From assembly GCA_034430695.1 (NCBI GenBank), contig DAOUEE010000200.1, positions 19,834 to 83,833 of the forward strand: a stretch of 64,000 nucleotides of DNA, in the 5' to 3' direction. Below, piece after piece: positions 1-64,000 of the stretch. Source of the DNA: Anaerolineales bacterium (lineage in GTDB: Bacteria > Chloroflexota > Anaerolineae > Anaerolineales > E44-bin32). Made by a program: the position numbers and the translations under genes. Positions within the stretch are counted from its first letter, which is position 1. Each line of letters begins with the position of its first letter. The notes under the pieces were generated by a model, which made no database searches, was not told the DNA's origin, and saw nothing but the letters and a program-made list of their open reading frames with translations.

Positions 1-120
1 CTGCAGCCGACACCCGAATCCGATATCGTCTACACTGACGATCGTGCGCCGATCGAATTTCTCACCAATTCCATGGCGCTGCGTTTCATTCTGGGTGGCG
101 AAGTCGACATCCTGCGTTAG
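1..120 (+). CDS. 3' end (39 codons) of a gene starting upstream of the window; possibly a spermidine-synthase-like / fused MFS family C-terminus
   Basis: Frame 1 is open from base 1 to TAG at 118-120. The tail ...YTDDRAPIEFLTN... resembles the C-terminal TDDxAPVE of spermidine-synthase-like proteins. Too short to be sure. Confidence 0.35.
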   Translation: MQPTPESDIVYTDDRAPIEFLTNSMALRFILGGEVDILR

Positions 121-135
121 AAGGAGGCGAGTATC

Positions 136-834
136 TTGTCATCGAGGGCGCGTTTTTGGAAACAAGCGGTTGAAAGCTTGTTCGTGATTCTACTGCCGAT
201 CAGTCTCATCCTGTCGAGTGTTTATGTCGTACTTTACAGTGCCGGAATCTGGGTTCCGATTGAGTACCGCATGCCTGGTTTTCCAAAGGATAGCTATGGC
301 TTCGGCTTGCAGGACCGGCTGTACTGGTCGTCCGTGGACATCCATTTCTTACTCAGCAACGAGGATATTTCCTACTTCGATTCCTATTCCCTGGCTGATG
401 GATCGCCGATGCACAACGAACGCGAGTTGAAACACATGCAAGATGTCCAGGTCCTGTTGAACGTGATGAAACGCGTCCTGTTGGCTGCCTGGATTCTTGC
501 AGTTCTGATGCTCGTGCTCTTGTGGCGAATGGGTCACAGTCAAGAAATTCCGCGTGCTATATTTCGAGGGATCCGGGCAACATTGATTTTTATCGCTGTG
601 TTGATCCTGGGCATCGTCGTCTCCTTCGGCGTGCTCTTCGTCAGTTTCCATCGCATCTTTTTCGAAGGGGACACCTGGCTGTTCGCCTACTCGGATACGT
701 TCATTCGCTTGTATCCAGAGCGGTTCTGGCGAGATTGTTTCATCCTCTTGGGCCTGGTCACCATTCTGGAGGCGTTGACCGTTTATGGGATCGGCAGACT
801 GCTTGCGAAGAAAATTCCAGCAGAGGCGGGATAA
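136..834 (+). CDS. TIGR01906/DUF1461 (Lit-like) integral membrane protein
   Basis: TTG start 8 nt after AAGGAGG (121-127). One N-terminal TM, an extracytoplasmic segment, then three TMs. FHRIFFEGDTWLF...LYPERFW resembles the family signature. Confidence 0.6.
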   Translation: MSSRARFWKQAVESLFVILLPISLILSSVYVVLYSAGIWVPIEYRMPGFPKDSYGFGLQDRLYWSSVDIHFLLSNEDISYFDSYSLADGSPMHNERELKHMQDVQVLLNVMKRVLLAAWILAVLMLVLLWRMGHSQEIPRAIFRGIRATLIFIAVLILGIVVSFGVLFVSFHRIFFEGDTWLFAYSDTFIRLYPERFWRDCFILLGLVTILEALTVYGIGRLLAKKIPAEAG

Positions 835-954
835 CGGATTTTGTTGTTTTTCAAGAAATCTGCGAGGTAGACGAACAAATGACAAAGATCGACGTTGGCG
901 TCGATCTTTGTCATTACGTTAGGAGTTGATATAGGGTAACGCCGTGAAGATCTT

Positions 955-2166
955 CTAAGCCCCGAATTTATCCAGCCGGTTCGCGTGTGCCATCATCAAC
1001 GGCATGAGCGTTGTGGCAGGGATCGTCCCCAAACCGCCGCGCCCACATGCTCGCTCGCCGAAGGTTTTTTCCGCGTCCGCTCTTGCGGTTTCCGGAGCCC
1101 AGAGCAGGGCGGGAACCGGGTGCCAGGAATGTGAACGCAATCTTGCGGGTGTGGAATGATCGCCGGTAACGACGACGACGTCCGGATTCAAGTCCATCAA
1201 CTGCGGCAGCGCCGCGTCCACGCTCTCGATGATTTTAACCTTGCCTTCGAAGTTCCCGTCTTCGCCTTTGCTGTCGGTCTTCTTGATGTGAATGAAGAAG
1301 AAATCGTAATCGTTCCATCGTTGTGAAACAATCTGGAATTCCTGCTCGGGTGTTTCGCCCTCGAATTCGATGAGCTCCATTCCGACCAGTTTTGATACGC
1401 CGCGGTACATCGGGTATACAGCGATACAGCCGGCGCGTAGCCCGAAGATTTCGGGAAATTGCGGCAGGCCGGGGTCGGTCGAAAACCCGCGCAGGGTCAA
1501 TGCATTGGCTTTGGGCTGGGATTGCAGTTTCTCACGCGCAGCCGTGATCCATTGGTTGAAATACCCGGCACAAGCCTCGGATTCGCTGTCGAGCGCACGT
1601 GCGGGGAGGGGGGCGACGCCGGTTTGCTGCGGGTCGGTATCCTCGATGTTTGCCGAGAGGCCTTTTCCAGACATAACGGCTGCAAAGCGGTATTCGCGCA
1701 CAGGGCGAACGTCCACATCTACGCCTTCGATCTCGATCTCCTGCAGCTTGTTCACGATGGGAATCGCTTCGTCCGAGGGAATCCTTCCCGCCCGGCGGTC
1801 GATGATTTTCCCCTCGGCATCGACGGTGCAAAAATTCCCCCGAACGGCTACGTGCCCTTTCGATACCGTCATGCCGATACCCGTCGCTTCCAGCACGCCG
1901 CGGCCGACTTCGAACTCGACGGGATCATATCCGAAGAGCCCCAAATGCGCAGGACCTGATCCGGGTGTAATGCCTCGGCGAACGGGAATGGTTTGCCCCA
2001 ACGTTCCCGCCGCTGCCATCCGATCGAGGTTGGGCGTGTTCGCGGCTTCCAGTTCCGTAGGACCACCGGGCTCGATAGGCAGACCGCCGAGACCGTCCAT
2101 GACGAGCAGGACGATTTTGGTATCGTTCTTTTTATGCAGTGACCGCATGAGTTCAAAATCGTGCAT
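955..2166 (-). CDS. apgM: cofactor-independent phosphoglycerate mutase, archaeal type (ApgM)
   Basis: ORF 955..2187 carries KIVLLVMDGLGG and VVVTGDHSTP metalloenzyme motifs. Start moved to ATG 2166 because AAGGAGG lies 8 nt upstream of it. Confidence 0.85.
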   Translation of the reverse strand: MHDFELMRSLHKKNDTKIVLLVMDGLGGLPIEPGGPTELEAANTPNLDRMAAAGTLGQTIPVRRGITPGSGPAHLGLFGYDPVEFEVGRGVLEATGIGMTVSKGHVAVRGNFCTVDAEGKIIDRRAGRIPSDEAIPIVNKLQEIEIEGVDVDVRPVREYRFAAVMSGKGLSANIEDTDPQQTGVAPLPARALDSESEACAGYFNQWITAAREKLQSQPKANALTLRGFSTDPGLPQFPEIFGLRAGCIAVYPMYRGVSKLVGMELIEFEGETPEQEFQIVSQRWNDYDFFFIHIKKTDSKGEDGNFEGKVKIIESVDAALPQLMDLNPDVVVVTGDHSTPARLRSHSWHPVPALLWAPETARADAEKTFGERACGRGGLGTIPATTLMPLMMAHANRLDKFGA

Positions 2167-2190
2167 ATGCAAATCCTCCTTAGTCATAAG

Positions 2191-2222
2191 AAAACCCCCA
2201 CGCCTTTGCAGGCGGGGGGTTT
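2191..2222 (-). terminator. GC-rich hairpin with flanking A/T runs (bidirectional-looking) between the ABC ATPase gene and apgM
   Basis: Stem 2195-2204 / 2211-2219 (CCCCCACGCC/GGCGGGGGG, one mismatch). On the minus strand it is followed by TTTTCTTATG. Confidence 0.5.
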
Positions 2223-2242
2223 AAATTTATGTGTCGGATCTT

Positions 2243-3343
2243 CTACATGATCGCGTTTTGGTCGCCGTCGATGTTGAATAGATGCATGCTGTCCATGTCG
2301 AAGACGCACTCGACGGTGTCGCCGACCTTGAACGCCGTTCGGGGATCGATCCGTCCGATGAAGGAGTTTTCGCCGCTAACGAAGTGCATGAAGATCTCGT
2401 TGCCCATCAACTCGGTCACTTCCACTTTCGCTTCGACCGGGGAGGCGTATACGGGCGGAGAGAACGTCGGGTCGTGCACGTCGTCCGGGCGGATGCCGAA
2501 GATGACTTGCTTGCCGGCGTGAGGCATGTATCGATCCATCTTCGATGGCGGAACGTTGACGTGGAAGGTGTCCGCATCGATGACCAGCGATCCATCTGAC
2601 TTCTCCAGGGTTGCTTTGAAGAAGTTCATCGCCGGTGAACCGATGAATCCGGCCACGAAGACGTTCGACGGGCGATCGTAGAGTTCCTGCGGCGTGTCTA
2701 CCTGCTGGAGGACACCGCCTCGCATCACGGCGATGCGGTCGGCCATCGTCATGGCCTCGGTCTGATCGTGCGTCACGTAGATGAAGGTCGTCTTCAGGCG
2801 GTGATGCAGTTTGCTGATTTCGGCCCTCATTTGAACTCTCAATTTCGCATCCAGGTTCGAGAGGGGTTCGTCGAACAGGAAGACCTGCGGTTCGCGCACG
2901 ATGGCTCGGCCAACGGCAACGCGCTGGCGCTCACCACCGGACAACTGGCGAGGTTTCCGATCCAGGAGGTGTTCGATGCTGAGAATGTCAGCGGCTTCCT
3001 GAACGCGCCGTTTGATCTCTTCCTTGGGTGTTTTGCGCAGTTTGAGGCCGAAAGCCATGTTGTCGAATACGGACATGTGCGGGTACAACGCGTAGGACTG
3101 AAACACCATGGCGATGTCCCGGTCTTTTGGCTCGATGTCGTTGACGATGCGATCGCCGATGGCGATCGTTCCTTCGTCGATCTCCTCGAGACCTGCGAGC
3201 AGGCGGAGACCGGTGGTCTTGCCGCATCCTGACGGCCCGACCAGTACAAGGAACTCCCTGTCGATGATATTGAGGTTCATGTCGTTGACTGCAGTTACGT
3301 CTCCAAAATGCTTACTTACGTGTGTATAACTTACGGTGGCCAT
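2243..3343 (-). CDS. sugar ABC transporter ATP-binding protein (MalK/UgpC/MsiK type), with no permease or binding protein adjacent
   Basis: Walker A GPSGCGKTT, signature LSGGERQR, Walker B FLFDEPLS and a C-terminal MalK-like regulatory domain. Start MATVSYTHV at 3343 follows AAGGAGGAAG. The ORF-track N-terminal extension to 3907 is rejected. Confidence 0.9.
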   Translation of the reverse strand: MATVSYTHVSKHFGDVTAVNDMNLNIIDREFLVLVGPSGCGKTTGLRLLAGLEEIDEGTIAIGDRIVNDIEPKDRDIAMVFQSYALYPHMSVFDNMAFGLKLRKTPKEEIKRRVQEAADILSIEHLLDRKPRQLSGGERQRVAVGRAIVREPQVFLFDEPLSNLDAKLRVQMRAEISKLHHRLKTTFIYVTHDQTEAMTMADRIAVMRGGVLQQVDTPQELYDRPSNVFVAGFIGSPAMNFFKATLEKSDGSLVIDADTFHVNVPPSKMDRYMPHAGKQVIFGIRPDDVHDPTFSPPVYASPVEAKVEVTELMGNEIFMHFVSGENSFIGRIDPRTAFKVGDTVECVFDMDSMHLFNIDGDQNAIM

Positions 3344-3424
3344 GAGCCGTCTTCCTCCTTCTTTTGGGTATAGTGCCACCATTATACACGCAACCAGAGC
3401 AACATAAAAGATTTTAAGCCGCTC

Positions 3425-4831
3425 ATGTTGACGCTGTATATCCTCTCTGGTATAGTCGTCCTCGTGTACAGGACACCGGGTCAATCCAATCAGAACGGAA
3501 AAACACCGCATAGATTTCGTGGACTCGTCCGCTGGCTCCAGCCAGGATTGGGGGTCAAGCGTTGGTTCGTGATTCTGATCGTCGGCGTGGCCTTGATCGG
3601 ATTGGGCGTTGCGGTGATTCTGCTCGATATCTATCGAAACCATCCACAATCCCCCTGGCTCGCAATTTTGAGTCTTCGCGATCTGCCGCGCTGGCTGCGG
3701 GCGGTCGTGCTGGGAATCTCCGGTTTCCTGCTGACTTTCTTTGCCGTTGTGAGGCTCAATCGCGCTTTGCTTGCGCCGTATCTCCGCCCTGGAAAGCCTT
3801 TGGTGGAAGCCGTAGCCCGGTATCGGCGCCTGGGCCGCGGTCCGAAGATCGTCGCCATCGGTGGAGGTACCGGATTGTCCACGCTGCTGCGTGGCCTGAA
3901 AAAGCACACCGGCAATCTGACCGCCATCGTGACGGTCGCAGACGATGGGGGTTCCTCCGGAAGGCTGCGCCAGTCGCTGGGACTGCCTCCGCCGGGTGAC
4001 ATTCGCAACTGCCTCGCTGCGCTGTCTGACGATGAAGATTTACTGACGCAGCTGTTTCAATATCGCTTTCTCGAAGGAGAAGAATTAAACGGCCATTCCT
4101 TCGGAAATCTCTTCATCGCCGCTCTGGCAGGTGTGACCGGCAGTTTCGATCAAGGTATCCTGGAGACGGGGCGCGTACTGGCGATCCACGGCCAGGTACT
4201 GCCTTCCACGTTGGAAGACGTCGCTTTATCCGCAGATAAAGCTCCTGCACTTGCCGACAGAGCGGTACGAGTGGAAGGCGAGAGTCGCATTCCCGATATA
4301 CCAGGCAGGATAGAAAGGGTGCAGCTCGAACCCAACGATCCACCCGCTTATCCCGGTGCGATCCAGGCGATCCTGGCTGCGGACATGATCGTCGTTGGCC
4401 CGGGGAGCTTGTATACCTCCGTTCTGCCCAACTTGCTGGTTCCGGACATCGTCCAGGCCATACAGGCTTCAAGCGCTTTTAAAACGTACGTTTGCAACGT
4501 GGCGACACAGAAGGGGGAAACGGAGGGTTATAATTGTCAGCAGCATCTGGAAGCCATCGAAAATCACGTCGGATTGGGGTTGGTGGATTTGGTTGTAGCC
4601 AACGATGGTCATCTGGATGCCAAGCCGGATGGAACCGAAATGGTCGAGCCCGTGTTCGATGGGAACACGCTGGTCCAACTCTACACTGCAGATTTGGTCG
4701 ACGTAGATCGGCCCTGGCGGCATGATGCGCGGAAGTTGGCTGAAGCGCTGATCGCGCTGCTCGAAGAACGAACGGGTCCGTTGGATCTGCAGTCGATGGA
4801 TGAACAAGATACCAATCCGGATCTGAACTGA
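3425..4831 (+). CDS. yvcK: gluconeogenesis factor YvcK family (CofD-like, UPF0052) with an N-terminal membrane anchor
   Basis: KIVAIGGGTGLSTLLRGLK...VTVADDGGSSGRLR is typical of YvcK/CofD-like proteins. It is preceded by about 130 aa with 2-3 hydrophobic helices. No SD before ATG 3425, so the start is uncertain. Confidence 0.85.
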   Translation: MLTLYILSGIVVLVYRTPGQSNQNGKTPHRFRGLVRWLQPGLGVKRWFVILIVGVALIGLGVAVILLDIYRNHPQSPWLAILSLRDLPRWLRAVVLGISGFLLTFFAVVRLNRALLAPYLRPGKPLVEAVARYRRLGRGPKIVAIGGGTGLSTLLRGLKKHTGNLTAIVTVADDGGSSGRLRQSLGLPPPGDIRNCLAALSDDEDLLTQLFQYRFLEGEELNGHSFGNLFIAALAGVTGSFDQGILETGRVLAIHGQVLPSTLEDVALSADKAPALADRAVRVEGESRIPDIPGRIERVQLEPNDPPAYPGAIQAILAADMIVVGPGSLYTSVLPNLLVPDIVQAIQASSAFKTYVCNVATQKGETEGYNCQQHLEAIENHVGLGLVDLVVANDGHLDAKPDGTEMVEPVFDGNTLVQLYTADLVDVDRPWRHDARKLAEALIALLEERTGPLDLQSMDEQDTNPDLN

Positions 4832-5866
<1,035 letters not shown>

Positions 5867-5922
5867 ATCCAGGTAGCGCGGCGCGCCTGGTAATCCGGGT
5901 GCGCCGCGTTGAGGTTAATCTC

Positions 5923-7098
5923 ATGTTTGATAAGAAAACGATTCGCGACATCGACCCAAAGAACAAGCGGGTATTGGTGAGGGTCGATTTTAACGTTCCA
6001 CTTGCGGATGGGGCCGTGGCCGATGATACCCGCATCCGAGCCGCATTGCCGACGATCCGCTATCTGCTCGAGCACGACGCCGCAGTCATCCTGTGTTCGC
6101 ATCTCGGCCGACCCAAAGGCAAAATCGTACCGGAACTGACGCTGCGGCCCGTAGCCGAACACCTCTCTTCCCTGCTCGATATGCCGGTCGAATTCGTGGA
6201 GGACTGCGTTGGACCCAAAGCACAGGCTGCGGTGGAGAAACTTGAGCCGGGAGAAGTCCTGCTGCTCGAGAACACGCGCTTCAATCCGGAAGAACGGGCG
6301 AACGATGACGCATTTTCCGCAGCTCTGGCTTCGCTCGCCGACCTGTACGTCGATGACGCTTTCGGATCTGCGCATCGGGCTCACGCATCGACGGAAGGCG
6401 TCGCACACCATCTCCCTGCGGTCGCTGGGTTTTTGATGGAAAAGGAATTGGAATACCTGGGGAAGGCGTTGGAGAATCCCGCTCATCCTTTCGTGGCGAT
6501 TCTGGGCGGCGCCAAGATTTCCGATAAGATCACCGTCGTGGAGCGCTTGCTTGAAAAGGCCGATCGCTTGCTCATCGGTGGCGGCATGGCCAATACCTTC
6601 CTTGCCGCGCAAGGAAAATCCATGGGCAATTCCCTCGTCGAAGAGGATTCCATCGAAACGGCGAAAGACTTGCTGGCGCGTTCCGCGGATCGGCTGCTGC
6701 TCCCCGTCGATTTGGTCGTTGGAGATCGATTCGCGGAGGACGCGCAAAGCAAGACGGTCTCGGTGGACGACGTTCCGGCGGGTTGGGGTGCGTACGATAT
6801 TGGCCCCAAGACGGTGGAGTCGTTCAGCCAGGTCATCAACGAGGCGAGGCTCGTGGTTTGGAACGGACCGATGGGCGTGTTCGAATTCGAGCCCTTCGCC
6901 AAGGGAACGTGGGCGATCGCCAAAGCTGTAGCGGATTGTGAAGGAACGACGATTGTAGGCGGCGGGGAATCCACGGCTGCGGTGCGGCAAGCCGGCTTGA
7001 CGGACCGCATCAGCCACGTCTCGACGGGCGGCGGCGCCTCGCTCGAATTTCTCGAAGGCAAAGAACTGCCTGGCGTGGTAGTACTCGAGGATAAATAA
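5923..7098 (+). CDS. pgk: phosphoglycerate kinase
   Basis: RVDFNVPL N-terminus and a full-length PGK-like sequence. Start taken at ATG 5923 (GAGG 9 nt upstream) rather than GTG 5899. Confidence 0.95.
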
Positions 7099-7236
7099 GC
7101 GTAATTTCGGGTTCTCCTGTTTGGAGACTTTCGCATCCGAAAAAATCGAGAGATCGATTCGAACGTCATATCCTCGCGCGCGGGTAGATTCTGCTTGGCT
7201 GGCTCGATCAGGTACCAACAGCCGTGCAGATTTTTG

Positions 7237-7265
7237 TTGTCCCTTTGAAACCTCTCGTCTATAAT
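7237..7265 (+). promoter_or_regulatory. sigma70-like promoter for the kinase(-tpiA) unit
   Basis: TTGTCC (7237-7242), 17 nt, then TATAAT (7260-7265). It lies 27 nt upstream of ATG 7292. Confidence 0.45.
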
Positions 7266-7291
7266 GTGCGCGGCCTGAGGTTGGAGTTGCT

Positions 7292-8986
7292 ATGAGTTTT
7301 GAAAAAGGTGAAAACGTAGGCGCCTACCGCATCATCGAGCAGCTGGGACAGGGAGGTATGGCGACGGTTTACAAAGCCTACCATCCCGCCCTCGATCGTT
7401 ATGTGGCCATCAAAGCGCTTCATCCGGCGATCATGGAAGACCCCAATTTTCAGGCTCGTTTCGAACGAGAAGCCAAAGTCGTCGCCAAGTTGGAGCACCC
7501 GAACATCGTTCCGATCTACGATTTCTCCGAGCATGCAGGCCAGCCCTACCTGGTGATGAAGTTCATCGAAGGGGAAACACTCAAAGCGCGTCTTGCAAAA
7601 GGTCCGCTCAAGAAGGAAGAAGCGCTGCGCATCGTCCAGGCCGTTGGGGGTGCACTGACGTACGCGCACGAACACGGCTACCTGCATCGGGACGTCAAAC
7701 CTTCCAACATTTTGATCGCTCCGGGAGGCGAAATCTACCTTGCGGATTTCGGACTGGCGCGCATCGCAGAAGCAGGCGCTTCGACGCTCTCGGGGGACAT
7801 GCTCATGGGCACGCCGCAGTACATTTCCCCCGAACAGGCGCAAGGAGTGAAGGATCTCGACGAGGGGACGGACATCTATTCCTTCGGAGTCGTGCTCTAC
7901 GAACTGGTCGTCGGCCGCGTTCCCTTTTCTTCGGACACCCCCTTCTCGATCATTCACGACCACATCTACACGCCGCTCCCCTTGCCGCGCCAGATCAATC
8001 CGACGGTGCCGGAGGCCGTCGAGCTGGTGCTGTTGAAGGCACTGGCGAAAGACCGAGAAGATCGTTATGCCAGCGTCGAGGATATGATCGAGGCCTTCTG
8101 TGCTGCCGTTACGGGCGGCGATATCGGGGTGCTCGAATCGTTGTCGAACCCTCGCACAAAGAAGCAGCTTCCTTCGGAATCGCTTGCGAAAGCCGCAACG
8201 TTGGCCGACATGGCGAATTTGGATGACGCGCCGCAGCCCGAGACCGTGGATGAAAAGCCGGGGCTGAAGGACTCGCTGCGAAAACGCAGCCGGTGGTTCT
8301 GGGTCGTCGCCGGATTGGTGATGACCTGTTGTATCCTGTTTGTTTTTATCGGCAGCATCAAGCAACTTTCTTCCCTGGGAAAGCCAACCGAGACGGAGCC
8401 GCCGGAAGATCGACCCGTGGAGGAAGTTCAACCCGAAGACTTTTCAAACGAAAATGCGGACGAAGTGCTTCATCGGGCGGAAACGTTGCTCGCGGAAGGC
8501 GATGACCGCGGGGCATACGATGCTTTCATTAAAGCTGGCGACTTTTTCATGGAAGCCGGTGATTTCCCGATGGCCATGGAAACCTACTTGCGGGCGCGTG
8601 AGCTCTCGCAAAATCCGATGCGTCCCGAAGTACTCCTGGCAAACAAGCTATTCCAAGCCCTTTTCTTCGGAGCACCTGAGGAACCGATGTGGCCGTTGAT
8701 CGAGGGCCTTTATGATAATTACCCGGATCGAGACGTGATCCAGGTGGCCGCTGCGCGGATGCGTTTGTATGCAGATTCCCCGGAGGCGGCTATGGCTGAG
8801 CTGACTCCCGTGTTAGACCGCAATCCGGACAACGCCGTCGCGAATGTGGTTCTCGTCGAGATCCACATCCACCTTGGCGAGATGGATGTGGCCCGGGATC
8901 TCCTTACCCGGCTTTTGGAGAACAACCGCACGCCGGTATGGCTGCAAGAGCATATGCAATTTTTGAAACGTCAAATCCCTGAATAA
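7292..8986 (+). CDS. Hanks-type Ser/Thr protein kinase with one TM helix and a C-terminal TPR-like helical domain
   Basis: GQGGMATVYKA, VAIK, HRDVKPSNIL and DFGLAR motifs. TM helix WFWVVAGLVMTCCILFVFIGSI. Helical repeat tail. Confidence 0.9.
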   Translation: MSFEKGENVGAYRIIEQLGQGGMATVYKAYHPALDRYVAIKALHPAIMEDPNFQARFEREAKVVAKLEHPNIVPIYDFSEHAGQPYLVMKFIEGETLKARLAKGPLKKEEALRIVQAVGGALTYAHEHGYLHRDVKPSNILIAPGGEIYLADFGLARIAEAGASTLSGDMLMGTPQYISPEQAQGVKDLDEGTDIYSFGVVLYELVVGRVPFSSDTPFSIIHDHIYTPLPLPRQINPTVPEAVELVLLKALAKDREDRYASVEDMIEAFCAAVTGGDIGVLESLSNPRTKKQLPSESLAKAATLADMANLDDAPQPETVDEKPGLKDSLRKRSRWFWVVAGLVMTCCILFVFIGSIKQLSSLGKPTETEPPEDRPVEEVQPEDFSNENADEVLHRAETLLAEGDDRGAYDAFIKAGDFFMEAGDFPMAMETYLRARELSQNPMRPEVLLANKLFQALFFGAPEEPMWPLIEGLYDNYPDRDVIQVAAARMRLYADSPEAAMAELTPVLDRNPDNAVANVVLVEIHIHLGEMDVARDLLTRLLENNRTPVWLQEHMQFLKRQIPE

Positions 8987-9008
8987 TATCAATTCATTGG
9001 AGGAGAAA

Positions 9009-9770
9009 GTGGATCGAGTGCCATGTATTGCAGGTAACTGGAAGATGAACAAAAACATCACGGAAGCACTGCAGCTCGTGGAGGAGATGCTTCCTCGCTT
9101 GTCCGAACTCAGCGGTGTTGAACGCGTCGTATGCCCGCCCTTCATCGCCTTGCCCGCCGTGGCGGAGCGCTTGAAGGACGAGGATGTGTTCGTAGGCTCA
9201 CAAAACGTTCACTGGAAAGAGGCGGGGGCGTTTACCGGCGAAATTTCTCCCACCATGCTGCAGGACCTGTGTACGTTTGCGATCATCGGACATTCGGAGC
9301 GCAGAGCGTATTTTGGGGAAACGGACGAGACGGTAAATTTACGCGTCAGGGCAGCTTTGAACTATGGATTGCGTCCGATCGTTTGTGTCGGAGAAACGCT
9401 GGAACAACGCGAAGCAGGACAGACGATAGACGTGGTCAGCACGCAGGTCTCCCAAGGCTTTGCGGACATATCCAAAGAGGATTTCCGCCGCGTCATAGTG
9501 GCCTACGAGCCCATCTGGGCGATCGGAACCGGCAAGGCGGCGACGCCGGAGGATGCCAATGAGACCATCGTCGCGTCGATTCGTCCGGTGTTGACAAGCA
9601 TGTTTGGCGAAGATATCGCACAGGCCACGCGCATCCAATACGGCGGCAGCGTCAAGCCGGGAAATGCCGCGGAATTCTTCCAGCAGCCGGATATCGATGG
9701 CGCTCTGGTCGGTGGTGCCAGTCTGCGTGCCGACGATTTCATCGCAATCGTCAAAGCCGCTCGAGGCTAA
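9009..9770 (+). CDS. tpiA: triose-phosphate isomerase
   Basis: AGNWKMN, IGHSERR and AYEPIWAIGTG motifs. GTG 9009 preferred because GGAGGAG ends 4 nt upstream. The ORF track starts at TTG 8997. Confidence 0.93.
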   Translation: MDRVPCIAGNWKMNKNITEALQLVEEMLPRLSELSGVERVVCPPFIALPAVAERLKDEDVFVGSQNVHWKEAGAFTGEISPTMLQDLCTFAIIGHSERRAYFGETDETVNLRVRAALNYGLRPIVCVGETLEQREAGQTIDVVSTQVSQGFADISKEDFRRVIVAYEPIWAIGTGKAATPEDANETIVASIRPVLTSMFGEDIAQATRIQYGGSVKPGNAAEFFQQPDIDGALVGGASLRADDFIAIVKAARG

Positions 9771-9819
9771 CTCGAGTACGATCTGTTGCGAAAAGATGAC
9801 AGATATAACAGGACACCCG

Positions 9820-9853
9820 CCTCGGCGGGTGTCCTTCTTGATTCGTGAGAAAG
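9820..9853. terminator. strong hairpin between convergent tpiA and upp
   Basis: AGGACACCCGCC / GGCGGGTGTCCT, a perfect 11-12 bp stem (9820-9845), followed by TCTTGATT. Confidence 0.6.
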
Positions 9854-9868
9854 GATCGTCGATTTCTC

Positions 9869-10501
9869 TCAACCGGTGCCGAATTGGCGATCCCCTGCGT
9901 CTCCCAGGCCGGGGAGGATGTAGCCGTGCTCGTTCAGCCTTTCGTCCACGGCGGCAAGATGGATGGGGACTTCAGGGTGATGCCTGTGGAGTTCTTCGAT
10001 GCCCTCCGGTGCAGCGATGAGGCCGACGAATTTGATTTTCTTCACTCCCCAATCCTTGAGGATGTCGATCGTGGCGACGGCCGATCCGCCTGTCGCCAGC
10101 ATCGGATCGAGGATCAAGCACATCGAGACGGTGGGCTCGATGGGGAGTTTGTTGTAGTATTCGACGGGTTGGAGGGTCTTCTCGTCGCGGTAAAGACCGA
10201 TGTGCCATACTTCTGCGGAGGGCATCAGTCCCCACACCCCCTCTACCATCCCCAAACCGGCGCGCAGGATGGGTACCAATCCGACTCTCTCGGCCAGCTC
10301 GACACCGTCGGTCTCCGCCAGCGGGGTTTGAATGCGGACCGGATTGACCAGTAGATCTCGGGTCGCTTCGTAGGTCAGCAGCGTGGAGAGTTCCCGGATG
10401 AGTTCCCGGAATTTCTTGGGAACCACATCCTGCCTGCGCAGTTTACTCAGTTTGTGCGCTACAAGTGGGTGTGTCGAGGCGAAAACGTTCGTTTGCTCCA
10501 T
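9869..10501 (-). CDS. upp: uracil phosphoribosyltransferase
   Basis: Full-length Upp-like sequence with the PRPP-binding motif [13 protein letters not shown]. Confidence 0.93.
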
Positions 10502-10572
10502 ACCGATCTCCAGGAAATCCGCGGAACGTCAATCGATGCCCTCCGATTTCAGAGCCCTCTCGGAATAATGTT

Positions 10573-11547
10573 TCATGAATTGCGGGTGATGATGTGATCT
10601 GCGAGTTCGTATAAAGCCCTTCGTTCCTGGTTTGCAGGCATGTTCTTCAAGATGGCCAGTCCCGCTTCGACGAATGCTCGAGCCTGATCGAGCGCCTGCT
10701 CGATCGCATCTGAGGAACGAATCGCGGAGGTGATTTCGGCAAGCGCGTCTTCGTCAAATTTCTGCTCGGCAATTTGATTGCGCAATTCTCCGCCATTGGA
10801 GATCGACGAGAGGTAACAAAGGACCGGGAGAGTGAGCAGGCCCTGTCGTAAATCGTTGGCGGCAGGTTTTCCAAGACTTTCCTGATCGGCGGTGAAATCC
10901 AATACATCATCCACGATCTGAAACGCCATGCCGATGTTGCATCCGAACGATTTCATCGCAGAAAGCGTAGCTTCATCGACATCGCCCAAGATCGCGGCGC
11001 CTTCTGTGGAGACCTCGAACAGCGAAGCGGTTTTTGCGTAAATGCGTTCGAGGTAATCCGGGATACCGTCGTCGTTGCTGCTGCTGGCGTACATCTGCGA
11101 AATTTCCCCGTTGACGATCGTCATCAACGTGCGCGCGAAGATTTTCATCAATGCCTGTCGACCGATTTCTGCCGCCAGGTACGCGGCGCGGGCGAAGATG
11201 TAATCTCCTGTCAATACCGTCGCGCCGGATCCCAGTGTGGCGTTGATGGTCGGAATCCCTCTGCGCAAGGAAGCGCCGTCGATCAGGTCGTCGTGGACGA
11301 GAGTCGCCGTATGCAGCATCTCTACCGAAGCGGCGAGTGTGATTGCATGTTCACGATCGGCGCCCAGCATGCCCGCTGAAAGCAGGACCAAGGCGGGCCG
11401 GATGCGTTTCCCTCCGGATGAGAGAATGTGTTCGAGCGCGGCGATCAAATTCGGGTTGTGTTCACCCGGGCTGACGCGCATCTTCTGCTCCACTTCGAAA
11501 AGTTCGGAGCGAATGAGATCAAAGAAGGTTACGGTCGTCGTTTCCAT
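10573..11547 (-). CDS. long-chain polyprenyl diphosphate synthase (hepta/octaprenyl type)
   Basis: Both Asp-rich motifs are present (LVHDDLIDG and FQIVDDVLDF). Start taken at [11 protein letters not shown], which overlaps the tatD 3' end. Confidence 0.85.
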   Translation of the reverse strand: METTTVTFFDLIRSELFEVEQKMRVSPGEHNPNLIAALEHILSSGGKRIRPALVLLSAGMLGADREHAITLAASVEMLHTATLVHDDLIDGASLRRGIPTINATLGSGATVLTGDYIFARAAYLAAEIGRQALMKIFARTLMTIVNGEISQMYASSSNDDGIPDYLERIYAKTASLFEVSTEGAAILGDVDEATLSAMKSFGCNIGMAFQIVDDVLDFTADQESLGKPAANDLRQGLLTLPVLCYLSSISNGGELRNQIAEQKFDEDALAEITSAIRSSDAIEQALDQARAFVEAGLAILKNMPANQERRALYELADHIITRNS

Positions 11548-12349
11548 GATTCCAATCGAAGAGAGTCGCAGCATTTCGCCAAGTTGCATCCGATGCCTGA
11601 CTCTCGTTTATCCCCATGATACCTGCAAATTTCTCGGCGACAAACCTCACGTAGGCAGGTTCGTTGCGTTTACCGCGAAAGGGATGCGGGGTGAGATAGG
11701 GGGAATCCGTCTCCAGCAATAACCTCGTGATCGGTATCTGTGACACGACTTCACGTAAACGATCTGCATTGCGAAAGGTCACCGGGCCCGCCACGCCGAA
11801 ATAGAATCCTGCTTCTGCGGCGAGTTGGGCGGTTTCGATGTCCGCTGAATACGCATGCAGCACGCCAGCCCGTTCTCGAAGGACTTCAGGTAAATCTCGA
11901 GACCAGTGAAGTAAATTTTCGATGACATCCTGTGTTGCTTCACGATTATGAATCACGACGGGTAGTCCAATCTCGGCGGCGAGTGCCAATTGATCCCGGA
12001 AGGCGAGTTTTTGCTGCTCCGGTGTGGAAAGGTTGCGGTAGTAATCCAGCCCGATTTCACCGATAGCAACGACACCTGCAGAACGAGCGAGCTCGCCGAT
12101 CTGCGCTGCAGCGTTGGAATCCCACGTACGAGCGTCGTGTGGGTGAATTCCAACGGCAGCGTATATGTTAGTGTGGCTCTGTGATAATTCTACCGCCAGT
12201 CTGCTGGTAGGGAGATCGATTCCCGGAACGAGAATGCGCTCTACGCCCGCTTTCCTGGCCCGTTCGATAACTTCGTTTCGATCCTGGTCGAATTGGGACA
12301 GCACGAGATGGCAGTGCGTGTCGGCGAGTCTCCTTTTCGATGCATTCAT
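11519..12349 (-). CDS. tatD: TatD family metal-dependent hydrolase/DNase
   Basis: DTHCHL N-terminus and a TatD-like length and pattern (GEIGLDY, ETDSPYL). Confidence 0.85.
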
Positions 12350-13773
12350 TCAATGCCCGCGATGCGAAGCCCGTCCTGGAGAATGGGCTCTACCCGGTCG
12401 GATTGCGTCGTTTCACAATATACCCGGATGATCGGTTCGGTTCCGGAGAACCGGATGAGCAACCAGCCACCATCTTCCAATTCGTACTTGTATCCGTCGA
12501 GCGTGTTGATATTGGTTACTTTTAGCCCTGCTATCTTTTCAGGGGACGCTTGCTGTACACGCTTTTTTATCGATTCGTGTTCGTCGGCCGCCAGGCGGGT
12601 GTCGATGCGCTCGTAGTAATGAGGTCCGACTTTTTTGAACAACAAGTCGATGAGTTCCGTAGGTTTACATTTGAGACGAACCATCATGTCGAGAAGATAC
12701 AAGCCGGCGAGGATGCCGTCGCGTTCGGGGACGTGACCGCGGAAGGCATATCCGCCGGATTCCTCTCCGCCGATGAGCGCATCCACTTCGAGCATCTTGG
12801 GCGCCACATATTTGAAGCCCACACCCGTTTCGTACACGGGTACGTCGTAGATTTCGCCGAGTTTGTTCAGCATCGACGTTGTCGAAAGCGTCTTTACGAT
12901 CGGGCCTCGCTTTCCCAGAACTTCGAGCATGTGATAGGCCAATAAACCATAAACTCGCAGCTGGTCTACGAACTTCCCGTGTTCGTCGCCCATACCTACA
13001 CGATCCGCGTCGCCATCCGTGACCAGCAGGACATCGGCGTTGTGTTCTTTGGTCGCTGCAAGCCCGACATCGATGTTGGGCGGGATAGGTTCGGGCCGGA
13101 CCATTTCGGGAAAAATGGGATTTCGCTGATTGTGGATTTCGATGACTTTGGTCTTGTCGCCACTCAAGAGTTTAGTAAACCAGCCGCTTCCGTTTCCCCA
13201 CATTGAATCGACCAGCACGGTCAGACCGGCTTTACGGATCGGTTTCAAGTCGACCAGACTCTTGATTTGTTCGATGTAAGCGGGTGCCGGGTCGAAATAA
13301 GCAACCTTTTCCTGTTCGAGCGCATCTTCGATTGGTATGCGGGGAATGTCGTCTTCACTTGCCGGGATTTTTGCCTCGATCTGCTTCAGGCCCTGAGGGT
13401 CGATCGCACCGCCATGTCGATCGCGCACTTTAAATCCGTTGTCGCTGGGAGGGTTGTGGGAGGCGGTAATGTTGATCGCGCCGATAGCATGATTGTGGAC
13501 TGCGGCATAGGAGATCGTGGGCGTTGGAGAAGCACCGTCCGTCAGCAAGACCTGGAAGCCATTGGCGGCTAATACTTCTGCAGCCGCAGCCGCGAAGTTT
13601 TCCGAACCGAAGCGTTGATCGTAGCCTACGACGACTTTCTCTCCTGCGCCCTCAATCTCGAGCAGATACTGTGCAAAACCCTGTGTGCAGCGCCGTACGC
13701 CCGAAAAAGTATAGTTTTCAGCGATACGGCCGCGCCAGCCGTCCGTGCCAAATCGAATCGAGTTAGCTGTCAT
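12346..13773 (-). CDS. alpha-D-phosphohexomutase (phosphoglucomutase/phosphomannomutase)
   Basis: Active-site [13 protein letters not shown], metal loop TDGDADR and GEESGG. Its stop overlaps the tatD start by 4 nt. Confidence 0.85.
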
Positions 13774-13989
13774 CCTGCCTCCTGAGAAACCACGATCGAA
13801 ACGGCATTACACAAAGCGAGCCAGGCGATGAGCAACCTGGCCGTTGAGATCTGAAACAGGGCTGTGCCCAGAACGAATTCCAACGCCTCTCGGATCGACT
13901 GGGTTGGCGGCGTTCGTGTAATCGACAATAAACCAACCCCGGTTAGTAAAAAAATTATACCGTGAAAAAAGTACGCTTACTAGAGAAGC

Positions 13990-14018
13990 TTGAAATTCTT
14001 ATCCGTGCATGATAAACT
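13990..14018 (+). promoter_or_regulatory. sigma70-like promoter of the rpsF-ssb-rpsR operon
   Basis: TTGAAA (13990-13995), 17 nt, then TAAACT (14013-14018), with an extended -10 TG at 14010-14011. This leaves a roughly 90-nt leader. Confidence 0.5.
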
Positions 14019-14116
14019 ACCGTCTGTTGCCGCGTTGTCAGTCGAACGCGCTTTCCGCTCCCATTCTGAACCGCTCGGTTTAGGATCGGGGGCAATCCCG
14101 AGGAAAGGAAAACCCG

Positions 14117-14407
14117 ATGCGCAGCTATGAGTTAGCGTATATTGCACACCCTGAGTTGGACGAAACTGAACTGAAGGCCCTCGAAGAGAGAGTAACCGGT
14201 TGGATCGATGCCGCCGGGGGAAAAACCGTTAAAGTAGATCGTTGGGGCAAACGTCGATTGGCCTATGAGATCGGAAAGCACAGCGACGGTCATTATTTTA
14301 TTATCGAAGTCGAGATGCCGCCGGAAGCCGGTGCAGTCATAGAACGCGATCTCCGTCTCAGCGAACAAATCCTGCGGTTTATGATCACGCTCCAAGATCG
14401 TGGATAA
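14117..14407 (+). CDS. rpsF: 30S ribosomal protein S6
   Basis: MRSYELAYIAHPELDE... is a typical S6 sequence and length. Confidence 0.93.
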   Translation: MRSYELAYIAHPELDETELKALEERVTGWIDAAGGKTVKVDRWGKRRLAYEIGKHSDGHYFIIEVEMPPEAGAVIERDLRLSEQILRFMITLQDRG

Positions 14408-14452
14408 TACGAGAGACATCAGGTAAGGGGAGACAAGCGAAAGGAGCCTGAG

Positions 14453-14848
14453 ATGAGTCGTGGGTTGAATAAAGTAATGATCATCGGTCACTTGGGACGC
14501 GATCCCGAAATGCGTTATACACCGTCGGGACGTCCGGTGACGACGTTCAGTGTAGCGACGACGCGTTCATGGACTTCTGCCGATGGCGAAAGACACGAGG
14601 AAACGGAATGGTTCAACGTCGTCGCCTGGGGTTCATTGGCGGAGATATGCAATCAATACTTGCACAAAGGGCAGCAAGTTTACGTGGAAGGGCGTTTGCA
14701 AACCCGCCGTTGGGAAGACAACGAGGGAAACAAGCATTTCACAACGGAATTGGTGGCCAAGGAGATGATCATACTCGGCGACCGCCGGGATATATCGAAC
14801 GACGCACCAATTTCCAGCGAAGCGATGGAAGAGGATTTTCCCTTCTAG
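14453..14848 (+). CDS. ssb: single-stranded DNA-binding protein
   Basis: LNKVMIIGHLGRDPEMRYT OB-fold N-terminus and an acidic C-terminal tip EEDFPF. Confidence 0.93.
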   Translation: MSRGLNKVMIIGHLGRDPEMRYTPSGRPVTTFSVATTRSWTSADGERHEETEWFNVVAWGSLAEICNQYLHKGQQVYVEGRLQTRRWEDNEGNKHFTTELVAKEMIILGDRRDISNDAPISSEAMEEDFPF

Positions 14849-14905
14849 TAAATCGGCATAATTCCATCACGATGAAGGATACCCTAAAGCATAGGAGTAA
14901 GGACA

Positions 14906-15226
14906 TTGTCTGAAGACGAAGAACTGATAGAAGACGAAGAAGAGGACGAAGACGAAGACGGTCAATCACATCGACGCTCGCGCTCTCCCCGCAGGGGCCG
15001 ACGTTTCACACGCCGGCCGAGAGTGTGCCAATTTTGCGCGGATAAGACCAAGGAACTCGATTACAAACATATCGATCTGCTCAAACGCTACGTAACCGAA
15101 CAGGGCAAGATCCGCTCTCGACGCGAGACGGGCGCGTGCGCCAAACATCAGCGTATGGTTGCAAAAGCCGTCAAACGCGCGAGGCACATGGCTCTGATCC
15201 CCTTCGCAGCGGAGCGATATCGATAA
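14906..15226 (+). CDS. rpsR: 30S ribosomal protein S18 with an acidic/basic N-terminal extension
   Basis: S18 core [46 protein letters not shown] start 8 nt after AGGAG. The first roughly 30 aa are [10 protein letters not shown] followed by an R-rich stretch. Confidence 0.9.
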
Positions 15227-15304
15227 TTGCGGAGTATATCCTCCCTGACTTTGTAGGCGGCGAAGTCGATAGCTTCCCTTCGATCTGATTGGTGGAGACG
15301 TTTC

Positions 15305-16447
15305 ATGACCAGGCAAAAACAACACGTGCGACCGACGAAAAAGCATTTGGCCCGGGCAGAACGCGAGAGAATCATGAGGAATCGGATCATTGCCGGTACG
15401 GTCCTCACGGCGATTCTCGTTTTCGGCCTCGTCGGCTATGCTTTCTACCATCAATTGGTCGTCGTGCCCAACGAACCGGTCGCCGTTGTTGACGGCGAAA
15501 AGATTACTACGAGAGATTTCCAAAGTCGTGTGCTCTTCGAACTACAGTCCGGCAGTACTCCCCAGGAAATTGCCGCCAATGTATTAGACACCATGATCAA
15601 TGGGGTGCTCGTTCGTCACGAAGCCAAAGTAATGGGCATTGAAATCCCACAAACGGAACTCGATCAGACGATCGAAGAGGCTTTTGGATACTACCGCGAA
15701 GGTACACCGACGAGCGCACCGTCGCCGACCATCGATCCGACCCAATTCGCCCAGAGGACATTAACGGCAGCCGCGACGGCGGAAGCCGCGGGTCTTGATG
15801 CCACCCCGACGACTGAAATCAGCGCTACACCGCAGCCAACACCGACCGAGTACACCCTAGAAGGATTCGAAGAAGTCTATTCTACGTTCCTTTCCAGTGT
15901 GGGTGATCAGACCGGCCTATCTGAGGTGCAATTCCGCCGCCTTGTCGAAACCAATTTACTGCGAGAAAGAATCAGGGAGGTTATCGGGCAAGATGTTCCC
16001 CTGAATGGGGAGAAAACGCAGCTGCGTCACATCCTAACTGACTCCCAGGAAACCGCTCAGGAGGTTCGTTCGAAATTGGACGAAGGTGAAGCGTGGGGAG
16101 ACCTCGTCCTGGAGTATTCCCAGGACGCCACGACGAAGGATTCCGGCGGCGACTTGGGTTGGTTGACGAAAGAAATCATCATTTCAGGTTTCGGTGCGTC
16201 CGCCCAACCGCTGGTCACGGAACCTGTCGGCACGATCTTTGGTCCCATTCAAACCTACCAGGGTTGGGATGTGTTCGAAATCATGGGACGTGAAGTGCAG
16301 CCGTATACGGATTACGAATATCAACTGGCGAAAAACGCAGCATTCGATCAATGGCTGCTTGAAGTACGCGGAAACGCAGAGATCGACGTCGCCGAGAATT
16401 GGGCTGATCGTATTCCCGAGGTTGATGTCTCTCAAACTGGGTACTGA
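15305..16447 (+). CDS. membrane-anchored parvulin-type peptidyl-prolyl isomerase (SurA/PrsA-like)
   Basis: N-terminal TM helix IIAGTVLTAILVFGLVGYAFY. PPIC-type domain GGDLGWLTK...GWDVFEI. Confidence 0.8.
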   Translation: MTRQKQHVRPTKKHLARAERERIMRNRIIAGTVLTAILVFGLVGYAFYHQLVVVPNEPVAVVDGEKITTRDFQSRVLFELQSGSTPQEIAANVLDTMINGVLVRHEAKVMGIEIPQTELDQTIEEAFGYYREGTPTSAPSPTIDPTQFAQRTLTAAATAEAAGLDATPTTEISATPQPTPTEYTLEGFEEVYSTFLSSVGDQTGLSEVQFRRLVETNLLRERIREVIGQDVPLNGEKTQLRHILTDSQETAQEVRSKLDEGEAWGDLVLEYSQDATTKDSGGDLGWLTKEIIISGFGASAQPLVTEPVGTIFGPIQTYQGWDVFEIMGREVQPYTDYEYQLAKNAAFDQWLLEVRGNAEIDVAENWADRIPEVDVSQTGY

Positions 16448-16699
16448 ACAAGAATTTCTCATCTGATCGGATCAATATTTACCTGGACGTTATCGAAGAA
16501 GCCGAAGAAAAAAACCTTACCATCTGGATTACGTATCACCTTTCGATGAGTTGTCGCAAGGTGATACAATCCGTTTAAAATGGGCTTGACGCGGGAATTC
16601 AGCCCGTCAAAGGCTGCCGAAGTAAATCGAAAAGGTTGTTTGCTGCGTTGATTGGTATTGGATCGAACGCCGCAATTTGAGGTCAGCGCTGGATTAAAC

Positions 16700-18865
16700 A
16701 TGGAGTTTGAAGGCCTTCTCAAGCTTTTACCGGATGATTCGAGCCCCGCAGATCGGGAGCTCATCGAACGCGCCTACAAATTCACCAAGAAAGCCCATCG
16801 AGGCCAAAAGCGCGCCTCCGGAGAAGCCTACGTACAACATTGTCTCGCCGTTGCCGCTATCCTGGCTGAGTTGGGGGCACCGACTCTGGCGATCGTCGCC
16901 GGATTGCTCCACGACACCGTGGAGGACACGAAAGTCAGTTTGAAAGATATCACTCGCGATTTCGGCGACGAAGTGGCACTCATGGTGGACAGTGTGACCA
17001 AGTTGACCCAGCTGCCACGCGTCAGTCGACGCGCCGGAAGCGGTAAAGAACCTCGAGCCACGAAAAGCGAATTGGCCAAAGAAACCCTGCGGAAGACCTT
17101 TCTGGCCATGGGTGACGACGTTCGCGTCGTCGTGATCAAGCTTGCCGATCGCCTGCACAATATGCGCACGCTGTCCCATCTTCCACCAGAGAAACAGAAA
17201 CGAATCGCCGAGGAGACCCTGGAGATTTTTGCCCCGCTGGCCAACCGGTTGGGAATCTGGCAGATGAAGTGGGAATTGGAGGATCTGGCCTTTCGCTACG
17301 TCCATCCGGAAAAATACAAGGAGATCGCCGAGAACGTCGCCAAACGGCGGGTCGATCGCGAGCAGGATTTGGAGCAGATATCGAAGCAGTTGAAGACGGT
17401 CCTGGCGGAAGCGGGCGTACAGGCAGAAGTCTACGGACGCCCGAAGCATCTCTATTCCATCTACCGCAAGATGGACCGTAAAGAGGTGCCGTTCGAAATG
17501 GTCTACGACGTCCGCGGGGTGCGTGTGATCGTGGAGAACGAGTCGCTCTGCTACCTGGCGTTGGGAGTCATCCACAATCGCTGGAAACCCATACCGGGTA
17601 CGTTCGACGATTACATCGCCACGCCGAAGGATAACTTCTACCAGTCCTTGCATACAGCCGTGGTTTACAACGATGGCGGCACCCTCGAAGCCCAAATCCG
17701 CACACCGTCGATGCACGAAAAGGCTGAATATGGCATTGCGGCGCATTGGCGCTACAAGGAAGGTCGACCGAGAGACGATACCTTCGAACAGCGGATTATC
17801 TGGCTGCGCAAATTGATGGAATGGCGCCAGGACGTCGACGACGCCGGCGACTTCGTGGATGCGATGAAATCGGACGTCTTCAACGATCGCGTGTATGTTT
17901 TTACGCCCAAGGGCGACGTGATCGACTTGCCGGCAGGATCGACCCCCATTGATTTTGCCTACCACATTCACACGGACATCGGCCATCGCTGCCGTGGTGC
18001 AAAAGTGGGGGGTAAGCTGGTTCCTCTGAATTACAAGATCCGGACCGGAGATTCCGTCGAAATTCTAACGGCGAAGCGAGGCGGACCCAGTCGGGATTGG
18101 CTCAATCCGAGCCTGGAAATGGTCCGCAGCCAGCGGGCCCGCAGCAAGATTCGGCAGTGGTTCCGCCGGCGTGATCGTGAATTAAACATCTCGCACGGCC
18201 GTCTGCTGCTGGAACGTGAATTGAAACGCCTGGGTGTAGAAAGCGTCTCTTACGAAAGAATTGCCCGGGATTTAGGATACCCGAACGCGGAGGAAATGCA
18301 GGTTGCCATCGGTTGCGGTGATCTGCACCTGAATAAAATCATCGCCAAGGTCGTCGAGGAAGAGGAAGACGAATTCGGTTTTGCGGAAATTCTGGAGCCC
18401 GTTCCGGCGAAAGATGTCACGACCGAAGACGTAAGCATACTCGGGTTGTCGGGGGGCTTGCTTTCCCGAATGGCGATGTGTTGCAAGCCGGCGCCGGGAG
18501 ATCCGATCGTGGGATACATCACGCGCGGACGCGGCGCAACGATCCACCGGCAGGATTGTCCTAACGTGTTGCGGATTAAGGATCGCGAACGACTGGTGCA
18601 GGTCTCGTGGGGTAGACTACGGCAAACCTACCCTGTTTCGGTACGGCTGCGAGCCTACGACCGCGATGGATTGATGCGCGACGTGTCGACGCTCGTGGCA
18701 AATGAAGGCATCAACATGTCGTCGGTCCACGTATCGACGAAGAACAGTCTGGCGATGTTCGATTTGGTGATGGATGTAACCGATATCGAGCAGTTAAGCC
18801 GCGTGCTCAACCGCCTGGAGGCGCTTCCCAATGTTCTCGAAGCACGACGGCTTCGTCCCGGGTGA
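16700..18865 (+). CDS. relA: bifunctional (p)ppGpp synthetase/hydrolase, RelA/SpoT family
   Basis: HD hydrolase motif (LLHDTVEDT), synthetase domain (YQSLHTAV), and TGS and ACT-like C-terminal regions. Start taken at ATG 16700 (MEFEGLL). Confidence 0.93.
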   Translation: MEFEGLLKLLPDDSSPADRELIERAYKFTKKAHRGQKRASGEAYVQHCLAVAAILAELGAPTLAIVAGLLHDTVEDTKVSLKDITRDFGDEVALMVDSVTKLTQLPRVSRRAGSGKEPRATKSELAKETLRKTFLAMGDDVRVVVIKLADRLHNMRTLSHLPPEKQKRIAEETLEIFAPLANRLGIWQMKWELEDLAFRYVHPEKYKEIAENVAKRRVDREQDLEQISKQLKTVLAEAGVQAEVYGRPKHLYSIYRKMDRKEVPFEMVYDVRGVRVIVENESLCYLALGVIHNRWKPIPGTFDDYIATPKDNFYQSLHTAVVYNDGGTLEAQIRTPSMHEKAEYGIAAHWRYKEGRPRDDTFEQRIIWLRKLMEWRQDVDDAGDFVDAMKSDVFNDRVYVFTPKGDVIDLPAGSTPIDFAYHIHTDIGHRCRGAKVGGKLVPLNYKIRTGDSVEILTAKRGGPSRDWLNPSLEMVRSQRARSKIRQWFRRRDRELNISHGRLLLERELKRLGVESVSYERIARDLGYPNAEEMQVAIGCGDLHLNKIIAKVVEEEEDEFGFAEILEPVPAKDVTTEDVSILGLSGGLLSRMAMCCKPAPGDPIVGYITRGRGATIHRQDCPNVLRIKDRERLVQVSWGRLRQTYPVSVRLRAYDRDGLMRDVSTLVANEGINMSSVHVSTKNSLAMFDLVMDVTDIEQLSRVLNRLEALPNVLEARRLRPG

Positions 18866-19094
18866 GCGTGAGCGATTCTCGGACCGAGAATTCTCGTATC
18901 GTACGCGATTTTTCAATACTGACAGCCGAAGGGGTTTCGTGTATATTATTTTCGTTGATTAATGAGTCATAAAGGGCTGAATCGAATGGATTGTGACGCC
19001 CGCTTTTGAGTCGTAAAATTTTCTGGAGGATGGCACAGATCTGGGCCAGTGTTATTCAACGACTGGTTTTGGGATTTGGGTTTCGGATGAAGGT

Positions 19095-19541
19095 GTGGAG
19101 AAGCGTGTGACCGCCGATCGAGTGAATTTATTGGGTTTGATTTCCGCCATAGCTGGTTTCATCGATTCATTCTACCTGGGTTGGTTGAAGATAACCGGCA
19201 ACACGGCGGCCTGTTCGCAATTCGGTGATTGCGATGCGGTAAACAGCAGTCCATATGCTATGATTGGAGGTATCCCGATCGCCTTCATCGGTGCGCTTGG
19301 ATACGCCCTGATCGTTCTGATGATTGTCATCGGAATGCGACGTCCGGTGTGGGCGGAAAACGTGAACCTGGCACTGTTCGGTGTCACTTTGATCGGCATG
19401 ATTTACTCTGCGTATCTGACGTATCTCGAAGTGGCCGTTATTCATGCGATCTGTCCGTTTTGTGTTCTTTCTGCGGTCCTCATGTCTTTCTTATTCGTCC
19501 TGAGTGCCTTGCGAATAAGAGAGATTTTCGTGAGTGAATAG
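19095..19541 (+). CDS. vitamin K epoxide reductase (VKOR) family membrane protein
   Basis: Four TM helices, loop cysteines ACSQFGDC and redox CPFC in the last helix. The GTG start is uncertain. Confidence 0.8.
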   Translation: MEKRVTADRVNLLGLISAIAGFIDSFYLGWLKITGNTAACSQFGDCDAVNSSPYAMIGGIPIAFIGALGYALIVLMIVIGMRRPVWAENVNLALFGVTLIGMIYSAYLTYLEVAVIHAICPFCVLSAVLMSFLFVLSALRIREIFVSE

Positions 19542-19557
19542 ACGGAGTTCAAAGCAT

Positions 19558-19839
19558 ATGCCTCGCATTCGTTGTCGCTACATCGACTGTTACTTCCTTG
19601 AATCGGGTTACTGCACGGCTGAGATTATCCGGCTTGATCCCGATGAAGGATGCTTGACCTATTCCCACATCGACGATGTCACGCTTTCGGAACCTGAGGA
19701 TTGGGAGCTGGATGAAATCGAAGACCTCGACGACATCGATGAAATCGATGAAATCGATGAGGTGTGGGAGGATAATGGCGATGATGATGAAGAAGATGAT
19801 GATGGTGTTGAGGATTGGATTGAAGATGATGTTTTATGA
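19558..19839 (+). CDS. small protein with a DUF1540-like Cys motif N-terminus and a poly-acidic C-terminal tail
   Basis: MPRIRCRYIDCYFLESGYCTAEIIRLD fits the C-x4-C-x7-C-x-A-x2-I pattern. About 55 aa of D/E-rich tail. ATG 19558 lies 9 nt after GGAG. Confidence 0.5.
   Translation: MPRIRCRYIDCYFLESGYCTAEIIRLDPDEGCLTYSHIDDVTLSEPEDWELDEIEDLDDIDEIDEIDEVWEDNGDDDEEDDDGVEDWIEDDVL
19732..19758 (+). repeat. in-frame 9-nt tandem repeat (three copies, the first imperfect)
   Basis: gacatcgat gaaatcgat gaaatcgat, encoding DIDEIDEID within the acidic tail. Confidence 0.7.
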
Positions 19840-19916
19840 GGGATGCCTTAACTGAGTGACGTTCTGATGATCGAGCATTGAATTTTCAAGCCGAAAGAGT
19901 CCAGCGGGAAAATGAC

Positions 19917-19946
19917 AATCGGGCGACAGGTACGCCCGATTTTTGT
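19917..19946 (+). terminator. intrinsic terminator after the acidic-protein gene
   Basis: ATCGGGCG / CGCCCGAT, an 8-bp stem with a 7-nt loop, followed by TTTTTGTT. Confidence 0.6.
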
Positions 19947-19992
19947 TGACTAAAACCAATAAGAACGAAGGATGGGTGTGGACGGGTCGTCC

Positions 19993-20724
19993 TCAGGATT
20001 CTGTCGATGCGGTCCGGACACGGTGTTCCAGCGTTCGCTGGAGAATGTCCTCCAGTTCGTCGCGTTTTGCCTGCTTTCTGCTTGATGGCTCGCTTGGAGC
20101 AGCCTTGGTGCTTTGATCCGATTGTTCCAGCGCCTGGCGCAACGCCAACTCCATCGCCGTGGGTGTTTCCGCTTCGGGTTCATCGGTTTCATCGACGTAA
20201 TTCTCGATGGAATCCTTCATGCTGAAGCGGATCTGCCGCTTCTTTCGATCAACATCGATGATGTTGACTTCGACTTCGTCGCCCAGGGAGACGATTTCCG
20301 AAGGGTCTTTTACGTACTCGTTGCTCATTTCGCTGATATGAACCAGTCCCGGACGCTCCGCCCCTACATCAACGAACACCCCGAAATTTTCGATGCGTAC
20401 GACTTTTCCTTGGAGGCGTTTGCCGGGCTTGAGGTCCTTCCATTTCAACAGAATGGGTTTCAACATACTCAATTCGAGCCGCCCCGATTCCGGGTCTACT
20501 CGATGAACCCAAACCTCGACTTCCTGTCCTTCCTGGACGACGTCTTCCACTCGGTTTACCGGGCTTTCCTTCAACTGTGAAATGTGGATCAAGCCTTCGC
20601 ATTCTGCGCCAACGTCGACAAATGCGCCTGCCAGGTCCGTCTTCGTCACACGCCCTTCGAGTTTCATGGCGGGTTTGAGATCTTCCAGATGGAGTTGTGT
20701 TCCCGTGTCTTCTTTGCTACTCAC
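19993..20724 (-). CDS. S1 RNA-binding domain protein (two S1 domains)
   Basis: Two copies of the G.V....GAFVDVG....GL(I/V)HISE/Q pattern. GTG start after GGAAGGTG. Confidence 0.8.
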   Translation of the reverse strand: MSSKEDTGTQLHLEDLKPAMKLEGRVTKTDLAGAFVDVGAECEGLIHISQLKESPVNRVEDVVQEGQEVEVWVHRVDPESGRLELSMLKPILLKWKDLKPGKRLQGKVVRIENFGVFVDVGAERPGLVHISEMSNEYVKDPSEIVSLGDEVEVNIIDVDRKKRQIRFSMKDSIENYVDETDEPEAETPTAMELALRQALEQSDQSTKAAPSEPSSRKQAKRDELEDILQRTLEHRVRTASTES

Positions 20725-20909
20725 TTCTACACCTTCCTACAGAAATCTTCATGAGATCCCCCTTTTTGAGCGTGTCGATTATACCACGGTCCGGCGTTAT
20801 CTCTCTGCATCGATCCTTTTCGTCTTGATGGTTTTTCGTTGGAAAATCCTTCCAGAATCGATGGAATGATATCTGAGGAACCCGGACTTGGATCGGCAAA
20901 GGAAAAGGC

Positions 20910-22610
20910 TTAAGGTTCGTCCGTGATCGTTATTTGCGTGCCAAGGTTGCGGCGTGCGATGAGATGCCAGTTTTCGATGCTGTTGAACCGGTCACTGGGA
21001 TCGAACAGCGGTCCGATACTCACGCCTTGTATTTGAACGTCGATGGCATAGTTGTAGACATCGTAATAAAGCAGCAGGGAAGGGGCTTGATCCTGGAATC
21101 GATATTGAAAGCTGCGGTACAACTCTGCGCGGCGAGAGAAATCCGGCGTGATGCGCGCCTGTTCGAGCCAGATGCTGATGTTACGGTCGCTGAAACCGCT
21201 GTAATTCTGGCCGGTCTCGACCTGTGAATCGTGCCAGAAAGGATAGGGATCGGGATCGGGGTAGCGCATCAGGTTGATGTGGGTAAGCGCCGCTTCATAT
21301 TCACGCGGTTCGAGGTAAGAGGAGATCATGGTCTCAGAGTCGACCCCGCGAAGTTCGACGCGAATTCCAATCGCCTCCCAACTTTCTTTGATCGTCTCGG
21401 CGATAACACTATCCAGGGGATTCTCTTCATACAGCAGGGTCAGGCTCAAAGGCTCTTCTTCTTTACTGCGTTGATACTCGGGTGAGCCCGGGGATGCGCC
21501 TGCGGGTAATACCCAGCCCAACGACTCCAGGATGTTCGCGGCGCGTTGTGGATCGAATTGAACCGGCTGGAGGTTTTCCGCAAAGGACCACGTGCCCGGA
21601 AGTACAGGGCCGATGGGAATCAATCCCTGCCCGGAAAGCGCTTTGTCGATGATCCACTGCCGGTTGATGGCGAACTGCAATGCCTGCCGGAATTGCTTGT
21701 TGGCGAGGAACTCCTTTCCGGGGTTCTGCGTGTTCAGAAAGATGATGCCCAGATTGGGCAGTCTTGCCGTGTGCAGGTTGAGTTCCGGAGAGGCGAGAAT
21801 CTGTGGGAGGATGTCCTCGTCGACGTTGGCGATTCCCTGAACTTCTCCATCGAGGAACGCGGTGAGAGATGCCGTGGAATCGATATAGGTGCGGAATTCG
21901 ACGCGTTCGAGGTAGGGGCGTTGAGAGAAATACTCATCGAATGCCACGAGACTGACGCCGGTGATCTGCTCGTCTTGAACCAGGAAGCGATCGAAGCGAA
22001 ACGGCCCCGTTCCAATCGGCTGAAGGTTGAAAGGGTGGTCGATTAAGTCTGTCGCGGATACGCCGCGAAGCAGATGGTCGGGCAGGAGACCGACGCTCAG
22101 ATAATCCAGGAACGGCGCAAAGGGTTCGGGAAGTTGGAATTGCACCCGGCGATCGTCGAGGCGGATGATGTTGACCTGCTTCCAAAGGTCGTGTAAATCT
22201 TGTGGCCCCGGGTAGTCTTCGTCTTGGAATTTGGAAAATGTATAAATCACGTCGTCGGCCGTAACGGGCTCGCCGTCGTGCCACACGGCATTCTCGCGAA
22301 TCGTGATTGTGTAGAGCGTCGCATCCGCCGTTACCGTCCATTGGGCGAGGTCCGGTACGGGGATCCCGCGATCGTCGAAACGGATCAAGCCGCTGAAGAT
22401 AAGCCGATCGATGTCGCGGTCGACTTGATTGTAGACATCCAGGATCGGGTTGAGGCGCTGTATTTGACCGACGAGCGCTTCGATATACACGCCGCCAACA
22501 GCGGGTTGGGAGGAAATGATTTCGGTGTCTGGCGATTGTCCGACGAGCAATCCTATCACGAGGATTAAACCGCCGACCGCGATCAATAGTTGCCAGCGTA
22601 CATTTCGCAT
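20910..22610 (-). CDS. ABC transporter substrate-binding protein, family 5 (peptide/nickel type), with no transporter partners adjacent
   Basis: N-terminal signal/anchor helix and an OppA/DppA-like length and pattern (GTGPF.F, W.DG.P.TA.DV). Confidence 0.85.
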   Translation of the reverse strand: MRNVRWQLLIAVGGLILVIGLLVGQSPDTEIISSQPAVGGVYIEALVGQIQRLNPILDVYNQVDRDIDRLIFSGLIRFDDRGIPVPDLAQWTVTADATLYTITIRENAVWHDGEPVTADDVIYTFSKFQDEDYPGPQDLHDLWKQVNIIRLDDRRVQFQLPEPFAPFLDYLSVGLLPDHLLRGVSATDLIDHPFNLQPIGTGPFRFDRFLVQDEQITGVSLVAFDEYFSQRPYLERVEFRTYIDSTASLTAFLDGEVQGIANVDEDILPQILASPELNLHTARLPNLGIIFLNTQNPGKEFLANKQFRQALQFAINRQWIIDKALSGQGLIPIGPVLPGTWSFAENLQPVQFDPQRAANILESLGWVLPAGASPGSPEYQRSKEEEPLSLTLLYEENPLDSVIAETIKESWEAIGIRVELRGVDSETMISSYLEPREYEAALTHINLMRYPDPDPYPFWHDSQVETGQNYSGFSDRNISIWLEQARITPDFSRRAELYRSFQYRFQDQAPSLLLYYDVYNYAIDVQIQGVSIGPLFDPSDRFNSIENWHLIARRNLGTQITITDEP

Positions 22611-22653
22611 GCTTGACTTAAACCTTGTTGGCTGTCCGGGTTTGGCGGAGTTG

Positions 22654-22887
22654 TTAGCCCACCAGGATTACGGTAATGATTGCAAGCAGGAAGAAGACGA
22701 CGCTCATACCGATGGTGACGTTGAACAACAAGCGTTCAACGCCTCGGCGAGCATAGAAACTGGAACCCCCACTCATATCGGCTCCACCGCCAAGGCCGCC
22801 GAGACCCGCTCCTCGGCTTTGAAGAATGATGACGATGATTAAAGCGATGGACACGACGACCATTGCGAGATTGAGAAACGTCTCCAC
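22654..22887 (-). CDS. secG: preprotein translocase subunit SecG
   Basis: 77 aa with two TM helices separated by a Gly-rich loop (QSRGAGLGGLGGG). Confidence 0.85.
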   Translation of the reverse strand: METFLNLAMVVVSIALIIVIILQSRGAGLGGLGGGADMSGGSSFYARRGVERLLFNVTIGMSVVFFLLAIITVILVG

Positions 22888-22956
22888 GCGCGATACCTCC
22901 TTGGAAGAATAGCGGCCGGATTATAGCAGATGGCTATCGGGTCGACAAGGTGTCAG

Positions 22957-24049
22957 TTAATTCGATTGCCCGATCGACGCTTTCAGATAGGTGTCGATGA
23001 AACCATCGAGATCGCCATCGAGCACAGCCGACGGATTGCCGACCTCGTAGTCGGTGCGATGGTCTTTTACCATTTGATAGGGATGCAGTATGTAGGAACG
23101 AATCTGGCTTCCCCATTCTGCCTTGACGTAATCGCCGCGTATCTCAGCGATTTCTTCTTCTTGCTGCCGTTGTTTCAGATCCATGAGTCTTGCACGCAGC
23201 ACCCGCATGGCGTTCTCCTTGTTCTGCACCTGCGAGCGTTCGTTTTGGCAGGTCACCACGATGCCGGTGGGGAGATGCGTGATTCGAATTGCGGTTTCAT
23301 TCTTCTGTACGTTTTGTCCACCCGCGCCGGCGGAACGATAGGTGTCGATGCGCAGATCGTTCGGATCGATTACGATATCGTCCTCGGCTTCGACTTGCGG
23401 GAGCACCTCCACCAGGGCAAAGGACGTATGTCTGCGGTGCGAGGAATCAAAGGGCGAGATACGCACGAGGCGGTGGACTCCCTTCTCGGAACGCAGGTAG
23501 CCGTAAGCATATTCGCCGTCGATCGTCAGCGTGGCGCTCTTGATTCCCGCTTCCTCTCCATCACTCTGGTCGATGATATCGACGTCGAAGCCGTGGCGTT
23601 CCGACCAGCGCAGGTACATGCGCAGGAGCATTTGCGCCCAATCTTGAGAATCCGTTCCTCCGGCTCCGGCGTGGATGGCGAGAATGGCGCTGTCTCGATC
23701 GTAGGGTCCGGACAACTGTGCCTGCGTCTCTTTGCGTTCGAGTTCCTGCAGCAGTTCGTCGCGTTCCTGTTCGATGTCCGCACGTAGATCTTCATCCCCC
23801 AGCGAGGCGAGCTCGAGGGCGTCCCTGGCGCGCTGTTGGAACGCCTGCCAGTCGTCCACGTAGTCGCGGAGCTGCGCGGTCTTCTTCATGATCTTTTGCG
23901 CGTGTTCCGGGTTGTCCCAGAGCGAGGGGTCTTCAGCAGCCCGCTCGAGTTTCGCTAATTCTTCTTCGCGTGCTGCGAAGTCAAAGACGCACCATTAATT
24001 CTTGAATTCGCTGCTGAATGTCTTCGAGTTCTGATTTCAAATCATCCAT
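22957..24049 (-). CDS. prfB: peptide chain release factor 2, requiring a programmed +1 frameshift
   Basis: ORF0 MDDLKSELEDIQQRIQELMVRL ends at CTT TGA C (23986-23980). The +1 frame continues DFAAREEELAKLERAAEDPSLWDNPEHAQKIMKK... into ORF 22957..23889. SPF (RISPFDS) and GGQ (AGAGGQNVQK) motifs are present. Confidence 0.93.
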
Positions 24050-24139
24050 CGGTCAAGTATCCTCTTCTGGCATTATGCCATGTCTGTCCAGAGTCGAACA
24101 GTGCTCGAATTGTGTGAAGCGCACCCGGATACGACGTTC

Positions 24140-25045
24140 TCATTCGGGCAGTATGCTGTCGATGAATGCGTCGCAGTCGAAACGTTCGAGCGCTTGCACA
24201 TACTCTCCGGTACCCACGTATTGGATCGGCAGTCCGATTTTACTCGAAACGGCAAAGGCGACGCCGCCTTTGGCGGAATTATCCAATTTCGCCAGGATCA
24301 ACGCCGTCAAGTCGACCGCAGCGGAAAACGCCTTCGCCTGCGATAATCCGTTCTGACCCGTCGTGGCGTCGAGTACGAGCAGCGTCTCGTGAGGTCCTCG
24401 CGGGACCACTTTTCCGGCGACGCGCTGGATCTTCTTCAACTCCTGCATCAGGTTGTGCTCCGTGTGCATCCTGCCCGAAGTGTCGACGATGACCACGTCC
24501 ACACCACGCGAACTCGCGGCGCTGCAGGCGTCGAAAACGACGGCGCCGGGATCGCTGCCGGGCTGCCCACAGATGACGTCGACGTTCAAGCGCCGTCCCC
24601 ACACCTGGAGCTGCTCGCTCGCAGCGGCCCGGTAGGTGTCGGCGGCGGCGAGCAGGACGGAACGACCGCGCGCCAGCCAGCGGTGTGCGATCTTCGCCGC
24701 GCAGGTCGTTTTCCCTGACCCGTTTACGCCCACGAGCATGATGACGTGAGGGTTTCCCAGAAGGTCTTCGCTGGGAACCGGTTTCAGTTGTGCCCGTAAT
24801 GCGCTTCGAAGACGGTCTTCGACCTGAGCGCCTTTCGTCAGACCCTCTTTGCGGCTCGCTTTTTTCAGGTCGTCCAGCAGCATCGTTGTCGTTTCGACGC
24901 CCACGTCCGCACGCAGGAGCATCTCCTCCAGCAGCTCCCAGAACGCGTCGTCCAGTTCGCTCGTCCCGAACAACGCCGCCAGACGGCCCAGGGCGGTCTG
25001 ACGGGTCTTCTGCAGGGTTTGGCGCCAGGTCTTGGTTTCTTCCAT
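24140..25045 (-). CDS. ftsY: signal recognition particle receptor FtsY
   Basis: NG domain with GVNGSGKTT, DTSGR and AKLD motifs. Short form without a long acidic N-domain. Confidence 0.93.
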   Translation of the reverse strand: MEETKTWRQTLQKTRQTALGRLAALFGTSELDDAFWELLEEMLLRADVGVETTTMLLDDLKKASRKEGLTKGAQVEDRLRSALRAQLKPVPSEDLLGNPHVIMLVGVNGSGKTTCAAKIAHRWLARGRSVLLAAADTYRAAASEQLQVWGRRLNVDVICGQPGSDPGAVVFDACSAASSRGVDVVIVDTSGRMHTEHNLMQELKKIQRVAGKVVPRGPHETLLVLDATTGQNGLSQAKAFSAAVDLTALILAKLDNSAKGGVAFAVSSKIGLPIQYVGTGEYVQALERFDCDAFIDSILPE

Positions 25046-25232
25046 CCGCTCATTATACCAACGACGCCTGAGCGGGTTGGAGGGGCGTTTTTCCGGTTGG
25101 GGATTTCGCGAGGATATTTTCGGACGTCCTGGACGCCGTATCTCTTCGCATAGCCATATACGTCGCTCGGTATTCTAGGATGAAAAATGCCCGTGATCCG
25201 GGATGAACCTCTCGCTCACGGGCATCTTAAGG

Positions 25233-25303
25233 CTGGGGGTCGAGGATTCGAACCTCGGCTGACGGATTCAGAGTCCGCTGTCCTACCACTAGACGAACCC
25301 CCA
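25233..25303 (-). tRNA. tRNA-Gln (anticodon CUG)
   Basis: The cloverleaf folds by hand. Acceptor TGGGGGT/ACCCCCA, D-stem GTCT/GGAC, anticodon stem GCGGA/TCCGT with loop CTCTGAA, T-arm CGAGG-TTCGAAT-CCTCG, discriminator G. CCA is not encoded. Confidence 0.9.
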
Positions 25304-25384
25304 AAGCAAATGGCATTTTACCATAGGCGTTTTGGCTGGTCTACGCATGCTCGAGATTAACGCGCAGGAGCAGGGCGGTAAAGA

Positions 25385-26860
25385 TTATGCTATTGACTCC
25401 AGCAGGGCCACAGCCTTCCGGATGCGCTTGATCACCTTCTCTTTGCCGATGATGGCCATACTCTCGATGAGCGGTGGGCTCACTTTTTGCCCTGTGACGG
25501 CGATGCGCAGAATGCCGAACAACTGCCCGACCTTCAAACCCAACGAATCCGCCAGGGCGCGCAGCTTTTCTTCCAGCCGTTCGACTTCGAACGACGTTAT
25601 CGCCTCGATCGTCTCGAGTGCCGCCTGCGCCGCTTCCGCCGATTGGGCGGCGTCCATCTTTTTACCGACCAGCTCCTGCGCTTCGACCTCCACGTTTTCG
25701 TGAAAGAAGAATCCCGCCATGGGGATCGCTTCGTCCAGCGTGCGGATTCGCTCCTGGATGATCGCGGCGATCGCCTGAAGACGGTCTTCGTCGACCTCGT
25801 ACCCTTCCGCTTCGAAGTAGGGACGAATTCGTTCGCTCAGCTCTGCGGTGGGCAGAGCGCGGATGTGCAGGCCGTTGAAATGGTCGAGTTTACCGTAATT
25901 CACGGCGGCCGGGCTGGGGTTGAGTTTCTCCAGGCTGAATTTCTCGATTAAATCCTGCATGCTGAAATATTCCGTGTGATCGTCGTACGACCAGCCCATG
26001 AGCGCGATCCAGTTGACCAGCGCTTCCGGGAGGTACCCCTCGTCGCGCAGTTCGGAGACGTAGATCCCCTTCACGCCGGCCTGGCGCTTGCTCATCTTTC
26101 CCTTTCCGCTGGGATTGAGGAAAACGGAAAGGTGCACCCAAACCGGCTGTTCCCATCCGAAGGCTTGATAGACCATCACGTGCAGGGGAAACGTGGGCAG
26201 CCACTCCGATCCGCGGAAGACGTGGGTGATGCCCATCAAGTGGTCGTCGACCATCGCCGCCAGGTGATAGACCGGCAGGCCGTCCGATTTGAGCAGGATG
26301 TAATCATCCAGGCTGGCGTTTTCGACGCTGATTTCGCCGCGCAGGAAATCGACCGCCGTGGTCGTTCCTTCCAGCGGCGTCTTGAAGCGCACGACGTGCG
26401 ATTCGCCTGTTTCGACTCTGGACTCGGCTTCTTCAAGACTCAATTGGCGGCAGAGACGGTCGTAACGCGGAGGCTCCTTACGGGACTGCTGTTCCTGGCG
26501 GACTTGCGCCAGGCGTTTCGGGGAGCAGAAGCAGTAGTAGGCATGCCCGCTGCGGATGAGTTCTTCGGCGTGAGTCTTATAGATGTCCGTCCGTTCGGAT
26601 TGGCGGTAGGGCGCATTGGGTCCACCCACGTCGGGCCCCTCGTCCCATCGAATCCCAAGCCAGTGGAGTGATTCCACCATTTCCTCTTCCGCTTGGGGAT
26701 CGAACCGTTTGCGGTCGGTGTCCTCGATGCGCAGGATGAACTGGCCTCGTTGCTGCCGGGCGAGCAGGTAGTTGTAGAGTGCCGTGCGGCCGCCGCCGAG
26801 GTGAAAGTGTCCCGTCGGCGAAGGCGCAAAACGGACACGAACGGGTTTTGAAGATGTCAT
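25385..26860 (-). CDS. gltX: glutamate--tRNA ligase
   Basis: HIGH-type motif PSPTGHFHLGG and KMSKR. Confidence 0.93.
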   Translation of the reverse strand: MTSSKPVRVRFAPSPTGHFHLGGGRTALYNYLLARQQRGQFILRIEDTDRKRFDPQAEEEMVESLHWLGIRWDEGPDVGGPNAPYRQSERTDIYKTHAEELIRSGHAYYCFCSPKRLAQVRQEQQSRKEPPRYDRLCRQLSLEEAESRVETGESHVVRFKTPLEGTTTAVDFLRGEISVENASLDDYILLKSDGLPVYHLAAMVDDHLMGITHVFRGSEWLPTFPLHVMVYQAFGWEQPVWVHLSVFLNPSGKGKMSKRQAGVKGIYVSELRDEGYLPEALVNWIALMGWSYDDHTEYFSMQDLIEKFSLEKLNPSPAAVNYGKLDHFNGLHIRALPTAELSERIRPYFEAEGYEVDEDRLQAIAAIIQERIRTLDEAIPMAGFFFHENVEVEAQELVGKKMDAAQSAEAAQAALETIEAITSFEVERLEEKLRALADSLGLKVGQLFGILRIAVTGQKVSPPLIESMAIIGKEKVIKRIRKAVALLESIA

Positions 26861-26885
26861 GTACCTTCCCTGATGAATGCTGAAA

Positions 26886-27986
26886 TTAGAGCTCGATTTT
26901 CTTGTGGCGCAGGATCACGCTCTCCACGAGCCCGATGCCCAGGAGGCTCGTCAGCAGTGAGGATCCACCGTAGCTGAAGAACGGCAGTGGGAGGCCGGAT
27001 ACGGGGAAAATATTCAAATTCACACCGATGTTGAAAGCGCCCTGGAAGAATAGAAGGATCGCTATGCCGTAACAGATCAAGGCGCCGAACGTGTCGCGGG
27101 CCATGTGCGCCGCGCGCAGGCAGCGAAAGATGATGAACATGAACAGCAGCAGGAAGACCACCGCGCCGACGAAGCCGAATTCCTCCGACATGGCGGAAAA
27201 GATGAAATCCGTATGCCGGACCTTCAAGAAACGCAGTTGAACCTGGGTACCGTTGCCGTACCCTTTGCCGGAAAAGCCGCCGGAACCGATGGCGATGCGG
27301 GCCTGATTCACGTTGTAGGTCGCGCCGTAATTCGCTTCCGGATCGGGGAAGAGAAACGTGACTACGCGAGCTTGCTGGTAGGGCTGGAGCATGGGCCAGG
27401 CGAGAATCGGCAGGAGCAAAACGATCGTAACCAGTATGGCGATGTGCCGGTACCGCATCCCGCCGGCCCAGATCAACGCTGCCCAAATAACGCCGAGGAC
27501 GATGGCGGTGCTCAAATCCGGTTGAATGAACACGAGCAGTGCAGGCAATCCGACCAGAGCCAGGCTGCGCACGATCGTGCCGACTTGATCGAGTTTGTCT
27601 TGGTTGCGGGCGATGAAGCTGGCCAGCACCAGGATCATGAAAATCTTGGCCAATTCGGAGGGCTGCACGGTTGTCGTGCCGACTCGGAACCAGCGAGCGG
27701 ATCCGAATCCGACGACGCCGGCCGCAGCGATCAACCCAAGCAGCGCGATCGTGAGGATGTATATCGGGCGGGCGAGCGTCGACCAGAAACGGTAATCGAT
27801 CGCCGCGGTCAAAAGGACCACGACGAAACCGACGGTAGCGAAAAGCGTCTGGCGCGAGGGGCTGTCTGCCAATTCCTGATTTCGGGCGATCGCCGAACTG
27901 ATCATGGCGATACCGGCGATCGTGAGCACCGCGACCGCGGCAAGAAGCCAAACATCAAAATGTCGCCAAATACGGGTTTGACGCAT
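26886..27986 (-). CDS. rodA: SEDS-family peptidoglycan polymerase RodA (FtsW/RodA/SpoVE family)
   Basis: About 10 TM helices and a SEDS-like pattern. Called RodA from its context beside mrdA/mreBCD. Confidence 0.85.
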   Translation of the reverse strand: MRQTRIWRHFDVWLLAAVAVLTIAGIAMISSAIARNQELADSPSRQTLFATVGFVVVLLTAAIDYRFWSTLARPIYILTIALLGLIAAAGVVGFGSARWFRVGTTTVQPSELAKIFMILVLASFIARNQDKLDQVGTIVRSLALVGLPALLVFIQPDLSTAIVLGVIWAALIWAGGMRYRHIAILVTIVLLLPILAWPMLQPYQQARVVTFLFPDPEANYGATYNVNQARIAIGSGGFSGKGYGNGTQVQLRFLKVRHTDFIFSAMSEEFGFVGAVVFLLLFMFIIFRCLRAAHMARDTFGALICYGIAILLFFQGAFNIGVNLNIFPVSGLPLPFFSYGGSSLLTSLLGIGLVESVILRHKKIEL

Positions 27987-27989
27987 ACC

Positions 27990-28262
27990 TTATCTTGACC
28001 TTCCGCGTCGAGAAGGAGCAGGGGTTAAGGGGATGTCTGCGACGAGGCGTTGCTGTTCCCGGTCGCGCGTGAGGGTTACGCGGACCAAATGTTTATCAAT
28101 CTCGACGTGTCTGGATATCACATCGATGAGTTCGTCCTTGAGTGCTTCCAATCGATTCGGCGAGAGTCCCGCTCTGTCGTGCACGAGAACGAGTTTGAGG
28201 CGTTCCTTGGCAGTCTGCGCACTGCTGCGTCGTCCGAATCGCAATTGGTTTCTGAGGCTCAT
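27990..28262 (-). CDS. minE: cell division topological specificity factor MinE
   Basis: 90 aa with a TAKERLKLVLVHDR-type MinE motif. Overlaps the minD stop by 4 nt. Confidence 0.85.
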   Translation of the reverse strand: MSLRNQLRFGRRSSAQTAKERLKLVLVHDRAGLSPNRLEALKDELIDVISRHVEIDKHLVRVTLTRDREQQRLVADIPLTPAPSRRGRSR

Positions 28263-29065
28263 CCTTCGCCTCCCGATTTAACGAGGCGGGATAAGCGTCC
28301 AAAGAAACCATCCTGCTCCTCCAACGCCTCGAATGGAACGTTCTCACCGTTCAAGCGCCGTGCGATGTTGCGAAATGCTCCGCCGGCTTTGCTGCGCGGA
28401 TCCAGCACCACCGCCAGACCCTTGTTGGCGGCGACGATGACCGACTCGTCGTCCGGTACGACTCCCACCAATTCGATGGCCAGGACGTCGAGAACGTCAT
28501 CCGTGCCCAACATATCGCCGCGCTTGATCATCTCAGGCTTGACCCGATTGATGATCAGCCTGCCCGGCCCTTTGTCTTCCGCCTCGACCAGGCCAATAAT
28601 GCGGTCGGCGTCACGCACGGCGGAAACCTCAGGGTTGGTGATGATCACCACGATGTCCGCCGGGGCGATGGCGTTTCGAAAACCGCGTTCGATACCGGCC
28701 GGTGAGTCGATCAATATCCAGTCGTAATCCGCGCGCAGTTCATCCGTCAGGCGGATCATGTCCTGGGGTGAAACCGCAGTTTTATCCCGGGTTTGAGCGG
28801 CGGGTATGAGATAGAACTCCTCGAGGCGTTTATCCCGGATCATCGCCTGGCGGAGCTTGCAGCGGCCCTCGACGACGTCAACCAGGTCGTAGACGATGCG
28901 GTTTTCGAGTCCCATGACGACATCCAGATTTCGCAGTCCAATGTCGGCATCGATGCAAACTACGCTCAATCCCATTTCGGCCAAGGCAGCGCCGATGTTT
29001 GCGGTGGCGGTCGTTTTACCAACGCCGCCTTTTCCGGAAGTGATTGTTGCTATCTTACCGCTCAT
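28259..29065 (-). CDS. minD: septum site-determining ATPase MinD
   Basis: Deviant Walker A SGKGGVGKTT and a C-terminal amphipathic helix. Confidence 0.95.
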   Translation of the reverse strand: MSGKIATITSGKGGVGKTTATANIGAALAEMGLSVVCIDADIGLRNLDVVMGLENRIVYDLVDVVEGRCKLRQAMIRDKRLEEFYLIPAAQTRDKTAVSPQDMIRLTDELRADYDWILIDSPAGIERGFRNAIAPADIVVIITNPEVSAVRDADRIIGLVEAEDKGPGRLIINRVKPEMIKRGDMLGTDDVLDVLAIELVGVVPDDESVIVAANKGLAVVLDPRSKAGGAFRNIARRLNGENVPFEALEEQDGFFGRLSRLVKSGGEG

Positions 29066-29098
29066 ACACCAACTCCGTGTTCAATTTGCCGAAAATGG

Positions 29099-29776
29099 TC
29101 ATCTCGCTTGCCAGGGCTCGGCGACCAATTGTCCTTCTCGAATACAGGCGATCTCCGGCATTGTTTTCGACCTACGGCCGGGGGAGACGGCGATCTGTCC
29201 CGCGATACGCAGTTGTGTCGGTGAAAGATCGAGCGCACAAACCGTGGCGCTTTCGTCTCCGCTGGCGCCGGCATGAACCGTGCCACGCAGCCGTCCCCAT
29301 ACGATCACGTGCCCGCCGGCGACGATCTCCGCACCTGGATTGACGTCGCCCAGTACGACGACGTGGCCGGCGTAGCGGATATTATGCCCGGAACGCAGCG
29401 TTCGTTCTACGAGCACCGCTTCTTCGCCTTGCAATCGTGATTCGAGTGGAAGTTCGTCATCCCTCTCGGTGTGTGATGGCTTGGATAACTCCAATTCCAG
29501 GCCAAGATCGGCGGCAGCGCCCCGGGTCGCAGCGGAAGTCGTTAGAATCGCCCAGAGGGTAATTTCCTCCTCCGCAAGCACGTCGCGCAAACGACCGAGT
29601 TCTGCAGCACTCAGTTCCCGGTCTTCAATTTGAAGGGCAAGACGAGCACCGCGAAAGAAATCCGCTTGTTCTTGAACGGTCTCGAGCAAATTCGGCAGCA
29701 CCTCTACCCAATCACCCTCAGGAACGGTGATCAGAAGACCATCCCGGACCCCTTTAATCGCCAGCGGTGTGTTCAT
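29099..29776 (-). CDS. minC: septum site-determining protein MinC
   Basis: C-terminal beta-helix pattern (GDVNPGAEIVAGGHVIVWGRLRGTVHAG). Position upstream of minDE. Confidence 0.8.
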   Translation of the reverse strand: MNTPLAIKGVRDGLLITVPEGDWVEVLPNLLETVQEQADFFRGARLALQIEDRELSAAELGRLRDVLAEEEITLWAILTTSAATRGAAADLGLELELSKPSHTERDDELPLESRLQGEEAVLVERTLRSGHNIRYAGHVVVLGDVNPGAEIVAGGHVIVWGRLRGTVHAGASGDESATVCALDLSPTQLRIAGQIAVSPGRRSKTMPEIACIREGQLVAEPWQAR

Positions 29777-29871
29777 AGCCCGTTCGATTGGCGATTATAG
29801 CACGCGTTCGGAACGAATGCGACAGGCGGAACGCTGTGGACGCGCACCAGGTGGGCAAACCTCGGCAAATG

Positions 29872-32025
29872 CTATTCGACCAGGGCGACGTCGATCGCTT
29901 TGAGTGAAAAATAGGCGTCCATGACCTGCTTGACGATCGGGCCTGCGGTGATGGCGCCTTCGCCGCCGTTGTAAACGAAGGCAACCACTGCGATCTCGGG
30001 ATTCTCGAAAGGAGCGTATGCGGTGTACCAGGAATGGGTCGGCCAGGCGCCTGGTTTACATAATCCCATGTTGTAGGCAACGGTGTCGCAAAATTCTCCC
30101 GTACCGGTTTTCCCGGCAGAAGAGATATTCTCCAGGTCGGCATAGCCGTGTGCGGTACCTTCCGTGACCACCATGCGCATACCTTGCTGCGCCAGCTCAA
30201 GCACTTGTGGATCGACGATGATATCCGGGGATAGCATTCCCTGATCTCGCCGTTCATCGATGATGAATTGGCGTAGTTCGGGTGGAAGTGTAGGACAGTC
30301 GGCGCCGATCTCGTCCAGGGGCGTGATGAAGTCGTCACCGATGTCCCAGAGTACACAAGGATCGTAATGGGAAATCACGTTGCCCTCACCATCGAGCACC
30401 TCCTTGATCACGTGGGGCCACATGACTTTACCCCCGTTGGCGATCGTGACGATCGAAGTGAGAACCTGCAGGGGAGTCGCAGCGACGAAACCCTGTCCAA
30501 CGACGGTGTTGTAGGTATCGCCCGTCGACCAACCTTCACCAAGATTGATGCGTTTCCAGTCTTCGTTGGGAATCAAGCCACCGACTTCTCCGGGCAGATC
30601 GATACCCAGGGGAGCGCCGTAGCCAAGTGCGGGTGCGTAGCGATTGATCCCCGAGACGCCAAGCCCCTCTTCGACCTCGCCCGGGAATCCACCGCCGATT
30701 TTGTAAAAATAAACGTTGCAGGAGAAGGCAATCCCGTGGACGAAATCCACGAGACCGTGGCCGTCTTCCTTCCAACAGACGAAATCTTTCGCCTTCCCCG
30801 GGTCGTTGGGAAAGTAGCGGTTGGTGATGGTGATCTTCCCGGGGTCGTTGAGCTGTTGCTCGGGGGTTATCACGCCTTCATTGAGCGCGCCAACGGCGGT
30901 GACCATCTTGAACGATGATCCCGGCGGAAATACATCGGCGATGGCGTGATTCACGAGCGGTTTTCCACGATCGTCCTGTACCAGTTGGAAGTAGTAGTCT
31001 TCCGGGATGTAGCGGGCGAACCGATTGTTCTCGTAGGTGGGTAGCGAAACCATGGCGAGGATATCGCCCGTACGCGGATCCATGGCGATGACGACGCCGA
31101 TGGGTGTTCGCTCTTCGCCCGCGTAGCGGTTGATGAATTCCATCCGGTTTCTGAGAGCTGCATCGGCGGAAGCCTGCAGACGCGTGTCGATGGTCAGCCG
31201 GAGATTGTTGCCGGGAATCGGTTGGGTGACTTCTCCGACCTCCCGCAATTGTCGTCCGGCGACATCGATTTCGACCTGCTTGACGCCGTTTTGGCCGGCC
31301 AGGATTTCTTGATACATGCCGAAGTAAACGCCTTGAAAGTCGCCCTGGTCGATCACCGATCCGAAACCGAATTCGAGGCCGGCGTAGCCGATCTTGTCAC
31401 GACCGGCGACGAAACCCTTTTCGGTGTAATAAGGCTCGAAGATCGCCGGAATCGGACCCAGGTAGCCGATCAACGCCGAGGTCAATGCGCCGGTGGTGTA
31501 ATCCCGCACGGGGGAAATCTCGATTCCCACGCCAGGCAGGTCGATCGATTCTTCACGCAATATCCGCGCGGCCGTCTCGTCGATGTCGCAGGCGATGGGC
31601 CAGGCATCGTAGGGGCTGTTGGTGAGTCCCTCCTCGACGAACTGTCGAATTCCACGGCCGGGAACGCATCGTGCCGCCGGAGGTCCTTCCTGGTCGATCG
31701 GCACTCCTGTGATTTCGGATAATCGTAGGTAGATGGCTTCGACTTCCGCGTTGCTGTCAGGGAGCAGAGCGGGCGTGATGACCACGTTGAACGACGGAAT
31801 ATTCCGTACCAGTTGGAAACCATTGCGATCGTAGATGATGCCTCGTGCGGCAGGGGAGTTCACGGTTTCAAAGCGGTTATCGTCCGCTTGTGCCCGGTAC
31901 GTTTCGCCTTCGACGATTTGCAGGGTAAACAAACGGACGAAGAAGAAAGCGAATGTGATCAGGATGATGAGGTATGAAAGGCGAATCCTGGATCTGGGAA
32001 TATGGGAATCATTACCGATGGACAT
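29872..32025 (-). CDS. mrdA: penicillin-binding protein 2 (elongation-specific transpeptidase)
   Basis: N-terminal TM helix and SSFK, SCN and KTGT transpeptidase motifs. Confidence 0.9.
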   Translation of the reverse strand: MSIGNDSHIPRSRIRLSYLIILITFAFFFVRLFTLQIVEGETYRAQADDNRFETVNSPAARGIIYDRNGFQLVRNIPSFNVVITPALLPDSNAEVEAIYLRLSEITGVPIDQEGPPAARCVPGRGIRQFVEEGLTNSPYDAWPIACDIDETAARILREESIDLPGVGIEISPVRDYTTGALTSALIGYLGPIPAIFEPYYTEKGFVAGRDKIGYAGLEFGFGSVIDQGDFQGVYFGMYQEILAGQNGVKQVEIDVAGRQLREVGEVTQPIPGNNLRLTIDTRLQASADAALRNRMEFINRYAGEERTPIGVVIAMDPRTGDILAMVSLPTYENNRFARYIPEDYYFQLVQDDRGKPLVNHAIADVFPPGSSFKMVTAVGALNEGVITPEQQLNDPGKITITNRYFPNDPGKAKDFVCWKEDGHGLVDFVHGIAFSCNVYFYKIGGGFPGEVEEGLGVSGINRYAPALGYGAPLGIDLPGEVGGLIPNEDWKRINLGEGWSTGDTYNTVVGQGFVAATPLQVLTSIVTIANGGKVMWPHVIKEVLDGEGNVISHYDPCVLWDIGDDFITPLDEIGADCPTLPPELRQFIIDERRDQGMLSPDIIVDPQVLELAQQGMRMVVTEGTAHGYADLENISSAGKTGTGEFCDTVAYNMGLCKPGAWPTHSWYTAYAPFENPEIAVVAFVYNGGEGAITAGPIVKQVMDAYFSLKAIDVALVE

Positions 32026-32037
32026 GCTTCAACCGCC

Positions 32038-32538
32038 TTAGAGCTCGACCTCTTGTGGGTAAAGACGATAATGCAAGGCCGAAGCAAGTTGAGATGCCGG
32101 AAGCGCGATGAGGACGTTTAAGAATGTACTGGGCAGGATGATACGACGGAATACGTACGCAAACGAAACGTCTTGTACGAGGATCATGACCGCGAACGTA
32201 GACAGAATGTGATAGGTCAGCGATGCTACCAACATGACTCCCAACGGCATCAAAAAATGTGCCTCCCAAAAACGTCCTTCCAAGAAGGATACCAGAAACG
32301 TGACGATGAGGAGGATAAGTGCGTTCATTCCAAAGGGCAACCCGGAAAGCAAGTCGAGTGCAAAGCCGCCGATCACAGCCCACACCATAGCCTGCTCGCT
32401 CCGTCGTGTGAGACTCCATGCGATAACGGCTACAAGCACCAGGTCAGCCCGGCCATCCAGCAACTGGAAATACCCCATCAGCACCGATTGGAGAATAGCG
32501 AGTAAACTCAACAAGGGGACACCAACTATGTAGGACAT
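32038..32538 (-). CDS. mreD: rod shape-determining protein MreD
   Basis: Small polytopic membrane protein immediately downstream of mreC. Confidence 0.75.
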   Translation of the reverse strand: MSYIVGVPLLSLLAILQSVLMGYFQLLDGRADLVLVAVIAWSLTRRSEQAMVWAVIGGFALDLLSGLPFGMNALILLIVTFLVSFLEGRFWEAHFLMPLGVMLVASLTYHILSTFAVMILVQDVSFAYVFRRIILPSTFLNVLIALPASQLASALHYRLYPQEVEL

Positions 32539-32548
32539 CGGCGGTCTC

Positions 32549-33382
32549 TCACGGTGCGGTCAGTTCGAGGGGGATGGGTTGGAAGTTTGTGATGACCAAT
32601 ACGATGTGCAGCGAGTCGAAATCGACGCTCGGCTGCACGCCCGCTTGTTGGAATAGTTCGTAGTCACGGCGCCTGACGTTTATGATCTGGCCGACAGGGA
32701 TGTCGGCGGGGTAATTGTTGCCCAATCCGGAGGTGAGCACCAACTCTCCGACGGTGACTTCAGTGTTCTGATCGATCAAATCCACCGACAGCTCTCCGTT
32801 GAATTCCGCCACCAATACACCATCCGTCCTTGCAAGCTGCAGCGTGACGTTGACCGCAGCTTCAGGGTCCGTGATCAATTGGACGCGCGATGCCGTGGGG
32901 AATACCTCGGCGATGCGTCCCACCAAGCCTCGTTCCGTAACCACCGGCATTCCCTGGCTCAGGTTCGAATCCGAGCCGCGGTCGATCCAGATCGAACGGA
33001 TGAAAGGGCTGGGATCGCGGCCGATCACGTTCGCAGCGATCGAGCGGCTCTCCGGTTGAGAACGGGCATAGTTCAGCAGTGAGGCGAGGATTTCGGCTTC
33101 TGCTGCCTGTTCACGCAGGCCGATGATTTCCTGTTCCAACCGAGCAACCTCGCTCTGCAGCCGGGAAACCTCCGCCTGCAGGGAGGCGACGTCGCGCGGC
33201 GCGGTCAGCGTGTCGTGAATGGCGGATACGCGCAGAGCGATCCACGCTTGCACTGCATTGATTGGGCGCGACAAGAAATCCCGCACGGGGGTGAAATAAC
33301 CACCAATGCTGAGGAACATGATTCCGATCGTAATCAGTGCCAACGTTCCGGCGACGAGTAAACGAGAATTTGATCGATTCAT
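32549..33382 (-). CDS. mreC: rod shape-determining protein MreC
   Basis: N-terminal TM helix, a coiled coil (LQAEVSRLQSEVARLEQE) and beta-barrel domains. Confidence 0.85.
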   Translation of the reverse strand: MNRSNSRLLVAGTLALITIGIMFLSIGGYFTPVRDFLSRPINAVQAWIALRVSAIHDTLTAPRDVASLQAEVSRLQSEVARLEQEIIGLREQAAEAEILASLLNYARSQPESRSIAANVIGRDPSPFIRSIWIDRGSDSNLSQGMPVVTERGLVGRIAEVFPTASRVQLITDPEAAVNVTLQLARTDGVLVAEFNGELSVDLIDQNTEVTVGELVLTSGLGNNYPADIPVGQIINVRRRDYELFQQAGVQPSVDFDSLHIVLVITNFQPIPLELTAP

Positions 33383-33421
33383 CAGACTTTTCTACGGAAT
33401 ATCGAGCCTCGACTGAGAAGG

Positions 33422-34486
33422 TTACGCCTTCTGCTGTCGACGGTCAAGACCGACGAGGAACTGACCCATGTGATCGAGGTCTTCTAACACCAGGCCGGCA
33501 CCTCGGGCTACACATGTCATTGGGTCTTCTGCATTCCAAACGCGCATGCGCAGTTCGGTCGAGAGGCGTTCGGTCAGGTTTTGAAGTTGTGAAGTTCCAC
33601 CGGCTAGACAGATACCATCTTCCATCAGGTCGGAAATCAACTCGGGCGGGATTTCGTCCAGGGCATCCCGCATGGTTTCAACGATGATGTTCACGGATCC
33701 GGACAGCGCTTCGCGGATCTCGACGGACGATATTTCGACGGCTTCAGGAAGGCCGCGCACCAGGTTGCGTCCGCGGACGCTCATCGTTTTTTCTTCTTTG
33801 AGGGGGTAGGCAGAGCCGATGTTGATTTTCAATTGCTCGGCCATACGCTCTCCGATGAGCAGGTTGTATTTGTTGCGGATGTAGTTCACGATGTCCTGAT
33901 CCATCTCATCACCGGCAACCCGCAAGGAACGTGAGACGATGATTCCGCCCATAGTAAAGACGGCGAGTTCGGTCGTGCCGCCTCCGATGTCGACGATCAT
34001 CGATCCACGCACCTCACCGATCGGAAGCCGAGCACCGAGGGCTGCGGCAGTCGGTTCTTCGATCAGCAACGTCTCTCGCGCGCCGGCAGCCATAGCAGCG
34101 TCGTAAACGGCGCGCTTTTCGACTTCCGTGGCACCGCTGGGAATGCCGACGACTACCCTGGGTCTAGGCACGGGAGAGATGCTTTGTTCGTGGGCTTTGG
34201 CGATGAAATATTCCAGCATCCGCTCGGTGATCTCGAATTCCGAAATTACGCCGTCCCGCAACGGACGAATCACGACCACGTTGGCCGGTGTTCGCCCAAC
34301 CATTTGCTTGGCTTCTGCGCCGATCGCCAGGGGGCGCTTGGTTTTCTTCTCGATGGCGACCCAGGAAGGCTCGTTGATGACGATGCCTTTGCCGCGCACA
34401 TTAACGAGCGTGTTCGCTGTCCCAAGGTCGATTCCGATGTCGAGAGAAAAGAGTCCAAGCAGCCAGTTCAGGGGGTTTAATGCCAC
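33422..34486 (-). CDS. mreB: rod shape-determining actin homologue MreB
   Basis: DIGIDLGTANTLV and a full actin-like fold. Start set to GTG 34486, 9 nt after GGAGG. The ORF-track N-terminal extension is rejected. Confidence 0.93.
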   Translation of the reverse strand: MALNPLNWLLGLFSLDIGIDLGTANTLVNVRGKGIVINEPSWVAIEKKTKRPLAIGAEAKQMVGRTPANVVVIRPLRDGVISEFEITERMLEYFIAKAHEQSISPVPRPRVVVGIPSGATEVEKRAVYDAAMAAGARETLLIEEPTAAALGARLPIGEVRGSMIVDIGGGTTELAVFTMGGIIVSRSLRVAGDEMDQDIVNYIRNKYNLLIGERMAEQLKINIGSAYPLKEEKTMSVRGRNLVRGLPEAVEISSVEIREALSGSVNIIVETMRDALDEIPPELISDLMEDGICLAGGTSQLQNLTERLSTELRMRVWNAEDPMTCVARGAGLVLEDLDHMGQFLVGLDRRQQKA

Positions 34487-34617
34487 AATTCGAGTACCTC
34501 CGTGCGGCCAGTTCCAGATTATAGCACAGACAAGTTTAACCTTTTGCCACATCGCTGTCTATAGTTATGTAAAACGATATCCATACGCTAGTGCTACGAT
34601 GCTATAATCGCCTGGAT

Positions 34618-36099
34618 ATGGACGTCTGCCGGCAAATCGCTCTTTTCATCGGTCAGGAAGAGCTGCTCAACGACAACCAGCCGTTCGTGGCTGCAGTCTC
34701 TGGCGGGGCGGACAGCCTATGCCTGCTGCATTGCCTGCACCGTCTGAATTATCGTCCCATCGTGGCTCATCTCGATCACCAACTGCGGGAGGAAGGCGAT
34801 TCGGAGGCTCAATTTGTCCGCCAGACTGCGGCGCAGCTCGGATTGGAATGCGTGACCGAGAAAGCCGACGTGGCCGCTTTCGCCGAACGCGGGGCATCGC
34901 TCGAGGAAGCCGCCCGGATCCTGCGCTATCGCTTCTTGGTTCGAGTCGCCCGGAGCCACAGCGTGAACGTCATCGCCACGGGGCATACTGCTGACGATCA
35001 GGCAGAGACGGTCTTGATGCATTTCCTGCGCGGCGCCGGACCTTCGGGTCTGCGCGGCATGCTTCCCCGGACGGCCCTAAGCAATTGGGTCGGTATTACA
35101 GACGATGGGGGTGATCTGTCGCTGGTACGGCCGCTTCTCTGCTTGACACACCGACAGACGCTGGACTACTGTGAATCCCAGGGTTTGTCGCCAATTCTGG
35201 ATGCTTCGAATCTCGATCCCGCATTTTATCGAAATCGGTTGCGGCATCATCTCCTGCCGATCCTGGAAAACTACAATCCGGAGATCCGCAACGTGTTGAA
35301 CCGTACTGCCCAGGTGATGGCGGCGGAAGCCGCCTGGCTTGCGGATGCGGTCCAGGGACATTGGGCGTCGATTGTAAGTCCACAAGGGGTTAATGCGCTT
35401 GCGTTGCGTACGGCAGCTTTTCTGAATCTGCCGCTTGCGCTGCAGCGAGCGGTCATGCGTGAGATGATCTTCAGGCTGAAACCCAAGTCGCGCGACGTGG
35501 GCTTCGAAATCGTAGAGCGCGCCTGCCGTTTCGTGCAAGCGAAAGAAAGGGGCAAGCGGATTTATCTGGCCGGAAATCTGGTTTTGACGCGCTTTGCGGA
35601 TACGTTCCTCCTCTTCGATGGTGACACGCAGATGGCGTTTTCTGAGTATCCACAAACCATTTCCGCATCGCATAAAGAGCTTCCCATTCCCGGGAAAGTG
35701 GAACTCGCCAGTGGATGGACGCTGGACGCGATGAACATGTCCCTGACCCAAGAACTGCGGGGAACGATTTATAGCGACGAAGCCGGAAGAACGGCGGCGA
35801 TGGACGCCTCGAAAGTCGACGCGCCGCTCGTTATTCGCAGGCGAATACCCGGCGACCGCATCCGACCGCTCGGCATGAGAGGATCGCTGAAGGTAGCAGA
35901 CCTCTTTGTCAACTGCCGCATCCCACGCATGGTGCGAGACCGGTGGCCTCTGGTCACCGGAGCGGAAAAAGTGCTCTGGGTCGCGGGATTGCGAATGTCG
36001 GATGACGTACGACTCACAAAGCAGACGGAAGAAGTCATCATGCTTCGATTGCTCGATCCCTTTCAGGATGGGGGCAATTCCTTCGCTGCTGAAAGGTAA
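34618..36099 (+). CDS. tilS: tRNA(Ile) lysidine-34 synthetase TilS
   Basis: PP-loop VAAVSGGADS and a TilS C-terminal domain. ATG 34618 lies 10 nt after TATAAT (34603-34608), so the mRNA may be leaderless. GTG 34591 is an alternative start. Confidence 0.88.
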   Translation: MDVCRQIALFIGQEELLNDNQPFVAAVSGGADSLCLLHCLHRLNYRPIVAHLDHQLREEGDSEAQFVRQTAAQLGLECVTEKADVAAFAERGASLEEAARILRYRFLVRVARSHSVNVIATGHTADDQAETVLMHFLRGAGPSGLRGMLPRTALSNWVGITDDGGDLSLVRPLLCLTHRQTLDYCESQGLSPILDASNLDPAFYRNRLRHHLLPILENYNPEIRNVLNRTAQVMAAEAAWLADAVQGHWASIVSPQGVNALALRTAAFLNLPLALQRAVMREMIFRLKPKSRDVGFEIVERACRFVQAKERGKRIYLAGNLVLTRFADTFLLFDGDTQMAFSEYPQTISASHKELPIPGKVELASGWTLDAMNMSLTQELRGTIYSDEAGRTAAMDASKVDAPLVIRRRIPGDRIRPLGMRGSLKVADLFVNCRIPRMVRDRWPLVTGAEKVLWVAGLRMSDDVRLTKQTEEVIMLRLLDPFQDGGNSFAAER

Positions 36100-36103
36100 A
36101 ATC

Positions 36104-36132
36104 TTGACTGGGATTCTGGGCACAACTATAAT
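36104..36132 (+). promoter_or_regulatory. near-consensus sigma70 promoter
   Basis: TTGACT (36104-36109), exactly 17 nt, then TATAAT (36127-36132). It begins 5 nt after the tilS stop codon. Confidence 0.6.
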
Positions 36133-36138
36133 CTCGCC

Positions 36139-36460
36139 AAATTGGAAGAGCAGTATTTGGGTTTCGAGTGATTCCCGAGACCACGAAGAGGAGGTTCTCC
36201 GTCACGAGGCGGGGCCGACCCGGAAGAACCCGGGGAAAATCGAAGCTACAGCGGATGCCTCTGAAACCCGCTGCAGACTCAATTACTTCCTTCCGAGAAA
36301 ACGATGGTCTACAACTGAACGGCGAAAGATGGGACGGACTCTCCGTCGTGGCCAGGTAATTAACGGCCGTCAACGGCGATGCCGGGAGTACCTGGAAGAT
36401 CATGGAAGGGCGATATAAAGATCCAACCCCAAGGCACGCCATGCGTGCCTTATTATTTGA
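36139..36460 (+). ncRNA. candidate structured RNA or long glnA leader (family not recognised)
   Basis: Bounded by the consensus promoter and an intrinsic terminator. No SD-preceded ORF. At least five local helices: 36160-68/36174-82, 36219-23/36230-34, 36249-54/36268-73, 36333-38/36342-47 and 36352-58/36389-95. Confidence 0.4.
36431..36460 (+). terminator. intrinsic terminator
   Basis: AAGGCACGC-cat-GCGTGCCTT, a perfect 9-bp stem, followed by ATTATTTG. It lies 108 nt upstream of the glnA ATG. Confidence 0.7.
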
Positions 36461-36567
36461 CTTTCCTTTCTTGTCGGTGAAAGGAGAAACTTCGCACGGC
36501 GACCGGTGTGAACTCATACTTGTCCCGACCGCGATTGAGTTCTAAAGCAATCTTAAGGAGGAAGAAA

Positions 36568-37899
36568 ATGGTGAAAGAAGTATTGAAAAAGGTGAAGGAG
36601 GACAACGTCAAATACGTATGTCTGCAGTTCACCGACGTGACCGGGGCGGTCAAGAGTGTGGATATTCCTGCTTCCCGCGTCGAGAAGGCGCTGAAGGAGG
36701 GGGTTTGGTTCGACGGCTCGTCGGTGCACGGCTTTGCACGCATCCAGGAGAGCGACATGCGCCTTGTGCCCGATGCGGATACGTACGCAGTGCTGCCATG
36801 GTCACAACCCGAACGGCGGAGAGCCCGCCTTTTCTGTGACATCTATCAGCCGGACGGATCGTTATTCCCCGGCGATCCTCGGGGGGTCCTTAAAGGGATG
36901 CTGCAGCGGATTGAGGACCGGGGTTGGAAAGCCAACATGGGACCGGAGCCTGAATTCTTCCTGCTGCGCCGTAACGGCCAGGAGAGCATCCATCCCGTGC
37001 CCCACGATGTCGGTGGCTACTTCGACTTCTCTGCCAGCGATGAAGCCCAACGCGTTCGCACCGAGTTGATGCTTGGATTGTCGAGCATGGGACTGGAAGT
37101 TGAGATGGGCCACCACGAGGTCGCTCTCGGACAGCATGAGATCGATTTTCGATTCGCCGACGCATTACATGCCGCGGACAACGTCGTTACATTGAAATAT
37201 ACGATCCGCGCGCTTGCAGCGAAGTACGGCCTGATCGCCACCTTCATGCCCAAACCGATCTTCGGCATCAACGGTTCCGGGATGCACACCCATCAGTCGA
37301 TATTTTCTACGAAGGGAGAGAATCTTTTCTTCGACGAAAATGATGAATACATGCTTTCCCCCATCGCCTACGGATACATCGCGGGACAGATCAAGCACGC
37401 ACGAGCATTGGCCGGAATCGTTGCGCCCACGGTGAATTCCTATAAACGCATCGTGCCCGGCTATGAAGCGCCGGTTTATGTTTGCTGGGCGCAGATAAAC
37501 CGCTCGGCGATGATCCGCATTCCAAAATATTCGGGTCAGGCCAGCTCGATACGCGCCGAGCTGCGTTTCCCGGATCCGACGTGCAATCCGTATCTCGCTT
37601 TCGCCTGCATGCTGGCTGCCGGGTTGGATGGTATCGAACGAAAACTCGAATGCCCTGAGCCGGTCAACAACGTGAACATCTACGAAATGTCGCCGGAAGA
37701 GTTGGCTGCCAGGAACGTCGGCCAATTGCCCGGTTCCCTGGGGGAAGCGCTGGATGAGCTGGATAAAGATGAGGTATTGAAAGATACTCTCGGAGAAGAA
37801 GCCTACGAGGCGTTCGTGCGCGCAAAGCGCGCAGAGTGGGATGAATTCCGCATCAAAGTCATGGATTGGGAAGTCGAATACTATTTGGAGACGGCGTAG
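36568..37899 (+). CDS. glnA: type I glutamine synthetase
   Basis: Full-length GSI-like sequence (VCLQFTDVTG..., GSGMHTHQS, NSYKRIVPGYEAP). ATG 36568 lies 6 nt after AAGGAGG. Confidence 0.95.
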   Translation: MVKEVLKKVKEDNVKYVCLQFTDVTGAVKSVDIPASRVEKALKEGVWFDGSSVHGFARIQESDMRLVPDADTYAVLPWSQPERRRARLFCDIYQPDGSLFPGDPRGVLKGMLQRIEDRGWKANMGPEPEFFLLRRNGQESIHPVPHDVGGYFDFSASDEAQRVRTELMLGLSSMGLEVEMGHHEVALGQHEIDFRFADALHAADNVVTLKYTIRALAAKYGLIATFMPKPIFGINGSGMHTHQSIFSTKGENLFFDENDEYMLSPIAYGYIAGQIKHARALAGIVAPTVNSYKRIVPGYEAPVYVCWAQINRSAMIRIPKYSGQASSIRAELRFPDPTCNPYLAFACMLAAGLDGIERKLECPEPVNNVNIYEMSPEELAARNVGQLPGSLGEALDELDKDEVLKDTLGEEAYEAFVRAKRAEWDEFRIKVMDWEVEYYLETA

Positions 37900-37943
37900 T
37901 TATTCGGGCATCTTTCGTTGATGCGAGACGAGGTTGAGGGCTA

Positions 37944-38633
37944 CTAGAACCGCAGGGGATTGAAATTCGTCCCACGATCGAAGAAGTCTTCACCCTCGGC
38001 TCGTTTGAGTGCGTTGACGATCAAGTAGGTCAACGGAGTCGCCAAAGCTTCGTAGCTGCTCTTGAAAAGCCATTGGCTTACGATCATGCCGATCAATACG
38101 GAAGACGGGAGGGCGTAGAAAGCGATGCTGATGAAGATCGCCGAGTCGATGCCCTCTCCCACGAGGGTCGAAGCGATCGTTCGAATCCAGAGGAAGCGGC
38201 CCTCTGTGGTCAACTTGAGCCGTGCAAGGACGAGGGAGTTGAGAAATTCACCGGCAAGGTAGGCCAGAAAAGAAGCAAGCAGCAGCCGTGGGGTAAAGCC
38301 CAGGATCGCCCGATAGGCGTGGGATGCTTCCTGGGCGTCGGGGTAGGCGCCGGCCGTCCAAATCGGATCGGCAGGGAGTAGGCCTCCAATCCATATCGCA
38401 ATCACAGCCAGAAGGTTGCACCCAAATCCGATCCATATCGCCTGCCGGGCTCGGGCGTAGCCGTACACTTCGGTAAGAACGTCGCCGAAGATATAGGCGA
38501 CGGGAAAGAGGATCACCGCAGCGGGCAGGGTCAGGTTGAGGACGGTGAACAGCTTCACGGCGATGATGTTCGAGATGATCAAGGTCGTGACGAAAACCGC
38601 AAGTACGGTCGGATACCAACGATAAGCACGCAT
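37944..38633 (-). CDS. yhhQ: queuosine precursor transporter (YhhQ/DUF165 family)
   Basis: Polytopic membrane protein with PAAVILFPVAYIFGDVLTEVYGY. Start set to ATG 38633, 1 nt after the queF stop. The ORF-track upstream extension is rejected. Confidence 0.85.
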   Translation of the reverse strand: MRAYRWYPTVLAVFVTTLIISNIIAVKLFTVLNLTLPAAVILFPVAYIFGDVLTEVYGYARARQAIWIGFGCNLLAVIAIWIGGLLPADPIWTAGAYPDAQEASHAYRAILGFTPRLLLASFLAYLAGEFLNSLVLARLKLTTEGRFLWIRTIASTLVGEGIDSAIFISIAFYALPSSVLIGMIVSQWLFKSSYEALATPLTYLIVNALKRAEGEDFFDRGTNFNPLRF

Positions 38634-38634
38634 T

Positions 38635-39045
38635 TTAGCCCAATTCCCCCCGCGTCCCGTGTTCGCAATCCACGGTGATGGCGATACCGCCGCGGATGTT
38701 GAATTCGCCGACCACACGACACCAATGAGGATCCAGAGCTTCGACGAGATCGTCCAGAATCGTGTTGGCCACGTGCTCGTGAAAGATCCCTTCATCCCGG
38801 TAGGACCACAGGTATAGCTTGAAAGACTTGGATTCGAGAATTTTGTCATTGGGGACGTATTCGACGTGAATCACGGCGAAGTCGGGTTGACCCGTCGCTG
38901 GGCATAAACAGGTGAACTCTTCCGATTCCAGCCGTACCAAGTAGCGGCGGTTGGGATGACGATTGGGGAACGTCTCCAGACGTCTGCTCGGTTTTGAACC
39001 TTTCCCGAGCAGCGTGAGTCCCTCCAGATCTTTAGCGTCCGTCAT
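38635..39045 (-). CDS. queF: NADPH-dependent 7-cyano-7-deazaguanine (preQ0) reductase, unimodular type
   Basis: EFTCLCPATGQPDFA catalytic Cys motif and the SFKLYLWSYR QueF motif. Confidence 0.93.
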   Translation of the reverse strand: MTDAKDLEGLTLLGKGSKPSRRLETFPNRHPNRRYLVRLESEEFTCLCPATGQPDFAVIHVEYVPNDKILESKSFKLYLWSYRDEGIFHEHVANTILDDLVEALDPHWCRVVGEFNIRGGIAITVDCEHGTRGELG

Positions 39046-40001
39046 GTGTGCCTCCCTTCAATGGTTCGGGGCTGTCGGCTGCGTATTTGCTCCCACATGC
39101 GGCAGTAGGTGCATGTGTCCGGCGCCGTTGTCGGCTGCCCGCAGGATTGGCAAGTCCGAAGTTCACGGGAATCATCGGAATCACCATCGGCGAGGAAACC
39201 GGATTCTTTCGCTTGCAAGAAGGAGAGCAAGAAGGACAGTTTCGCACCCGGCCGTCTGTTTTCCATGGTATTGAGCAGTTCCTTGTAATAGAGTGATGTC
39301 GCCCCCGTCGCGTGAGGACATTCTTCGTAGATGTATTCGATTCCCCGCAGGAGTGCATAAGCAGCCGTCTCCCGTTCGTAAAATCGGAAGAACGGTTTGG
39401 CTTTACGCACCAATCCGGATTTGGCTTCGAGAAGCGGACTTTGCCGGGTGAGGTATCCGGTCGCCCAATTTATTGTGTTGCCGAACAGTACTGCAGCTTC
39501 GTCGTCCAGATTGTGGCCCGTAACGAGCACGTCATAATTCTGCTCGCGGGCGACACGATTGAGGACATGTCGTTTGGTGAGACCACACACGGAACACGGC
39601 CTGCCTTGTCCCCGCAAGGTCCGGCGGGAAGCTTCCGGGATCGTGAAACCCTCCAACGAGTCGATAGCAACGACCTGCAGATGCAGCTTGTTGGCTTCCG
39701 CAAAATCCTCTGCAATCCGCTGGGATTTTGAGGAATAATGCGCTCCATCGTCGATGCCCAGGTTGATGTAAAGACCATCGGCATGGTATCCCAGGCGGGC
39801 GAGAACGTCCCAGAGGCTCAAGGAGTCCTTTCCGCCGGAGACGGCGACAAGGATTCGATCATCATTTGTAAACATCCCATATTTTTCGATGAAACGTTGC
39901 GTTTGCTGCGGAATCCAATCGAGGAAATGCTGTTCGCACAAGCCCAGCTTGTGTTGTCGCATGTTGATTACGGCTTTCTTGCCGCATTTTCGACAATTCA
40001 T
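39042..40001 (-). CDS. ttuA: TtuA/NcsA-family tRNA 2-thiolation PP-loop ATPase
   Basis: N-terminal Zn finger CRKC...CEQH, PP-loop SGGKDS, Fe-S cysteines CSVC and ECPH, and C-terminal Zn finger CQSC...CTYC. ATGA overlap with the queF start. Confidence 0.85.
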   Translation of the reverse strand: MNCRKCGKKAVINMRQHKLGLCEQHFLDWIPQQTQRFIEKYGMFTNDDRILVAVSGGKDSLSLWDVLARLGYHADGLYINLGIDDGAHYSSKSQRIAEDFAEANKLHLQVVAIDSLEGFTIPEASRRTLRGQGRPCSVCGLTKRHVLNRVAREQNYDVLVTGHNLDDEAAVLFGNTINWATGYLTRQSPLLEAKSGLVRKAKPFFRFYERETAAYALLRGIEYIYEECPHATGATSLYYKELLNTMENRRPGAKLSFLLSFLQAKESGFLADGDSDDSRELRTCQSCGQPTTAPDTCTYCRMWEQIRSRQPRTIEGRHT

Positions 40002-40025
40002 GGCTGTCTATCGATCCAATGGGAA

Positions 40026-40232
40026 CTATTCGCGATTGGAACCGCCCGAAATCACCGCGATCAGGCGGATTTCCTCACCCTCTGTGAGAATCTCGTCGTC
40101 CGTGATGAGTTCCCCATTTCTGGTTATGAGAACCGTCTCGGGCAGCACGTTGATTTTCTTCAGTGCGTCTCGAGCTGTCATGCCTGCCCGTACTTCGTAT
40201 ACAGCGTCGCGCAATTTGATGGATACCGGCAT
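40026..40232 (-). CDS. ThiS/MoaD/TtuB-like ubiquitin-fold sulfur carrier with residues after the GG motif
   Basis: 68 aa beta-grasp-like protein ending ...IRLIAVISGGSNRE. Located directly upstream of ttuA. Confidence 0.7.
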   Translation of the reverse strand: MPVSIKLRDAVYEVRAGMTARDALKKINVLPETVLITRNGELITDDEILTEGEEIRLIAVISGGSNRE

Positions 40233-40253
40233 GTTGAACCCGATACCTCCTGG

Positions 40254-40282
40254 ATTGTACCCAGCCGTCCGGGGCCAGTCAA
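40254..40282 (-). promoter_or_regulatory. near-consensus sigma70 promoter of the thiS-like/ttuA/queF/yhhQ operon
   Basis: Minus strand TTGACT (40282-40277), 17 nt, then TACAAT (40259-40254). The predicted 5' UTR is only about 15 nt. Confidence 0.55.
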
Positions 40283-40334
40283 TGAACGTCGAATTCGGTG
40301 GCGGAAAGGACGCGTTGGACCGAGTTGGGACAGC

Positions 40335-41243
40335 TTATACTTTGGCCGCCGATCGTTGTTCTTCTGTATACATGGCGTTAAAAGCGGCGATGGCGATCGC
40401 CAGCATATCATCATCTGGCTCGGCCGTCGTCATGTTCTGCAGCCATAGATTTGGGGCCATGAGGATTTTCGCCAGGGTATGATTGCGCAATCTTCCCGTG
40501 AAACGGATGTACTCATAGGCCAGCGAAGCGAGTAAGGGGAGCAGCACCAGACGGCTTATAATTCGGGTGTGCATCGGCAAGGGGCCGATGGCGCTGAAAA
40601 GCAGTATCGAAAATACAAACACGGTGAGCAGGAAGGCCGTTCCACAGCGGGGATGTTGGCGTGAGTAAGGCCGAACGCCTTCTACATTCAATTCGGCGCC
40701 ATCTTCGAATGCGTTGATCGTTTTATGTTCTGCGCCATGATACATGTACACGCGTCGAATGTCCGCAACGCGGCGTATGGCTACGAGGTACGCAAACAGC
40801 AATCCGAGGCGCACGAAACCCTCGAGCAGATTGGATTGCCAGGCGTTCCAGGCAAGGAATCGTTCCGCCAGATAAGCAATTCCGATCGGCAGGAGCATGA
40901 ATACAGCTACGGCGAAGAGCAGCGAGGGAATAAGCGTGAGGGCGAGCATCCTTCCTTCGATCTTCTCATTTTCCGGCGCTTGAATGTTCGCTGAAAATAC
41001 GAGCGCCCGAATGCCGAGAGCGAGCGCGTCCCAGAGCGTGATCAAACCGCGGACGAACGGCATTTGTGCAATCCTGCTTTGATAAATCCTGCCGAGTTCT
41101 TCAGTTTCGACGACGATGGATTGGTCCGGCGCACGCACGGCCATGGCACAGCTATGCGTTCCCCGCATCATCACACCTTCGATCAACGCCTGGCCGCCGT
41201 ACGAGGGTAATTTTTCTTCCATGTTGTTTTTCATCTCCCGCAT
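40335..41243 (-). CDS. DUF1385 domain-containing membrane protein
   Basis: YGGQALIEGVMMRG N-terminus and HGAEHK motif with several TM helices. The start may be ATG 41222. Confidence 0.8.
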   Translation of the reverse strand: MREMKNNMEEKLPSYGGQALIEGVMMRGTHSCAMAVRAPDQSIVVETEELGRIYQSRIAQMPFVRGLITLWDALALGIRALVFSANIQAPENEKIEGRMLALTLIPSLLFAVAVFMLLPIGIAYLAERFLAWNAWQSNLLEGFVRLGLLFAYLVAIRRVADIRRVYMYHGAEHKTINAFEDGAELNVEGVRPYSRQHPRCGTAFLLTVFVFSILLFSAIGPLPMHTRIISRLVLLPLLASLAYEYIRFTGRLRNHTLAKILMAPNLWLQNMTTAEPDDDMLAIAIAAFNAMYTEEQRSAAKV

Positions 41244-41246
41244 ACT

Positions 41247-42617
41247 CTATTCTTCTGCCGTCTCGAATAACAAATGAATGTAGGTTTCGATGCCGCGATA
41301 AAACGTTGGGATGTGCTGCTTTTCGTTGGGGGCGTGCAGGTTGTCATCGGGTAAACCGAATCCCATGATGAGGCTCTCCAATCCCAGCTGCTCCTGGATG
41401 ATGCCCACGACCGGAACGGAACCGCCCTGACGTTGAAAGACGGGAGTTTTACCCCAGACTTCCTGGAAGGCTCTCGCTGCTGCACGGACGGAGGCCGAGT
41501 CGCGCTCGCTGATCGACGGGTGGCAGCTCGACAAGTCCTCCAATTCCCAGGTTACGGTCGGTGGTGCGTTCTCGGACAGGTAGGTTTCCACGATGGTTTT
41601 AATCTTCTGCGGATCTTGATCGGGCACCAGACGCATGGAGAATTTCGCCATGGCCTTCGCAGGAAGAACGGTTTTCGAGCCTTTGCCCGTAAATCCACTC
41701 AGCAGGCCGTTAACGTCCAACGTCGGCCGGGCAGTGGCTCGCTCCGCGGCGGTGTACCCTTCTTCGCCGAAAAGGACGGGAACGCCGGTCTGCTCGAGCC
41801 ACCAGGAATCCTGCTTGGCCACCATCTCCTGGCGGTCCTCGTCCGTAAGCGGACGGACGTCGTCGTAGAAGCCGGAAAGCGTGACCCTGCCGCTGGAGTC
41901 GCGCATGCCTGCGATCAACTGGCATAGAACGTTGGCGGGATTATCGATCGCGCCGCCAAACAAGCCGGAATGCAAATCGCTTTTTGCGCCTTGCAAGCGA
42001 AGTTCGAAGTAGGCCAGACCGCGCAAGGTATACGTCAGTGAGGGGGTGTCGGGATCCAATATCCCCGAATCGCAGTTCAAACAAAAGGTGCTGGACAACA
42101 GATCCTTGTGTTCGTGGATAAATCCGGCGAGGTGGGGCGAACCGACTTCCTCTTCGCCTTCGAGCATGAATTTGAGGTTCACGGGCAATCGGGAAGTGTT
42201 TTGGATGGCCTTTACCGCCGTGAGAAAGGCAATCATCTGTCCCTTCATGTCGGACGCACCGCGAGCGTACAGATTTTCCCCTCGCACTTGAGGGTCGAAG
42301 GGATCGCTTTTCCATTCCTCCAGGGGTTCCGGAGGTTGAACATCGTAATGTCCGTACACCAGGATCGTCGGTTTGTCTGATTCGGCCTCCATCCACTCGG
42401 CGTATACCACCGGATGACCACCGGTTTCGATTGTTTTCGCGACCTCGCATCCGAGCTCACGCAGTTCCTCGGCGATCCACCCGGCTGCTCGCTCGACGTC
42501 CGCTTTATTTTCCGGAAGCGTCGAAATCGAAGGTATGCGAAGTATGGTCTTGAAATCCTCCAACGCAGCGTCTTGATGTGAACGAGCCCATTCGATGGCA
42601 GATGATCTGGCGGACAT
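41247..42617 (-). CDS. M20 family dipeptidase / metallohydrolase
   Basis: GHYDVQP and ARGASDMKG motifs. ATG 42617 lies 7 nt after AAGGAG. Confidence 0.85.
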   Translation of the reverse strand: MSARSSAIEWARSHQDAALEDFKTILRIPSISTLPENKADVERAAGWIAEELRELGCEVAKTIETGGHPVVYAEWMEAESDKPTILVYGHYDVQPPEPLEEWKSDPFDPQVRGENLYARGASDMKGQMIAFLTAVKAIQNTSRLPVNLKFMLEGEEEVGSPHLAGFIHEHKDLLSSTFCLNCDSGILDPDTPSLTYTLRGLAYFELRLQGAKSDLHSGLFGGAIDNPANVLCQLIAGMRDSSGRVTLSGFYDDVRPLTDEDRQEMVAKQDSWWLEQTGVPVLFGEEGYTAAERATARPTLDVNGLLSGFTGKGSKTVLPAKAMAKFSMRLVPDQDPQKIKTIVETYLSENAPPTVTWELEDLSSCHPSISERDSASVRAAARAFQEVWGKTPVFQRQGGSVPVVGIIQEQLGLESLIMGFGLPDDNLHAPNEKQHIPTFYRGIETYIHLLFETAEE

Positions 42618-42942
42618 GTGTGAACTCCTTACCGTCGGGAAGACTTCAACGAAAATCACATTTCCCAACGCACCTGGGGAAAGGTAATGAATTACAAGTC
42701 AGTACGAAAGTTATGGAACGAATTATAATGGGTATCGGCGTTTCAACACATCACATCCATTCTACCACTTTCAAATACCAGCATACTTTTATTCCGTTCA
42801 TCCAAGAAACGTTGAGGAAGGCCGCTATCCGCATGTGGTAAATTTCAGAAGATGTGATAGGTTTAACGCCTGCCGACAGCTCGGGTTGGGGGTGGAAACT
42901 TTCGGGAATGCCCTATAATGGAGGATACACGGTATAACGGCC

Positions 42943-43305
42943 ATGGAATTACCCGTCGTTAATCCGTCTGAAGAAGCTCTCCCGCCCGAAGAAGTTCGTA
43001 TTCGGACGGTGTCATTCGCCGTTCAAGCGGATCGTCGTCGAGTAAGAATCTCGATGGAGTTGACACCATTTCAAAGTCCACCGGATGTAGCTGTGGTAAT
43101 CACGGATGATGATGGTGTTGAGTTGGTCAGCACGAATATTATCGGCGCGACGAACAGCAGATTGGCGTTTACGATGCATCTTCCCGAATTGGAGCCTTCC
43201 GGCCAGTGTCTCTTCCGTGCTGCCGTGGAGTATCAGGAGCAGGGGAAGGTAGACGAAGTAGTGAAGGCGTTTTCACCAGTCAATACTTCGTCGGAAGCAG
43301 ATTGA
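42943..43305 (+). CDS. hypothetical 120-aa protein, predicted beta-rich, co-transcribed with the STAND regulator
   Basis: ORF with no homology I recognise. Preceded by TATAAT 42914-42919. Its stop lies 8 nt before the regulator ATG, and the regulator SD (GAGGGGA) sits inside its 3' end. Confidence 0.55.
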   Translation: MELPVVNPSEEALPPEEVRIRTVSFAVQADRRRVRISMELTPFQSPPDVAVVITDDDGVELVSTNIIGATNSRLAFTMHLPELEPSGQCLFRAAVEYQEQGKVDEVVKAFSPVNTSSEAD

Positions 43306-43313
43306 GGGGACGG

Positions 43314-46300
43314 ATGGCGAAATTCAATTCCGTTCTACGGCACGCAATCACACCACTGAGTTTCGATGTCGAAACCAAGGTGCATCGAGAACACCTGGTC
43401 GATGAAATCCACGCGAACATTCCCCGAAAACTCATCATCGTTGCCGCCCCGGCAGGATATGGGAAAACGACGCTCCTGGCCGATTTTACGAAACACACAG
43501 AATTGCCGGTTTGTTGGGCGCGGCTGTCTGCGGTAGATCAAGACCTGTTCCATTTTGCCATGGTGCTTTCCAGCTCGCTGCAACGACGTTTCCGGCGTCT
43601 GCAGGGGATTTTTGATTTCGATTCGCTTTCCGATTACTCGCCTGAAGCCCTTGCACGCATGTTTGCCGAGGTGATCGATGCCAAAATTAACGAGACTTTC
43701 GTCATCGCTCTGGACGACGTGCACTGGATCAACAAATCCAAGCCGATCTTGAATTTCCTGGACCAGTTCTTGGAGGAACAACCCGAACAGGCCACGCTCA
43801 TCGCTACGGGGCGAGAAGTTCTGGAGGTTTCTCTGGCAAAGTTCATGGCGGAGGGGAACTTGGTCGGCTTCGGTCCGCAAGATCTGGCCTTGTCGAGAGA
43901 AGAAATTATTCAACTTGCACGCGTTCATTCCAACCTGGAAATCGGTGTGGATGCCGCGGAGCGATTGCAGCATGATACTCGTGGCTGGATCACGGGTGTG
44001 ATCCTCTCGGCGGAACTCTCGGGCCGGGGATTGAATGCGCTGAAGATGAGTTCACGGCCGATGGTTTACGAGTACCTCGCTTCGGTCGTACTGAATCGCC
44101 AACCGGATGATCTGCGCCGTTTCGTGTTGGACACCTCCGTGTTTCCGGTTATGACGGTGGAGGGCTGCAATTACTTGCTGCGGCGTGACGATAGTTCCAG
44201 TATGCTCGCCCGCATCGTCGACCGGGGATTGTTCGTCACGGCGACCGATGAAGGCCCCAGAACATACGAATACCACCCTCAATTCCGTGAATTTCTATTG
44301 GAAACTCTCCAGGGTGGAGATGCGCAGCGATACAAGGGCTTGCTGAACCGTGCGGCGAGATATCTGGCCGATCACGATTCGCCCGAGTATGCCGTCGAGC
44401 TTTTCTGCGATGCCGGGGAAGGAAAACGTGCTGTCGAGCTGGCCGAAGGACGGGCCCGTGAGATGTTTGTCAGCGGGCGTTGGCAAACACTCGAGTTGTG
44501 GGCGCGACGACTCGAAGAGATCGAATCTCCCGCGCCACGCGTGTTGCTTTACCTCGCGGCGAAATATACCCAGCAAGGAAGGCTGGAGGAAGCGGAGAAA
44601 AATCTCGATCAAGCGAAAACGATGCTGGATTTGGATTCGCCCAAAAATTTGCGAGCGTACTATGAAATTCTTCGCGGCCACGTGGCGCTTCGTCGCGGAT
44701 CCTATGAGGCTGTGATCGAGGTTATTGCTCGTGCGGAGGAAATTTTAAAACCGTCCGGCAAGCGCCTGCAAAAAGCAGAATGCTACCGACTGCGTGCGCT
44801 CGCATCTTCGTTGAAGGGAGATTTACTGACGGCCGAATCCTACTGTGCGAAGGCCGTTGCTTTATATCAAAAGACGGACGAAAAATTAGATTTGGCTTAT
44901 GGTTTGATCGATCAATCGACAATTCAGGTGGCTTTGGGAAAATCCTCGGAAGCGTACGCTACGACGAAGCAAGCCCATCAAATTCTGCTGCAAGGTGGAG
45001 CTCCCTTGCCGCTGGCGGTTTCATTCATGAATCTCGCACACGATGCGCATCAGCGCGGTGAGTATGAAGAGGCCATGGAGCTTTACAATGAAGGTCTCAA
45101 GTATACACGTCAAGCGGCCAGCCCTCCTCAAGAAGCCCTGATCCTCTTCGGGCAAGCGGATTTATTCAATGATCTTAACCTCGCCTTGCAGGCTGCAGAA
45201 CTGTACGGATTGGGTCTGGATATTGCCATTCGGTTGGATGATCTACAGCAAATACGTTACGGGTGCGTGCAGACGAGCGTCCTACACCGCAGGCGCGGGG
45301 GAGGCAGCCTGGCGCACGATTGGCTTCGGCGGGCGATCAAACTCGAAAAGACCAGTGATCTGACAACCGATATCTTGATTCAATTGGCGGCACTCGAATC
45401 GATGGCTAAACCCCAGCAGTCCATTATGAAGCTTAAATCCATCCTATTGAAGGAACACAATAGCGATGTCGGTATCACCACTTTAGGTCTCTACTTCCAA
45501 TCGCGGGCGGAGTTTGCGATCGGGGCTCGGGATGAAGCGCAAAATACTCTCGAACGTGCTCTCGGTTGGGCCAACACCAACGGAACCGAACAATTGCTCT
45601 CGGCTGAACTATCATTTGATGATTCCTTTCGAGAGTTTGCAAGGAATCGCCTCACTGGTCACCCTTCTCTTTCGATTGTTCTACGCAGAGTGGATACAAT
45701 GCGTGCAGTCGCGCAACATTACCGGGATATTGGCGAAGAAAAGGATCTTCGGGGCGTGCGACTCGTGTTCAAAGCGTTCGGGGAAGCCAATGTTCTCAAG
45801 AATGATTCCCAGATCACGGATCTGAAACCACTTGCACGAGAAGTGTTGTTCTATTTAATCGATCACCAGCACGTCGACCGGGATGTACTCCTGGAGACTT
45901 TCTGGCAACACCATCCTCCGGGCCGGCAGGTAGCGAATTTGCATACCGCTGTCTACAGCCTGCGTCGTGTACTGGGCCGTTCGACAATTCTACACGAGGG
46001 TTCGGTGTACTCGATCAATGTAGAAATCGCCATCGAATACGACGTGGCTCGATTTGAACGGGCTACATCGGTGGCTGAAAGCCTTCCGATTGGGGATCCT
46101 CGCCGCATGTTCGCTCTTACGGAAGCGATCAATTCATACACGGGATCGTTCTTATCCGAATTCGATTCAGATTGGGTGGTCGAACGGCGCCGGGATTTAG
46201 AACTTCAATATCTTGATTTGTTGGCCCAGCACGCCGAAGAGGCGTTGATCCGCGATCAGCCGTTAAGGGCTGTAAATACACTTCGTCAGGCTTTACAAAT

Positions 46301-46472
46301 CGATCCTCTTCGTGATGATACCAACTTCCACTTTTTAGAAGCGCTCGGGCGATTGGGCCGGCGAAGCGAGATCGTGGCTCACTATCAGAAGTATGTGAAC
46401 GGGCTCTCGACAGAATTGGGGTTGGATCCGCCGAAAACAGTCCGTGATCTTTACGCTCGTTTAATAAAGTGA
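43314..46472 (+). CDS. MalT-like STAND NTPase + TPR + C-terminal OmpR-type wHTH + BTAD (SARP-like) transcriptional regulator
   Basis: Walker A AAPAGYGKTTLL and Walker B FVIALDDVHW, with a MalT-like arm (TRGWITGV, YEYHPQFREFL). Long TPR-like middle. C-terminus (from about 45760) LAREVLFYLI...LLETFWQHHPPGRQVANLHTAVYSLRRVLG, then a BTAD helical domain ending LYARLIK. Start taken at ATG 43314. Confidence 0.85.
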   Translation: MAKFNSVLRHAITPLSFDVETKVHREHLVDEIHANIPRKLIIVAAPAGYGKTTLLADFTKHTELPVCWARLSAVDQDLFHFAMVLSSSLQRRFRRLQGIFDFDSLSDYSPEALARMFAEVIDAKINETFVIALDDVHWINKSKPILNFLDQFLEEQPEQATLIATGREVLEVSLAKFMAEGNLVGFGPQDLALSREEIIQLARVHSNLEIGVDAAERLQHDTRGWITGVILSAELSGRGLNALKMSSRPMVYEYLASVVLNRQPDDLRRFVLDTSVFPVMTVEGCNYLLRRDDSSSMLARIVDRGLFVTATDEGPRTYEYHPQFREFLLETLQGGDAQRYKGLLNRAARYLADHDSPEYAVELFCDAGEGKRAVELAEGRAREMFVSGRWQTLELWARRLEEIESPAPRVLLYLAAKYTQQGRLEEAEKNLDQAKTMLDLDSPKNLRAYYEILRGHVALRRGSYEAVIEVIARAEEILKPSGKRLQKAECYRLRALASSLKGDLLTAESYCAKAVALYQKTDEKLDLAYGLIDQSTIQVALGKSSEAYATTKQAHQILLQGGAPLPLAVSFMNLAHDAHQRGEYEEAMELYNEGLKYTRQAASPPQEALILFGQADLFNDLNLALQAAELYGLGLDIAIRLDDLQQIRYGCVQTSVLHRRRGGGSLAHDWLRRAIKLEKTSDLTTDILIQLAALESMAKPQQSIMKLKSILLKEHNSDVGITTLGLYFQSRAEFAIGARDEAQNTLERALGWANTNGTEQLLSAELSFDDSFREFARNRLTGHPSLSIVLRRVDTMRAVAQHYRDIGEEKDLRGVRLVFKAFGEANVLKNDSQITDLKPLAREVLFYLIDHQHVDRDVLLETFWQHHPPGRQVANLHTAVYSLRRVLGRSTILHEGSVYSINVEIAIEYDVARFERATSVAESLPIGDPRRMFALTEAINSYTGSFLSEFDSDWVVERRRDLELQYLDLLAQHAEEALIRDQPLRAVNTLRQALQIDPLRDDTNFHFLEALGRLGRRSEIVAHYQKYVNGLSTELGLDPPKTVRDLYARLIK

Positions 46473-46677
46473 ATCACACACTCTAAAATCGGACTTTCGG
46501 CATAATCTGGAGAACTCACTTCGATTGATGGCCATGCGTTTGGAATCGAACTGCGTTCTCCCCACGATTGCTGTACACTACACCTCATAACCATCTCCAC
46601 GCATCCATTCATCACCGCTCCAATACAACCCTGATACGGCCTGATAAGTGTGGACCATCCAACGTATGCCGATTGTC

Positions 46678-46710
46678 GTTGAGAATCTGTTGAGACCTTT
46701 ATTGTAGAGT
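46678..46710 (+). promoter_or_regulatory. candidate SARP-box promoter: two exact heptamer direct repeats at 11-bp spacing plus a -10-like hexamer
   Basis: GTTGAGA (46678-46684), atct, GTTGAGA (46689-46695), 9 nt, then TAGAGT (46705-46710). It lies 28 nt upstream of the micropeptide SD. Confidence 0.4.
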
Positions 46711-46749
46711 AATTAACAGAGAGAGAACACATTCAATAAGGAGGTTGCC

Positions 46750-46800
46750 ATGCCGAATGTGCGCTGCGTTCGCGGTGGTGGTCTTATTGGCGGGGGCTAG
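46750..46800 (+). CDS. candidate 16-aa Gly-rich micropeptide or leader peptide (MPNVRCVRGGGLIGGG)
   Basis: Perfect AAGGAGG (46738-46744), 5 nt, ATG, then 16 codons ending in TAG. Followed by a palindrome and a terminator. Confidence 0.35.
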   Translation: MPNVRCVRGGGLIGGG

Positions 46801-46843
46801 ATCCTTAGCCGTTAATAATTGAATTAACACCAATAAAACGCCT

Positions 46844-46880
46844 GGCAGCGAGGCGACTTGACTTGCTGCCTTTTTATTTC
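46844..46880 (+). terminator. intrinsic terminator or attenuator after the micropeptide ORF
   Basis: GGCAGCGAG / CTTGCTGCC, a 9-bp stem (one G-U pair) with a 9-nt loop, followed by TTTTTATTTC. Confidence 0.55.
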
Positions 46881-46919
46881 TGGACGTTTTCAACTTTACT
46901 AAACTCAGGAGGTTTTAAG

Positions 46920-47210
46920 ATGAGTATGCAGAGTCTGAATCAACTTGTGGCGCGTTCGATTATCGATCCCGGGATCGTGCAGGCTTTCAGTTCCGGAAAC
47001 AGGTCTGCAATCCTCAGCGAAATGGAGTTTTCGCCCGAGCTTCGGTCGGATCTCAACTGCATTGAAGCGAGTTCGTTTGTGGAATTCGCGATCAAAGCCT
47101 ACCGTGTGGTAAAAGCTTCGGAAGTAAAGCCGCTGCAAATCGAACTTCCCTCTCCGATTGCGGGTTTGGTGCCGGATCAAGATTGTGCTGAGGGTGAACA
47201 AGCTGCATGA
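46920..47210 (+). CDS. 96-aa helical protein with faint LigA / NHLP-leader-like resemblance
   Basis: AGGAGG (46907-46912), 7 nt, then ATG. SLNQLVARSIIDPGIVQAFSSGN...FSPELRSDLNCIEASSFVEFA resembles LigA-subunit/NHLP-clan small proteins. This is from memory, not a search. Confidence 0.55.
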   Translation: MSMQSLNQLVARSIIDPGIVQAFSSGNRSAILSEMEFSPELRSDLNCIEASSFVEFAIKAYRVVKASEVKPLQIELPSPIAGLVPDQDCAEGEQAA

Positions 47211-47707
47211 TCACATGCACGAAGAAGGAGCGGGAGTGGTTCTTGCAGAACATCGCACAGGGACTTGTGGATTATCTCGGTGTGATGGAGCCTCCTGTGC
47301 CGATCGAGAAACTGCTTAGAAATCCCCCGGCGATATACGATGCGGACTTCGGCGTCGTAGAAATGAATTCCGAGCTGTGGGATGCGACGTTCGCGCGGCT
47401 GCCCGATCAGAGTGGTAAAATTTTCGTCCACTCGGATCTCGGACCAGAAGCGCGTCGATATGCATTGGCGCGTGAAACGCTGAGCGCCTTGATCACGAGC
47501 AAGCACGGTCAAAATCTGGGTCTTTTCGAATTGGTCGAATCGCACTTGAGAGAATCTGCGGAATTTTTTGCCCGAATACTTCTAGCCCCTCCGCGCTTAC
47601 TGCGCTGCTTTTGTTCAGGGGATGGAGCGGTAACGAGGATCGTGAAAGAATTTAAGCTCCCGATGCACGCGGCATCGAAACTTTGTGAAGATATGAGCAC
47701 TGCGTAA
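47207..47707 (+). CDS. ImmA/IrrE (M78, COG2856)-like protein lacking the HExxH zinc site
   Basis: ATGA overlap with the upstream gene. IFVHSDLGPEARRYALARETLSAL...ESAEFFARILLAPPRLL parallels the family pattern I.in..l....RRFTLAHELGHal...E.EAN.FAa.LLmP..ll. H-E-x-x-H is replaced by R-E-T-L-S. Confidence 0.6.
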   Translation: MITCTKKEREWFLQNIAQGLVDYLGVMEPPVPIEKLLRNPPAIYDADFGVVEMNSELWDATFARLPDQSGKIFVHSDLGPEARRYALARETLSALITSKHGQNLGLFELVESHLRESAEFFARILLAPPRLLRCFCSGDGAVTRIVKEFKLPMHAASKLCEDMSTA

Positions 47708-47736
47708 TGCAACAGGAGTTGTTTGTTTGACGGATG

Positions 47737-47768
47737 AGCCGGCCTCGGGGCCGGTTCTTTTTCTTTCC
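47737..47768 (+). terminator. intrinsic terminator ending the small-gene cassette
   Basis: AGCCGGCC-tcgg-GGCCGGTT stem followed by TTCTTTTTCTTT. Confidence 0.65.
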
Positions 47769-47887
47769 AACGGATTAGCGACGACCACACCCTCATAACT
47801 TACTCCCCTTTCATTTGGCACCTACCTTGCACGAAATGGCGTGAAAGCAGAAGGCAGGTATAATCGCGTGCTTGAGGATGAGGACCG

Positions 47888-49810
47888 TTGACGGAAAAGC
47901 AGGCATCTCTGACAGACACATCACCCGGGGCACGAAGGACATCTAGGAAGCCCTGGATTTTTCGATCCTTTCTTTTTATCTCGCTGCTCGCAGTTGTTGG
48001 GATCGGATGGATAAGTATTGGGGTTCAGAATCGATTGCGCGACTCGGATCTGGATCCGACATTGATCTCGCTGGCCACTTCGTTGGCATATACCGCCACA
48101 CCAAGTCCATCGCCCACGGTTTCTCCTGCCTTGCCAACCAACACTCCAGCACCCACAAGAATTACCTCGTGGGGAACGATCATTTTTTCGGCAAGAGGGA
48201 ATGGGTACACACACTTGTGGGCCTATGTGCCCGGGGATTCGAACTCGGTCCAACTGACGGGAGGCCCGTGGGACGATCGCGATCCCGCGGTGAGTCCCGA
48301 TGGGTTTTCGGTTGCCTTCACCTCGAGGCGGAATGGATACTGGGATTTATATATCCTCGATCTGCAGTCGGGCGACATCCGGCGGCTTTCCAATACCCCT
48401 GGCTACGAAGGCAATCCGACGTGGTCTCCGGACGGGCACTGGTTGGCGTTCGAGGCCTACTACAATGACAATTTCGACATCTGGATCGTTCCTGTCGATC
48501 TGGGACAAGATCCGATCCAGCTCACGATTCATCCGGGTGCGGATCTTAGTCCGAGTTGGGATCCCCAAGGCCGCAGGATAGCTTTTGTCTCCGATCGAGA
48601 CGACTCCCCCGACATCTTTCTGGCAAATCTCGATGAACCGGATGATCGTTTTCTCAACATCACCAACACCAAATCGACCGTCGAGAGCATGCCGGTTTTC
48701 AGTGATGACGGTTCGTCATTGGCCTACAGCGAATCCTCCTCGGGTATCGATGTCGTCAAGGTGTTCGATTTGAATGACATCAACCACCCGCCATACGAAG
48801 TCGGGCAGGGCCGGCACGCTGCCTGGTCTCCAGATGGCCGTTACATGGTCACTATATTGCGTACGGCGCTGTACCGGCGATTTCAAGTTTTCGCTCTGGA
48901 TCACGTTGAGGCAGCGGATTTGCCGGTTTTACCGTGGATCGATGTCGACGACGTTACCTGGACGGCGGCCGGAATGCCGGGAGAGATTTCCGCTGTCGAT
49001 CGCTTGCCGCCCACCGATGCGCCGCTGTTGAATGATGCGGCTAACGAATCACAGGATGCGAATGAATTGATGGATCTCGTCGATCTACCCGGGGTTCGCG
49101 CCCCGCATCCTTCTTTGTCAGACGCCGTCGACCAGGATTTTCTTGCGCTCAAAAAACACAGTATTTCGATCCTGGGATGGGATTTTTTGGAGAGTCTCGA
49201 TAATGCCTTTGTTGGATTGAACGATCCGTTGCCGCCCGGATTTGCCTACAACGATTGGCTTTACACCGGCCGGGCGTTCGCTTTCAACAGCGCGGCGATA
49301 CAGGCTGGATGGGTGGAATTCGTACGCGAGGATTTTGGCGGTCAAACCTACTGGCGGGTGTACGTCCTCGCGGCTCTCCAGGACGGTACTTTGGGCGAAC
49401 CCTTGCGTGAACTGCCGTGGGATTTCGACACACGGATTAACGGCGATCCGAAGACGTACGACCAGGGCGGATCCCTGCGAGAGTCCATTCCCTCGGGCTA
49501 CTACATCGATTTTACGCAGCTGGCCTCCGATTATGGTTTTGAACGACTTCCTGCGCTTTCCAACTGGCGGACGTTTTACCACGGAACGCGTCTCAACGAA
49601 TTCGTCAAACGAGAAGGCCTGAGTTGGACGGAAGCGATGCTGGAATTGTATCCCGCCTCAGCTCTGGTGACTCCTACACCGTTCCAAACTCCGACGAACA
49701 CGCCAACCCGAACGCCGAGGCCGACGGCGACTTCTTGGTGGTGGAAATGGCGGACTCCCTCGGCGACGCCAACGCAGCAGCCGATTTTCACCCCAACTGT
49801 GACACCATGA
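47888..49810 (+). CDS. membrane-anchored TolB-like beta-propeller (PD40 repeats) protein with an uncharacterised C-terminal domain and a Pro/Thr-rich tail
   Basis: N-terminal TM helix. Repeated D..P.(W/V)SPDG...(A/V)F.S pattern (PAVSPDGFSVAFTS, PTWSPDGHWLAFEA, PSWDPQGRRIAFVS, AAWSPDGRYMV). TTG start is uncertain. Confidence 0.8.
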   Translation: MTEKQASLTDTSPGARRTSRKPWIFRSFLFISLLAVVGIGWISIGVQNRLRDSDLDPTLISLATSLAYTATPSPSPTVSPALPTNTPAPTRITSWGTIIFSARGNGYTHLWAYVPGDSNSVQLTGGPWDDRDPAVSPDGFSVAFTSRRNGYWDLYILDLQSGDIRRLSNTPGYEGNPTWSPDGHWLAFEAYYNDNFDIWIVPVDLGQDPIQLTIHPGADLSPSWDPQGRRIAFVSDRDDSPDIFLANLDEPDDRFLNITNTKSTVESMPVFSDDGSSLAYSESSSGIDVVKVFDLNDINHPPYEVGQGRHAAWSPDGRYMVTILRTALYRRFQVFALDHVEAADLPVLPWIDVDDVTWTAAGMPGEISAVDRLPPTDAPLLNDAANESQDANELMDLVDLPGVRAPHPSLSDAVDQDFLALKKHSISILGWDFLESLDNAFVGLNDPLPPGFAYNDWLYTGRAFAFNSAAIQAGWVEFVREDFGGQTYWRVYVLAALQDGTLGEPLRELPWDFDTRINGDPKTYDQGGSLRESIPSGYYIDFTQLASDYGFERLPALSNWRTFYHGTRLNEFVKREGLSWTEAMLELYPASALVTPTPFQTPTNTPTRTPRPTATSWWWKWRTPSATPTQQPIFTPTVTP

Positions 49811-50895
49811 AACGCTCCGGTTTCCTCCTGCTCGCGATCGCGTTGACGTCACTCATGCTCTTCGCCTGTGGAGAGGGGAAAAGCGGTCGTATGCCCCAAC
49901 CAACCGTGACAGATGGTGTCCAATTAGCGCCGTCTGCAACGACGACTCTATCGGCCGGTAAGGATGTGTCGAATCCCATGCTGGGCGACCCGGCCAAAAC
50001 TCCGCTGCCCGTCGCATTTCCTACCGTCGAGCCGAGTGAAGAACTGGATTGGAGACCACCACCGTACCCCGCGCCTTGGGCTCTGCGTCCAGAAGACCAT
50101 TACTACTTCTGGCGACCCATTCCTTCGGGGCAGGTAAATTGGCCCCATCCCTTCTATCGTTATGGAAGCTCATATTTTGGTGAGTCGGACATCCATACCG
50201 GTGTGGATTTAGGCGCCGATCGCGGGGCGCCCGTGCTGGCCGCCGGTCCGGGTGAGGTGGTGTGGGCTGGCTACGGATTGTATCGGGGCATCGAAGATCC
50301 CACCGATCCGTATGGTCTCGCAGTGGCCATTCGACACGATTTTGGCTATCAGGGGCAGGCACTTTATACGATTTATGCTCATATGCAAGAGGTCTTCGTT
50401 TGGGACGGCCAGCACGTGGAGGCCGGCGAGCAGCTTGGTACGGTGGGAACCACGGGTCACTCCGATGGCCCTCACCTGCACTTCGAAGTGCGGTTGGGGG
50501 AAAATCGCTTCTTCAGTACGAGGAATCCAGAATTGTGGATGGTGCCGCCGGAGGGGTGGGCCGTGTTGGCTGGGCGAATTACGGACACGTACGGCAATCT
50601 TCTGCCCGAATTTCCGTTGAAAATCCGATCGCTGGAGACCGGGAAGAAATGGGAAGTCTGGACTTACGTTCTCACGACGATTCACCCCGATGATTACTAC
50701 AACGAGAACTTCGTGATCAGTGATTTGCCGGCGGGGCCGTACGAGATCACGATCGATTTCGTGGGTTTTCAATACGTCGCATATTTGACCCTCTACGCGG
50801 GAGAAACCAATTTCATCCTCTTTCGCGGCCGCAACGGTTTTGTCGTTCATCCTACGCCGACGCCCGTCGATCTGTCCAGTCCTCCCGATCTATGA
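49807..50895 (+). CDS. M23 family metalloendopeptidase lipoprotein
   Basis: Lipobox LMLFAC. HTGVDLGA...GHSDGPHLHFEV LytM-type motifs. ATGA overlap with the upstream gene. The ORF-track start at 49624 is rejected. Confidence 0.88.
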   Translation: MKRSGFLLLAIALTSLMLFACGEGKSGRMPQPTVTDGVQLAPSATTTLSAGKDVSNPMLGDPAKTPLPVAFPTVEPSEELDWRPPPYPAPWALRPEDHYYFWRPIPSGQVNWPHPFYRYGSSYFGESDIHTGVDLGADRGAPVLAAGPGEVVWAGYGLYRGIEDPTDPYGLAVAIRHDFGYQGQALYTIYAHMQEVFVWDGQHVEAGEQLGTVGTTGHSDGPHLHFEVRLGENRFFSTRNPELWMVPPEGWAVLAGRITDTYGNLLPEFPLKIRSLETGKKWEVWTYVLTTIHPDDYYNENFVISDLPAGPYEITIDFVGFQYVAYLTLYAGETNFILFRGRNGFVVHPTPTPVDLSSPPDL

Positions 50896-50917
50896 GATAC
50901 ACTGAAGCGAGGAGGGG

Positions 50918-52480
50918 ATGATGCGAATGACGGACGTATTTGGGCGTACGCTGCGTCGAGCACCGGCGGGACACGATCCTTCGACGTCGTACGCTGTACG
51001 CGCTGCCCTCGTTCGTTTCATCGATGATCGACTTCTATTCCTTCCACTTGGGTTGCGTGTAGCCAATAATATTACCGAGGCGCTGCTTCAGGGCAACGAG
51101 ACGGTCAATCATGTAGACGGGCCGGGTGACTTTCCTATCGAAGCATGGAGGCGCTTACTCGACGACGAAATCCAATCCTATCGCCAATTACCGCTGTGTC
51201 TGTTCTCTCGCCGATTGGAACGTTTTTCCGATCATCCTAGAGGGCTTGCCAGCCCGGAGTGGGTACGTGGATTGAAGTGGCATTATGCTGCGTCTACGGA
51301 AGCTTCGTTATCCGAATTGTGTGAACGCTGGCTGCAGCAGAACGAAAAACGACTGGACTCTCTTGGCCTTCCTCTCCAACGGCTGGAGTGGGGCGAACGC
51401 AGCTGCGGTTGGGCATACCTGTGTGATTTCGGCCCGGATACTCTGCTGGCTTGTTCCTCGTGCTCCTACATGGCCTCTCACGCGACCGCACACTTCAAAC
51501 GCAGCGAGTTTGTCCCGGAAGATCTGCAATCCCTGGAAATGATTTCGACCCCGGATGCAGACACGATCGAGAGCCTGGCGGCGTTGCTCGACGTTCCTGC
51601 CACAAAAACGTTGAAGGCCGTGTTTCTGCGCAGCGACGATGGAACGGTCGTCCTGGCGCTCATCCGCGGAGATCTGGAAATCAGTATCGAGAAACTCGAG
51701 GACGTGATTGGCCGAAGAGGACTGGTTCCCGCTTCCCGTGCGGAGATCGAGGGAATCGGCGCGGTACCGGGTTATGCAAGTCCGATCGGTTTACACGTTC
51801 GAGAACGACCGGAAACCGAAGGCGTCCTGGTAGTGGCGGATCTTTCGATCGAGCACGGTTTTAATTTCGCCAGCGGCGCCAACAAGCCGGGGTTTCACTT
51901 CAGCGGCGTGAACTATCCTCGCGATTTCGAGGTGACGACGACTGCGGACATTGCCATGCCCAAAGCGGGAGATCCCTGCCCGAAATGCGCGGCGCCACTC
52001 GAATCGCGTGCGGGGATTCGCATCGGCGGTTGGGAAGCGTTTGGAGACGCATTTCATTTTTCGGATGAGGGAGGAAACCTGAATCAGGGTTGGTTGGGTG
52101 CGGGAACCTTGTACCTCGAACCCATTCTCGCCGCTTTGATCGACGTCTATCATCGCGATGGAGTAGCGACCTGGCCGGGTCGATTGGCGCCCTACGATGT
52201 TTACCTCGTGGACCTCCGTTCCCCTCGAGAGACCAATGATGCACTCGAAGGGCTGCAAGCAAAGGGGTTGAGCGTGCTGCTCGATGATCGCGATGTATCT
52301 CCAGGCGTAAAGTTCACGGATGCCGATCTCATCGGATGTCTTTTGCGTATTACGGTCAGCAAGCGGAGCCTGGAAAGAGGGGGTGTAGAACTCGTCTGCC
52401 GCGCAGGCCAGACAGAGGCGATTTACTCCATTACGACGGTCGCAGCCGAGGCTGCAACACTGAAAGACAAATTTATGTAA
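50918..52480 (+). CDS. prolyl-tRNA synthetase-like protein: degenerate class II catalytic core with conserved INS/YbaK-type editing and anticodon-binding domains
   Basis: N-terminus MRMTDVFGRTLRRAP and YRQLPL match bacterial ProRS. The motif 1/2/3 regions are shortened or substituted. The editing domain (ATKTLKAV...IRGDLEI, GANKPGFHFSGVNYPRDF) and C-terminal LAPYDVYLV...LLDDRDVSPGVKFTDADLIG are well conserved. Confidence 0.75.
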   Translation: MMRMTDVFGRTLRRAPAGHDPSTSYAVRAALVRFIDDRLLFLPLGLRVANNITEALLQGNETVNHVDGPGDFPIEAWRRLLDDEIQSYRQLPLCLFSRRLERFSDHPRGLASPEWVRGLKWHYAASTEASLSELCERWLQQNEKRLDSLGLPLQRLEWGERSCGWAYLCDFGPDTLLACSSCSYMASHATAHFKRSEFVPEDLQSLEMISTPDADTIESLAALLDVPATKTLKAVFLRSDDGTVVLALIRGDLEISIEKLEDVIGRRGLVPASRAEIEGIGAVPGYASPIGLHVRERPETEGVLVVADLSIEHGFNFASGANKPGFHFSGVNYPRDFEVTTTADIAMPKAGDPCPKCAAPLESRAGIRIGGWEAFGDAFHFSDEGGNLNQGWLGAGTLYLEPILAALIDVYHRDGVATWPGRLAPYDVYLVDLRSPRETNDALEGLQAKGLSVLLDDRDVSPGVKFTDADLIGCLLRITVSKRSLERGGVELVCRAGQTEAIYSITTVAAEAATLKDKFM

Positions 52481-52550
52481 AGTAATCTTGACATCTTATG
52501 TTCGCTTGTGCTATGCTTCCGAGCGCTGTATTTTCCAGTTCGGAGGGTTA

Positions 52551-53384
52551 ATGATCCGCGAACGAGTCGCTGAGGACGTATATCTGTTCACGAGTGAAGT
52601 CTATGCAAAGGTCAACGCCGGGGCGATCGTCGGTGCGGATTGGTCGGTAATGATCGACACTCTCGCTTACCCCGATGAAACCTTGGAGATTCGCGACTTC
52701 CTCGAAAAACGCCTCCACAAACCGGTACGCTATCTGGTCAACACGCACTACCACGCAGACCATAGTCTGGGCAACTCCTGGTTTCCGGAGGCCGTCATCG
52801 TCGGACACCAACGCTGCCGGGAATTGCTGGATACGTTGGGCAGGACAGCGTTGGAAAATGCACAACAGCAGAGTAAGGAGTTGGAGGATGTCCGTATCGT
52901 TCTTCCTAACGCTGTGTTCGATCGAGGTGGAATCAGCATCCGCGTCGGGAAACGCACACTGCGGCTGGTCTTCTTGCCGGGACACAGCCCGGATGGGATC
53001 GGGGTCCTGATTGAGGAAGACCGTGTCCTCTTTTCCGGCGACGTGATGATGCCCATCCCCTACATCGTCGATGGGGATTACGAAACCATGATCGAAAGCC
53101 TCAATAAAATTCCCGGTATGAAATTGGAGAATTTAATCCAGGGACACGGCGAGGTGGTTTTACGCGGAGAGGTCCGATCGAAGATTGAAGGTAACATCGA
53201 TTATCTAGACCAACTGCGACGCCATGTGCGGAAGGCATCCCGGCGGCGGGATCCGGAAGAATATCTAAAGTCCATCGACGTCGAGTCTTGCGGTAAAAGT
53301 CGTATCCTGCTAAATGGTTTGGCTGAAGAACTGCATACCAGAAATTTACTCGCTTTGTATCACAAGTGGTACGGGAGAGATTAA
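52551..53384 (+). CDS. MBL-fold metallo-hydrolase
   Basis: NTHYHADHSLGN (HxHxDH). ATG 52551 lies 3 nt after GGAGGG plus tta. The ORF-track start at 52488 is rejected. Confidence 0.8.
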   Translation: MIRERVAEDVYLFTSEVYAKVNAGAIVGADWSVMIDTLAYPDETLEIRDFLEKRLHKPVRYLVNTHYHADHSLGNSWFPEAVIVGHQRCRELLDTLGRTALENAQQQSKELEDVRIVLPNAVFDRGGISIRVGKRTLRLVFLPGHSPDGIGVLIEEDRVLFSGDVMMPIPYIVDGDYETMIESLNKIPGMKLENLIQGHGEVVLRGEVRSKIEGNIDYLDQLRRHVRKASRRRDPEEYLKSIDVESCGKSRILLNGLAEELHTRNLLALYHKWYGRD

Positions 53385-53434
53385 TGGGGCCAGCCGTACT
53401 TCCCCGATCGGTGAATCTCAGCGGTGGAAATTGA

Positions 53435-53842
53435 GTGATCATGAAAGAATATATTCTCGTTTTCGACGGCGGCAGCAAGGGGAATCCTGGTTTTTGCTAC
53501 GGATCCTTCCGCATCCAGGAGAAGGGACGCAAACCGTTTCGTCCAGTGCGGATTAAGTTCGGCCGCGGAACGAACAACGAAGCGGAATACAAAGCTTTGA
53601 TCGCGGGTCTGCATGCACTGATCGATAAAGTTGAATCGGAGAACATCGACCCGGCTGCGTGTCTCGTTGAAGTTCGAGGCGACAGCCAGCTGGTCCTTAA
53701 TCAACTGAGCGGCACCTGGAAAGTAAAGAATTTACGCATGAGAACCTTGTGGGATCAGGCGCAAGAATTACTTTCTCGTTTCCGCGAGCAGCGCCTTCGC
53801 CACCAGTCACGCAATCGTACGGTCGAAATCCTGGGCCATTGA
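53435..53842 (+). CDS. RNase H-fold protein (RNase HI / RVT_3-like)
   Basis: FDGGSKGNPG, NNEAEYKAL and RGDSQLV carboxylate motifs. Confidence 0.8.
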   Translation: MIMKEYILVFDGGSKGNPGFCYGSFRIQEKGRKPFRPVRIKFGRGTNNEAEYKALIAGLHALIDKVESENIDPAACLVEVRGDSQLVLNQLSGTWKVKNLRMRTLWDQAQELLSRFREQRLRHQSRNRTVEILGH

Positions 53843-53867
53843 CCGCGCTTCTCGCTTATGGCATAAT
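53839..53867 (+). promoter_or_regulatory. sigma70-like promoter of the T-box leader
   Basis: TTGACC (53839-53844), 17 nt, then CATAAT (53862-53867). Overlaps the RNase H stop codon. Confidence 0.6.
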
Positions 53868-53892
53868 CGTTCGAAACATTAATAAAACAAAA

Positions 53893-54177
53893 AGCGATGA
53901 CGGAGACGAGTACATCCCTGTAGGATAGCAAGCGAGTCCGGGTTGGTGTGAGCCGGATATACCCGGTGGGTGGAAAATCCCTCCAGAGCTGTGACCTGAA
54001 AGCAGTTGACACGCTACTAAGGAAACCGGCTTCGCCAGCCGTTATCCACGGCGCGAACATAATCCTGATGTTTCAGGACGTGTTCGATCGAGTGCCTGCG
54101 TCGCTGCAGGAACCGGGGTGGTACCGCGGGAGAACCGTTGCCTCTCGTCCCTATATGAGGACGAGAGTTTTTGTTTT
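53893..54177 (+). promoter_or_regulatory. class I T-box riboswitch leader (probable Ile specifier AUC) with a terminator/antiterminator switch
   Basis: Stem I has K-turn AGCGATGA (53893-53900) paired to AGAGCT (53985-53990), ACGAGTA, AG bulge AGCGAG and distal loop GGTGTGA (53945-53951). The specifier loop is GAAAATCC (53973-53980). F-box CCGTTA is at 54039-54044 and the T-box sequence AACCGGGGTGGTACCGCG at 54111-54128. The terminator is CTCTCGTCC/GGACGAGAG followed by TTTTTGTTTT (54142-54177). Confidence 0.88.
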
Positions 54178-54277
54178 GGGAGTTCGCTATTCATCGCAGA
54201 CGGCCATTGGCGATGCCGGACTGCGGTCACACGGGCGGCCGGTAGATGCTTCACCAAATCGCCGGAAGGAGCGTTCA

Positions 54278-54989
54278 ATGACCGAACCTCTGTATCATCA
54301 GGATGCGTACTGTAAGACGTTCGAAGCCGAGGTCATCGCAGCTTCGGATGACGGAGTCGTTCTCGATCGATCCGCGTTTTATCCCGGTGGAGGTGGTCAA
54401 CCTTGCGACCACGGATTGCTTCGGGCCGGCGATGTCGTTTTTCCCGTCCGCAAAGTGAAGCGCAGGGACGGCCAAATCTGGCACCAGATCGATGGTGGAC
54501 CGCTGCAAGCCGGCGCAGCGGTTGCGGGCGAACTCGATTGGGAACGACGATATTCATTGATGCGCGTGCATACCGCCATGCACATCCTCTGTGGCGTCAT
54601 CTGGCGTGACTACGGGGCGGCGGTAACGGGCGGGAACATGGAGCCGTTCCGGGGCAGAATGGACTTCGAATTTGAATCGATGCGCAAGGAACTCGTCGAA
54701 GAAATCGAAGAGAAGATCAACCAGGAAGTTGCTGCCGCGCGGCCCGTAAAGACCGACATGCTACCCCGCAAGGAAGCGTTTCAAATCCCGGACCTCATCC
54801 GGACCAAGATCAACCTGCTGCCTCCAGCGATCCAGGTCGTTCGCATCGTGGAGATCGAGGGATTGGACTTACAGGCGGATGGCGGCACACACGTTGCCAA
54901 CACGAAAGAAGTCGGGGGAAATTCACATCGTGGATTACAAGAGTAAAGGTGCGATCAACAAGCGTTTGGTGGTTGAATTGGAAGCTTGA
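54278..54989 (+). pseudogene. alaX: alanyl-tRNA editing protein AlaX (AlaX-M size), with the reading frame broken by a 1-nt indel in a G5 run
   Basis: The annotated frame ends ...HVANTKEVGGNSHRGLQE* at 54946. Deleting one G from 54914-54918 gives ...HVANTKEVGEIHIVDYKSKGAINKRLVVELEA* with its stop at 54987-54989. That is the expected AlaX C-terminus and sits 8 nt before the ileS ATG. Confidence 0.8.
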
Positions 54990-54997
54990 GGTGAAAA

Positions 54998-57900
54998 ATG
55001 TTCAAAGCAGTACCTAGTCAAATCGATTTCGTCGCGCAGGAACACGAGATCCTCAAGTTCTGGGAACAGACGAACGCCTTTGAGAAGCTGATAGCCTTGC
55101 GCCAGGACGGACCGATATGGTCGTTCATCGATGGCCCGATCACGGCCAACAATCCGATGGGCGTCCACCATGGATGGGGCCGGACGTACAAAGATCTATT
55201 CCATCGCTATAAGAGTATGCAAGGGCACCATACACGCTACCAGAATGGCTTCGACTGTCAGGGATTGTGGGTCGAGGTCAACGTCGAGCGGGATAAGGGT
55301 TTCAAAACCAAGCACGATATCGAAGAGTTCGGCCTGGCGAAGTTCGTCGTACTTTGCAAACAGCGGGTGCTCAACTACGCTGCCGTGCAAACCGAGCAAA
55401 GTATCCGGCTGGGATACTGGATGGATTGGAACGACCCGCAGCGGCTGCACTGGCTGAGTGAAAAGCTGGGTGAAGATCCGGCCCAACGCATCGAATTCCC
55501 AGGTCCCAATGGCCCGGTGAAAAATAGCGTGGAATACATCGTCGGACATCTGGGAATGCCGGAATTGGGAGGATCCTACTTCACCTTTTCCGACGAGAAC
55601 AATTACACCATCTGGTCGGTGCTCAAATCGTGCGACGAACGCGGCTGGATCTATAAAGGAACGGATGTGATGCCCTGGTGCTGGCGCTGCGGCACCGGGC
55701 TGAGTCAGCATGAGATCGTGACCGAAGGATACCAGGAGAAGACCCATCCCAGCATCACGTTGCGATTTCCGCTCAAAGACCGGCCGGGTGAGAGCCTCTT
55801 GGTCTGGACGACGACACCCTGGACGCTGACGAGCAACGTGGCGGCGGCTGTCGGCCCGGAACTGACGTACGCGCGCGTGAAGCAAGGCGACGAGTACTTC
55901 TATCTCAGCCGCGGTACGCTGCACATGCTGAAAGGCGAATACGAGGTCGTAGGGGAACTTCCCGGTTCGGCAATGGAAGGCTGGGCGTATGAGGGTCCCT
56001 TCGACGAACTGCCGGCACAAATCGAGAAAAAATCTCCGGATGCGCACCGCGTGATCCTTTGGGATGAGGTCGGGGAGGAAGAAGGCACCGGCATCGTGCA
56101 CATCGCGCCGGGCTGCGGCGCCGAAGACTTCGCCCTGGGTAAGGAATACGAGTTACCGGTCATCGCGCCGCTGAATGAATCCGGGCACTTTGGGGATCAC
56201 TTCGGTTGGTTGAGCGGGATGCACGTCAATGGCATCTCGCAGCCGATCTTCGAGAATCTTGCCGAGAAGGGGCTGTCTTACCGTGTCGACGACTATACCC
56301 ACCGCTACCCGGTATGCTGGCGCTGCGGCGAGGATTTGGTGTTCCGTCTGGTGGATGAATGGTTCATCTCGATGGGCGTTCAGTTGGACAAGCCGTACGA
56401 AGAAGTAACCCAGGCGGAGAAGGACGACAACCTGCGCTACCAGATGATGGAAGTGGTGATCGACGAGACCAACTGGTATCCGTCCTTCGGATTCGAGCGC
56501 GAATTGGATTGGCTGCGCAACATGCACGATTGGATGATCTCGAAAAAGCGCTACTGGGGACTTGCCCTTCCGATTTGGGAGTGCAGCAAATGCGGTAATT
56601 ACGACATCATCGGCAGCAAGGAGGAACTACAAGAACGTGCCGTCGCCGGATGGGAAGAATTCGAAGGCCATTCGCCGCATCGGCCGTTCGTCGATGCCGT
56701 GAAAATCGAATGCAGCCAGTGCGGTGGCCAGGTCGAACGGATCCCGGATGTGGGCAATCCGTGGTTGGATGCGGGAATCGTTGGAATGAGTACGCTTTCG
56801 TACCATTCGAATCCCGAATATTGGCGTAAGTGGTTCCCCGCCGATTTGATCAGTGAGAGTTTTCCGGGACAGTTCCGTAACTGGTTTTACAGTCTCCTGG
56901 CCATGAGCACGATTCTCGAACGCAAGGCTCCGTTCCGCGATGTCTTCACCTATGCCACGCTGCTCGCAGAAGACGGCCGCGCCATGCATAAGTCCTGGGG
57001 TAACGCCATTGAATTCAACGAAGCCGCGGATAAAATGGGCGTCGATGTGATGCGCTGGCTCTACTGCAACCACAAGCCCGAGCGCGACCTCATTTTTGGC
57101 TATCACCGCGCGGACGAGGTCCGGCGGCAGTTCTTGATCCCACTGTGGAACGTGTATTCCTTCTTCGTCACTTACGCCAATATCGACGAATGGGTACCTG
57201 ATGGAAGCCGAAAGGTCTCCTACAGCCAGATCGATAACTGGATACTCTCCCGACTCAACGAGCTGATGAATCAGATCAAGAACGGCCTGGACAACTACGA
57301 GCCGGATGCTGCTACCGATGCTGTCAATCAATACCTCGACGATCTCAGCAATTGGTATTTACGCCGGAGCCGCAGGCGATTTTGGGCGAAAGCCGGCGCG
57401 AGCGAAGATTCCGATGAAGACAAACATGCCGCTTATTCCACGCTGTATGAGGTGCTGACAACGCTGGCCAAGATCCTGGCCCCGTTCGTGCCGTTCGTGA
57501 CGGAGGCGATGTACCAGAACCTCGTCCGTACGGTCGACCAGGAAGCCCCGGAAAGTGTGCATCACTGCGATTGGCCGCTGGCGAATCCAAAACTCATCGA
57601 TCAAAAATTGATGGCGGACATGGCGCTGGTGACGAAGCTGGTCTCTTTGGGCCACGCTGCGCGCAACAAAGCCAATCGTAAACTGCGTCAACCGCTGAGC
57701 CAGGCTGCGTTCTTCGTCGGAACGAAGGACGAAGCGGAGACGGTACGTCAATATGCGGATCTGATCCTCGAGGAATTGAACGTGAAGGAGATCCGCCTCC
57801 TGGACGCCGTTTCCGAAGCCGCTGCTTTGCGAATCAAACCGCTTCCGAAACAGTTGGGACAGAAATACGGCTCGCGTTTTCCGGCCATCCGAAAGGCGAT

Positions 57901-58366
57901 TCAATCCATGCGGCCAGAGGATTCGGAGGACTTCGCCGTAAAGCTCTTGAAAGAGGGTGGTACTTTCACGATCGATGTTGAGGGGGAGAAGATCGAGGTC
58001 CTGCCGGAAGAAGTTGAGGTTCAGATCGACGCCCACGAAGGTTTTGTCGCCGTTGCCGAAGGTGCGAAGGTCGTTGCGCTCAACACGGAATTGACGCCGG
58101 ATTTGATGCTCGAAGGTCTGGCGCGGGAATTCGTGCGGCGCATACAGGACCTGCGCAAACAAGCTGATCTGCGGGTGGACGAACGTATTCGCATCGAATA
58201 CAAAGCCAGCGAGCGGCTCGGCGAAGCGGTAAAACATCACCGCGACTACATCCTGGGTGAAACCCTTGGCGTCTCCCTCGAAGCTGTCGAAGCACCTTCT
58301 GGACTCGCTACCGCTTCGCACGATTTCGATGGAGAGACTCTCGTCGTGGCGCTGCAGGAAGCATAG
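54998..58366 (+). CDS. ileS: isoleucine--tRNA ligase (long, type 2-like)
   Basis: 1122 aa with GPITANNPMGVHHGWGRTYKD (HIGH region), a CP1 editing domain, Zn-type CWRC pairs, and AMHKSWGN at the KMSKS position. Confidence 0.95.
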   Translation: MFKAVPSQIDFVAQEHEILKFWEQTNAFEKLIALRQDGPIWSFIDGPITANNPMGVHHGWGRTYKDLFHRYKSMQGHHTRYQNGFDCQGLWVEVNVERDKGFKTKHDIEEFGLAKFVVLCKQRVLNYAAVQTEQSIRLGYWMDWNDPQRLHWLSEKLGEDPAQRIEFPGPNGPVKNSVEYIVGHLGMPELGGSYFTFSDENNYTIWSVLKSCDERGWIYKGTDVMPWCWRCGTGLSQHEIVTEGYQEKTHPSITLRFPLKDRPGESLLVWTTTPWTLTSNVAAAVGPELTYARVKQGDEYFYLSRGTLHMLKGEYEVVGELPGSAMEGWAYEGPFDELPAQIEKKSPDAHRVILWDEVGEEEGTGIVHIAPGCGAEDFALGKEYELPVIAPLNESGHFGDHFGWLSGMHVNGISQPIFENLAEKGLSYRVDDYTHRYPVCWRCGEDLVFRLVDEWFISMGVQLDKPYEEVTQAEKDDNLRYQMMEVVIDETNWYPSFGFERELDWLRNMHDWMISKKRYWGLALPIWECSKCGNYDIIGSKEELQERAVAGWEEFEGHSPHRPFVDAVKIECSQCGGQVERIPDVGNPWLDAGIVGMSTLSYHSNPEYWRKWFPADLISESFPGQFRNWFYSLLAMSTILERKAPFRDVFTYATLLAEDGRAMHKSWGNAIEFNEAADKMGVDVMRWLYCNHKPERDLIFGYHRADEVRRQFLIPLWNVYSFFVTYANIDEWVPDGSRKVSYSQIDNWILSRLNELMNQIKNGLDNYEPDAATDAVNQYLDDLSNWYLRRSRRRFWAKAGASEDSDEDKHAAYSTLYEVLTTLAKILAPFVPFVTEAMYQNLVRTVDQEAPESVHHCDWPLANPKLIDQKLMADMALVTKLVSLGHAARNKANRKLRQPLSQAAFFVGTKDEAETVRQYADLILEELNVKEIRLLDAVSEAAALRIKPLPKQLGQKYGSRFPAIRKAIQSMRPEDSEDFAVKLLKEGGTFTIDVEGEKIEVLPEEVEVQIDAHEGFVAVAEGAKVVALNTELTPDLMLEGLAREFVRRIQDLRKQADLRVDERIRIEYKASERLGEAVKHHRDYILGETLGVSLEAVEAPSGLATASHDFDGETLVVALQEA

Positions 58367-58528
58367 GCTCCTTGCAGCAAGACGACGATCCCAGATCAGG
58401 TTTTGGTGAGTGTACTTTTTCGAAGTCTCCAAGGGATTCTTGCCCTTGGAGACTTCGTATACATTACAGAAGCGCACTACGCAAGGTGCTGACGATTCGG
58501 TACAATTGCCTTGGGAGCAATTCCCCGT

Positions 58529-59095
58529 ATGGAGGTAGATTTGACGAAAGCACGAAAATACCTGACCTTGATCGGCATTGCGGGTCTCGTCGTAGCGCTC
58601 GATCAATGGACGAAGTACCTGGTCCGCACACAGCTGCAGGTTGGAGAGACCTGGATGCCCATCGACTGGCTGGCGCCGTACGTGCGTGTCGTGCATTGGA
58701 GCAACACGGGGGCAGCGTTTGGGATGATTCCCAGCGGAAGTATTTTTTTCACCATCGTCGCCATCCTGGTTTCGATCGCCATCATCATCTATTATCCAAG
58801 GATTCCAGCGAGGCAGGTCGCCGTGCGTTTCGCCTTGGCGCTGCAGCTGGGCGGTGCGCTGGGTAATCTCACCGACCGCCTCATATCAAATTTTACGGTC
58901 ACGGATTTCATCTCCGTCGGCACCTTTCCGGTGTTCAACGTCGCCGATTCGAGCGTGTCGATCGGATGCGCGATTCTCATCGCTGCGATGTGGATCGAGG
59001 AACGTAAAGAACGCGCTGGAAAGCCGGCCGTTCCTGCATCTACGGAGAATTCGAGTGAGGATCCGGTTTCCAACCTGGAGCAACCCGTTGAGTGA
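58529..59095 (+). CDS. lspA: lipoprotein signal peptidase II
   Basis: LDQWTK, NTGAAFG and FNVADS motifs with four TM helices. Start is ambiguous (TTG 58511, ATG 58529 or TTG 58541). Confidence 0.9.
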   Translation: MEVDLTKARKYLTLIGIAGLVVALDQWTKYLVRTQLQVGETWMPIDWLAPYVRVVHWSNTGAAFGMIPSGSIFFTIVAILVSIAIIIYYPRIPARQVAVRFALALQLGGALGNLTDRLISNFTVTDFISVGTFPVFNVADSSVSIGCAILIAAMWIEERKERAGKPAVPASTENSSEDPVSNLEQPVE

Positions 59096-60006
59096 GTGAA
59101 CGACGCATCCGCTGCCAGGCTCCATCCTCCGGGGGAAGACTAGACTTGTGTTTGGTCGACAACACGAGCGACCTATCCCGTACGCACATCCAACGCTTGA
59201 TACGTAACGGCTTGGTTACGATCGATGGAAGCGTTGTCCGTAAGCCGGGTCATCAGCTTGAAGGTGGTGAGTGGATTGAGGCGTGCGTTCCCGAACCTGC
59301 ACCATCCGGTCTCGTACCCGAATCCATTTCCCTCGACGTCGTTTTTGAAAATGAGCAGGTCCTGATCGTCAATAAGCCGGCAGGCATGGTCGCACATCCG
59401 TCGGCCGGACATACAGGCGGCACACTGGTCCACGCGGCATTGGCGCATGCACCGGATATCGAAGGTGTAGGTGGAGAGGTCCGGCCCGGCGTCGTGCATC
59501 GCCTGGATAAGGACACTTCGGGCTTAATCATCCTGGCGAAGAGCGACTTGGCGCATCGTTTCATCCAACAGCAATTCAAGAATCGCGAGGTCGAAAAGAC
59601 CTATCTCGCGCTGGTCGATGGCAGGCCCCCAACACCCGAAGGAAAGATCGAAGCGCCGATCGGACGTGATCCGCGCAATCGCAAGCGCATGGCCGTTCTT
59701 ACTCCAGGACGGGGCCGTCCCGCGGCTACGATATACCATACCGTCGAAACGTATCAGCAGTACACTTTGCTCGAAGTCCATCCCCTCACTGGAAGGACGC
59801 ATCAAATACGACTCCATCTGGATTTCATCGGTTGTCCGGTAGCGGGCGATAAACAGTATGGGAAGCGAAGCTCGCGCCATTTACTTTCACGCCAATTCCT
59901 GCATGCCTACAAACTGCGTTTTATTCTCCCGGGCGACGACCGACCCACGGAATTCACGGCGCCTTTGCCGGAAGATCTGCAGCACTTTTTGCAGCAAATC
60001 AAGTAA
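59092..60006 (+). CDS. rluD: RluA-family 23S rRNA pseudouridine synthase (RluD-like)
   Basis: N-terminal S4 domain and catalytic HRLDKDTSGL. GTG start overlaps the lspA stop. Confidence 0.9.
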   Translation: MSERRIRCQAPSSGGRLDLCLVDNTSDLSRTHIQRLIRNGLVTIDGSVVRKPGHQLEGGEWIEACVPEPAPSGLVPESISLDVVFENEQVLIVNKPAGMVAHPSAGHTGGTLVHAALAHAPDIEGVGGEVRPGVVHRLDKDTSGLIILAKSDLAHRFIQQQFKNREVEKTYLALVDGRPPTPEGKIEAPIGRDPRNRKRMAVLTPGRGRPAATIYHTVETYQQYTLLEVHPLTGRTHQIRLHLDFIGCPVAGDKQYGKRSSRHLLSRQFLHAYKLRFILPGDDRPTEFTAPLPEDLQHFLQQIK

Positions 60007-60027
60007 TCTGCGGAGGGTTTACCTTCA

Positions 60028-61068
60028 ATGGAACGAGTAGATTTTCGATCGGATACCGTGACGCTTCCCACGCCGGAAATGCGCGCGGCGATGGCTTCGG
60101 CCGAAGTGGGGGACGACGTATACGGCGAAGACCCCAGCATAAACCGGCTGCAAAACCTGGCTGCCGGACTTCTCGGCAAACAGGCTGCTCTGTTCGTGCC
60201 TTCCGGAACGATGGGGAACCTGGCTTCGATCCTGGCCCACTGCCAGCGCGGCGATGAAGTGATCCTCGGGGATCAATCCCATGTCTTCATCAATGAGGCG
60301 GGGGGAATAGCAGCATTCGGTGGAGTCCAGCCGCATACGCTCCCCAACGAAAGTGACGGAACGCTGGATTTGCATGCGATCGAATGCGCCATCCGCCAGG
60401 ATGACGTGCATTATCCCATCAGCCGCCTGATCGTCCTCGAGAACACCCATAATCGTTGCGGTGGCATCCCCTTGACGCTGGAATACAGCCGTGCGGTCGG
60501 CGAGTTGGCCAAGAAACATGGATTGAAATTCCACATCGATGGAGCACGGATATTCAACGCAGCTGTGAAACTGGGCATCTCCGCAGCCGATTTAGCTGCA
60601 CCAGCGGATTCCGTCACCTTCTGCCTCTCCAAGGGACTCTGTGCGCCAGTCGGCAGCGTGATCTGCGGCGACGAGGCGTTCATTACCCGTGCGCACCGTA
60701 TGCGCAAGGCGTTGGGCGGTGGGATGCGCCAGGCGGGTGTCCTGGCTGCGGCCGGAATCGTGGCCTTGAATTCGATGATCGAACGACTGTCCGACGATCA
60801 TCGCCGGGCGCGCGCCATCGCCGACGGCCTGCGGAATATCCCAGGACTCTCGCTGCGCTATGAACGCCCCGCTACGAACATGGTCTATATAGATTTCACG
60901 CCGCAAGCCAAAATGGATGCTTCCGCGGTTGTAGAAGCGATGCGAGAGCAGGGAATCATCCTGCGCGCCTCCGGCGACGGGTCGATCCGGCTGGTCGTTC
61001 ATTATTGGATCGATGACGAAGCGGTCGAACGTTTGTTATCCAATTTCGAACGGTTGTTGCGTGGTTGA
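60028..61068 (+). CDS. ltaE: low-specificity L-threonine aldolase
   Basis: DFRSDTVT N-terminus and a PLP-fold pattern (FCLSKGL with the Lys). Confidence 0.88.
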   Translation: MERVDFRSDTVTLPTPEMRAAMASAEVGDDVYGEDPSINRLQNLAAGLLGKQAALFVPSGTMGNLASILAHCQRGDEVILGDQSHVFINEAGGIAAFGGVQPHTLPNESDGTLDLHAIECAIRQDDVHYPISRLIVLENTHNRCGGIPLTLEYSRAVGELAKKHGLKFHIDGARIFNAAVKLGISAADLAAPADSVTFCLSKGLCAPVGSVICGDEAFITRAHRMRKALGGGMRQAGVLAAAGIVALNSMIERLSDDHRRARAIADGLRNIPGLSLRYERPATNMVYIDFTPQAKMDASAVVEAMREQGIILRASGDGSIRLVVHYWIDDEAVERLLSNFERLLRG

Positions 61069-61236
61069 ACTGAGGTCTTGTGGTATCATAGCGGCGGGAT
61101 GAAAGATCGTATGCACGCTGTTGTATTTCCATATATCTATCCTGGGGGCGGCCAGCGCCCCAGCGAACTCATATGAACACGCCCAGCGGATTTTAGGAGA
61201 TCTATCGGGTAAATTCCTTACTGAGAAGCGACCAAT

Positions 61237-61270
61237 GCGTGGGCTGTGTCAGCCCACGCCTGATTTTTTA
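61237..61270 (+). terminator. intrinsic terminator-like hairpin 20 nt upstream of the tyrS ATG
   Basis: GCGTGGGCT-gtgtc-AGCCCACGC, a 9-bp stem, followed by CTGATTTTTTA. Confidence 0.55.
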
Positions 61271-61290
61271 ATGTCGACGGAGCCATTGCG

Positions 61291-62526
61291 ATGGATGAAA
61301 TGACTTTCGAACAACAAGCCGATTTGCTGATGCAAGGAACTGAATACGGGGACGAAAATCTCAAACAATCGATGCGAGAGGAATTATTGAATCGCCTGAA
61401 ATTAGCAAAGAAGGAAGGACGAACGCTGCGCGTATACTGCGGCTTCGATCCACGCACGACCGATTTGCACCTCGGACATACGGTGCCGATGCGCAAACTG
61501 CGCCAATTCCAAGACCTGGGGCACGAAATCATCTTTTTAATCGGCCGTTTCACGTCATTGGTCGGCGATCCATCCGACAAGGACAAAGTGCGCGCGCAGT
61601 TATCCCCGGAACAGGCGCAGAAAAACGCCGAAACGTACGCCAACCAGGCGTTCCGCATCCTCGATCCGCAGCGGACCAAGGTCGAATACAACGACACCTG
61701 GTTGTCGAAGCTGACGTTCGGGGATCTGATTCATCTTGCCTCGAATTTCACCATCCAGCAGTTCCTTTCGCGAGAGGCTTTTCGAAAACGCTGGGATCAG
61801 GAAGATCCGATTTTCCTTCACGAGTTCTTCTATGCCTTGATGCAGGGATACGATGCCTATCATCTGAAGACCGACGTACAGGTTGGCGGGACCGATCAGC
61901 TCTTCAACATCGTCACCGCAGCCCGGAAGTTGATGGAAGCCAAGGGGGAGAAACCGAACATCGCCATCATTCTCGGCATCCTTCCCGGGACGGACGGTGT
62001 GGTTAAGATGAGCAAATCACTCGGAAATCACATCCCGCTCAACACCACGCCGGAAGACATGTATGGCAAAGTGATGAGTGTGCCCGATGCTGCGATGGGA
62101 GATTACTTCCGGCTGGTGACTCGCTGGACGCCACCGGAGATCGAAGCCATCGAAGCGGGCCTGAATTCCGGAAACTCCCACCCGCGAGACGTGAAGATGA
62201 AACTGGCGCGGGAGATCGTCGAGATTTATTACGGCGAAGATGCGGTCCAGCAGGCAGAGGAGATGTTTATAAAGGTATTTCAGGAGCAAGAAACGCCTTC
62301 CGACATGCCGGATTTCGCCGTCCAACCGGGATCGTCTCTGGTGGCAATCATGCGGGATGCAGGACTGGTGAAGAGCAACAGTGAAGCTCGCCGCCTGGTC
62401 AATCAAAAAGGCGTACGTCTGGGCGATGTCGTCGTCGAGGATGCCGATCAGGCCATGGAAATCAAGACGGCGATCGTGCTGCGGGTGGGGAAACGGCGGT
62501 TCGTGAGGCTGGTGCCTGAAGAATGA
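61291..62526 (+). CDS. tyrS: tyrosine--tRNA ligase
   Basis: HLGH, KMSKSLGN and a C-terminal S4-like domain. Confidence 0.95.
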   Translation: MDEMTFEQQADLLMQGTEYGDENLKQSMREELLNRLKLAKKEGRTLRVYCGFDPRTTDLHLGHTVPMRKLRQFQDLGHEIIFLIGRFTSLVGDPSDKDKVRAQLSPEQAQKNAETYANQAFRILDPQRTKVEYNDTWLSKLTFGDLIHLASNFTIQQFLSREAFRKRWDQEDPIFLHEFFYALMQGYDAYHLKTDVQVGGTDQLFNIVTAARKLMEAKGEKPNIAIILGILPGTDGVVKMSKSLGNHIPLNTTPEDMYGKVMSVPDAAMGDYFRLVTRWTPPEIEAIEAGLNSGNSHPRDVKMKLAREIVEIYYGEDAVQQAEEMFIKVFQEQETPSDMPDFAVQPGSSLVAIMRDAGLVKSNSEARRLVNQKGVRLGDVVVEDADQAMEIKTAIVLRVGKRRFVRLVPEE

Positions 62527-62563
62527 ATAACTGACATCCATATTTTGGAAAGACAGATTATAA

Positions 62564-62590
62564 GGGCTCTGAACCAGGGCCCTTTTTCTA
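62564..62590. terminator. hairpin between convergent tyrS and rtcB
   Basis: GGGCTCTG-aac-CAGGGCCC followed by TTTTTCT. Confidence 0.55.
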
Positions 62591-62615
62591 TTCGTCGACC
62601 GAAACCAGATTCAGC

Positions 62616-64000
62616 TCAGCCTTTAATCACAATGAGCGGCTTGAGACGGGCGACCTTTTTAGCGATTCCCGCCTCGGATACGACGTCGACGACGCTATCC
62701 ACGTCTTTGTAGGCTTGCGGCGCTTCTTCCGCCAGTCCCGGCATCGATCCGGCGCGGATGTGAATCCCTTGGTTTTCGAGCTTGGCCAGGAGCTGGTCGC
62801 CTCGCACGGTGCGTTTCGCCTGCCTGCGGCTCATCGTTCGTCCTGCGCCGTGACACGAAGAGCCGAATGCCAGATCCATGCTCGCCTTCGTACCTAACAA
62901 TACCCATGATCCCGTCCCCATACTACCGGGAACCATCACCGGCTGGCCCAACTCTCGATACTCATCGGGCAGCCCTTCAAAGCCGGGTCCGAACGCGCGT
63001 GTGGCACCCTTGCGGTGCACACAGACGGTTACTTCCTCCCCTTCGATGCTGTGAGTCTCGATCTTTCCCATGTTGTGGGCGATATCGTAGACCAGAGAGA
63101 GATCCCAATCGCCTACCTTGCCGGCCAGGGCTTCCTCGAAAGCCATGCGGGCGTGATGGGTCAGAACCTGACGGTTGGCGAAGGCGTAATTGGCTGCACA
63201 GGCCATGGCGGCGAAATAACGCTTCCCTTCCGGAGAATCCAACGGCGCGCAGACGAGTTCCCGGTCCGGCAGCCGGATGTTGTAGCGCTGGACGGCCTTC
63301 TGGAGTTCGCGAACGTAGTCCGAACAAATCTGATGGCCAAATCCGCGCGAACCACAGTGAATTTGAACGGCCAGGTAATCGGCCCGCAAACCCATCGCCT
63401 GGGCGGCTTCCGCATGGAAGATCTCCTCGACGATGTCGACTTCGATGAAGTGATTTCCGGCGCCCAACGTCCCCAACTGCGGCCGGCCGCGCTGTTTGGC
63501 GCGATCGCTCACGCAGCCAGGATCGGCATCCGCCAAACGTCCCCGTTCCTCCGTTCGCAGCACATCCTCGGGCGTGGCGAATCCGTTTCGTTCGGTCCAC
63601 TCCGAACCCTGGCGGAGTACGTTGTCGAGAGCCTTCGCCGTAAGTCTGACGCTGCCCTTCACGCCTACGCCGCTGGGGCAATGCGCATACAGCGCGCCGG
63701 CCAGATCGTCCAACCATGGCTCGGCTTCGTCTGCGGAAATTCCACTCGCCAGAACTCGAACGCCACAGTTGATGTCGTATCCGATTCCACCAGGGGAAAT
63801 GACGCCGTCGGGCAACTTCGTCGCCGCCACGCCGCCGATGGGAAAGCCGTATCCCTGGTGGACGTCCGGCATGACCACGACGTGGCTCACAAGGCCGGGA
63901 AGGGTCGCGGCATTGATGGCTTGCTCGATCGACCGATCCCCGAGGGTCGCTTCCAGGATCTTCTCGCTGGCGAAGATTCGCACCGGCACACGCATGTCCT
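62616..64000 (-). CDS. rtcB: RNA-splicing ligase RtcB (the N-terminus probably continues beyond the window edge)
   Basis: [21 protein letters not shown] and a C-terminal GAGR motif. The frame stays open upstream of the Met at 63995, and archaeal-type RtcB has about 20 more N-terminal residues. Confidence 0.9.

Follow-up and report, generated by a model that had tools for sequence, protein, structure and literature searches.

The glmS ribozyme (RF00234), a riboswitch known from Firmicutes and other phyla that cleaves itself with glucosamine-6-phosphate (GlcN6P) as its coenzyme, is the textbook metabolite-dependent ribozyme. According to a 2019 review, the class occurs solely in glmS 5' UTRs, and its canonical members involve no structural switch: the RNA cleaves itself, and RNases then degrade it (PMC6765202). 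In riboswitches of the terminator/antiterminator type (T-box, purine, SAM-I), an upstream segment can capture the 5' arm of the terminator and is itself contested by a strand of the sensor domain, which amounts to a three-way relay. The glutamine riboswitch (glnA RNA motif, RF01739) is an RNA element tied to nitrogen-assimilation genes. The RNA described here, which precedes glnA in a 64,000-nt stretch of Anaerolineales DNA (hereafter, the window), has points in common with all of these, and homology to relatives places it in the glmS ribozyme class, as a diverged representative of an Anaerolineae subtype.

The element and its flanking genes lie on the + strand. The upstream gene tilS (34591-36099; Pfam PP-loop and TilS_C domains) is outside the element, and a sigma-70 promoter, TTGACT-17-TATAAT (36104-36132; 11 of the 12 consensus positions matched), starts 5 nt past its stop codon at 36099. 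This is the sole promoter-like + strand site within 35500-37200, and the inferred transcription start is at about 36139. The intrinsic terminator (36431-36459) is a perfect 9-bp GC-rich stem with a CAU loop, its arms being AAGGCACGC/GCGTGCCTT at 36431-36451, followed by the U-rich tail TTATTATTTG. The putative regulated gene, glnA (ORF 36568-37899, ATG at 36568; Pfam Gln-synt_N and Gln-synt_C), has its own Shine-Dalgarno sequence, AAGGAGG, at 36554-36560. Region 36104-36459 is one transcription unit consisting of a promoter, a structured RNA of about 320 nt, and a terminator. On the promoter, the terminator and the Shine-Dalgarno sequence of glnA, our analysis agrees with an earlier sequence-only reading of this DNA. 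The promoter scan (+ strand, 35500-37200) predicted no separate glnA promoter in the window, but there could be one, because 116 nt separate the terminator from glnA. The 64-kb window contains no glmS genes, no gltB genes and no second copy of the element. As the sequence-only reading had also held, the interval appears to be non-coding: a Pfam search of every ORF between tilS and glnA gave no protein family match. A small encoded protein was rejected on this ground and because the substitutions track helices rather than codons. The folding energy of the whole element is unremarkable on its own (z = -1.7 for the + strand and -2.1 for the - strand); the evidence beyond chance comes from comparison.

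When the core of the window copy was used as a single nhmmer query, it retrieved relatives located upstream of glnA, with E-values of 1e-10 to 1e-13; of 80 Anaerolineales genomes, 42 carry a homologous RNA ahead of glnA. Conversely, a profile constructed without the window's own clade matches the 64 kb at a single place, 36141-36458 (E = 5.7e-40). Base pairing in the family structure amounts to 92.4%, compared with 79% in shuffles and about 40% with the partners slid, and 50 of its 76 pairs, those of the P3.1 pseudoknot included, have changed on both sides. The comparison with relatives that had been suggested as a check on a structured RNA thus came out in its favour. The Rfam search with the window copy itself yielded no match to RF00234, either at the gathering score or at E <= 10. 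Nor did the T-box (RF00230) and glutamine riboswitch (RF01739) models match in 36050-36620 at E <= 10, consistent with the earlier failure to fit either by eye. The T-box model does pick out a genuine T-box at 53888-54155, in another part of the window, and the glutamine riboswitch, apart from giving no Rfam match, has no sequence or structure relation to the element and differs from it entirely in size and fold. Weak matches to FourU and TeloSII fall on the terminator and the glnA start region and are attributable to chance. Among the homologues, 5 of the 18 tested reach the RF00234 gathering score (37), at 37.3-46.7 bits, and all five align over the full model: L020 (44.0 bits), L055 (43.5) and L016 (37.3), which precede glnA, L095, which precedes a gltB-like gene, and L125, a glmS-linked copy. 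The RF00234 membership of the window copy rests on these homologues because the copy itself gets no Rfam match. Accordingly, the label "unassigned" given to the element by the sequence-only reading fits the Rfam result for this one copy but is superseded by its homology to the glmS class. A confident Rfam match to a known family, which that reading had named as grounds for refutation, is absent for the window copy itself and present for homologues such as L020, L055 and L016.

The likeness to the glmS ribozyme extends through the molecule. The family has the A|GCG cleavage context and P1; its core strand reads ACGAGG-N-GGAGG and includes the general-base G; AUCGA and GCGGAUGCCUCC recur; P2, P2.1 and P2.2 build the double pseudoknot, P3 is accompanied by the P3.1 pseudoknot, and the P4 domain shows a GNRA loop and GGACAA purines. 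Some members of the present subtype do precede glmS. Comparison shows class homology, a conserved double-pseudoknot core with a peripheral domain, and a pyrimidine tract with two partners. In contrast to the described glmS ribozymes, the window copy precedes glnA, and relatives are also found before gltB-like genes or beside 6S RNA. Furthermore, two hairpins enlarge the P2 loop of the subtype by approximately 47 nt, a 12-nt pyrimidine tract, which pairs with the leader, is inserted between P3 and P4, the P2.2 bulge is shifted, and there is a terminator/antiterminator expression platform. In the window copy, C2 and G3 are replaced as well, and P3 and the P4 hairpin are broken.

The position homologous to the glmS cleavage site, A-1/G1, is at 36152-36153 and aligns with the family A|GCG, the predicted site, which the Rfam glmS model matches to its own AGCGCC in the alignment. 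The 5' strand of the P2.2 pseudoknot (36153-36160) reads GUAUUUGG in the window and GCGUAUGG in the family. The cleavage context of the window copy is A|GUA (36152-36155), with C2 replaced by U at 36154 and G3 by A at 36155, so that the canonical A-1 | G1 C2 G3 context is absent; of 76 family members, 74 retain C2 and 75 retain G3. The window copy keeps 4 of the 6 P2.2 pairs and shows a U2-G wobble and an A3xC mismatch, against 90% P2.2 pairing in the family, and the identity of the C2-G56 pair is known to affect catalysis (PMC7125110). The P1 hairpin (36161-36181) forms 6 of 7 pairs in the window, and 6 of 7 covary in the family. The core strand ACGAAGAGGAGGUU (36183-36196), mapped to B. subtilis A37-G42 following PMC11602151, includes the P2.1 5' strand CGA (36184-36186), the putative general-base G (36188), and the P2 5' strand GGAGG (36190-36194). 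The A, C, G, A and last G of this strand are invariant in 76 sequences and are present in the window as A36183, C36184, G36185, A36186 and G36188; the G to A change at 36187 is peculiar to the window's clade. The segment AAAAUCGA...CAGCGGAUG-CCUCU (36236-36262), made up of invariant or near-invariant columns, supplies the 3' strands of P2.1 (UCG, 36240-36242), P2.2 (36248-36253) and P2 (36258-36262). It also holds the cofactor-pocket nucleotides, AUCG (36239-36242), G36254 and A36255, which are present in the window and kept in all three subtypes of the family; the roles of the AUCG strand and the pocket G and A are taken from PMC7125110 and PMC11602151. P2 and P2.1 are fully paired in the window (5/5 and 3/3; 100% and 91% in the family). 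ACGA-G, AUCG and GCGGA, all invariant or nearly so in the family, correspond to published functional residues.

Two hairpins specific to the subtype, hp-a (36197-36214) and hp-b (36219-36235), extend the P2 loop, both with covariation at 7 of 7 pairs; in the Rfam alignment, the P2-loop segment of L020 takes up 57 nt against 10 model positions. P3 (36263-36281) is degenerate in the window, with 2 of 6 pairs compared with 98% in the family. The P3 loop, GCUGC (36270-36274), supplies the 5' strand of P3.1, which is paired 5/5 in the window with the 3' strand GUGGC (36348-36352), where the ribozyme body ends; 4 of the 5 P3.1 pairs covary in the family, for example, from GCCAC:GUGGC to GACAC:GUGUC in L078 and GGCAC:GUGCC in L070. 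The P4 domain (36296-36347) is degenerate in the window as well (P4 paired at 5/7 and its apical hairpin at 3/7), compared with the GNRA-capped hairpin (GUGA or GUAA loop) and GGACAA purines of the relatives, in which all 7 pairs of the apical hairpin covary. The hairpin CCAGGUA...UACCUGG with the inner GCCG-UCAA-CGGC, which the sequence-only reading had singled out, is indeed there at 36352-36395; as read from the sequence, it serves as a spacer that separates the ribozyme from the switch segment, and in relatives it takes the form CAGG...CCUG with a variable interior. The same reading pointed out TCCGTC at 36198-36203 and 36343-36348 and a single GACGGA at 36334-36339. All three are present, but relatives do not conserve the alternative pairing suggested for them; the family model assigns the first TCCGTC to one arm of an inserted hairpin and the second to the P4 3' strand.

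The expression platform is organized around the pyrimidine tract J3/4, UACUUCCUUCC (36284-36294), a partner common to the 5' leader and a downstream GGAAGGG. In the leader (36139-36152), the 5' strand of P0, GGAAGA (36144-36149), pairs with the tract at 6 of 6 positions in the window. The register of P0 shifts by one nucleotide between clades, and column-based covariation counts are therefore weak, so P0 was assessed by an alignment-free comparison of cognate and non-cognate duplexes, which gave z = -8.0; GGGAGA:UCUCCC in the main clade is replaced by GGAAGA:UCUUCC in L003 and L004. The other helix, P5, between the tract and GGAAGGG, is paired at 7 of 7 positions in the window and 97% in the family (z = -10.3 in the cognate test). 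The switch segment GGAAGGGCG (36404-36412) pairs either with the tract, as P5, or with the 5' arm and loop of the terminator, as the antiterminator; within the terminator, the partner of GGAAGGG(CG) is the apical part of the 5' arm. In the family, the cognate test gives z = -7.5 for the antiterminator, compared with z = -0.8 for a 3'-arm control, and GGGCG occurs with CGCCC in a 27:1 ratio, and GGGCA with UGCCC 4:0. From sequence comparison, the antiterminator is, in the family, a covarying alternative pairing that is mutually exclusive with the terminator stem. The antiterminator is short, at 5-6 bp, and 4 of 5 pairs form in the window; 6 of the 9 terminator stem pairs covary in the family. 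In a partition-function model of 73 copies, deletion of the leader shifted GGG towards the tract (pairing probability up from 0.47 to 0.72) and away from the terminator 5' arm (down from 0.38 to 0.15); when the folding model was applied to the window copy alone, the switch behaviour was not reproduced. P0 and P5 overlap by just 1-3 nt in some registers and might coexist.

These pairings suggest a mechanism. In the uncleaved RNA, the tethered leader would hold the pyrimidine tract, leaving GGAAGGGCG free to act as the antiterminator, so that RNA polymerase would read into glnA. When the cofactor, most likely GlcN6P, is abundant, the ribozyme would cleave itself, the leader would be lost, the tract would capture GGAAGGG, and the terminator would form, turning glnA off. 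GlcN6P is made by GlmS from glutamine and would therefore report nitrogen sufficiency. The trigger inferred here differs from the ligand-induced refolding of terminator/antiterminator riboswitches in being an irreversible self-cleavage that removes the competing strand. Taken as a whole, the explanation of the element as a diverged glmS-class leader with a cleavage-coupled terminator switch, in which the window copy is probably a poor cleaver, appears to us moderately probable. Of the function proposed by the sequence-only reading, a nitrogen-related riboswitch or attenuator, the part that stands is an attenuator for glnA, now the most likely role; a new nitrogen-metabolite aptamer is unsupported, given the conservation of the glmS active-site and GlcN6P-pocket nucleotides.

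In a metagenome scan, 49 copies of the subtype were found before glnA, 23 before glmS and 15 before glutamate-synthase-like genes, and copies also occur beside 6S RNA; tilS is upstream of the element in 29 of 34 genome loci, and no fetched locus contains two copies. The nucleotides at +4 and +5 after the cleavage site, located in P2.2 near the active site, sort perfectly with gene class: the GCGCA type accompanies glmS (16 copies), SIS-domain (2) and DegT (1) genes, and the GCGUA and GCGGC types accompany glnA (78) and gltB-like genes (14), with no copies before glmS. A tentative extension is that the glmS class in Anaerolineae has branched into coenzyme-dependent ribozymes that form a small regulon, controlling the nitrogen-assimilation genes glnA and glutamate-synthase-like genes in addition to glmS. 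Their mechanism, in which cleavage would unmask the tract, would be new, the nitrogen-gene copies might also have changed cofactor, and the window copy would be a catalytically disabled derivative that has kept the switch. The freed tract would capture the antiterminator in glnA and gltB-like leaders, and the Shine-Dalgarno sequence in glmS leaders. In several glmS-linked copies, the tract-to-Shine-Dalgarno pairing is strong, at -15 to -32 kcal/mol; the cognate test for this pairing in glmS-linked copies was not significant (n = 12; 432/5000 permutations).

The perfect sorting of +4/+5 with gene class also raises the alternative that the nitrogen-gene copies have switched to glutamine or another nitrogen-reporting amine, and there is precedent in other riboswitch classes, where the ligand changed through a single pocket-adjacent change. 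Such copies would be the first natural glmS-class variants with a changed ligand. However, all single-stranded core nucleotides, including the GlcN6P contacts of published structures, are identical across the three subtypes; the difference at +4/+5 is interpretable as a shifted P2.2 bulge, which is tolerated in mutational data (PMC7125110), or may simply mark old paralogous lineages, and we regard a change of cofactor as quite unlikely. An RNA outside all known families, that is, a new nitrogen-metabolite riboswitch or attenuator, would account for the lack of any Rfam match in the window, at the gathering score or at E <= 10. Nevertheless, with a homology chain that leads to RF00234 and a family endowed with the glmS core motifs and pseudoknots, this reading is hardly credible. 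The element could, further, be an independent stable small RNA that acts in trans, for example, through its tract on Shine-Dalgarno sequences, with glnA a merely syntenic neighbour. The element does have its own promoter and terminator, as do relatives (a sigma-70-type promoter, TTGAC-N16-18-TAnnnT located 15-110 nt upstream of the predicted cleavage site, precedes 89 of 103 copies), and the tract resembles an anti-Shine-Dalgarno sequence. The N2-type copies adjoin 6S RNA and are followed by various unrelated genes (Ada/MGMT, EamA, ABM), which fits a stand-alone RNA and counts against cis regulation as a general rule. Against this, the terminator stem is within 45 nt of the start codon in 27 of 60 glnA-linked copies, which therefore have no room for a separate promoter, the antiterminator covaries, the association with glnA and gltB-like genes recurs across different neighbourhoods, and the tract is paired intramolecularly, with covariation. 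The sequence-only reading thus stands in anticipating a non-coding, structured RNA bounded by a promoter and terminator of its own, but its further suggestion of an independent sRNA is less likely for the glnA-linked copies, and for the element as a whole we consider such an sRNA very unlikely.

The remaining rival concerns the window copy, which might be a decaying relic that regulates nothing, glnA being expressed by leaky read-through or from another promoter. In this copy, 16 of 88 highly conserved columns are changed, P3 and the P4 hairpin are broken, and the ribozyme part is 75% identical to that of L001, close to the neutral level (72% at fourfold-degenerate sites). Moreover, most of the ribozyme body is gone from the sister genome L002, where the residual core runs straight into the terminator, and the U tract, an unbroken run of 4 or 5 Us in most relatives, is interrupted (UUAUUAUUU), a trait of the window copy's clade. 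However, the promoter and the platform persist (P0 6/6, P5 7/7, terminator 9/9, and the antiterminator, also reported intact, with the 4/5 pairs given above), the platform is 83% identical to that of L001 compared with the same 72% at neutral sites, and hp-a and P1 stay paired through compensatory changes inside the clade. The element is also 69-70% identical to those of L003 and L004, with only 45-46% identity at fourfold-degenerate sites. On this balance, complete decay seems unlikely. Returning to the cleavage-coupled switch, the substitution of C2 and G3 and the degradation of P3 and the P4 hairpin are the reasons why the window copy probably cleaves poorly or not at all, and it may act as a mostly read-through leader.

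A literature search for links between the glmS ribozyme and glnA, glutamine synthetase, Chloroflexi or Anaerolinea returned nothing relevant, although the collection of McCown et al. (2011) may mention other associations, and we found no description of a glmS-class subtype that precedes nitrogen-assimilation genes with its own terminator switch. The Rfam model is at its detection limit for this subtype, and such elements are therefore under-annotated in Chloroflexota genomes. This lineage appears to deploy the glmS catalytic RNA differently, at nitrogen genes and with a covarying relay of leader, tract, antiterminator and terminator. If this is true, natural subtypes whose +4/+5 nucleotides track gene function would offer a direct handle on ligand specificity, RNA self-cleavage could be coupled directly to transcription termination, and GlcN6P or a related amine would be a signal of nitrogen status in Anaerolineae.

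The segment between tilS (stop codon at 36099, forward strand) and glnA (start codon at 36568, forward strand) contains a near-consensus sigma-70 promoter (TTGACT-17-TATAAT, 36104-36132, forward strand) and a terminator with a perfect 9-bp GC-rich hairpin and a U-rich tail (36431-36459, forward strand). Re-examined, the promoter, hairpin and terminator are as the sequence-only reading had described them. ORFs in this interval match no protein family, and the folding energy of the element alone is unremarkable (z of about -2 on both strands). The Rfam search proposed in that reading produced no match in the interval at gathering score, nor when the cutoff was loosened to E <= 10; the same search recognized T-box and tRNA elsewhere in the window. 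These, a T-box leader (RF00230, 53888-54155, forward strand; 93.1 bits, barely at gathering score) and a tRNA gene (25233-25303, reverse strand), are unrelated to the element. Taken alone, the window thus presents an apparent orphan, the "unassigned" element of the initial description, but the relatives place it in the glmS ribozyme class.

Loci encompassing glnA were fetched via GlnA from 80 species-level genomes, all from Anaerolineales or other Chloroflexota. With the window core as the single query, homologous sequence was detected 5' of glnA in relatives (E values of 1e-10 to 1e-13), and after search iteration the element was found in 42 of the 80 loci. The entire unit, that is, the promoter, about 330 nt and the terminator, is conserved in relatives, the terminator stem strikingly so, and a profile that excluded the window's own clade had one match in the window (36141-36458, E = 5.7e-40). 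The relatives retain the conserved blocks of the glmS ribozyme, namely, A|GCG, ACGAGG-N-GGAGGUU, AAAAUCGA, AUCAGCGGAUGCCUCC, and a GNRA-capped hairpin followed by GGACAA. One of the copies preceding glnA, L020, matches the Rfam glmS ribozyme model (RF00234) end to end with 44.0 bits (E = 3e-9; gathering score 37), with 57 nt aligned against 10 model positions in one place and 25 nt against 10 elsewhere. The gathering score was reached by 5 of the 18 copies tested, those before glnA in L020, L055 and L016, before a glutamate-synthase-like gene in L095, and before glmS in L125. The subtype lies at the edge of the model's detection and the window copy is more diverged, which accounts for the failure of Rfam to find it. 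Judged from these sequence comparisons, homology of the element to the glmS class is firm.

A comparison of relatives with a covariation test, of the kind also suggested initially, was performed by projecting a manually derived structure onto an alignment of 76 copies. Standard pairs occupy 92.4% of the cells, compared to 79.2% in shuffles and 38-47% with slid partners; both sides change in 50 of the 76 pairs, with 842 cells showing double changes versus 278 expected. Covarying pairs occur in P1 (6/7), the two hairpins inserted in the P2 loop (7/7 each for hp-a and hp-b), P3 (4/6), the P3.1 pseudoknot (4/5), P4 (6/6), its apical hairpin (7/7) and the terminator (6/9), and conservation extends to P2, P2.1 and P2.2, where pairing is 90-100%. 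Mapping of core positions to published residue roles (PMC7125110, PMC11602151) indicates that the family keeps the A•(C-G) triple, the P2.1 pairs C-G, G-C and A-U, the general-base G (the last G of ACGAGG), the P2.2 pairs C2-G56 and G3-C55, and the G and A directly after P2.2.

New in this subtype, along with the two P2-loop hairpins, is a pyrimidine tract between P3 and P4 (CUCUCUCCCUUCC or a variant) that has two partners. The first is the 5' leader directly upstream of the cleavage site (P0), where the strands change together between clades (GGGAGA:UCUCCC, GGAAGA:UCUUCC, GGAGAAA:UUUCUCC, GGGGAAG:CUUCCCC). Because the register of P0 shifts, this pairing was tested alignment-free: cognate leader/tract duplexes are stabler than non-cognate ones (z = -8.0, 0/2000 permutations), an effect also seen inside every subtype. 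The second partner is GGAAGGG, about 110 nt downstream (P5; 97% paired, cognate test z = -10.3). GGAAGGG(CG), the switch segment, is also complementary to the apical part of the terminator 5' arm plus the loop, and both covary (GGGCG with CGCCC 27:1, GGGCA with UGCCC 4:0, GGGUGC with GCACC; cognate test z = -7.5 versus -0.8 for the 3'-arm control), the signature of an antiterminator. Most copies, across all subtypes, carry a leader motif, ACAAYUGAAUA, about 10-25 nt 5' of the cleavage site and preceding the P0 strand (L020 2643-2653); it is absent from the window copy and is often preceded by a variable 5'-terminal hairpin. The leader is partly mimicked by the sequence before the switch segment (AAUAUCGGGAGA versus AAUAUCGGAAGGG in L020).

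A TTGAC-N16-18-TAnnnT promoter lies upstream of 89 of 103 copies, and among the 60 copies linked to glnA there are 27 with no more than 45 nt from the end of the terminator stem to the start codon, leaving no space for a second promoter; both observations support action on glnA in cis. Every mechanistic step past base-pairing covariation is one that we infer. When 73 transcripts ending at the terminator loop were folded in a partition-function model limited to nested structures, deletion of the leader, mimicking cleavage, raised the probability of the switch GGG pairing with the tract from 0.47 to 0.72 and lowered that of pairing with the terminator arm from 0.38 to 0.15; keeping the leader made the antiterminator more probable in 37 sequences and less probable in 5. 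The model favours a switch in which uncleaved RNA would be read through into glnA and cleaved RNA would terminate. Copies linked to glmS have no terminator, and their tract complements the Shine-Dalgarno region of glmS over up to 11-12 bp (-31 kcal/mol), for example, AUCCCCUCCUGG with CAGGAGGGGAU (L086, L134, L187, L125, L121 and others). This complementarity, for which the covariation test is underpowered (n = 12), suggests sequestration of the ribosome-binding site under the control of cleavage.

Scanning metagenome contigs with a subtype-specific pattern yielded at least 120 loci, with at least 49 upstream of glnA, 23 of glmS, 15 of glutamate-synthase-like genes (PF01645), 12 of Ada/MGMT-type regulators, 5 of EamA transporters and 5 of other or unidentified genes; at least 11 contigs were too short for the downstream gene to be told. 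Among the matches listed, nucleotides +4/+5 after the cleavage site sort with the class of the downstream gene. GCGCA copies precede at least 16 glmS, 2 SIS-domain, 1 DegT aminotransferase, 2 glnA and 1 Ada/MGMT genes; GCGUA copies, at least 38 glnA and 7 gltB-like genes; and GCGGC copies, at least 40 glnA, 7 gltB-like, 10 Ada and 5 EamA genes. None of the listed GCGUA or GCGGC copies precedes glmS. The rule has two exceptions, L118 and L160, in which a glmS-like GCGCA copy stands before a distant paralogue of glnA whose product is only 48% identical to GlnA of the window. The glutamate-synthase-like genes (L094-L096, L104, L106, L130, L141, L147, L168, L179, L181, L188, L200) are of two kinds, encoding either proteins of about 470 aa starting '..RYHIET..WPTRF' or an 827-aa form with full PF01645, and several of these loci have tilS 5' of the ribozyme, as in the window. 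That +4/+5 follow gene class could reflect an altered ligand in the nitrogen-gene copies, a minority possibility; however, the remaining single-stranded core is the same in all three subtypes, so that GlcN6P, the glmS ribozyme coenzyme, remains the presumed cofactor by default.

Copies before Ada and EamA genes lie just 3' of a 6S RNA gene (RF00013, 62-85 bits) in at least 11 loci: L081 2616-2792(-), L156 318-495(+), L135 718-895(-), L184 2786-2963(-), L113 5710-5887(+), L145 574-750(+), L193 1394-1571(+), L149 1154-1330(-), L084 914-1090(+), L139 272-446(+) and L144 1121-1300(+). The 6S RNA is on the same strand as these GCGGC-type copies, from slightly overlapping at its annotated 3' end to about 160 nt upstream, and the genes that follow vary (Ada/MGMT, EamA, ABM). 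A role of the ribozyme in processing or terminating the 6S transcript is conceivable, or the two may constitute a conserved RNA-gene pair.

Of the 88 columns conserved to 93% or more in the remaining sequences, 16 deviate from the consensus in the window copy. The substitutions include C2 to U (36154), in a pair, C2-G56, reported to be intolerant to any replacement (PMC7125110), G3 to A (36155), G to A at 36187 and GAUC to CUAC at 36247-36248. Pairing has been lost in several helices, leaving P3 with 2 of its 6 pairs and the apical hairpin of P4 with 3 of 7. The platform is complete (P0 6/6, P5 7/7, antiterminator 4/5 and terminator 9/9 pairs), an interrupted U tract being its only defect. Divergence gives a mixed picture: relative to the closest relative, L001, identity is 75% in the ribozyme part, 83% in the platform and 72% at fourfold-degenerate glnA sites, and relative to L003 and L004, 69-70% in the element and 45-46% at fourfold sites. 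In the sister genome L002 (GlnA 96% identical), the element is truncated (2777-2889), the ribozyme body being gone from P3 on and the leftover core joining the terminator directly; hence the element seems to be decaying in the window's clade. The window copy is probably catalytically impaired; most likely, selection on catalysis has been relaxed in this small clade while the hardware of leader and terminator was kept.

Full-text searches, in which the 2011 glmS ribozyme survey was not covered, returned no papers tying the glmS ribozyme to glnA, glutamine synthetase, Chloroflexi or Anaerolinea. Whereas a 2019 review places this ribozyme only in the 5' UTR of glmS mRNA (PMC6765202), the subtype described here is also found before glnA and glutamate-synthase-like genes, and, as far as could be checked, both this gene context and the expression platform are new. 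The switch direction predicted for the glnA-linked copies would have the same sign as the canonical glmS ribozyme feedback.

Follow-up and report, generated by a model that had tools for sequence, protein, structure and literature searches.

A MalT-like STAND regulator of Chloroflexota with a C-terminal SARP module and a predicted binding site beside its gene

Described MalT and SARP regulators and the present gene

SARPs have been described as "exclusively found in actinomycetes" (PMC7040171), and in the characterised classes the SARP module is always N-terminal (literature including PMC7040171). The small SARPs (ActII-ORF4, DnrI, RedD, PapR2) and EmbR are actinobacterial, are usually encoded in biosynthetic gene clusters, and are either stand-alone modules of 250-400 aa or have an N-terminal module followed by an FHA domain. 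Small SARPs recognise direct repeats of heptamers, spaced by 4 bp, close to the -35 element (PMC7040171). [quoted passage not shown] AfsR of Streptomyces coelicolor, an actinomycetotal protein, has the order SARP - NOD - TPR and an NTPase of the NB-ARC clade. The SARP-LALs (PimR type), the second subgroup of large SARPs, are the only described single chains that combine a SARP with a LAL/LuxR-family part (PMC5930380); their SARP is N-terminal, and the literature describes them as free of TPRs and with a LuxR domain at the end. In MalT of E. coli and the LAL regulators, a NOD is followed by a helical-repeat sensor and a C-terminal DNA-binding output, a LuxR/GerE HTH of ~60 aa, and MalT recognises MalT boxes.

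Our analysis revealed that the gene at 43314..46472 of the window (the whole 64-kb stretch of DNA analysed; all features below are on the + strand) encodes a MalT body in which the output domain is swapped, a complete SARP module standing in place of the LuxR-type HTH. Its product of 1052 aa (plus stop codon) comprises a MalT-clade STAND NTPase, a TPR sensor and a C-terminal SARP module, and is read in one uninterrupted frame within an ORF at 43206-46472. The start was assigned to the ATG at 43314 from a GAGGGG Shine-Dalgarno (SD) sequence and from agreement with the N-termini of 30 homologues. The AlphaFold2 model of the whole chain had a pLDDT of 81. The regulator shares with MalT and the LALs the STAND clade, the domain order and the conserved Walker A/B motifs and YHPxF histidine; however, its output is a ~235-aa unit of winged helix-turn-helix (wHTH) and bacterial transcriptional activation domain (BTAD), the unit that also makes up the small SARPs and EmbR. 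No GerE/LuxR family was among its Pfam matches at E<=1. The contrast originally drawn with known regulators, SARPs with an N-terminal module on one side and LuxR-ended proteins on the other, holds, and the architecture first read from the sequence was confirmed on every point that the analysis covered. Compared with the SARP-LALs, the present protein has its SARP module where their LuxR domain stands, at the C-terminus, and includes a long TPR domain.

AfsR shares with the regulator a homologous SARP module, a STAND NTPase and TPRs, whereas the order here is NOD - TPR - SARP and the host phylum is Chloroflexota. Since the NTPase is of the MalT clade and the topology of NOD, sensor and DNA-binding domain is that of MalT, we regard the protein as an output swap on a MalT chassis and not as a rearranged AfsR. 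The original prediction had spoken of an inverted domain order. This is right in that the SARP module is C-terminal, opposite to AfsR, but for the same two reasons the protein is not an inverted AfsR. Likewise, the different coupling geometry that had been proposed is novel for a SARP module and familiar for a STAND regulator.

Domain evidence and distribution of the family

The NOD (residues 24-390; 43383..44483) consists of a P-loop NTPase, a helical arm and a winged-helix domain. The NCBIfam MalT model aligned residues 19-558 of the regulator with MalT 13-561 (E 3.8e-59), whereas Pfam NB-ARC reached E 0.25 only. In the PDB sequence search MalT (8bob) matched residues 22-388 with E 1e-20, and GYGKTT, DDxH, GW.T and YHPxF were visible in the alignment; Foldseek matched 8bob to the regulator model with E 2.7e-10. 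AfsR was aligned in the PDB search via its SARP module and, very weakly, a TPR stretch (4 bits), not via its NTPase. These three comparisons with MalT bore out the MalT-like N-terminus first suggested, and all motifs quoted for it are present in the translation: Walker A GYGKTT (43455-43472) within AAPAGYGKTTLL (residues 44-55), Walker B VIALDDVH (43701-43724) ending in DDVHW (residues 134-138), TRGWITGV (residues 222-229), and YEYHPQFREFL (residues 318-328; 44265-44297), whose YHPQF histidine motif is comparable to the winged-helix histidine of MalT, 'YHPLF'. The switch residues G48, G50, K51, T53, D134, D135, G187, P188 and H321 were invariant in 31 homologues.

The TPR/SUPR sensor (residues 391-804; 44484..45725) is all-helical, with ~410 aa and ~21 helices modelled mostly at pLDDT >90. 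MalT domain III (1hz4) was matched to the model with a TM score of 0.76 (Foldseek). The Pfam matches of the sensor were TPR_12 and, below the cut-off, TPR_MalT (E 1.4e-7), which exceeded the cut-off in the relatives L067, L068 and L075. Structurally, the NOD+TPR body was matched best by the STAND-TPR protein 6mfv (Foldseek, E 3.7e-12; 769 aligned columns), the aligned part of which carries no SARP output module. The sensor is joined to the SARP module by a flexible linker (residues 805-816; 45726..45761) with pLDDT <50 and no secondary structure in the model.

The C-terminal module begins with an OmpR/PhoB-type wHTH (residues 817-905; 45762..46028), supported by the AfsR model and the PDB alignment with AfsR, and ends with the BTAD (residues 906-1052; 46029..46469), supported by Pfam and the structural model; the original description of the last roughly 240 aa was therefore accurate. 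Pfam BTAD covered residues 910-1050 (E 8.9e-20, model positions 2-145 of 146). Pfam Trans_reg_C matched residues 836-889 below its threshold (E 3e-3, 18 bits versus 26.2). This weak match is nonetheless supported by three independent lines. Firstly, the NCBIfam AfsR model aligned residues 811-1051 with AfsR 23-266 (E 3.7e-17). Secondly, the PDB sequence search matched residues 819-1051 to the AfsR SARP (8jke/8k60/8hvr, E 1e-10) and residues 817-1051 to EmbR (2fez, E 1e-4). Thirdly, the AlphaFold2 model showed a beta-sheet, three helices and a beta-hairpin, as in a wHTH, at a confidence of 50-86 only, followed by the seven helices of the BTAD (pLDDT mostly 83-92 from residue 961, lower before), and Foldseek aligned it with the AfsR SARP (8k60_J/8hvr_I) over 242-250 columns at 25% identity (E 2e-5).

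Helices 2-3 of the wHTH correspond to LLETFWQHHPPGRQVANLHTAVYSLRRVLG (residues 859-888). The recognition helix (residues 869-887; 45918-45974) and the wing (residues 892-901) form the best-conserved part of the C-terminus, with R871, N875, L876, Y881, R884, R885, G888 and Y899 invariant in 31 sequences. The DNA-contact residues P47, R50, T88, R94, K95 and Y109 of AfsR correspond to P839, R842, T878, R884, R885 and Y899, and these are invariant or nearly so in the family except R842, which is the consensus residue at its position. As judged from the sequence, the DNA-binding scaffold is thus kept relative to the contacts in the AfsR cryo-EM structure. However, the base-reading residues Q81/R87/R92 of AfsR are replaced by R871/H877/S882, a difference that a site other than that of AfsR would lead one to expect.

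The fusion of NOD, TPR and SARP is real and old. Full-length homologues were drawn from NCBI, JGI, ENA and Logan assemblies; there were 1,118 homologue clusters, the top 120 of which were nearly all full-length (~1050 aa), and at least 538 genomic loci had the architecture. The 150 nearest SARP-module representatives included 72 proteins of >=900 aa; each of these had the module at or near the C-terminal end, and 71 of the 72 had the order NOD-TPR-SARP, down to 27-30% identity. The named homologues were all from Chloroflexota, mainly Anaerolineae, and 79 of the best 80 genomic loci (of at least 538) carried a Chloroflexota title, the exception (L023) being filed under an archaeal MAG. The architecture is thus not rare: the family is large and, so far, apparently confined to Chloroflexota. 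Isolate genomes with it include Longilinea arvoryzae KOME-1 and Thermanaerothrix solaris 4228-RoL. Existing pipelines label such proteins 'BTAD domain-containing putative transcriptional regulator' or 'MalT/DNA-binding SARP family activator'. Beyond this automatic annotation, a search of the literature and databases found no characterised member of, or paper on, a family with this domain order, and the proposal of an uncharacterised architecture stands.

Tandem heptamers, neighbouring genes and competing readings

A predicted binding site, GTTGAGA-ATCT-GTTGAGA (46678..46695), lies 206 nt downstream of the regulator stop codon. It consists of tandem heptamers with an N4 spacer and an 11-nt period, the same form as the sites of small SARPs. 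A -10-like hexamer, TAGAGT (TAnnnT; 46705..46710), follows 9 nt past the proximal heptamer (8 nt in the TTGAGAA register); the distal TTGAGA is -35-like, yet 20 nt from the -10. Box and -10 together would form a canonical SARP promoter layout resembling that of AfsR at afsS, in which both repeats lie on the same side of the DNA, 8 bp separate the proximal repeat from the -10, and a -35-like element stands 20 bp from that -10. Unlike the MalT boxes, the predicted site is a heptamer pair that would replace the -35 element.

The box was the single match in the 64-kb window with up to 2 mismatches allowed. Exact copies were found in the same relative place at 5 other loci (~0.007 expected), 70-210 nt past the regulator stop and on the same strand. 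With up to 2 mismatches it was present in 14 of 19 orthologous loci; a blind scan likewise found it in 14/19 orthologous and 0/42 paralogous loci, and a 'target next door' is therefore not general across the family. TAnnnT occurred at the identical offset in 16/16 aligned orthologous loci. All metagenome contigs with box, -10 and SD (19/19) had the same synteny, and in each of the 15 with ~440 nt or more upstream the 3' end of the regulator gene was directly upstream of the box; the search pattern included the leader sequence of the micro-ORF described below, and these counts test linkage and not binding. As synteny among the orthologous loci is broad and extends to the housekeeping neighbours, adjacency alone is weak evidence. 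Conserved adjacency and the analogy to AfsR/afsS suggest the link between box and regulator. It counts against the proposed binding that two repeats only are conserved in the box, whereas a STAND oligomer would offer more than two DNA-binding domains.

Upstream of the regulator lies orf120 (42943..43305), which encodes a conserved, beta-rich protein of 120 aa without a Pfam, NCBIfam or PADLOC match. A tblastn search found it in 29 loci, in 26 of which the regulator follows directly. As it ends 8 nt before the regulator ATG, the two are probably co-transcribed and translationally coupled. A consensus -10, TATAAT (42914..42919), probably belongs to a constitutive promoter of this operon. Most of 30 orthologous upstream regions have it at this place, ~25-35 nt ahead of the first codon of orf120, and the sequence closest to the heptamer box in these 30 regions had 4-7 mismatches. 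Transcription from this box-free promoter suggests that the regulator is probably made constitutively and controlled post-translationally.

Downstream of the box, a strong SD (AAGGAGG, 46738-46744) precedes a micro-ORF, MPNVRCVRGGGLIGGG (46750..46800; 16 codons plus stop). Short ORFs of 9-23 codons were found at the same place in 13 orthologous loci, about half of them with the conserved SD (G)GAGGTTGCC, and share the core motif R-C-P-x-x-G-G-G. Between two loci (L001 and L036) all 6 of 6 nucleotide differences were synonymous, a pattern that indicates purifying selection on the micro-ORF; no Rfam family matched it. A hairpin, GGCAGCGAG...CTTGCTGCC plus T-run (46844..46880), lies between the micro-ORF and orf115. 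It was conserved in 17/17 aligned leaders, with variation in loop and upper stem, appears in the MFE fold, and resembles an intrinsic terminator or attenuator. The next gene, orf115 (46920..47210; probably 96 aa from the ATG at 46920), encodes a conserved helical protein without a match in family searches; it occurred in 19 loci with an almost invariant N-terminus, MSMQALNQLVARSI. Its stop overlaps the start of orf166 (ATGA). The latter (47207..47707) is ImmA/IrrE (Peptidase_M78)-like, with the HExxH zinc site changed to ARExLS and a conserved ALARExLSA motif, and is presumed from this change to be a pseudo-peptidase; its orthologues exceeded the Pfam cut-off for PF06114 (E 2.6e-8 to 1.3e-5). 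A strong intrinsic terminator (47736..47767; 9-bp stem with 7 GC pairs, then TTTTTCTTTC) closes the unit of micro-ORF, orf115 and orf166. As the hairpin past the micro-ORF may terminate transcription, orf115 and orf166 may fall outside the regulon. The surroundings are housekeeping chromosome (M20 peptidase, ProRS, IleRS).

The reading that best competes with ours accepts the regulator as a STAND-SARP factor with its own targets elsewhere, and assigns the box to an OmpR/PhoB-type response regulator or to duplicated -35-like sigma-factor elements. We think this unlikely, but it deserves serious weight. Tandem 7+4 repeats are also bound by ordinary OmpR/PhoB response regulators, and the Pho box of PhoB-type regulators has this very form, two 7-bp repeats with a 4-bp spacer in place of the -35. 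TTGAGA differs from the -35 consensus, TTGACA, in one letter of six; however, at 9 nt and 20 nt from the -10, neither the proximal nor the distal copy is at a working -35 distance. The adjacency could be inherited with the region-wide synteny of the orthologous loci rather than functional, and the paralogues lack an adjacent box. Against this, box, phase and offset are constant while the intergenic sequence around them varies, as does its length (282-853 nt). The box occurs once in 64 kb and in metagenomes always directly past the regulator gene, and the layout is that of AfsR/afsS, a pair in which the target likewise lies directly 3' of the regulator gene.

It is very improbable that the SARP-like C-terminus has lost DNA binding and that the BTAD, together with a degenerate wHTH, serves a STAND/NLR-type sensor for protein interaction or as its effector, for example in defence or scaffolding. 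Trans_reg_C indeed stayed under the Pfam threshold, TPR models overlap the region of the BTAD, itself TPR-like, in relatives, and Foldseek found a match to Avs3. But recognition helix and wing are what is best conserved in the C-terminus, the DNA-backbone contacts of AfsR are kept, and PADLOC gave no match for the regulator or its neighbours, which lie in housekeeping chromosome and not in a defence island. An anti-phage STAND protein related to Avs or bacterial NLRs was rejected, as the Avs3 match runs through the shared NOD only and the output is a transcription module. An assembly or gene-calling artefact that fused a MalT-like gene with a separate small SARP gene, for which no support was found and which was considered solely because the window, whose exact sequence is also found on a metagenome contig (L085), appears to be of uncultured origin, is refuted by the uninterrupted frame, the hundreds of independent homologues that are full-length at ~1050 aa, the many loci and the isolate genomes with the same architecture.

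Proposed mechanism and a possible circuit

As part of the explanation that we favour as a whole, the regulator is, on balance, probably an activator of transcription that is cytoplasmic and switched by nucleotide. Its mode of action is most likely that of MalT as far as the oligomerisation step. By this analogy, the resting, ADP-bound protein would be monomeric and inactive; a ligand at the TPR sensor would lead to exchange of ADP for ATP and to self-association driven by the NOD, and two or more SARP modules, each on its flexible linker of ~12 residues, would be brought side by side. These would bind GTTGAGA-N4-GTTGAGA head-to-tail, a site proposed from sequence and conservation, which would stand in for a functional -35 element. 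With the repeats 8-9 and 20 nt from the -10, such a replacement implies that RNA polymerase would be recruited via the BTAD, as by AfsR at afsS. The predicted target directly 3' of the regulator is the micro-ORF; the transcript would cover it and probably also orf115 and the pseudo-peptidase orf166, by read-through of the conserved hairpin.

The conserved site beside the gene makes the likely target of the regulator directly testable. Regulator, SARP-box promoter and micro-ORF may even form a self-contained signalling circuit, to which we give only a small chance, its two versions and the accessory parts orf120, orf115 and the M78-like pseudo-peptidase taken together. In one version, the micro-ORF peptide (9-23 aa) or a processed form of it would be the ligand of the TPR sensor; if so, the peptide would drive a switch with positive feedback, comparable to the RRNPP/Rgg-SHP systems but with a STAND ATPase as its base. 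The weaker version would be a pair of AfsR/AfsS type, a STAND-SARP with a tiny downstream effector. The afsS gene encodes 63 aa, while the micro-ORFs here have 9-23. If the two pairs are homologous in logic, 'SARP activates adjoining mini-protein' would be an ancient module of Actinomycetota and Chloroflexota.

Domain make-up of the regulator

The ORF list contained a single long forward-strand frame at 43206-46472. We placed the start of the regulator at ATG 43314, which has GAGGGG ahead of it and is where the 31-member family alignment begins, giving a product of 1052 aa. A longer start at GTG 43206 was ruled out: the homologues begin at ATG 43314, and the additional stretch is taken by orf120, a small upstream gene. 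The original prediction had described this protein as a MalT-like STAND NTPase carrying a SARP module (an OmpR-type winged helix, wHTH, followed by a BTAD) at its C-terminus, the order opposite to that of AfsR-type SARPs. All the motifs on which it relied were found at the expected positions: the Walker A AAPAGYGKTTLL (residues 44-55), DDVHW at the end of Walker B (134-138), TRGWITGV (222-229), YEYHPQFREFL (318-328) and LLETFWQHHPPGRQVANLHTAVYSLRRVLG (859-888).

Pfam searches placed AAA_22/AAA_16 at residues 27-168, several TPR families as well as TPR_MalT (E 1.4e-7), and BTAD at residues 910-1050 (E 8.9e-20); NB-ARC did not reach significance (E 0.25), and LuxR/GerE models were absent from the Pfam matches. 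Trans_reg_C matched residues 836-889 with an E of 3e-3 only, under the Pfam cut-off, and the wHTH was accepted nonetheless because three other lines of evidence backed it. With NCBIfam, residues 19-558 aligned with positions 13-561 of MalT (E 3.8e-59) and residues 811-1051 with positions 23-266 of AfsR (E 3.7e-17). Among PDB sequences, MalT 8bob matched residues 22-388 (E 1e-20), the AfsR SARP module (8jke, 8k60, 8hvr) matched residues 819-1051 (E about 1e-10), and EmbR was detected at E 1e-4. The AlphaFold2 model built from the 31-sequence alignment (mean pLDDT 81) had an alpha/beta NTPase with helical and winged-helix subdomains (24-390), a TPR/SUPR domain of about 21 helices (391-804, pLDDT mostly >90), a disordered linker (805-816), a wHTH made of a beta-sheet, three helices and a beta-hairpin (817-905) and, C-terminal to it, a BTAD of seven helices. 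Foldseek comparison of the model with the PDB retrieved the STAND-TPR protein 6mfv (E 3.7e-12), MalT 8bob (E 2.7e-10), MalT domain III 1hz4 (TM 0.76) and the AfsR SARP module 8k60_J and 8hvr_I (242-250 columns, 25% identity, E 2e-5). Pfam, NCBIfam, PDB sequences and AlphaFold2/Foldseek thus confirmed a C-terminal SARP module on a MalT-like STAND NTPase, and the predicted architecture is real and was correctly interpreted.

The NTPase of AfsR belongs to the NB-ARC clade, whereas that of the regulator belongs to the MalT clade, and the order NOD-sensor-DBD is common to MalT and the regulator. MalT/LAL regulators end in a LuxR HTH of about 60 aa, whereas here a SARP module of about 235 aa occupies the same place, tethered via its N-terminus to the sensor end; the best description of the protein is a regulator of the MalT/LAL type in which the one has been swapped for the other. 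The different coupling geometry that had been proposed therefore holds for the SARP module, for which it is new, but not for STAND regulators, since NOD-sensor-DBD is the order of MalT itself.

In the family alignment, the nucleotide-switch residues G48, G50, K51, T53, D134, D135 and G187-P188 were invariant, as was H321 of the YHPxF motif. The DNA contacts of AfsR, taken from its cryo-EM complex (PMC11301090), were transferred onto the regulator through a HMMER alignment. For backbone and wing, the AfsR contacts P47, R50, T88, R94, K95 and Y109 corresponded to P839, R842, T878, R884, R885 and Y899, of which R842 is the consensus residue and the other five are invariant or nearly so in the family. 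The base-reading residues Q81, R87 and R92 corresponded to R871, H877 and S882. Judged from the alignment, this is the pattern that would be expected of a functional wHTH with another specificity.

A SARP-type promoter and micro-ORF beside the regulator gene

The 447-nt spacer after the regulator contains the tandem heptamers GTTGAGA-ATCT-GTTGAGA (46678-46695, forward strand), and no second match occurs in the 64-kb window, even at two mismatches. The exact box was present in five other loci, each time 70-210 nt past the regulator stop and on the same strand, while about 0.007 copies in about 0.9 Mb would be expected by chance. With up to two mismatches it was found in 14 of 19 orthologous spacers, and with up to three in 16 of 19. 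TAnnnT came exactly 9 nt after the box in each of the 16 window-aligned loci, or 8 nt when the register is taken as TTGAGAA; the distal TTGAGA resembles a -35 element, yet lies 20 nt from the -10. When heptamer pairs of this form were sought blindly, whatever their sequence, a box with the TGAGA core appeared in 14/19 orthologous loci versus 0/42 paralogous loci. A common box beside the paralogues of 24-29% identity was rejected, as only scattered AT-rich chance matches were seen.

Published SARP promoters have direct repeats of heptamers separated by 4 bp, which overlap the -35 and lie 8 bp upstream of the -10 (PMC7040171), and the candidate promoter is of the same form. It also matches the layout of the afsS promoter, which is bound by an AfsR dimer, including its 20-bp spacer (PMC11301090). 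As a form, box plus -10 (46678-46710, forward strand) would fit a SARP or a Pho box. When metagenomes were scanned for box, -10 and SD as one combined pattern, 19 contigs were returned, one of which (L085) is the window's own sequence; synteny was identical in all 19, and the 3' end of the regulator lay immediately upstream in all 15 whose upstream sequence reached about 440 nt or more. These data show that a SARP-type promoter, conserved and unique, and a micro-ORF are linked to the regulator gene. The main rival is that the box belongs to another regulator of the OmpR/PhoB type, since synteny extends broadly across the loci and adjacency by itself is weak evidence; we consider this rather improbable.

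Downstream of the promoter there is a conserved GAGnGG block, followed by the strong SD AAGGAGGTTGCC and a micro-ORF encoding MPNVRCVRGGGLIGGG (46750-46800; 46738-46800 with the SD, forward strand). Its orthologues, among them MVSTRCPRDGALID, MSGVRCVISGGGGSGGGH, MARCPMIGGGGT and MHRCPKTGGGSS, have 9-23 codons and share the core R-C-P-x-x-G-G-G. Between the loci L001 and L036, 6/6 nucleotide differences in a 45-nt micro-ORF were synonymous, and the L035/L073 pair showed synonymous variation in Cys and Gly codons. Because the differences between close orthologues are synonymous, the micro-ORF is, as read from sequence comparison, a coding gene rather than an RNA motif; the leader gave no credible Rfam match (best E 6.8), and its fold z-score was only -1.8. 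In the locus L002 (about 8417-8485), the core motif was duplicated internally as LALRCPKDGGGSC-RAPKDGGGSC.

Between the micro-ORF and orf115 lies a hairpin followed by a T-run (46844-46880, forward strand), with the arms GGCAGCGAG and CTyGCTGCC, which was found in all aligned orthologous leaders and may act as a terminator or as an attenuator. Even its stem is conserved in sequence, something unusual for a plain terminator. Behind it, orf115, encoding a helical protein (46920-47210, forward strand), is overlapped at ATGA by orf166 (47207-47707, forward strand), and a strong terminator follows at 47736-47767. Orthologues of orf166 exceeded the Pfam threshold for Peptidase_M78 (ImmA/IrrE), and a profile search with orf166 among PDB sequences returned noise only; the family is small (62 clusters), and those clusters carrying an organism name are Chloroflexota. 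All 15 members inspected have ARExLS in place of the HExxH zinc site, and therefore orf166 probably encodes a pseudo-peptidase. The TolB-like PD40 propeller and M23 peptidase genes further downstream (47888-50895, forward strand), syntenic across the orthologous loci, are probably a separate transcription unit because the strong terminator precedes them.

The surroundings are those of a housekeeping chromosome, with DUF1385, an M20 peptidase, the propeller, the M23 peptidase, ProRS, an AlaX-like protein and IleRS. The order M20(-), orf120(+), regulator(+), orf115(+), orf166(+), propeller(+), M23(+) was kept in orthologous loci whose regulators share 40-63% identity. The stop of orf120 is 8 nt from the regulator ATG. 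Autoregulation through a box ahead of orf120 was rejected, as that region has only a conserved TATAAT. The orf120 product (42943-43305, forward strand) is beta-rich, of 120 aa, and could partner or modulate the STAND protein; the gene was seen in 29 loci, immediately 5' of the regulator in 26 of them. No Pfam, NCBIfam or PADLOC match was obtained for the window copies of orf120, orf115 and orf166. That the regulator does not bind DNA, or is part of a defence system, is unlikely because the recognition helix is conserved, PADLOC was negative and the context is housekeeping; the defence reading was rejected on the latter two grounds. The spacer also holds an 18-nt inverted repeat (GGAGAACTCACTTCGATT / AATCGAACTGCGTTCTCC; 46509-46561, forward strand; 89% complementary, 17-nt loop, no T-run), which lies about 40 nt past the regulator stop, and a CCTGATA direct repeat with 10-nt spacing (46630-46646).

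Distribution and relation to known SARPs

A search of 5.8 billion proteins yielded 1,118 clusters at E<=1e-5; nearly all of the best 120 were full-length, about 1050 aa, with 50-100% identity. A scan of one genome per species found at least 538 loci. The best 80 of these were titled Chloroflexota (Anaerolineae, Thermoflexia) with one exception, and included paralogue groups of 24-29% identity in which coverage still extended over residues ~39-1052. The exception (L023, JAIWHF010000048.1; 51% identity) is a 'Methanosarcinales archaeon' MAG contig with the same DUF1385-M20-orf120-regulator synteny as in Anaerolineales, and is probably a mis-binned bacterial contig. Pfam confirmed the C-terminal BTAD in Longilinea arvoryzae KOME-1, Thermanaerothrix solaris 4228-RoL, one Anaerolinea thermophila MAG and one Thermoflexia MAG. 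These full-length homologues, loci and relatives exclude the possibility that the long ORF arose as an artefact of assembly.

When the SARP module (residues 800-1052) was used by itself in an exhaustive HMMER search, 24,818 representatives passed E<=1e-3 and 2,375 of them E<=1e-10; the best 150 were parsed with family HMMs. Among these, the module was at or near the C-terminal end in 72/72 proteins of at least 900 aa, in the order NOD-TPR-SARP in 71 of them; shorter entries were mostly fragments with the module at their end. One 743-aa representative (P0241) has two tandem SARP modules (residues 27-258 and 282-513) and no NOD; it may represent a variant of the same clade in which the 'dimer' is covalently linked. 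Named members in distant clusters were likewise Chloroflexota, as were nearly all named or titled homologues among the best 80-150 matches listed. Because clusters, loci and distant members share the C-terminal SARP module, the fusion is old and diversified, neither a one-off nor an artefact.

SARPs are exploited for switching on antibiotic gene clusters, and to our knowledge almost no transcription factor has been studied in Chloroflexota. [quoted passage not shown] Our full-text literature search, which covered few subscription journals and can offer absence of evidence only, retrieved no account of a SARP or BTAD at the C-terminus, of MalT fused to a SARP, or of Chloroflexota SARPs. In the literature so covered, the architecture did not turn out to be an already characterised family, a possibility that the original prediction had raised. 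Annotation pipelines do flag it: JGI labels it 'ATP/maltotriose-dependent transcriptional regulator MalT/DNA-binding SARP family transcriptional activator' and NCBI 'BTAD domain-containing putative transcriptional regulator [Chloroflexota bacterium]'. The family is large, known so far only from Chloroflexota, and undiscussed in the literature searched.

Proposed mechanism and meaning

We propose that the regulator would be controlled like MalT: a ligand would bind at the TPR, ADP would be exchanged for ATP, and the protein would oligomerise. Two C-terminal SARP modules would then bind the predicted box in tandem, the BTAD would recruit RNA polymerase, and read-through would reach orf115 and orf166. 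What is new is the MalT chassis with a SARP output, together with the predicted regulator-site-target set. If the target prediction fails, the finding is a correctly annotated, uncharacterised domain architecture. Domain swapping among STAND regulators is in itself unsurprising. The orthologous group offers a testable regulator-site-target triplet with an AfsR/afsS-like layout, including a conserved micro-peptide gene.

In a second phylum, the wHTH and BTAD output is wired to the opposite end of a MalT-clade STAND engine, and this C-terminal SARP architecture has diversified into hundreds of lineages, cultured Anaerolineae among them. It represents a natural experiment in the swapping of output modules between NLR-like switches, and raises the question whether C-terminal tethering to an oligomerising NOD can assemble a SARP dimer on DNA. 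The system offers a clean test of how a different NTPase, placed at the other end, can drive a SARP dimer.

Follow-up and report, generated by a model that had tools for sequence, protein, structure and literature searches.

A micro-gene under purifying selection heads a predicted three-cistron operon in uncultured Anaerolineales

Introduction

Comparative sequence data indicate that a short open reading frame (sORF) of 16 codons in an Anaerolineales genome is a genuine, translated micro-gene that selection has maintained throughout an order of uncultured Chloroflexota; its translation is deduced from the coding signature of its substitutions. The sORF is located at positions 46750-46800 of the forward strand in a 64-kb window, the term used here for the whole stretch of DNA analyzed (64,000 nt). 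In the favored reading, to which a probability of about 0.5 is assigned, the sORF is a micropeptide cistron with a selected peptide, an activator-dependent promoter, and an attenuating, partly ribosome-dependent terminator as in mccA. It would be the first cistron of three, followed by those of a 96-amino-acid (aa) helical protein and of a protein with the ImmA/IrrE fold that lacks the HExxH motif.

Sequence and Conservation of the Micro-Gene

The sORF begins with ATG at 46750, comprises 16 codons for the peptide MPNVRCVRGGGLIGGG, and ends with TAG at 46798-46800. It is preceded on the forward strand by a Shine-Dalgarno (SD) sequence, AAGGAGGT, at 46738-46745, and a conserved spacer, TGCC; the SD core AAGGAGG occupies 46738-46744, and the extended form provides eight nucleotides complementary to the anti-SD. 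The upstream alignment contains AAGGAGGTTGCC-ATG or a close variant in nearly all loci, and the exact 15-mer occurs once in the window. The original prediction had placed the SD, ATG, stop codon, CGCTGC segment, palindrome, and hairpin correctly, although it counted seven Gly codons among the 16 where a recount gives six (three GGT, then GGC, GGG, and GGC). Approximately 12 AGGAGG-plus-start sites are present in the window, and three others also precede very short ORFs (5-23 codons); the two of these that were checked, at 2976 and 30392, are both inside long ORFs. Judged from the window alone, the sORF is therefore not above chance, and the existence of such other tiny ORFs might suggest a chance ORF followed by the ordinary terminator of the upstream regulator gene. 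This explanation retains virtually no probability and is refuted by the comparative data, since the sORF is conserved with a coding signature in 49/49 loci, and since 370 nt, including a conserved predicted promoter, separate the end of the regulator gene from the hairpin. The sORF is above chance because the SD, short ORF, and hairpin with its T-run recur at the same position and the substitutions are of the coding type.

The comparison set comprised approximately 70 syntenic Anaerolineales loci, and 49 genome loci had enough upstream sequence for the sORF to be checked. When homologous small ORFs were looked for in these syntenic loci, an SD-led ORF of 6-24 codons was found in the corresponding place in each of the 49 genome loci and in 23 metagenome contigs. 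Gene callers do not see genes of 6-24 codons, and the sORF is missing from every public annotation of these contigs. The exact locus of the window is present in public samples such as JGI 3300031359, 3300031255, and 3300031698 and SRR9710561. No second copy of the peptide motif or module was detected in the window or in the loci, and a metagenome scan revealed the module solely in this operon context.

Within clades, 39 synonymous and 21 non-synonymous substitutions were counted, with 27% synonymous expected (p = 7e-10), and the variable sites are distributed over the three codon positions as 17/14/43, the third position accounting for 43 of the 74. The MVSTRCPRDGALID clade displays nine synonymous and three non-synonymous substitutions, and the peptide is identical in four of its five members. 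When peptide conservation is weighed against nucleotide-only conservation, these counts favor the peptide, and the micropeptide reading in the original prediction is upheld insofar as the substitution pattern places the amino-acid sequence under selection. The core of the peptide is R-C-P-[RK]-D-G-G, reduced at depth to [RK]-D-G-G, and it survives switches between the codon families of Arg, Leu, and Ser: the second Arg is encoded by AGG, AGA, CGG, CGT, CGC, or CGA, Leu by CTN and TTR, and Ser by AGC and TCN. In the deepest branches, [RK]-D-G-G is kept in unrelated nucleotide contexts (MAGRKPDGGVGPA, MVALKGDGGVGGM, and MTSIRLSRDGGGRG). Furthermore, the peptide module is duplicated in tandem in three loci (L024, L039, and L035) as RCPKDGGGSC-RTPKDGGGSC, and the two copies differ mostly at synonymous sites; a duplicated module with synonymous divergence is not predicted by a role in RNA only or in ribosome occupancy. 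A literature search for the peptide motif yielded nothing.

Predicted Promoter and Its Putative Activator

The gene at 43206-46472 on the forward strand encodes a STAND-type regulator (a large signal-sensing NTPase), in which Pfam and NCBIfam assign a MalT-like NTPase, then TPR repeats, and at the C-terminus a SARP (Streptomyces antibiotic regulatory protein) module of about residues 847-1088, made up of a winged helix and a BTAD (bacterial transcriptional activator domain); it is the next gene upstream in all loci long enough to include it. Its longest ORF starts from GTG at 43206, and public gene calls of 1052 aa place the start at ATG 43314. Pfam matches comprise AAA_22/AAA_16 (residues 63-201), TPR and TPR_MalT (529-727), and BTAD (946-1086; E 9e-20), and NCBIfam matches comprise MalT (E 4e-59) and AfsR, residues 23-266 of which are aligned to residues 847-1087. 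Two heptamers, GTTGAGA-atct-GTTGAGA, with an 11-bp period are present on the forward strand at 46678-46695 and constitute a predicted SARP-type activator site, the only such site in the 64-kb window. The second heptamer is followed after 9 nt by a -10-like hexamer, TAGAGT (TAnnnT), at 46705-46710 on the same strand. In described SARP sites, direct heptamer repeats with an 11-bp period are located at a fixed distance upstream of the -10 (PMC10972967). The promoter has this SARP-activated layout throughout the family: the heptamer pair GTTGAGA-N4-GTTGAGA is found with ≤3 mismatches in 42/46 loci, where it ends 40-59 nt before the sORF ATG (49-59 nt in 41/42), and the gap from the 3' heptamer to TAnnnT is exactly 9 nt in 40/42. 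The position of the -10 places the predicted transcription start at approximately 46717, and a purine-rich leader start, GAGAGAGAAC, follows at 46719-46728 on the forward strand, for which the upstream alignment gives the family consensus GAG[A/T]GGRAA. On this sequence evidence, the STAND/SARP regulator next door most likely switches the predicted promoter on, and it would do so by binding the two heptamers 9 nt from the -10.

A related arrangement has been described in Streptomyces, in which AfsR activates the adjacent small gene afsS and binds two direct repeats in its promoter (PMC10972967). As in that pair, a large regulator with SARP, NTPase, and TPR regions adjoins a very small gene with two promoter repeats; unlike in AfsR, the domain order is reversed (NTPase, TPR, SARP), and the repeat sequence differs. 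AfsS contains internal peptide repeats, as do some sORF variants, but it is 63 aa long without similarity to MPNVRCVRGGGLIGGG, and no terminator-coupled operon is described for afsS.

Hairpin Ahead of the Second Cistron

An intrinsic-terminator-like hairpin with a T-run occupies 46844-46879 on the forward strand. The stem-loop at 46844-46870 consists of GGCAGCGAG, a 9-nt loop, and CTTGCTGCC, forming 9 bp with a stability of -15.2 kcal/mol, and is followed by TTTTTATTT at 46871-46879; a generic terminator scan missed it because of a loop limit of 8 nt. A hairpin with a T-rich tail is present in 44/46 loci (-10 to -23 kcal/mol, with one weak call of -4.4), and T makes up 69% of the nine nucleotides after the stem against a background of 25%. 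The terminator of the original prediction is thus borne out computationally as a conserved terminator-like element. Its 5' arm, GGCAGCGAGG, is nearly invariant, even in loci without a complementary ORF segment, and the loop and upper 3' arm vary. Because the stem-loop length varies from 24 to 31 nt across loci, the element has the behavior of an RNA hairpin rather than of a DNA operator with fixed spacing; reading the hairpin as a palindromic DNA operator was rejected on the half-site distance of 24-31 nt and the T-run that always comes next. A sigma-54 promoter reading of TGGCAG...TTGC was also rejected, as the aligned hairpins show that the T is not conserved and that TTGC is off the -12 spacing. 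Likewise discarded was an antisense ORF of 64 aa (46699-46893, minus strand), which is not conserved, the matches in relatives breaking across frames.

The hairpin lies 31-154 nt after the sORF stop codon and 28-82 nt before the ATG of the 96-aa gene. The latter distance leaves no room for a promoter, and the 96-aa gene therefore depends on read-through. The terminator probably limits this read-through into the two downstream genes, as suggested by its conservation and position; its efficiency is uncertain because many T-tracts are interrupted across loci (CTTTAATTT and CTTTCGTTT). Termination at the hairpin would split the output into an abundant sORF mRNA of ~160 nt and a minor read-through mRNA, the latter being the sole route by which both downstream genes would be expressed. 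The palindrome GTTAAT-aattga-ATTAAC of the original prediction is present at 46811-46828 on the forward strand but is not conserved: it is broken, without compensation, in the near-identical strains L005 (GTTGAT), L006 (GTTACT), and L008. It was accordingly rejected as a functional element and is, judging from these strains, probably without function.

From the predicted start at approximately 46717 to 46879, the transcript would measure ~163 nt, and the independent transcript of roughly 160 nt in the original prediction fits this pair of predicted promoter and terminator. Such a transcript could be a regulatory RNA with an incidental or secondary ORF, which pairs with other mRNAs in the manner of rnTrpL. 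A precedent is the trpL attenuator of S. meliloti, the RNA (rnTrpL) and 14-aa peptide (peTrpL) of which both act in trans (PMC7298713). The predicted ends of the transcript, the fold of 46700-46925, which is somewhat more stable than shuffles (z -2.1), and the invariance of the segments GGCAGCGAGG and GAG[A/T]GGRAA are consistent with this idea. Nevertheless, it is very improbable: the sORF accumulates substitutions as a coding sequence does, an Rfam search of 45500-48500 at E 10 returned no match in the leader (46473-46920), no target can be named, the SD, ORF, and terminator largely account for the conserved segments, and the downstream genes need read-through of the same transcript.

Ribosome Dependence and Related Attenuators

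The original prediction had further proposed an antiterminator pairing between CGCTGC (46762-46767, forward strand), which spans the Arg-Cys codons and is a candidate antiterminator strand, and GCAGCG in the 5' arm of the hairpin. The proposal fares differently in the window and in its relatives: CGCTGC:GCAGCG is at chance level in the window, being matched or bettered by 20% of random 36-nt genomic windows, but strong pairing, in several registers, is found in about 21 of 47 loci, where the duplex scores among the best 5% of random genomic windows; the deep clades lack it. Duplexes between the sORF start and the terminator reach -16 to -21 kcal/mol in many loci. A core of 7 bp is pairable in 27-32 of 33 loci without significant covariation; paired cells amount to 66%, compared with 27-47% in slid registers, and covariation is not above that of shuffles, both strands being nearly invariant. 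For the first Arg, CGY is used almost without exception and preserves a pair with the arm, and the second Arg is unconstrained; where the peptide has R-[LM]-S, pairing is kept in other registers. Such complementarity of the sORF start region to the terminator is restricted to particular clades. In folds of transcripts that end before the 3' arm, positions +4..+20 are the pairing partner of the 5' arm in ~28/46 loci, and the minimum free energy (MFE) fold of the full leader replaces the terminator in 17/46 loci by pairing of the SD with the 3' arm and of the early codons with the 5' arm. The MFE fold of the window keeps the terminator and is 6.4 kcal/mol more stable than the best fold with an unpairable 3' arm.

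These folds resemble a mechanism established for mccA of the Escherichia coli microcin C cluster, a 7-codon gene whose SD is very efficient and which a terminator separates from mccB; this arrangement yields an abundant short mRNA and a minor polycistronic mRNA (Zukher et al., 2014; PMC4231749). In naked RNA, the mccA leader masks the terminator, and ribosome binding restores termination, as shown experimentally (PMC4231749). The present locus shares the tiny first cistron, the strong SD, and the terminator before the next cistron, and the masked-terminator state is predicted by folding in 17 of the 46 relatives, strongly in such relatives as L048 and L025, and is weak in the window. In the many relatives in which the SD and first sORF codons are complementary to both terminator arms, naked RNA would thus favor read-through, and a ribosome on the very strong SD would favor termination. 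In the window, the terminator is probably mainly a constitutive partial stop because this pairing is weak.

The same complementarity would also serve a purely cis-acting leader, in which the ribosome or a nascent chain rich in Pro, Asp, and Gly decides the fate of the terminator and the released peptide is functionless; such a leader would sense either the capacity for translation or a small molecule that acts on the ribosome when it stalls. This explanation is possible but doubtful. Its layout is that of a classic attenuator, with a short ORF, a terminator, and no downstream promoter, and trpL, pheL, hisL, and bmrB-bmrCD likewise have a leader ORF of ~14-20 codons, a terminator, promoterless structural genes, and a leader-ORF segment that can pair with the terminator 5' arm, as the early codons can in many loci here. 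The limitation of the first Arg to CGY is what an RNA pairing constraint predicts. Furthermore, the SD, short ORF, and hairpin persist in lineages in which the motif has decayed to MPHVDD (L019 and L037), MAKEPGPHRT (L056), or MPWDPVGGR (L031), and this decay is easier to reconcile with translation acting in cis than with a specific peptide acting in trans. Conservation of the peptide itself can be accommodated, as the arrest peptides SecM, TnaC, and ErmBL are likewise conserved at the amino-acid level.

Several observations nevertheless oppose a leader that acts in cis only. Unlike in the cited attenuators, no cognate codon run is present, and no regulatory codon run is common to all clades; a glycine-sensing attenuator was rejected because the MVSTRCPRDGALID clade, which lacks the Gly run, has a single Gly. 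Thus, the leader controlling read-through in the original prediction survives in its architecture, i.e., the conserved hairpin and the lack of room for a downstream promoter, but not as a sensor of Gly. The operon is not of the amino-acid or resistance type. Purifying selection extends along most of the peptide. Conservation is lowest in the C-terminal residues, which would be closest to the peptidyl-transferase centre, and the conserved core is 5-10 residues from the stop. In contrast to the known attenuators, the stop is far from the hairpin, and across the 31-154 nt between them a ribosome paused at the ORF end cannot reach the hairpin. Not all members of the family have the alternative pairing, the antiterminator being absent or at chance level in the window and the deep clades, and the tandem duplication with synonymous divergence has no role in such a leader. 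As the S. meliloti trpL precedent demonstrates, an attenuator leader ORF can also give rise to a functional free peptide and a functional short RNA, and a combined reading of this kind is the best fit to the present locus. The S. meliloti trpL differs in that it belongs to another phylum, encodes another peptide, and controls a tryptophan operon via Trp codons, without any sequence relationship.

Downstream Genes and Possible Roles of the Peptide

The second cistron (46920-47210, forward strand; ATG at 46920 preceded by an SD) encodes an all-alpha protein of 96 aa from an uncharacterized family. Its homologues form 83 clusters, in which every name given by the source is that of Anaerolineales or other Chloroflexota. 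No Pfam or NCBIfam match was obtained, and its AlphaFold2 (AF2) model (pLDDT 83), which consists of five helices, has no fold match in the PDB. The third cistron (47207-47707, forward strand) has its start overlapping the 96-aa stop (ATGA) and encodes a protein of 166 aa with the ImmA/IrrE (Peptidase_M78) fold. Matches to PF06114 were obtained for 27 of the 28 family members (best E 1e-8), although the protein encoded in the window does not reach E 1, and the best Foldseek match is a Mycobacterium tuberculosis regulator (6cz6/6cyj; probability 1.0, TM 0.58); a sequence-profile search of the 96-aa and 166-aa proteins against the PDB returned nothing. The HExxH motif is absent in the 166-aa family and is replaced by an invariant R-E-x-L-S in the helix A-L-A-R-E-T-L-S-A-L; the invariant columns in 28 sequences are L87, A88, R89, E90, L92, S93, and A94. 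The label "ImmA-like" of the original prediction is therefore appropriate for family and fold, but the motif has been lost. The operon of three cistrons is closed by a strong terminator at 47736-47767 on the forward strand, identified by the terminator scan as GAGCCGGCC-TCGG-GGCCGGTTC followed by TTTTTCTTTC; a weak match of Rfam sX14 at the same positions (19 bits; gathering score 80) is due to that hairpin alone.

This gene content bears on the explanation that the sORF encodes the precursor of a secreted or modified peptide (RiPP-, microcin-, or pheromone-like), the terminator serving only for over-production. A tiny gene with a very strong SD and a terminator before other cistrons is seen in mccA (PMC4231749) and in many lantibiotic operons, the peptide is Gly-rich with Cys or Ser, its duplicated modules (GGGSC) recall multi-core precursors, and a TPR-containing regulator adjoins. 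However, no modifying enzyme, recognition element, active protease, or exporter was detected in or beside the operon with Pfam, NCBIfam, and PADLOC, the defence models of which found nothing, and the peptides, of only 6-24 residues, have neither a signal peptide nor a leader/core split. Hence, the words "secreted or modified" in the original prediction are not sustained, as no signal peptide, modifying enzyme, or transporter was found. The hallmarks of MccA are also missing: no MccB-type adenylating enzyme is encoded in the operon, the length is not fixed at seven residues, and a C-terminal Asn is seen only in L043 and L051, the other 46 of 48 genome-locus peptides ending in G, D, T, H, P, S, C, V, R, or Y. 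Unlike in the mobile antibiotic cluster of mccA, the downstream genes are not biosynthetic, and the locus is chromosomal, syntenic, and order-wide. Because the locus is single-copy, strictly syntenic, and diverging in step with its neighbours across the order, the pattern is that of a housekeeping or regulatory locus and not of a patchy biosynthetic cluster. A precursor is accordingly judged improbable.

Under the favored reading of a selected micropeptide with an attenuating terminator, the peptide would be trans-acting, with the co-transcribed proteins or the regulator as its target. A more specific version, which we consider unlikely, is an intracellular signaling or cofactor peptide, supplied in excess from the short transcript, which would bind either the TPR sensor of the STAND/SARP regulator, so that the operon induces itself, or the 96-aa protein together with its catalytically dead ImmA/IrrE-fold partner.

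Perspectives

Across an order of uncultured Chloroflexota, the micro-gene bears clear marks of purifying selection, and no leader peptides, attenuators, or micropeptides of this lineage were found in the literature searched. The locus constitutes a complete predicted circuit, comprising an activator, its site, a promoter, a micro-gene, an attenuating terminator, and two effector genes, and this circuit could be rebuilt in a heterologous host. Should the sORF be only a leader, a new phylum would join those with ribosome-dependent attenuation, and the sensor would be unusual in its richness in Pro, Asp, and Gly. A peptide acting in trans would provide a handle on the 96-aa family, which has no fold match, and on an ImmA/IrrE fold devoid of its metal site. 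Furthermore, if the signaling or cofactor reading is true, a peptide-gated regulatory module with no described counterpart would operate across the Anaerolineales.

The Short ORF and Its Operon

The intergenic gap at 46473-46919 (447 nt) is flanked by two genes on the + strand, an upstream ORF of 1088 (or 1052) aa and a downstream ORF of 96 aa. Within the gap, the SD sequence AAGGAGG (46738-46744, + strand) lies five bases 5′ of the ATG at 46750, which opens a short ORF (sORF) of 16 sense codons closed by TAG (46750-46800, + strand; product MPNVRCVRGGGLIGGG). A palindrome found by sequence inspection (46811-46828) and a hairpin with a 9-bp stem and a 9-nt loop (46844-46870) followed by TTTTTATTT come next, and the SD and ATG of the 96-aa gene are located 49 nt farther along. 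All of these elements of the original prediction were confirmed at these positions, and its seven Gly codons are corrected to six. Judged from the window alone, the sORF does not exceed chance level; about a dozen AGGAGG-plus-start sites occur in the window, several ahead of very short ORFs, and the two other AGGAGG-led tiny ORFs that were inspected are both embedded within long ORFs. A search of the gap against Rfam returned no match.

Homologues of the 96-aa protein form 83 clusters, whose source-given names all indicate Anaerolineales or other Chloroflexota, and scanning of one genome per species yielded 53 loci of 48-90% identity. The gene order is essentially constant over the loci (STAND regulator, intergenic gap, 96-aa, 166-aa, TolB-like β-propeller, and M23 peptidase genes), with the 166-aa start codon overlapping the 96-aa stop codon (ATGA), and strict synteny is established by computation. 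One relative locus (L033, JAIWHF010000014.1) bears the label of a Methanosarcinales archaeon MAG, yet contains the complete Anaerolineales-type sORF/96-aa/166-aa/TolB-like locus; the archaeal label is most likely a binning error. In the window, the longest TolB-like ORF (47888-49810) and the longest M23 peptidase ORF (49624-50895) overlap by approximately 190 nt, and the TTG start given for the latter is probably set too far upstream.

Coding Signature of the sORF

An SD-led ORF of 6-24 codons is present at the equivalent position in all 49 loci with enough upstream sequence, with peptides such as MVSTRCPRDGALID, MTKARCPRDGGLSGG, MARCPMVGGGGT, MTGVRCVVPAGGPGGGH, and MAGRKPDGGVGPA; the module occurs once per locus and once per window. 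Comparison of peptide with nucleotide conservation reveals a coding pattern, in which within-clade changes are synonymous in 39 cases and non-synonymous in 21 (p = 7e-10, against a null of random single-base changes, 27% of which are synonymous) and variation at codon positions 1/2/3 is 17/14/43. Furthermore, the Arg following Pro is encoded as AGG, AGA, CGG, CGT, CGC, or CGA across loci, and both Leu and Ser draw on two codon families. The deepest motif in common is [RK]-D-G-G, extended to R-C-P-[RK]-D-G-G in most clades. An antisense ORF over this region is not conserved among relatives. A metagenome scan for SD-ATG...GGCAGCGAGG recovered 23 more sORF-bearing contigs, all in the same operon context, together with 10 chance matches at ordinary gene starts. 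Computation establishes, from these comparisons of sequence, the sORF as a putatively translated micro-gene under selection.

The main rival is that the sORF is a purely cis-acting leader, a tentative reading, favored by lineages in which the peptide motif has decayed: a few carry unrelated short peptides (MPHVDD, MAKEPGPHRT), yet retain the SD, the ORF, and the hairpin. It is opposed by the lack of regulatory codons and by tandem duplication of the peptide module in three relative loci (L024, 2361-2435; L039, 2716-2790; L035, 2794-2853), in forms such as RCPKDGGGSC-RTPKDGGGSC and RCPKDGGG-RKPKDGGG, the copies differing mostly at synonymous sites.

Promoter and Regulator

When the sequences 5′ of the sORF were aligned at its start codon, they uncovered a rigid promoter layout spanning 46678-46728, beyond the region covered by the original prediction. 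The repeat GTTGAGA-N4-GTTGAGA (46678-46695), the only such pair in the 64-kb window, is found in 42 of 46 loci, and in 40 of these 42 a gap of exactly 9 nt separates the second heptamer from TAnnnT (TAGAGT, 46705-46710, in the window), 3′ of which a conserved GAG[A/T]GGRAA is followed by the SD about 10-20 nt beyond. The 11-bp spacing of the heptamers matches the layout of SARP activator sites, in which directly repeated heptamers recur every 11 bp beside the -10 element (PMC10972967). In the upstream regulator (43206-46472), a MalT-like NTPase and TPR repeats are followed by a C-terminal module matching BTAD (E 9e-20) and AfsR residues 23-266; the position of this SARP module (winged helix and BTAD) behind the NTPase and TPR repeats is the reverse of the AfsR order. 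Since public calls give 1052 aa, the true regulator start is probably ATG 43314 rather than GTG 43206. AfsR activates the adjacent small gene afsS (PMC10972967). A predicted activator-type promoter ahead of the sORF is established by computation.

The predicted transcript extends from ~46717 to 46879. Its length, ~163 nt, agrees with the independent transcript of ~160 nt originally envisaged. An action as sRNA only is contradicted by the coding signature and is very improbable.

Terminator-Like Hairpin and Predicted Alternative Pairing

The terminator proposed ahead of the next gene recurs among relatives as a terminator-like element: 44 of 46 loci keep a stem-loop and a T-rich tail, with stem-loop energies of -10 to -23 kcal/mol (and one weak call at -4.4), and 69% of the 9 nt that follow the stem are T, vs. 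a background of 25%. Counted from the sORF stop codon, the hairpin starts after 31-70 nt in most loci and after 100-154 nt in five, a distance that argues against a purely cis-acting leader. Its end lies 28-82 nt from the 96-aa start, which leaves no promoter space, so that the downstream genes need read-through; a conserved terminator-like hairpin, placed such that the next genes would rely on read-through, is established by computation. The basal stem pairs GGCAG/CTGCC are conserved on both sides, whereas the loop, the upper 3′ arm, and the total length (24-31 nt) vary; this variability favors an RNA hairpin and disfavors a DNA operator. The 5′ arm (46844-46853 and its counterpart in all related loci) is GGCAGCGAGG and nearly invariant, a conservation that exceeds the need of the stem; the terminator stem alone is an insufficient explanation. 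This arm is kept even in lineages without a complementary sORF segment or an upper 3′ arm pairing to GAGG.

The codons of (Ala/Ser/Thr)-Arg-Cys-Pro read ..CUCGCUGCC, complementary to GGCAGCGAG, and the duplex of sORF and 5′ arm is as strong as -16 to -21 kcal/mol in many relatives. In P-R-[LM]-S peptides, pairing is retained through another register (CCUCG + UGUCG). The first Arg codon is nearly always CGC or CGT, either of which pairs with the 5′ arm, and this restriction to CGY again favors the cis-acting leader. In folds of transcripts truncated ahead of the 3′ arm, about 28 of 46 loci have the 5′ arm paired to +4 to +20. In 17 of 46, the full leader folds best without the terminator, the 3′ arm being taken up by the SD and the 5′ arm by early codons. 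Against random genomic windows, the duplex ranks among the top 5% in only 21 of 47 loci, and deep clades lack it. In a pair-count test, the actual register was 66% paired vs. 27-47% in slid registers, with no antiterminator covariation above shuffles because both strands scarcely vary. The original description of a weak antiterminator is fair for the window (-12.3 kcal/mol, equalled or exceeded by 20% of control windows), and the predicted pairing is a stronger though clade-limited trait of the family.

Downstream Genes

The model of the 96-aa protein (46920-47210) is confident (pLDDT 83) and contains five helices; a fold search of the PDB gave no match, and the family has no Pfam or NCBIfam model. 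The 166-aa protein (47207-47707) is a member of the ImmA/IrrE family, in line with the ImmA-like label proposed: a PF06114 match is found in 27 of 28 relatives, and the protein's model can be overlaid on the equivalent domain of an M. tuberculosis regulator (probability 1.0, TM 0.58). The HExxH motif is lost, being replaced by R-E-x-L-S in all 28 relatives examined; the corresponding helix is ALARETLSAL, whose R, E, and S never vary, and the protein is probably a non-protease, non-catalytic scaffold. The secreted or modified micropeptide of the original prediction finds no supporting gene and is improbable. A terminator scan placed a strong terminator at the end of the operon (47736-47767). 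A weak Rfam match to the Xanthomonas sRNA sX14 (47674-47764; 19 bits vs. a gathering score of 80) reflects solely this terminator hairpin.

Interpretation

In the preferred account, to which we assign a probability of about one-half, the peptide would be the product that counts, the terminator would keep sORF mRNA in large excess over operon mRNA, and ribosome loading on the sORF would favor termination in many lineages. Termination favored by ribosome loading has been shown for mccA (PMC4231749), and is here proposed. A peptide acting in trans and a cis-acting leader are compatible by analogy, and both may hold, as in peTrpL, a precedent for the two roles together (PMC7298713). The architecture is of known kinds, namely a leader or first-cistron micro-ORF with an attenuating terminator and a SARP-type promoter; the element itself has no Rfam family, no gene call, and no match in the literature searched. 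Its function and mechanism are those that we infer here, and it represents an order-wide, testable micro-gene in an uncultured lineage.
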